Shown piece after piece: positions 1 to 64,000 of a DNA stretch of 64,000 nt. The notes under the pieces are model-generated. The model saw only the letters and a program-made list of their open reading frames with translations. It did not search any database and was not told where the DNA came from. Origin of the DNA: Patescibacteria group bacterium. Lineage in GTDB: Bacteria; Patescibacteriota; Minisyncoccia; Minisyncoccales; UBA5738. Every line of letters starts with the position of its first letter. Position 1 is the first letter of the stretch. The stretch covers positions 76,707 through 140,706 of the forward strand of contig JAKLGH010000002.1 in the NCBI GenBank assembly GCA_022710775.1. The letters are read 5' to 3'. The translations under genes and the position numbers were made by a program.

Positions 1-17541: not shown

Positions 17542-19512
17542 ATGTTCAGTAAAAAAATTGTAGCCAGCATTTTGTGCTTGGCTTTAGCGGTTGCTTTAGT
17601 TCCCGGTGCCAGCCAGGCCGAGACAAGCGCTGCTGATCTTCAGAAACAGATCGCCGATTTGACGGCGCAATTGGCTGCTTTGCAGGCTCAATTGACCGGA
17701 ACAGGGACTGGAACTGCTACCACCGGAACCGCGGCTCCCGCTGCGTGCGCCGGCATCACTTTCTCCAGGAATTTAACAATGGGAGCCTCCGGCACCGATG
17801 TTAAATGTTTGCAAGCGTTGTTGAACCAGAGCGCCGATACCCAGGTTGCCGCTTCGGGCGTAGGATCGGCCGGATTTGAGACTATGACCTTTGGCGGATT
17901 GACCAAGGCCGCTGTCATCAAATTCCAGAACAAATATGCCGCCGAAGTTCTTACTCCGGTTGGTTTAACTATGGGAACGGGTTTTGTGGGCTCTTCAACA
18001 AGAGCTAAGTTGAACGCAATGTTAGCCGGAACAGGAACCGGAACAGGAACCGGAACAGGAACCGGAACCGGAACAGGCACCGGCACCGGAACAGGTACCG
18101 GCACCACCGGAACTTGCAATGGTGATGAAGGAACCATCGAAGTGAGCAGAAATTCTTCTCCCTCCAACCAAACGGTAAACGAAGGGGATGAAAAGGCTGC
18201 CATCTACGGTGTCAAGGTGAAAGCCGTTGATTCCGACATGAACGTTCAATCCATCAAGATTACGTTTGATGCGAAAGCCAGCGACTTCTTCTCCGACATT
18301 TACATCTTTGATGAAGATACCAAGTTGGCGACCAAGGAATTGGATTCCGACACCCTCACCGAGGATGACGGTCTCTATACCGTTTCTCTCACCGGCTTGA
18401 ACACCGTTGTGAAGAAAGGCGCTACCAAGGTTTTCACGGTTAAGGTTGACGTTGTTGACAGCATCAAATCCACCAAGGTGGATGTTGGCGCCGCCGGTAT
18501 CGATGTTTACGCCAGTGGCGTACGGGCGGTTGACGGCGTTTGCTTGAGCGATAACGTTACCGAGGACCAGGATGAAAGGACCGTTAAGGTCGAGGTTGCC
18601 GAAACTAACGAGGCCAAACTCACCTTCTCAAAGGATGAGAACACGCCCAAAGACCGCAACGTTGCGGTTGGTTCCACCGGCGATATGGACGATGTTACTT
18701 TGTATGTCTTCAAGGCGAAAGCCACCAAAGACAAGATTTCCTTCGAAGGTTTGGATGGAATTACCCTTACCGATGAAGGAGGCTTGGTGACCGACCTCGT
18801 CTTGTATGAAGGCAGCACCGAGTTGGCCAGCGGCAGCGAAGATGAAGGTGTTTGGAGCTTCGAGGATTTTGAGTCCGTGATCAGCGAGGATTCAACCAAG
18901 AGCTACACCATCAAAGCCAATCTTGAAAATGTTGAAGATGGCGCCACTTCCACAGTGAGCGTGGAATTGGACATCGACGATGCCAATGTTGACGCGGTTA
19001 ACACCGAAGATGACCAAGTTGATACCAACGACACTACGTTGACCAGCAACGAGATCTATGTCTATGAGACTGCTCCGGAATTCACTTTGTCTTCCGCCAA
19101 GCTCGAAGGCACCGATGCCAATGAAACCGTTGACAGCAAACTTGAGGGAACTTTCTCCATTAAGATCGAAGCGGTTGGCGGCGATATCTACATTCCGGCA
19201 ACGGATGATGATGCCTTCGACATTATCTACGTTAAGGCCGACGATACAGAGGATGATGTTACGACTGTTACTTCTTCCAAGCCCAGCGGTGTGACCGAGG
19301 TTACGGTTGATGCTGTTGACTACTATGTGGTCAGCGAAGACGATACCATTACCTTCACCGTTGACGGTATTGAAACAGGCGCTGACGGTACTTTCGACAT
19401 GCGCGTGTCCGGTATCACTTGGGGATACGGAGATAACGACGACGTCACTGAAGTCACGTCCACTTATATGAGCGATGACTTCAAGACCAACACAGTTACC
19501 GTTCAACAGTAG
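17542..19512 (+). CDS. Secreted cell-surface protein: signal peptide, coiled coil, peptidoglycan-binding domain, (GT)13 linker, acidic beta-rich repeats
   Basis: Signal peptide ends ...GASQA. PG_binding_1-like [16 protein letters not shown]...[17 protein letters not shown]. The long D/E/T/V-rich C-terminal region looks Ig-like. Confidence 0.7.
18028..18105 (+). repeat. Hexanucleotide microsatellite (GGAACN/GGCACC)x13 encoding (Gly-Thr)13
   Basis: Read directly: gga aca gga acc ... ggc acc, 13 units in frame. Confidence 0.95.
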
Positions 19513-19551
19513 AACTAACTGATGATTGGCAGCCAGTTTATGGCAAGCACA

Positions 19552-19580
19552 AACCCCCTCGCATGAGGGGGTTTTGCTTT
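19552..19580 (+). terminator. Intrinsic terminator
   Basis: AACCCCCTC-gcat-GAGGGGGTT followed by TTGCTTT. Confidence 0.75.
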
Positions 19581-19607
19581 ACCGTTTTTGGCCCAGAGTA
19601 TTTTATC

Positions 19608-19636
19608 TTGACACGATTGGAGCGGAAAGTTAGGAT
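19608..19636 (+). promoter_or_regulatory. Possible promoter giving a near-leaderless transcript
   Basis: TTGACA-17 nt-TAGGAT, with the ATG 13 nt after the -10. Confidence 0.35.
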
Positions 19637-19648
19637 AATAATACTCAC

Positions 19649-19969
19649 ATGGGAAAAGAAATTAGCGAGCTAATCGAATATTTGGATCAAAAATTCGCCA
19701 AAATCGAATCAACTTTAGTTGTCAAAGCCGACAAGGCTGATATTCAGAATTTGATCGAAATGAAGGCTGACAAATCGGACATCCGGAATTTGGTAGAAAC
19801 CAAAGCCGACAAGGCTGATATCCAAAATTTATTAGACGCGATTGACGGATACGCGCAAAAAGCAGATACATTTTTTCAAGAAATGGTGATGTTGTCTCAT
19901 AAGGTTGACCGGCATGAAAAATGGATTCGGGAAATCGCCAAAAAACTTGGCGTTGAATTGGACTATTAG
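19649..19969 (+). CDS. Small coiled-coil protein with three 13-aa KADKADIQNL repeats
   Basis: 106-aa ORF with heptad-like repeats VKADKADIQNLIE / MKADKSDIRNLVE / TKADKADIQNLLD. No enzymatic motif. Confidence 0.5.
   Translation: MGKEISELIEYLDQKFAKIESTLVVKADKADIQNLIEMKADKSDIRNLVETKADKADIQNLLDAIDGYAQKADTFFQEMVMLSHKVDRHEKWIREIAKKLGVELDY
19721..19837 (+). repeat. 39-bp tandem coding repeat x3
   Basis: Units at 19721..19759, 19760..19798 and 19799..19837 are clearly homologous at the DNA level. Confidence 0.85.
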
Positions 19970-20101
19970 TTTGTTTCTTTTTATTATCCGGCCGCATTTT
20001 TAGCGGTCTTTTTTTTTGAAGAAATTCTGTTAAACTGAAGATATGTTTTTAATGATTTCAAAAGGTAGGGCAGAGAATCAGCTTATCTGCAGCCGGAGCT
20101 A

Positions 20102-20281
20102 AGGGCTCTTCCACAAATAACTTTCCCACCATACCGGCATCTTTGTTCCATCTTCCAAATTTCTTCGGTCGCAATGTTTTCGATGTAGCTATTACTACAT
20201 CTCAAATATTGCTCGGTCAGAAAATTGAAATCCGGGAACAAATCTACTGGCAATATGAGTAAGTTATTTGTGGAAGAGCCC
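20102..20281. repeat. Perfect 22-bp inverted repeat bracketing a 136-bp segment just upstream of the next gene
   Basis: agggctcttccacaaataactt (20102..20123) is the exact reverse complement of aagttatttgtggaagagccct (20260..20281). The ATG is at 20297. Confidence 0.9.
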
Positions 20282-20296
20282 TAAGATCATAATCAA

Positions 20297-22030
20297 ATGA
20301 ACATCGGGAAAGCGGTTATTATCAATTTGTTCGCGATTTATTGTGTCGCGGCTTTAGGTTTGGCTCCGGCCGGGGTTTTGGCCGATAACCTCGGAGATGT
20401 CCATAATTTCAATATTGATAAAACATACGATAGCAAGGGAAGGATAAAAACTTCCGCCCACTTGGCTGTTGAGACCGACAGACTTTATTTTTATGTTGAT
20501 GACGCTTGGTGGAATGGTTTAAACGTTACGGTACAAGGGAATTACAACAATGCGTTCGAAGAGCTGGGCAGGGAGTTTGACGATAATATTTATCTTATGC
20601 TTACCGATGTTTTCGGCAGCGAATCAAATCCGGCCGTTGATCAAGATGGAAAAATTACCATTTTGGTCCACCCGATGATCAAAGAGGCGGGCGGTTATTT
20701 CAGAGCGGCTGACGGATATTCTAAATACGAGATTCCCGTATCCAACGAGCGGGAAATGATCTATCTGAATTCCCGGCGGATGCTGTCGGCCAATATGAAG
20801 GTTTATCTTGCCCATGAATTCACTCATTTGATCGGTTTCAACCAAAAAGACATTATTCGTTCCGTTTCCGAGGATGATTGGTTAAACGAGGCCCGCGCCG
20901 ATTACAGCTCGGCAATACTTGGCTACGATGAACCTTACCGCGGCAGCAATTTGGAGCAGCGGGTTAATTATTTTATCGCGGATCCGCAGGATTCGGTTAC
21001 CGAATGGCTGAACGAGGAAACCGATTACGCATCGGCCAGCCTTTTTATCCGCTACCTAGTGGAGCAGTACGGCGTTAATATTATCGCCGAGACCATGAAA
21101 TCGGGAGAAACGGGCATACAATCTATCAACTCTTATTTAAAGAGAAACGGCTACTCCGAAGATTTTGACCAGGTTTTCGGCAATTGGCTGATGGCCGTTG
21201 CCGTCAACGACTGTTCTTACGGCTCCCAGTATTGCTATAAAGACCAATATTTAAGCGCGATTAAAGTAGCGCCAAAGATCAACTATCTTCCCACGTCCGC
21301 GGAGGCGACTCTTTCGGTGCTTTATAACGCCACATATTACGCTGGTAACTGGCAGAAGATTGTGGGAGGGAAGGGAAATTTGAATCTCGATGTTTTTGGT
21401 GATAAAAACGCAAAATTTTCGATCCGCTATTTTTTATGCGATATCCAGGGGGCGTGTTCAATGAAGACCCTTCCGCTTAACGCAGAGAATCGGGGCAATA
21501 TTTCCCTAAATAATTTTGATAAGGAATATTCTTCTTTAACCCTGGTTCCGTTCGTTAAGGGCGGCTCGAACGGTTTTAACGGAAAACAGCCGTTAATTTC
21601 TTATTCGTTCGCGATTTCCATGACAGGAGCCGGAGCCGAAGACATTCAGCCTCAAGATCCAAACCCCGGGCTGGCCCAATTGGTCGCGCGGATAGATTTT
21701 CTAAAAAAAGAGATTGCGCGCTTGCGTTCCCTCCTCGTTGCTAAAAAGCCTCTAAGTCAGGCCAGCTGTTCAAAAATTGCCATCGATCTGTCTTACGGGT
21801 CCAGCGGGCCGGAAGTAGCATGCCTCCAGGAGCTTTTAAAAGATCAGGGTTCGTCGATCTATCCGGAAGGCATTGTTTCAGGTAATTTTTTGGCGCTTAC
21901 GGAAAGCGCGGTGGTTCGTTTTCAGGAAAAATACGCTTCCGAGATACTGGCTCCCATCGGCTTGAGATCCGGCACGGGTTATGTTGGGCCAGCTACCCGG
22001 CAGACTATTAACCGCCTGCTGGCGGGATAG
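20297..22030 (+). CDS. Secreted gluzincin-like metallopeptidase (peptidase-MA-like) with coiled coil and C-terminal peptidoglycan-binding domain
   Basis: Signal peptide, HEFTH (HExxH) followed by WLNEARADY, and a C-terminal PG_binding_1-like module paralogous to that of 17542..19512 (RFQEKYASEILAPIGLRSGTGYVGPATR versus [28 protein letters not shown]). Confidence 0.6.
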   Translation: MNIGKAVIINLFAIYCVAALGLAPAGVLADNLGDVHNFNIDKTYDSKGRIKTSAHLAVETDRLYFYVDDAWWNGLNVTVQGNYNNAFEELGREFDDNIYLMLTDVFGSESNPAVDQDGKITILVHPMIKEAGGYFRAADGYSKYEIPVSNEREMIYLNSRRMLSANMKVYLAHEFTHLIGFNQKDIIRSVSEDDWLNEARADYSSAILGYDEPYRGSNLEQRVNYFIADPQDSVTEWLNEETDYASASLFIRYLVEQYGVNIIAETMKSGETGIQSINSYLKRNGYSEDFDQVFGNWLMAVAVNDCSYGSQYCYKDQYLSAIKVAPKINYLPTSAEATLSVLYNATYYAGNWQKIVGGKGNLNLDVFGDKNAKFSIRYFLCDIQGACSMKTLPLNAENRGNISLNNFDKEYSSLTLVPFVKGGSNGFNGKQPLISYSFAISMTGAGAEDIQPQDPNPGLAQLVARIDFLKKEIARLRSLLVAKKPLSQASCSKIAIDLSYGSSGPEVACLQELLKDQGSSIYPEGIVSGNFLALTESAVVRFQEKYASEILAPIGLRSGTGYVGPATRQTINRLLAG

Positions 22031-22114
22031 TTTTAGGGAATATCTTGATTAATCTTAAAAAGACACTAGTATCTAGTTATTATGCATAATCCTGGCTAAA
22101 ACAGGAATAAAACC

Positions 22115-23437
22115 ATGAATCTTTACGATCTGATCAAGAAAAAAAAGGCTAAAACCGCCATTATCGGAATGGGCTATGTTGGACTGCCTCACGCGCTGGA
22201 GATCGCCCGCGCGGGTATGCAGGTTTTTGGCATCGATATCCAGCAAAAAAGGACCAACCTGTTGAATGCGGGCAAATCGTATATCCAGGACGTCAAAGAC
22301 AGCGAGCTTCAAGAGATAATCGATGCCAGGAAATTCCAGGCTTTTGCGGACTTTTCAAAACTGGCCGAGGCCGACGTTATTATTATCTGCGTACCAACTC
22401 CGCTCGATAAATACAAAATTCCCGATGTGTCTTACATCGTTAATTCGGTCAATGAAATTAAAAAATATTTTCGGCCGGGCCAGCTGGTCATTCTGGAAAG
22501 CACCACTTATCCGGGTACGACCGACGAGGTGATTTTGCCGATTTTGCAGGAATCCGGTTTGAAGTGCGGCCAAGATTTTTACCTGGCGTTCGCTCCCGAA
22601 CGCATCGATCCGGGGAATACTATGCCGCTAAACGAGGTGCCAAAGGTTGTTGGCGGCATAACAAAGGAATGTACCGCTTTGGCTGTGTTGTTTTATTCCC
22701 AATTCTTAAAACACGTTCATCCGGTCTCAACCGCGCGCGCGGCGGAAATGACCAAGATCCTGGAAAACACCTATCGCCTCATCAATATTTCGGCGATCAA
22801 CGAACTGGCGATGCTGGCCGGAAAAATGGACATCGATATTTGGGAAGTGATCGAAGCGGCCAAAACCAAACCCTACGGCTTCCAAGCCTTTTATCCGTCG
22901 CCAAAAGTAGGCGGCCACTGTATTCCGCTGGATCCGTTCTATCTGTCTTGGAAAGCCAAAGAATATAATTTTTGGGCCCACTTTATCGAGCTGGCGGGTG
23001 AGATCAACGATCAGATGCCGCATTATACGGTAACGTCGGTGATAACGGCTTTAAACCGCCAAGGAAAGGCTCTTAAGGGTTCCAAAATCCTGGTTTGGGG
23101 AGTAGCTTACAAAAAAGACATCGATGATCCTCGCGAAGGCGCGGCTTACGACGTCATTCCTAATTTAATGAGAAAGGGCGCCCAAGTCGATTATTTTGAT
23201 TCCCTTATTCCGGAGTTCCGCATCCCGGCGGGCAATTTCATGTTGGGCAATTCGGATCCGATAATATTGAAATCCATCGAGAACGGCCTGGAAGCCGCTA
23301 AAAATTATGACGCGGTGATTATCCTTTGCGACAATTCCGGCTTTGACTATGTCGAGTTGGCCAAGAACGCCAGCCTTGTGATCGATACGCGGAACGCGAT
23401 CAAATCCCGCGAATTTAAAAACGTATACCGTTTTTAG
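22115..23437 (+). CDS. Nucleotide-sugar 6-dehydrogenase, WbpA/WecC-like (UDP-N-acetylhexosamine dehydrogenase)
   Basis: Rossmann IIGMGYVGLP and catalytic-Cys region VGGHCIPLDPFYL typical of the UDP-glucose/GDP-mannose dehydrogenase family. Operon context with WbpB/D/E/I-like genes. Confidence 0.8.
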   Translation: MNLYDLIKKKKAKTAIIGMGYVGLPHALEIARAGMQVFGIDIQQKRTNLLNAGKSYIQDVKDSELQEIIDARKFQAFADFSKLAEADVIIICVPTPLDKYKIPDVSYIVNSVNEIKKYFRPGQLVILESTTYPGTTDEVILPILQESGLKCGQDFYLAFAPERIDPGNTMPLNEVPKVVGGITKECTALAVLFYSQFLKHVHPVSTARAAEMTKILENTYRLINISAINELAMLAGKMDIDIWEVIEAAKTKPYGFQAFYPSPKVGGHCIPLDPFYLSWKAKEYNFWAHFIELAGEINDQMPHYTVTSVITALNRQGKALKGSKILVWGVAYKKDIDDPREGAAYDVIPNLMRKGAQVDYFDSLIPEFRIPAGNFMLGNSDPIILKSIENGLEAAKNYDAVIILCDNSGFDYVELAKNASLVIDTRNAIKSREFKNVYRF

Positions 23438-23499
23438 CAAGCAAGAACAGCAAGAAGAGCTGAAACAGCAAGAAAAGCGGGTAAGAGAGCACAGCAAAA
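23437..23499. repeat. Purine-rich 9-nt quasi-repeat tract (left arm of an inverted pair around a 4HB gene)
   Basis: Units are gcaagcaag aacagcaag aagagctga aacagcaag aaaagcggg ... . 23450..23472 pairs with the reverse complement of 23915..23936 (21 matches, 1 mismatch, 1 gap). Confidence 0.8.
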
Positions 23500-23522
23500 A
23501 AAATACAAAAAAATTTAAGAAG

Positions 23523-23876
23523 ATGATCAAGACGTTTAAAGATATCAGGGTATGGGAAAAGACGCATGGATTGGTATTGACGGTTTATAAAGTTACCGCT
23601 AAATTTCCCGAAGAAGAGAAATATTGCTTATCTAACCAATTGCGGAGAGCCAGTATATCGATACCTTCAAATATTGTTGAGGGTTTTAGAAGAAATACCA
23701 AAAAAGACCGAAATCATTTTTACGTCATCGCGAATGGCTCCCTGGAAGAAGTTAAATATCAATTACTATTGGCAAAAGATTTACGATATATCAACGATTT
23801 GAATTATGAAGAATTGGTCAAGCAAATGGATGAAGTCGGAAAAATGCTATCAGCCTGGATAAAATCCCAATCCTAG
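23523..23876 (+). CDS. Four-helix-bundle protein of the '23S rRNA intervening-sequence protein' family
   Basis: VWEKTHGLVLTVYKVTAKFPEEEKYCLSNQLRRASISIPSNIVEGFRR...IANGSLEEVKYQLLLAKDLRYI is the family signature as I know it. Confidence 0.85.
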   Translation: MIKTFKDIRVWEKTHGLVLTVYKVTAKFPEEEKYCLSNQLRRASISIPSNIVEGFRRNTKKDRNHFYVIANGSLEEVKYQLLLAKDLRYINDLNYEELVKQMDEVGKMLSAWIKSQS

Positions 23877-23914
23877 GTATTTTACTTTTCTCGCTATTCT
23901 AGCTAATTAGCTAA

Positions 23915-23948
23915 CTTGCTGTTCCAGCTTTCTTGCTTACTAGCTTAT
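23915..23948. repeat. Pyrimidine-rich tract (right arm of the inverted pair) plus dispersed repeat copy
   Basis: cttgctgttccagctttcttgc is the reverse complement of the left arm. 23926..23948 is 22/23 identical to 16481..16503. Confidence 0.8.
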
Positions 23949-23955
23949 CAAAATT

Positions 23956-24756
23956 ATGAATTACGCTATTATCGGTACCGGTTTTATTTTCCGCAAACAT
24001 CTCCAGGCCATTCGGGAAATCGGTGGCACGGTTGTTGACGTGTGCGATATTACCCACGGGCGGGGAGAGGAATGGAAAAAAATCGTCAAAAATCCGGAGG
24101 CGGATTGTGTTGTAATTCTCGCGCCCAATTATCTTCACTATCCGATCGCCTTGGCAGCCGCCGACGAGGGAAAATTAGTGTTGGTTGAAAAACCGCTGGC
24201 TTTAAAGTCGGAGCATGTCGAAGAACTGGCCAAAAGAAAAGATATCTTTATCGTCCAGCAGCTGCGGTATCATCCCGAGATCAAGCGGCTGGAAAAAGAG
24301 ATCGCAAAAAACAAACATCACGATATAAAAATGGATATCTCGGTTTATCGCGATGATCATTATTTCAACGGCTGGAAAGGCGATATTGAAAAATCCGGCG
24401 GTCCGCTTTTCACGTTGGGCGTTCATTATTTCGAATTATTGCTGCATTTGTTCGGTCCGGTGCTGGAGGCCAAGATGGATAAATTCGACGGAAAAACGGG
24501 TGTCGGGTTCGTCAAAGGTGCCAATTACGATTGCCAATGGCGCGTATCAGTGGGAGCCGCGATAAACGATCCTTGGAAGAGGGAATTCATTATCGACGGT
24601 GAAGCGATCAACCTTTCTTCAAAGGAAAATTTGGCCGAGGAAAACCTGCACCAGTTCGTTTACCGCGATTTAGAAATTAAGCAAGGAGTTGTTCCTAGTG
24701 ATGTTTTGCCGGTAATCAGGCTTATAGAAAAATTATATGGATCCCACCATTCATAA
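23956..24756 (+). CDS. Gfo/Idh/MocA-family oxidoreductase, WbpB-like (short form)
   Basis: N-terminal Rossmann [11 protein letters not shown], the VLVEKPLAL motif and operon context. Confidence 0.7.
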
Positions 24757-25375
24757 AACCGCTGAAGTTTCCTCCGAGGCCAAAATCGGCAACGGAACCA
24801 AGATCTGGCAGAACGCGCAAATTACTAAGGGCAGCGTTATTGGTGATAATTGCACCATTGGCCATAATTGCGCAATTTTTGGCGCCAAGCTTGGCAATGG
24901 GGTGAAACTTCAGGCCAATACCGATGTATGGGTTGGCGTGGTTCTGGAAGATTATGTTTTTGTTGGTCCGTCGGCGGTTTTTACCAACGACCCCAACCCG
25001 CGCGCCAAATATCCTAAGAAAGATTTTCCTCAATACGGGCAATGGCTGCCGACGCGGGTTATGGAGGGCGCGAGCATAGGCGCGAATGCCACGATTATCT
25101 GCGGCTCCGTGATCGGCAAATGGGCATTTGTTGGCGCGGGAGCGGTTGTGAAAGGCAATGTCCCTGACTACGCCGTGGTAGCAGGCGTACCGGCCAAACA
25201 GATCGGATGGATGTGCGAATGCGGAAGCAAGCTAGCATTTAAGCCAAGCAAGCCGGCTAAGCCTGTTAAGTTTATTAAGCAGGTTAAGTTAGAAATCAAA
25301 GAAACAGCAAAATGCTTGGTTTGCGGCAGGATTTACAATAAAAAAGACGGAAAAGTGGAGAAGATAAAGGAATGA
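24737..25375 (+). CDS. Left-handed beta-helix (hexapeptide) N-acetyltransferase, WbpD-like, with a repeat-derived insertion in its C-terminal Cys motif
   Basis: Hexapeptide repeats [32 protein letters not shown]... . The C-terminal CECG...CLVCG pair is split by [21 protein letters not shown], encoded by a 7 x 9-nt tract. Confidence 0.75.
25229..25291. repeat. Seven in-frame 9-nt TAAG-type quasi-repeats (left arm of an inverted pair around the second 4HB gene)
   Basis: Units are aagctagca tttaagcca agcaagccg gctaagcct gttaagttt attaagcag gttaagtta. 25264..25279 matches the reverse complement of 25789..25804 at 14/16. Confidence 0.8.
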
Positions 25376-25749
25376 CAAGTATGGGAAAAATTATTTCGTT
25401 TCATGATTTATCGGTTTGGCACAAGGCACATTGTTTGGTTTTGCAGGTTTATAAAGAGACAAAAGAATATCCCAAATCAGAGATTTACGGTTTAACAAGC
25501 CAAATCAGAAGAGCAGCTGTTTCCGTTGCTTCTAATATAGTTGAGGGATTTGAAAGAAAGAGCGCCAAAGATAGCCTCCATTTTTATAACATAGCTGACG
25601 GATCGCTCGAAGAGCTTCGATACCAATTACTATTAAGCAAAGATTTGTTTTATCTTGATGAATGTAAATATGCTGAATTGGTTAAACTGTCGGAAGAAGT
25701 GAGTAAAATGCTCAACGGCTGGATCAAGTCGAATCTCAAAAGTCAGTAA
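25372..25749 (+). CDS. Four-helix-bundle protein of the '23S rRNA intervening-sequence protein' family (second paralog)
   Basis: [53 protein letters not shown]...[26 protein letters not shown] overlap with the upstream gene. Confidence 0.85.
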
Positions 25750-25812
25750 ATTAAGTCTATTAAGTGTTTACTTAACAAGCTTAACTAACTTAAAAGACTT
25801 AACAAACTTCTT
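25750..25812. repeat. Intergenic spacer consisting exactly of seven 9-nt CTTAA-type quasi-repeats (right arm)
   Basis: Units are attaagtct attaagtgt ttacttaac aagcttaac taacttaaa agacttaac aaacttctt, immediately followed by the ATG at 25813. Confidence 0.85.

Positions 25813-64000: not shown

What the first reader, a model, noticed from the sequence alone, without database searches (positions are those of the whole stretch)
23437..23948. Four-helix-bundle ('rRNA intervening-sequence') gene no. 1 sits in the sugar operon as a cassette bracketed by inverted arms
The 117-aa 4HB gene (23523..23876) is inserted between the dehydrogenase and oxidoreductase genes. Its upstream spacer contains GCAAGAAGAGCTGAAACAGCAAG (23450..23472). 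Its downstream spacer contains the reverse complement, CTTGCTGTTCCAGCTTTCTTGC (23915..23936), with 21 matches, 1 mismatch and 1 gap. Both arms lie within ~63-80-nt 9-nt-periodic tracts. In 23S rRNA, genes of this family lie inside intervening sequences whose flanking inverted repeats form an RNase III-cleaved stem. The same ORF-in-a-stem-loop layout here, inside an mRNA operon, suggests an IVS-like insertion cassette that could be excised or processed from the polycistronic transcript. The family also includes the DGR accessory protein Avd, but no reverse transcriptase or template/variable repeat pair is present in this window.
Basis: partly seen in the sequence, partly recalled or inferred. 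Interest (0 to 1): 0.7.

Follow-up and report, generated by a model that had tools for sequence, protein, structure and literature searches.

The report
IVS-like four-helix-bundle cassette in sugar operon

Summary
The 117-aa PF05635/TIGR02436 gene (23523-23876) lies between a WbpA-like dehydrogenase gene and a WbpB-like oxidoreductase gene. AGCAAGAAN tracts lie upstream and their reverse complement lies downstream. In the whole 64-kb window, the downstream spacer is the best inverted match to the upstream spacer. Predicted RNA folding closes the ORF with a roughly 40-48-bp stem.

It is an insert. Twenty-three of 29 orthologous operons have a 0-18-nt junction at this site. Three relatives keep the gene there with matching arms. 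The relative with the second-closest WbpA keeps only an ORF-less hairpin there.

The bracket is a family hallmark. In 84 cassettes, 79 of them from unrelated genomes, 73% exceed the 95th percentile of mismatched-partner controls, as do 30 of 37 phage-contig copies. Units are usually 7-8 nt and differ between cassettes, but the two arms always match.

The published Coxiella 23S IVS has the same build (tandem heptamers, stem, mapped RNase III cleavage), so the IVS analogy is partly supported. RNA processing itself is untested, and arm mismatches show no G:U bias. The second 4HB gene in the window lacks the bracket. It is not a DGR Avd. I found no paper describing this general architecture.

The parts
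23438..23955 (+). Whole cassette: everything between the WbpA-like stop codon and the WbpB-like start codon.
   Evidence: Twenty-three of 29 orthologous operons have a 0-18-nt junction here. The MFE and centroid folds close this segment with a long-range stem, z = -2.85.
23438..23500 (+). 5' arm: about 6-7 degenerate 9-nt units, AGCAAGAAN. It starts directly after the WbpA stop codon.
   Evidence: TRF period 9 at 23440-23478. Lag-9 scan. Inverted-repeat pairs I3, I4, I6 and I7. The same unit type is kept in L006, L009 and L010.
23501..23522 (+). A-rich linker ending in TTTAAGAAG just before the ATG. It may hold a weak ribosome-binding region.
   Evidence: Sequence. A similar AG-rich AGAAGA precedes the Coxiella S23p ORF (PMC4990558). 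Function is inferred only.
23523..23876 (+). Four-helix-bundle protein gene no. 1 (117 aa; PF05635 / TIGR02436).
   Evidence: Closest solved structure is the pentameric XCC0516, 2GSC. Ka/Ks is 0.06 against the 94%-identical orthologue in L006.
23885..23947 (+). 3' arm: NTTCTYGCT / AGCTnnnn units, the reverse complement of the 5' arm. It ends 8 nt before the WbpB ATG.
   Evidence: TRF 23899-23947. It is the best inverted match to the 5' spacer in the whole window. About 39 closing pairs in the fold of 23430-23960 and 48 in a second fold with 100-nt flanks.
25372..25749 (+). Four-helix-bundle gene no. 2 (125 aa, or 122 aa from the ATG at 25381). Its start overlaps the acetyltransferase stop codon and it has no 5' arm.
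   Evidence: No closing stem, z = 0.05, 0 closing pairs. Absent from the relatives L006 and L009.
25750..25812 (+). 3' spacer of gene no. 2: TTAAG x2 followed by RCTTAAnnn x4. It forms a local hairpin rather than a bracket.
   Evidence: TRF 25770-25809, period 9. Local hairpin in the fold. Member of direct-repeat family D1.
25241..25288 (+). In-frame 9-nt-periodic tract (TTAAG orientation) inside the acetyltransferase gene. It adds 18 aa relative to L009.
26161..26211 (+). In-frame CTTAA-type tract inside the DegT aminotransferase gene (8 extra aa).
26320..26380 (+). In-frame AGCAAGAA-type tract inside the DegT gene (about 24 extra aa). It is the best direct match in the window to the 5' arm of cassette 1.
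   Evidence: score 32.
27022..27076 (+). CTTAA-type tract that forms a 15-aa N-terminal extension of the UDP-GlcNAc 2-epimerase.
27779..27881 (+). In-frame ORF-less hairpin inside the epimerase gene: TTAAG x4 followed by CTTAA x6 (19 extra aa).
   Evidence: RNA fold -27.6 kcal/mol, z = -4.44.
35762..35846 (+). ORF-less TAAGC/GCTTA hairpin that fills an intergenic spacer. Its 3' half matches the arm found at the WbpA|WbpB junction of L093, sharing an identical 24-mer.
   Evidence: The fold is weak: -18.4 kcal/mol, z = -0.73.
13140..13207 (-). A further copy of the same 24-mer (1 mismatch), inside a 9-nt-periodic intergenic tract.
   Evidence: 0 matches expected by chance..

Best explanation
The segment 23438-23955 is one copy of a widespread insertion cassette. 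The cassette is a four-helix-bundle (PF05635, 'S23p/IVS protein', Avd-like) gene enclosed by two inverted arrays of short tandem repeats. It has the same build as the ORF-bearing intervening sequences of 23S rRNA, but here it sits in an intercistronic junction of a UDP-2,3-diacetamido-sugar (wbpA/B/D/E/I-like) operon of a Candidatus Paceibacterota bacterium.

Shown:
- It is extra DNA at a junction that is normally tight.
- It has been inherited at this site by related lineages.
- The protein is under strong purifying selection.
- The two arms stay complementary although their unit sequence and copy number drift.

Inferred:
- The cassette has no promoter or terminator of its own and is read as part of the operon transcript.
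- In that RNA the arms pair into a roughly 40-48-bp imperfect duplex that loops out the ORF.
- RNase III cuts this duplex, as it does the homologous stem of the Coxiella IVS. That would split the message into wbpA, 4HB and wbpB-onward pieces, so an insertion at a gene junction (or in a surface helix of rRNA) does little harm.
- The tandem-repeat nature of the arms probably arises by slippage, and it keeps pairing possible in shifted registers after indels.
For: Identity and context:
- Family and operon assignments.
- Organism name.

Insert status:
- 23 of 29 orthologous WbpA|WbpB junctions are 0-18 nt.

Inheritance:
- The cassette is at the same junction in L006, L009 and L010 (4HB identity 94, 81 and 80%), with AGCRAGAAN upstream and its complement downstream, but with different repeat numbers.
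- L093 has the second-closest WbpA (88%, after L006 at 94%). It keeps only a 162-nt ORF-less hairpin there, -50.7 kcal/mol, z = -5.0.

Protein function:
- Ka/Ks is 0.06.

Stem:
- About 39 closing pairs in the MFE and centroid fold of 23430-23960, z = -2.85.
- With 100-nt or longer flanks, 48 closing pairs in the window and 49-55 in the orthologues.

Generality (84 cassettes: 79 unrelated genome loci plus the two window cassettes and three orthologues):
- Median inverted-match score is 34, against 15 for permuted partners and 16 for direct matches. 73% exceed the 95th percentile of the control and 45% exceed the 99th.
- 61 of 84 have at least 20 predicted closing pairs, against 26 of 84 when the 3' flank is swapped.
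- 30 of 37 phage-contig copies score above the same 95th-percentile threshold.

Tandem nature:
- 26 of 80 flanks on each side pass a strict periodicity test, against 10 of 320 control segments. Periods are mostly 7-8 nt.
- The two sides have the same period in 11 of 11 cases where both pass.

Complementarity is maintained:
- The orthologous cassette upstream of nadD in 11 Flavobacterium genomes keeps matched arms across protein clades that are only 67-77% identical. One clade has switched both arms to another unit.
- Synonymous sites between the window and L009 are saturated (pS 0.88), yet the arms persist.

Dependence on host transcription:
- 59 of 80 cassettes lie between co-directional genes on their own strand, and 2 lie antisense to both neighbours.
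- Promoter-like and terminator-like sites in the region are not above chance.

Precedent:
- The Coxiella IVS has an S23p ORF preceded by 3-4 tandem GACAGAT units whose number varies between strains. RNase III excision is shown experimentally and the 5' cut is mapped at the first repeat (PMC4990558).
Against: - There are no transcript data, and no RNase III gene could be checked. None is in the 64-kb window by signature motif.
- Arm mismatches are not biased toward G:U-compatible changes in the sense strand: 65 sense, 73 antisense, 169 transversions.
- Sense and antisense duplexes are equally stable: the sense duplex is the more stable in 43 cassettes and the antisense duplex in 40. Complementarity could therefore be kept at the DNA level.
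- 4HB gene no. 2 in the same operon has no bracket.
- About a quarter of family members score at background.
- Tracts of the same kind occur alone, and in frame inside coding sequence, where cleavage would destroy the mRNA.
- In Coxiella the authors conclude that the protein is probably not made, whereas here it is clearly under selection.
Confidence: 0.5

Rival explanations
1. The cassette is a DNA-level mobile element and the arms are its terminal inverted repeats. On this view it resembles a foldback or MITE-like element carrying a cargo gene, with ORF-less derivatives. The arms would be used in copying or recombination, and any RNA stem would be incidental.
For: - The distribution is sporadic against many empty orthologous sites.
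- ORF-less hairpins occur at the same junction (L093, L146) and elsewhere.
- An identical 24-mer of arm sequence lies at two unrelated window sites and at the L093 junction, where 0 matches are expected by chance.
- Copies occur in phage contigs and, by published report, inside cas operons (PMC3936711).
- There is no RNA-specific wobble signal.
Against: - Arm units differ between cassettes of one genome: the window's two cassettes, and L020 against L033 from one MAG. No single sequence-specific transposase can serve them all.
- No target-site duplication is visible at the junctions.
- No transposase or RT was found among the 20 window proteins scanned.
- The cassette is stably inherited at one site across a genus.
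- The strong co-orientation with host genes, 59 against 2, is not expected for a symmetric DNA element.
Confidence: 0.25
2. The repeat arrays are binding sites for the cassette's own pentameric, positively charged 4HB protein, much as the TRAP ring binds spaced triplets in RNA. On this view the arrays give autoregulation, or control of processing or translation of the neighbouring genes.
For: - Homologues are pentamers: 2GSC and 2RLD were each deposited with 5 chains.
- The related Avd is a pentameric, positively charged barrel that binds a defined RNA stem-loop (bioRxiv 10.1101/2023.10.23.563531).
- Arrays usually hold about 4-7 units.
- A recurrent T[AT]AG-type motif has fixed polarity. It appears at least three times in the 5' arm in 31 of 79 loci, and in the reverse complement of the 3' arm in 29 of 79, against 0.8% of background segments.
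- Each cassette has its own unit type.
Against: - Proteins that are about 50% identical sit next to very different units.
- No covariation between protein and unit was tested.
- The window's own arm 1 (CAAG, not TAAG) departs from the common motif.
- There is no binding data for any stand-alone family member.
Confidence: 0.15
3. The match is a by-product of low-complexity spacers. On this view this genome simply fills spacers with 9-nt-periodic tracts, and two of them happen to face each other around a small gene.
For: Similar tracts occur in other spacers (10280-10320, about 16470-16515, 13143-13207, 35762-35846) and inside genes.
Against: - The downstream spacer is the single best inverted match in the window.
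- The same bracket is found around relatives in other phyla and in phage contigs, far above the permuted-partner and swapped-flank controls.
- Orthologues keep it.
Confidence: 0.03
4. The gene is a remnant or accessory gene (Avd) of a diversity-generating retroelement.
For: Weak matches to bAvd (PF22296, 53 bits) and to the Avd equivalog model.
Against: - The score of 62.8 is below the Avd equivalog cut-off of 80.
- There is no RT among the scanned proteins and no TR/VR-like repeat.
- Armless relatives that were checked also lack an adjacent RT.
Confidence: 0.03

Closest known systems
ORF-bearing intervening sequences of 23S rRNA (Leptospira, Coxiella burnetii, Haemophilus; 'S23p' ORF)
   Same: - The protein family is the same (PF05635).
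- The ORF is enclosed by inverted flanks that form a stem.
- In Coxiella the 5' flank is a tandem array of heptamers whose copy number varies between strains, and RNase III cuts in it (PMC4990558).
- The element has been regarded as selfish and horizontally spread.
   Different: - The host here is an mRNA operon junction, not an rRNA helix.
- The repeat unit is 9 nt here, against the 7-8 nt that is usual in the family.
- The protein is under strong purifying selection here, while the Coxiella ORF is decaying and probably untranslated.
- Processing is unproven here.
ORF-less IVSs of enterobacterial, Campylobacter and rhizobial 23S rRNA
   Same: They are short stem-loops removed by RNase III. 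They are comparable to the ORF-less hairpins at the L093 junction, at window 35762-35846 and at 27779-27881.
   Different: The IVSs lie in rRNA. The window's copies lie in spacers and even in frame inside protein-coding genes, where they appear to be translated.
DGR accessory protein Avd
   Same: It is a homologous four-helix bundle that forms a pentameric basic barrel and binds structured RNA.
   Different: There is no RT and no TR/VR pair here, the score is below the Avd equivalog cut-off, and the flanking inverted repeat arrays are not a described DGR feature.
REP/REPIN elements and their RAYT genes
   Same: A single-copy gene is flanked by inverted copies of a short repeat that also occurs as gene-less hairpins elsewhere in the genome. 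This is an analogy recalled from general knowledge and was not tested here.
   Different: RAYT is a HUH/Y1 transposase with a known DNA-cleaving mechanism, whereas the 4HB protein has no catalytic fold. REPs are one sequence family per genome, whereas here every cassette has its own unit.
Rickettsia palindromic elements (RPEs) and cyanobacterial STRR heptamer repeats
   Same: RPEs are palindromic repeats tolerated in frame inside genes. STRRs are tandem heptamers in intergenic regions. Both comparisons come from memory and are leads only.
   Different: Neither is known to me to bracket a conserved gene family. I could not test a link between STRR repeats and 4HB genes. Some census arms (L043, L049) resemble STRR units.

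Membership tests
ORF-bearing rRNA intervening sequence (IVS) element | Encodes a PF05635 / TIGR02436 four-helix-bundle protein. | tested here: met
   PF05635 at 135.2 bits (cut-off 33.8) and TIGR02436 at 127.9 bits (cut-off 24).
ORF-bearing rRNA intervening sequence (IVS) element | The ORF is enclosed by inverted flanks that pair into a long stem. | tested here: met
   Arms verified. Closing stem present in the MFE and the centroid fold. 48 closing pairs, and 49-55 in the orthologues.
ORF-bearing rRNA intervening sequence (IVS) element | The flank next to the ORF is made of short tandem repeats of variable number (Coxiella type). | tested here: met
   Period-9 tract at 23440-23478. Repeat number differs among the window, L006, L009 and L010. 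The Coxiella description is in PMC4990558.
ORF-bearing rRNA intervening sequence (IVS) element | Inserted in a helix of a 23S (or 16S) rRNA gene. | tested here: not met
   It lies between two protein-coding genes. The window has no Rfam match at all.
ORF-bearing rRNA intervening sequence (IVS) element | Excised from the primary transcript by RNase III without re-ligation. | not testable with these tools
   This needs transcript end mapping or an in-vitro cleavage assay. No rnc signature motif is present in the window.
DGR accessory protein Avd | Scores above the Avd equivalog cut-off (NF033474). | tested here: not met
   62.8 bits against a cut-off of 80. Gene no. 2 scores 49.7 bits.
DGR accessory protein Avd | Adjacent reverse transcriptase gene. 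| tested here: not met
   No RT domain in any of the 20 window proteins scanned, including all operon neighbours. Smaller ORFs elsewhere in the window were not scanned.
DGR accessory protein Avd | Template/variable repeat pair. | tested here: not met
   The whole-window direct-repeat search finds only the 9-nt-tract family, a 53-nt tandem repeat and one 96-nt paralogous segment with mixed mismatch types.
MITE / foldback-type DNA transposon | Terminal inverted repeats. | tested here: met
MITE / foldback-type DNA transposon | Target-site duplication at the insert boundaries. | tested here: not met
   The left boundary ...CCGTTTTTAG| and the right boundary |...TCAAAATTATG share no direct repeat. 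The same is true of L006, L009, L010 and L093 compared with empty sites. This was checked by inspection only.
MITE / foldback-type DNA transposon | Several near-identical copies in one genome. | tested here: inconclusive
   For the TAAG-type arm, a 24-mer occurs twice in the window and again in L093. For the arms of cassette 1, only degenerate tracts occur elsewhere. Only 64 kb of the genome was available.
REPIN / RAYT system | The flanked gene encodes a HUH/Y1 (IS200/IS605-like) transposase. | tested here: not met
   The gene encodes a 117-aa four-helix bundle.

The most novel reading that the evidence does not exclude
PF05635 genes, their inverted tandem-repeat arms and the ORF-less hairpins derived from them could form one pan-bacterial and phage-borne class of mobile 'IVS-like' elements. 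These elements would colonise places where a break in the RNA is harmless, namely rRNA surface helices and operon junctions. In this reading the Avd-like pentamer recognises its own repeat array and either governs RNase III processing or promotes copying of the element. In this Paceibacterota lineage a 9-nt unit would additionally have let the arms spread in frame into enzyme genes.
Probability: 0.2. Interest if true: 0.85.

Novelty: new variant of a known kind. Interest (0 to 1): 0.62.

Why it matters
The function of the ORF found in rRNA intervening sequences has been open since the early 1990s. The family is large: 21,068 clusters at 50% identity match the window protein.

If most members, in many phyla and in phages, carry the same stem-forming tandem-repeat bracket whether they sit in rRNA or between ordinary genes, then three things follow:
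- The IVS is one special case of a general cassette.
- The bracket, not the rRNA context, is the conserved functional partner of the protein.
- The question becomes testable in tractable hosts, for example the cassette upstream of nadD in Flavobacterium. The tests are RNase III dependence, binding of the protein to its own arms, and the effect on neighbouring gene expression.

It also matters practically. These repeats break assemblies, mimic repeat arrays near cas genes, and inflate proteins with low-complexity inserts.

Tried and rejected
- **Wobble test for RNA-level selection.** Sense-strand G:U-compatible mismatches numbered 65 against 73 antisense. The sense duplex was the more stable in 43 cassettes and the antisense duplex in 40. 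This gave no signal.
- **Raw duplex energies against random genomic positions.** These were confounded by base composition. I replaced them with permuted-partner and swapped-flank controls.
- **An apparent compensatory change between the window and L006.** AGCTGAAAC/GTTCCAGCT against AGCTAGAAC/GTTCTAGCT looked compensatory. I dropped it because the 3' units compared are not positional orthologues; the window also carries TTCTAGCT.
- **Distances from the outermost predicted pair to the neighbouring stop and start codons.** The MFE stems ran into the flanking coding sequence, so the numbers are not meaningful.
- **Rfam.** Nothing in the window at gathering thresholds. Nothing at E <= 0.1 in L006, L009, L010, L093 or L146, including the GC-rich extra inserts.
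- **PADLOC.** No defence-system match.
- **Are armless family members DGR Avd genes?** I found no RT next to those checked. They sit in housekeeping or BREX contexts.
- **Literature.** Seven full-text searches found the Coxiella IVS work, a report of these genes inside cas operons, and CPR rRNA insertions. None describes the inverted tandem-repeat bracket as a family feature. Ralph & McClelland 1993 is not held.
- **RNase III gene.** No signature motif in the window.
Full report
**What is at the coordinates**

The window comes from a Candidatus Paceibacterota (CPR) bacterium. The identical protein is named that way in NCBI and occurs on contigs of several metagenomes.

Positions 22115-28195 encode, on the + strand, a pathway resembling WbpA/B/D/E/I:
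- a UDP-sugar 6-dehydrogenase (22115-23437)
- a GFO/IDH/MocA oxidoreductase (23956-24756)
- a hexapeptide acetyltransferase (24737-25375)
- a DegT aminotransferase (25813-27027)
- a UDP-GlcNAc 2-epimerase (27011-28195)

Two PF05635/TIGR02436 four-helix-bundle (4HB) genes interrupt this operon, at 23523-23876 and 25372-25749. They are the only two in the window.

**Checking the observation**

The upstream spacer is a degenerate array of AGCAAGAAN units. The downstream spacer holds the reverse complement.

I compared the upstream spacer with every 80-nt window of the 64 kb on both strands. Its best non-self match is the reverse complement of its own downstream spacer (score 37; 99th percentile 24).

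Folded as RNA, 23430-23960 closes the ORF with about 39 long-range pairs in both the MFE and the centroid structure (z = -2.85; 0 of 100 shuffles fold as well).

The stated tract lengths (63-80 nt) are a little generous. TRF and 49 nt, and the 3' tract has period 8-9.

**It is an insert, and an inherited one**

A metagenome scan with the dehydrogenase returned 80 loci. In the 29 loci that carry the oxidoreductase next door, 23 have a junction of 0-18 nt. All of 23438-23955 is therefore extra.

Relatives whose 4HB protein is 94, 81 and 80% identical (L006, L009, L010) carry the gene at the same junction. Their flanks are built from AGCRAGAAN and its complement, but with different numbers and orders of units. 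Each gives 49-55 predicted closing pairs.

The protein is under strong purifying selection. Ka/Ks is 0.06 between the window and L006, and synonymous sites are saturated against L009.

L093 has the second-closest WbpA (88%, after L006 at 94%) and sits inside the carrier group. It has no 4HB gene at the junction. Instead it has a 162-nt hairpin made of 9-nt TAAG-type units and their complement (-50.7 kcal/mol, z = -5.0). This is an ORF-less version of the cassette.

**The bracket is a hallmark of the gene family**

A scan of one genome per species with an alignment of 49 relatives gave 80 loci. They come from Saccharibacteria and other CPR groups, Flavobacterium, Verrucomicrobiota, Omnitrophota, Acidobacteriota, Bacillota and others.

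In most of them the ORF is preceded by a short-period tandem array and followed by the reverse complement of the same unit. Examples are GTAAGTn, TTAGTCC, GATTAAG, GTTCGTG and AGTAGCT.

The pooled set holds 84 cassettes: 79 of these genome loci, the two window cassettes and the three orthologues. The statistics are:
- The median local-alignment score of the upstream flank against the reverse-complemented downstream flank is 34. It is 15 for permuted partners and 16 for direct matches. 73% exceed the control's 95th percentile and 45% exceed its 99th.
- 61 of 84 have at least 20 predicted closing pairs, against 26 of 84 when the 3' flank is swapped for that of another locus.
- Strict periodicity is found in 26 of 80 flanks on each side, against 10 of 320 control segments. 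Periods are mostly 7-8 nt. The two sides have the same period in all 11 cases where both pass.
- 59 of 80 cassettes lie between genes on their own strand, and only 2 lie antisense to both neighbours. The spacers are about 50 nt on each side.
- The arms have a polarity. The 5' flank is C-poor and the 3' flank is G-poor. Stop codons face inward on both strands in most loci. T[AT]AG-type motifs recur in the 5' arm in 31 of 79 loci, against 0.8% of background segments.
- In phage and prophage contigs, 30 of 37 copies have the same bracket.
- The family is large: 21,068 clusters at 50% identity match the window protein at E <= 1e-3.

**Complementarity is maintained, not merely inherited**

In 11 Flavobacterium genomes the cassette sits at one orthologous site upstream of nadD. 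The proteins fall into three clades that are 67-77% identical to one another. All clades keep matched arms. One clade has replaced TTAGTCC with a TAATTAGT-type unit on both sides.

Two cassettes of one Uhrbacteria MAG (L020, L033) have different units, as do the two cassettes of the window. What is conserved is therefore the match between the two arms of one cassette, not any particular sequence.

That points to a secondary structure, or to concerted evolution of the two arms. It argues against recognition by one shared sequence-specific enzyme.

**Link to rRNA intervening sequences**

Warrier et al. 2016 (PMC4990558) describe the Coxiella 23S IVS as follows:
- The S23p ORF is preceded by an AG-rich stretch and three or four tandem GACAGAT heptamers, whose number varies between strains.
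- The flanks form a stem.
- RNase III excises the element, with the 5' cut mapped at the first repeat.

This is the same architecture as found here. Genes of this family have also been reported inside cas operons, for example between cmr3 and cmr2 (PMC3936711), and in CPR rRNA insertions (bioRxiv 10.1101/2024.02.27.582315).

I found no paper that describes the inverted tandem-repeat bracket as a general feature of the family. The library does not hold most subscription journals, so this absence is not proof.

**What I think it does**

Shown: the insert status, vertical retention, selection on the protein, the maintained complementarity and the co-orientation with host genes.

Inferred, in order:
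1. The cassette is transcribed with the operon.
2. The arms pair in the RNA.
3. RNase III cuts the duplex.

Such a cut would make an insertion at a gene junction nearly harmless, just as fragmentation of 23S rRNA is harmless.

Slippage would explain the tandem build and the varying copy number. A repetitive stem still pairs after indels.

**Evidence against the RNA part of this model**

- Mismatches between arms show no excess of G:U-compatible changes in the sense strand (65 against 73). Sense and antisense duplex energies do not differ.
- Gene no. 2 has no 5' arm and no closing stem.
- Single arms and a complete hairpin lie in frame inside genes (see below), where cleavage would be harmful.

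**Rival readings**

- The arms may be the terminal repeats of a DNA-level mobile element. In favour, an identical 24-mer of arm sequence occurs at two unrelated window sites and again at the L093 junction, where 0 matches are expected by chance. Against, there is no target-site duplication, no transposase, the units differ per cassette, and the location is stable.
- The arrays may bind the pentameric protein. In favour, 2GSC and 2RLD are pentamers, and Avd binds a defined RNA stem-loop. This has not been tested.
- Chance and the DGR reading are excluded.

**Beyond the finding**

In this lineage the units are 9 nt, a multiple of three, and tracts of both types also lie in frame inside the enzymes.

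Compared with L009 and L010:
- The acetyltransferase has 18 extra residues.
- DegT has 8 plus about 24 extra residues, at two sites that L006 also fills with longer versions.
- The epimerase has 15 extra residues at its N terminus and 19 internally.

The internal epimerase insert is a full hairpin, TTAAG x4 followed by CTTAA x6 (-27.6 kcal/mol, z = -4.4).

All these tracts are read in the frame that avoids TAA. This argues that they are translated rather than removed.

**Verdict**

The feature is best filed as a variant of the known IVS element that lives in mRNA operon junctions. The flanking architecture turns out to be a family-wide feature that seems little described.

Noticed in passing
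window 25241-25288, 26161-26211, 26320-26380, 27022-27076, 27779-27881: 9-nt-periodic tracts of the same types as the cassette arms lie in frame inside the acetyltransferase, DegT and epimerase genes. They add 8-24 residues each relative to L009 and L010. They are read in the frame that avoids stop codons. The tract at 27779-27881 is a complete hairpin (z = -4.4).
   Followed up: partly
window 35762-35846 and 13140-13207; L093 4324-4485: There are ORF-less hairpins or half-arrays of TAAG-type 9-nt units. The 24-mer AGCTTGATTAACTTAGTAAGCTTA occurs at 35816-35839 (+) and at 13140-13163 (-, 1 mismatch). It also forms the 3' arm of the ORF-less hairpin at the WbpA|WbpB junction of L093.
   Followed up: partly
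window 25372-25812: The second 4HB gene overlaps the acetyltransferase stop codon and has no 5' arm and no closing stem. Only a local TTAAG/CTTAA hairpin lies in its 3' spacer. The gene is absent from L006 and L009, so it is probably a younger or degraded insertion.
   Followed up: partly
window 10280-10320 and about 16470-16515: Single AGCGAGAAA-type tracts occur without a 4HB gene. One lies directly after the stop codon of gene 8990-10279. Its reverse complement lies directly before the start of gene 16572-17333. The latter is the second-best inverted match to the 5' arm of cassette 1 (score 35).
   Followed up: no
L010 6337-6563; L146 3176-3382: The 3' spacer of the L010 cassette carries an extra GC-rich, apparently structured insert of about 110 nt. 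The L146 WbpA|WbpB junction has inverted tandem arms around a GC-rich core with no 4HB gene. Neither has an Rfam match at E <= 0.1.
   Followed up: partly
L179 and L180 (viral contigs) 2995-3351: An armless 4HB ORF lies, in another reading frame, entirely inside an uninterrupted 1325-aa PglX-like methyltransferase ORF that is followed by PglZ (BREX). An open host frame across about 120 codons is unlikely by chance.
   Followed up: partly
L007 (end of contig) and L012 (end of contig): Both contigs stop inside the 3' arm or spacer of the cassette. Most close homologues of the protein come from contigs of 1-5 kb. The repeats probably break assemblies.
   Followed up: no
window 63011-63169: A 53-nt unit is repeated 2.5 times in tandem, and the first two copies are identical.
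   Followed up: no
window 820-915 and 1123-1218: A 96-nt direct repeat at 81% identity links the 3' end of ORF 23-937 to an unannotated ORF region (1086-1472). The mismatches are of mixed type, so this is not a DGR template/variable pair.
   Followed up: no
window 18026-18105: A CCGGAA hexamer is repeated about 13 times inside the 656-aa ORF 17542-19512, which has no Pfam match.
   Followed up: no
L046, L051, L060, L062, L066, L068, L069, L075, L087, L088, L092: In Flavobacterium the cassette occupies one conserved site directly upstream of nadD in 11 species. This offers a culturable and genetically tractable system for testing function.
   Followed up: partly

What the first reader, a model, noticed from the sequence alone, without database searches (positions are those of the whole stretch)
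25229..25812. Four-helix-bundle gene no. 2 is flanked by symmetric 63-nt arms, each exactly seven 9-nt units, and the left arm is translated as part of the acetyltransferase
The left arm (25229..25291) is seven NNTAAGNNN units. The right arm (25750..25812) is seven NNNCTTAAN units that fill the whole spacer up to the next ATG. The two are reverse-complement flavours of each other, with best local match 25264..25279 against the reverse complement of 25789..25804 at 14/16. The left arm is in frame within the WbpD-like gene, where it encodes [21 protein letters not shown] and splits its C-terminal CxC...CxxC motif. The 4HB gene overlaps that gene's stop (ATGA). Together with cassette no. 1, this suggests a mobile or expanding module whose insertion has remodelled a host enzyme's C-terminus.
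Basis: partly seen in the sequence, partly recalled or inferred. Interest (0 to 1): 0.75.

Follow-up and report, generated by a model that had tools for sequence, protein, structure and literature searches.

The report
Intervening-sequence gene cassette with nonamer-repeat arms
A small four-helix-bundle gene of the kind known from ribosomal-RNA "intervening sequences" sits here between two sugar-pathway genes of a candidate-phyla bacterium, framed by 9-base repeat arrays, some of them translated in frame inside neighbouring enzymes. The same layout of gene plus inverted short-repeat arms turns up between operon genes in many other bacteria.

Summary
Both 63-nt segments exist. The left one is in frame in the WbpD-like acetyltransferase and is an insertion relative to most homologues. 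Only 5 of 7 left units and 4 of 7 right units carry the stated core. The right spacer is itself a small hairpin. Left/right complementarity beyond the shared TTAAG/CTTAA core is marginal.

The gene is a PF05635/TIGR02436 four-helix-bundle ("23S rRNA intervening-sequence protein") cassette. It lies in the intercistronic junction of a Wbp-type UDP-sugar operon of a Paceibacterota genome.

In 80 unrelated metagenome loci, tandem repeats are 15-fold enriched within 150 nt of such genes. They are mostly period 7 and inverted between the two sides, purine-rich upstream and pyrimidine-rich downstream. None of the 40 loci scanned contains rRNA.

Parcubacterial relatives use the period-9 (T)TAAG/CTTA(A) variant seen here, and their arms are sometimes translated into neighbouring genes. 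Empty sites exist. The 4HB gene is much less diverged than the host genes around it.

The most likely mechanism, inferred by analogy with rRNA intervening sequences, is an RNA stem-loop that lets a selfish cassette be tolerated or excised. I file it as a new variant of a known kind.

The parts
23436..23522 (+). Cassette 1 upstream arm. Purine-rich GCAAG-type repeats (23436..23477) fill the spacer after the WbpA-like dehydrogenase stop.
   Evidence: TRF period 9, AGCAAGAAC. Inverted-repeat pairs with 23885..23942 at 84-93%. Pairs with the downstream arm in the minimum-free-energy and centroid folds, z = -2.85.
23523..23876 (+). Four-helix-bundle gene no. 1 (117 aa).
   Evidence: PF05635 E = 1.2e-39, TIGR02436 E = 1.8e-37.
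23877..23955 (+). Cassette 1 downstream arm. Pyrimidine-rich CTTGC/GCTA-type repeats end at the ATG of the WbpB-like oxidoreductase (23956).
24737..25375 (+). WbpD-like hexapeptide acetyltransferase (212 aa). This is the host gene of the left array.
   Evidence: Pfam Hexapep. Homologues are named UDP-2-acetamido-3-amino-2,3-dideoxy-glucuronate N-acetyltransferase.
25229..25291 (+). Left array. Seven 9-nt units of (T)TAAG flavour, in frame, encoding [21 protein letters not shown] between the CxC and CxxC motifs.
   Evidence: Insertion relative to most homologues. Residues 175-184 have pLDDT below 50 between confidently modelled flanks. Codon usage shows a nucleotide-level origin.
25381..25749 (+). 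Four-helix-bundle gene no. 2 (122 aa from ATG 25381; 125 aa if read from the ATGA overlap at 25372).
   Evidence: PF05635 E = 7.9e-39. NCBI and JGI call the 122-aa form. dN/dS = 0.07 against the L004 copy.
25750..25812 (+). Right spacer/arm. Two TTAAG units (25750..25767) are followed by CTTAA units (25768..25812) and fill the whole spacer up to the DegT ATG.
   Evidence: About 90% identical to the 3' part of the L004 spacer.
26164..26207 (+). Solo CTTAA-flavour array in frame inside the DegT/WbpE-like aminotransferase (KLNELKKLNQLNKLK).
   Evidence: About 8 aa shorter at this site in the L004 orthologue, present in L002. 86% identical over 42 nt to 27838..27879.
27026..27079 (+). CTTAA-flavour array translated as an N-terminal extension of the WbpI-like 2-epimerase (KLNKLKRLNKLKKLDGLK).
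   Evidence: A 17-aa extension relative to L002, and PDB homologues align only from residue 23.
27785..27880 (+). Back-to-back TTAAG array and CTTAA array ('empty hairpin', with no gene between the arms) in frame inside the epimerase.
   Evidence: Inverted repeat of 42 nt at 71% and 32 nt at 78%. About 21-22 aa inserted relative to L002 and to PDB 8SXV.

Best explanation
The feature is an intervening-sequence-type gene cassette. A PF05635/TIGR02436 four-helix-bundle gene lies in the intercistronic junction between the WbpD-like acetyltransferase and the WbpE-like aminotransferase of a UDP-ManNAc3NAcA-type operon in a Paceibacterota (CPR) genome. A second cassette sits in the WbpA|WbpB junction.

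Short-tandem-repeat arms frame such genes in many phyla. They are purine-rich upstream, pyrimidine-rich downstream, and inverted relative to each other. In this parcubacterial clade the repeat unit is 9 nt with a (T)TAAG/CTTA(A) core, instead of the usual 7 nt.

Shown:
- the family assignment of both genes;
- the repeat anatomy;
- the general association of these genes with inverted repeat arrays outside rRNA;
- that the arrays are nucleotide-level elements inserted in frame in three enzymes;
- empty sites in related operons;
- lower divergence of the cassette than of its host genes;
- strong purifying selection on the 4HB protein.

Inferred:
- As in 23S rRNA intervening sequences, the arms pair in the read-through transcript. 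The cassette is then looped out, and where the stem is long enough it is cut by RNase III. A promoterless selfish gene can thus sit inside an essential transcript with little harm.
- Because 9 is a multiple of 3, arms and solo copies of arms can also survive inside reading frames as lysine-rich loops. This is the likely origin of the acetyltransferase segment.
- In cassette 2 the pairing has largely decayed. Its functional pairing partner, if any, is uncertain.
For: Family and context.

Repeats beyond chance.

Cassette 1 arms pair (z = -2.85).

Parcubacterial relatives all have period-9 TAAG/CTTA arms that fill the spacers. The L126 arms pair in the minimum-free-energy and centroid folds (z = -2.06). 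For fixed downstream arms, the cognate upstream arm gives the best duplex in 6 of 8 cases.

General pattern in 80 metagenome loci:
- own flanks are more complementary than cross-locus flanks (p = 4e-7);
- tandem repeats reach 4.73 per kb near the gene against 0.31 per kb elsewhere;
- period 7 is dominant, and 14 of 17 same-period pairs are inverted;
- purine fraction is 0.66 upstream against 0.39 downstream (p = 3e-11);
- neighbours are about 77% co-oriented;
- no rRNA or other Rfam family was found in the 40 loci scanned (35 of these 80 plus 5 fetched separately);
- the hosts are operon junctions such as RuvA|RuvB;
- L181 has a 36-bp closing stem (z = -4.13).

In-frame arrays are insertions. 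They have aberrant codon usage and fall in a low-confidence loop of the model.

Empty sites.

Cassette identity is 0.89 in DNA with pS 0.40, against 0.66-0.73 and pS 0.64-0.80 for host genes. dN/dS is 0.07.

Precedent: the Coxiella intervening sequence has an S23p ORF, terminal inverted repeats, tandem heptamers next to the ORF, and RNase III cleavage in the stem (PMC4990558).
Against:
- The left array is separated from the 4HB gene by 28 conserved acetyltransferase codons.
- The left array occurs without a 4HB gene in L002.
- Cleavage of translated arms by RNase III would destroy host mRNAs, so the RNA-excision model cannot apply unchanged to the in-frame arrays.
- No transcript, cleavage or mobility data exist for any non-rRNA cassette.
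- Lower synonymous divergence of the 4HB gene could partly reflect constraint on its RNA rather than recent transfer.
- Period-9 CTTAA arrays are common in many genomes with no 4HB gene within the up-to-8-kb stretch fetched around each.
Confidence: 0.6

Rival explanations
1. The repeat arrays are binding sites for the toroidal 4HB pentamer itself, on DNA or single-stranded RNA. Each gene would be flanked by its cognate repeats for autoregulation or packaging. Solo arrays upstream of or inside other genes would be further targets, forming a regulon, or would be traces of a protein-mediated copying process.
For: - Arrays are tightly linked to the genes (15-fold enrichment).
- Each locus has its own repeat unit.
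- Solo arrays of the same unit occur nearby more often than across loci (7 of 59 against 5 of 295).
- In the window they sit at 26164, 27028 and 27786.
- The 4HB protein is under strong purifying selection.
- Homologous Avd proteins are described as accessory proteins of diversity-generating retroelements; that they bind nucleic acid and reverse transcriptase is my own knowledge (family match).
- A preprint on Nostoc heptamer repeats postulates an unidentified binding partner (10.1101/2022.06.06.494920).
Against: - Proteins 57-75% identical are flanked by quite different units. This would require fast co-evolution of binding specificity.
- The inverted orientation and locus-specific complementarity are explained more simply by base pairing.
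- On RNA the two arms are different sequences.
- No binding data exist.
Confidence: 0.2
2. The arrays are an independent, genome-wide class of dispersed short tandem repeats, like cyanobacterial and Beggiatoaceae heptamer repeats upstream of start codons. They would act on translation or transcription of the downstream gene. Their association with 4HB genes would be secondary, because both prefer intercistronic junctions.
For: - Heptamer direct repeats that end next to start codons are described in the literature without any link to 4HB genes (PMC4679880).
- The right arm ends exactly at the DegT ATG.
- Many genomes have multi-copy period-9 CTTAA arrays with no 4HB gene nearby.
- Most non-flanking arrays in the 4HB loci are not next to another 4HB gene.
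- L002 has the acetyltransferase array without a 4HB gene.
Against: - Independence does not explain the 15-fold enrichment, the inverted orientation, or the purine/pyrimidine asymmetry centred on 4HB genes.
- It does not explain why all arrays in this 64-kb window lie within about 2.2 kb of the two 4HB genes.
- It does not explain the arrays that lie in the middle of ORFs.
Confidence: 0.13
3. The in-frame segments are protein features selected for function, such as lysine-rich linkers or coiled segments of the enzymes. The resemblance between the arms would then be coincidental or due to local replication slippage.
For: The segments are read through without stop codons and sit in permissive places: a loop of a Cys4 knuckle, an N-terminus, and an inter-domain loop.
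Against: - Codon usage inside the arrays is fixed at the nucleotide level (AAG 11 of 11, CTT 16 of 17; p = 2.5e-6 and 4e-11).
- The same repeats fill non-coding spacers.
- Presence and absence among close homologues is patchy.
- Two arrays in different genes are 86% identical over 42 nt.
- The modelled loop has pLDDT below 50.
Confidence: 0.04

Closest known systems
23S rRNA intervening sequences carrying an S23p/IVP ORF (Leptospira, Coxiella burnetii, Brucella)
   Same: - Same protein family (PF05635/TIGR02436).
- The ORF lies between complementary termini that form a stem.
- Tandem short repeats lie next to the ORF, with copy-number variation (heptamer GACAGAT in Coxiella).
- Regarded as a selfish element that depends on read-through transcription of its host.
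- Excision by RNase III within the stem (PMC4990558).
   Different: - The host here is a protein-coding operon, not rRNA. No rRNA was found in the scanned window stretch (22000..29000) or in 40 related loci.
- The arms are 9-nt repeats with a TTAAG/CTTAA core.
- Arms and solo arm copies are translated in frame inside enzymes.
- The stem of cassette 2 is weak.
- RNase III processing is untested.
Avd accessory proteins of diversity-generating retroelements (bAvd, PF22296 / NF033474)
   Same: Homologous four-helix-bundle fold. Both window proteins hit bAvd and DivGenRetAVD below the curated cut-off.
   Different: No reverse transcriptase and no template/variable repeat pair was found in the window. 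Scores are below the Avd equivalog cut-off of 80 bits (49.7 and 62.8 bits).
Rickettsia palindromic elements (in-frame selfish repeats inside conserved genes; my own knowledge, Ogata et al. 2000)
   Same: A nucleotide-level repeat inserted in frame at permissive surface sites of housekeeping enzymes. It is patchy among orthologues and is translated as an extra peptide.
   Different: RPEs are 100-150 bp unique palindromic sequences with no associated gene. Here the inserts are tandem nonamers linked to a 4HB gene cassette.
Heptamer direct-repeat arrays of cyanobacteria (STRR) and Beggiatoaceae (TAACTGA repeats)
   Same: Short tandem arrays that mostly end next to start codons. They are dispersed, lineage-specific and of unknown function (PMC4679880). 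Most arms around 4HB genes in other phyla are heptamers.
   Different: The literature I could read does not link them to PF05635 genes or to inverted pairs. Here the period is 9 and the arrays also lie inside ORFs.

Membership tests
PF05635 / TIGR02436 four-helix-bundle protein (23S rRNA intervening-sequence protein) | Match to the family profile above the curated cut-off | tested here: met
   4HB#2 scores 132.6 bits against a cut-off of 33.8, and 4HB#1 scores 135.2 bits. TIGR02436 scores are 124.2 and 127.9 bits against a cut-off of 24.
rRNA intervening sequence (IVS) element | Inserted in a helix of the 23S (or 16S) rRNA gene | tested here: not met
   No rRNA match in window 22000..29000. 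The neighbours are Wbp-pathway protein genes. Forty related loci also have no Rfam match.
rRNA intervening sequence (IVS) element | Complementary termini that form a stem enclosing the ORF | tested here: inconclusive
   Met for cassette 1 (z = -2.85), for L126 and for L181. Not seen in the minimum-free-energy fold for cassette 2, where there is only marginal excess complementarity.
rRNA intervening sequence (IVS) element | Excision from the precursor transcript by RNase III | not testable with these tools
   Needs transcript end-mapping or an in vitro cleavage assay. The precedent is in PMC4990558.
Diversity-generating retroelement (Avd component) | Adjacent reverse transcriptase and a template/variable repeat pair | tested here: not met
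   A single-sequence search (phmmer) with one RT query found no RT among window ORFs. Self-BLAST found no TR/VR-like repeat pair. The Avd equivalog score is below its cut-off. The RT search used one query only, so it is limited.
Known anti-phage defence systems (PADLOC) | Match to a defence-system protein model | tested here: not met
   No PADLOC family matches either 4HB protein.
In-frame selfish repeat insertions (RPE-like behaviour) | Repeat absent from orthologues, defined at the DNA level, tolerated in frame | tested here: met
   Insertions relative to homologues. Codon bias p = 2.5e-6 and 4e-11. Low-confidence loop in the model. This is a behavioural resemblance only; there is no sequence relation to RPEs.

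The most novel reading that the evidence does not exclude
PF05635 four-helix-bundle pentamers may be the missing trans-acting partners, or the writers, of short tandem repeat arrays: heptamers in cyanobacteria, Beggiatoaceae and many other phyla, and nonamers in CPR. Each paralogue would be framed by, and specific for, its own repeat unit. Gene plus arms would form a self-propagating module that seeds solo arrays next to and inside other genes. This would tie together two old puzzles: the function of intervening-sequence proteins and the function of bacterial heptamer repeats.
Probability: 0.15. Interest if true: 0.85.

Novelty: new variant of a known kind. Interest (0 to 1): 0.65.

Why it matters
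Intervening sequences with an S23p ORF have been known in 23S rRNA since the early 1990s. Neither the element nor its protein has an established function.

The evidence here indicates that the same gene, with the same style of repeat-built inverted arms, is a widespread passenger of ordinary operon junctions in many phyla. Examples are RuvA|RuvB, hydrogenase subunits, ETF and Wbp sugar genes. In compact CPR genomes its arms use a 9-nt unit that can be, and is, read through as protein.

This gives three things:
- A concrete, testable model for how a promoterless selfish gene is tolerated inside essential transcripts.
- A possible source for the unexplained heptamer and nonamer arrays of several phyla.
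- A mechanism that adds lysine-rich loops to conserved enzymes.

I found no paper in the searchable library that describes the non-rRNA cassettes or their repeat arms. That is absence of evidence from a limited library, not proof of novelty.

Tried and rejected
- An array-first search of genome contigs for 4x CTTAA at period 9 gave more than 119 loci in many phyla. Canonical 4HB genes were absent from them. The exceptions were two CPR loci with 4HB plus 'suffix domain' proteins (L106 and L041). The CTTAA array alone therefore does not mark 4HB genes. The counts were 2 of 5 against 5 of 27, which is too few to decide. The link between period 9 and in-frame tolerance remains an inference.\n- Rfam search of the region found nothing meaningful.\n- PADLOC gave no hit.\n- Promoter and terminator scans showed no excess over shuffles, consistent with co-transcription but not proof of it.\n- Seven successful literature searches (one search failed) found the Coxiella intervening-sequence paper, a note on IVP genes between cas genes, and the heptamer-repeat papers. 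None covered non-rRNA cassettes with repeat arms. The Ralph & McClelland 1993 paper is not held in the library.\n- I considered integron attC sites, MITEs with target duplications, CRISPR-like arrays and DGR target sites, and rejected them. There is no integrase or RT in the window, the arrays have no spacer structure, and the arms are tandem units rather than unique palindromes.
Full report
**Observation**

The stretch 25229..25291 is 63 nt. It lies in frame in the ORF 24737..25375 and encodes [21 protein letters not shown]. The spacer from the stop of the four-helix-bundle (4HB) gene (25749) to the next ATG (25813) is also exactly 63 nt.

The unit description is only partly right. The left units carry TAAG five times, CAAG once and CTAG once. 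The right segment starts with two TTAAG units, the same flavour as the left arm, followed by four CTTAA units and one CTTCT unit. It therefore contains a small hairpin of its own.

The quoted 14/16 match is correct. Chains of CTTAA at period 9 are far beyond chance: 20 matches against 0.01 expected.

Complementarity of the two arms beyond the shared core is marginal. The duplex energy is -26.5 kcal/mol against -19.0 +/- 3.4 for shuffles that keep the core, and 2% of shuffles do as well. In the fold of 25220..25820 the arms do not pair (z = -0.13).

The ATGA overlap exists. However, the family N-terminus (MxxIxTFxDL) and the NCBI and JGI gene calls of 122 aa favour the ATG at 25381.

The two arms are not a unique pair. 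The same arrays occur at three further places:
- 26164..26207, in frame in the aminotransferase;
- 27028..27078, at the N-terminus of the epimerase;
- 27786..27879, a TTAAG array followed directly by a CTTAA array, in frame in the epimerase.

**Context**

The window comes from a 184-kb contig of a Candidatus Paceibacterota (CPR) bacterium. Genes 22115..28195 form a co-oriented Wbp-type pathway:
- UDP-sugar dehydrogenase;
- 4HB#1;
- GFO/WbpB-like oxidoreductase;
- WbpD-like acetyltransferase;
- 4HB#2;
- DegT/WbpE-like aminotransferase;
- an epimerase whose best solved relatives are UDP-2,3-diacetamido-2,3-dideoxy-glucuronic acid 2-epimerases.

[quoted passage not shown] There are only two such genes in the window and no reverse transcriptase was found. 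Promoter-like and terminator-like sites are not enriched.

Cassette 1 has arms of a different flavour: GCAAG upstream and CTTGC downstream. They pair in the minimum-free-energy and centroid folds (z = -2.85).

**The arrays are nucleotide-level elements that happen to be translated**

Most acetyltransferase homologues are 192-194 aa and have 2-3 residues where the window protein has the 21-aa segment. A patchy subset in two subfamilies has xxK-periodic inserts at the same loop between the CxC and CxxC motifs.

An AlphaFold model gives pLDDT below 50 for residues 175-184, between confidently modelled flanks.

The epimerase carries a 17-aa N-terminal insert and a 21-22-aa internal insert relative to L002 and to PDB 8SXV. 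The aminotransferase array site is about 8 aa shorter in the L004 orthologue.

Codon usage inside the arrays departs sharply from the surrounding genes:
- Lys is AAG in 11 of 11 codons of the TTAAG-flavour arrays, against 29% elsewhere (p = 2.5e-6).
- Leu is CTT in 16 of 17 codons of the CTTAA-flavour arrays, against 17% elsewhere (p = 4e-11).

The aminotransferase array and the right half of the internal epimerase array are 86% identical over 42 nt. This points to copying rather than independent slippage.

**The same cassette elsewhere in Parcubacteria**

Close 4HB relatives sit in unrelated junctions:
- MreB|Fpg (L126);
- WbpA|WbpB (L208);
- AI-2E transporter|tRNA synthetase (L211);
- NiFe hydrogenase small|large subunit (L215);
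- after a frameshifted group-II-like RT (L206);
- acetyltransferase|aminotransferase (L004), the same junction as in the window.

In every case the spacers are filled by period-9 arrays, (T)TAAG upstream and CTTA(A) downstream.

In L208 the downstream arm is translated as an N-terminal extension (MLKKLKKPNKL) of the oxidoreductase. In L206 the upstream arm is the C-terminus of the RT ORF.

The L126 arms pair in the minimum-free-energy and centroid folds (z = -2.06). Across eight such cassettes, the cognate upstream arm is the best partner of a given downstream arm in six.

Empty sites exist. L217 and L218 have the same operon with 7-8-nt junctions, a 192-aa acetyltransferase and no arrays. L005 lacks cassette 1 but has cassette 2. 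L002 has no 4HB gene but does have the acetyltransferase and aminotransferase arrays.

Comparing the window with the L004/L005 lineage:
- The host genes are 66-73% identical in DNA, with saturated synonymous sites (pS 0.64-0.80).
- 4HB#2 is 89% identical, with pS 0.40 and dN/dS 0.07.
- The 3' part of the right arm is about 90% identical.
- The most diverged stretch is 25262..25405: the 3' half of the left array, the acetyltransferase tail and the 4HB N-terminus.

This fits a cassette younger than the split of the host operons, that is, lateral movement or recombinational exchange. Constraint on synonymous sites is an alternative explanation.

**The general pattern**

A scan of metagenome contigs with a 4HB alignment returned 80 loci with GC content from 42% to 67% among those inspected.
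- Upstream and downstream flanks of the same gene are much more complementary than cross-locus pairs (p = 4e-7). Of own pairs, 26% fall below the 5th percentile of the control.
- The flanks are short tandem repeat arrays, and each locus has its own unit.
- TRF arrays are 15-fold enriched within 150 nt of the gene (4.73 against 0.31 per kb). Period 7 and its multiples dominate; periods 8 and 9 are minor. Of 17 up/down pairs with the same period, 14 are inverted.
- Upstream arrays are purine-rich (0.66) and downstream arrays pyrimidine-rich (0.39), p = 3e-11.
- Neighbours are about 77% co-oriented, by a crude ORF method.
- None of the 40 loci scanned contains rRNA or any other Rfam family. These are not rRNA intervening sequences.
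- Hosts include RuvA|RuvB, ETF-QO|ETF, an epimerase, FliD, a GGDEF protein and a Nuo/Mrp subunit.
- L181 has a 36-bp closing stem around the ORF (z = -4.13).
- Solo arrays are also frequent in these loci. They share the flanking unit more often than across loci (7 of 59 against 5 of 295).

**Array-first search**

Four CTTAA cores at period 9 occur in more than 119 stretches of representative genomes. The genomes include Bacteroidales, Ignavibacteria, Nostoc, several CPR lineages and some archaea, and the same genome was often hit several times.

Canonical 4HB genes are not within these loci. Two CPR loci do encode 4HB proteins with the TIGR04258 suffix domain and carry CTTAAG arrays in and around the ORF. 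Saccharibacteria loci show back-to-back TTAAG/CTTAA arrays like window 27786..27879.

**What is known**

In Coxiella the 23S rRNA intervening sequence has these properties (PMC4990558):
- It carries an S23p ORF.
- It is bordered by terminal inverted repeats that form a 28-bp stem.
- It is cut within the stem by RNase III.
- It has tandem heptamers (GACAGAT) upstream of the ORF, with strain-to-strain copy-number variation.

IVP genes have been noted between cas genes, for example between cmr3 and cmr2 (PMC3936711), and inside CPR rRNA insertions. Heptamer arrays next to start codons are described in Beggiatoaceae and Nostoc without a link to this family.

I found no paper describing non-rRNA cassettes with inverted repeat arms. 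The library is limited.

**Mechanism**

Shown: the anatomy, the family assignment, the association with inverted repeat arms, the in-frame insertions, the empty sites, the divergence contrast and the purifying selection.

Inferred: in the read-through transcript the purine-rich upstream arm pairs with the pyrimidine-rich downstream arm. The cassette is looped out and, where the stem is long, cut by RNase III, as in rRNA. The host transcript therefore tolerates the insertion.

The 9-nt unit of this clade allows arms and arm copies to persist inside ORFs as lysine-rich loops. Cassette 2 is a degenerate case. Its right arm is conserved together with the gene. Its presumed left partner lies 90 nt upstream inside the acetyltransferase, evolves separately and pairs weakly.

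The main rival is that the 4HB pentamer binds the repeats. A second rival is that the arrays are an independent regulatory repeat class. A protein-level origin of the segments is excluded by codon usage.

**Verdict**

It is a new variant of a known kind (the intervening-sequence/S23p element), not a new category. Interest 0.65.

Noticed in passing
window 27785..27880: A TTAAG array directly followed by a CTTAA array, with no gene between them, lies in frame inside the 2-epimerase. It adds about 21-22 aa relative to L002 and PDB 8SXV. It looks like a gene-less version of the cassette arms.
   Followed up: partly
window 26166..26207 and 27838..27879: The solo arrays in the aminotransferase and the epimerase are 86% identical over 42 nt, which is more than the shared cores explain. 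This suggests that one was copied from the other.
   Followed up: partly
L087 3278..3364, L100 4124..4197, L109 1429..1508, L113 2069..2171, L014 5426..5500 (Saccharibacteria): Back-to-back TTAAG/CTTAA arrays occur with no canonical 4HB gene in the fetched locus. In L087 the units of the right half are the reverse complements of the left-half units but appear in the same order, so the pair is not a simple hairpin.
   Followed up: partly
L106 5801..6442 (Chisholmbacteria) and L041 1..450 (Daviesbacteria): Divergent 4HB proteins with the 'four helix bundle suffix domain' (TIGR04258) carry CTTAAG period-9 arrays inside and beside their own coding sequence.
   Followed up: partly
L206 1355..2504: A reverse transcriptase split into two ORFs (group-II-intron-like or DRT-like) lies directly upstream of a 4HB gene that is 74% identical to 4HB#2. 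The upstream repeat arm forms the RT C-terminus. No DGR features were examined.
   Followed up: partly
L158, L183, L215 (4HB gene positions): 4HB cassettes separate classic operon partners: RuvA|RuvB, ETF-QO|ETF, and the NiFe hydrogenase small|large subunits.
   Followed up: partly
L208 4240..4290: The same acetyltransferase loop carries a different short insert (GRHPPTT), encoded by a CCACCCA-like repeat. The loop seems to be a hotspot for repeat insertions.
   Followed up: no
window 18026..18105: A (CCGGAA/CAGGAA)n hexamer array encodes a long (TG)n run in a 656-aa protein (17542..19512).
   Followed up: no
window 63011..63144: A perfect 53-nt tandem repeat (2.5 copies) lies in an apparently non-coding stretch near the end of the window.
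   Followed up: no
window 14026..14084: A perfect 25-nt tandem repeat (2.4 copies).
   Followed up: no
window 820..915 and 1123..1218: A 96-nt direct repeat at 81% identity.
   Followed up: no
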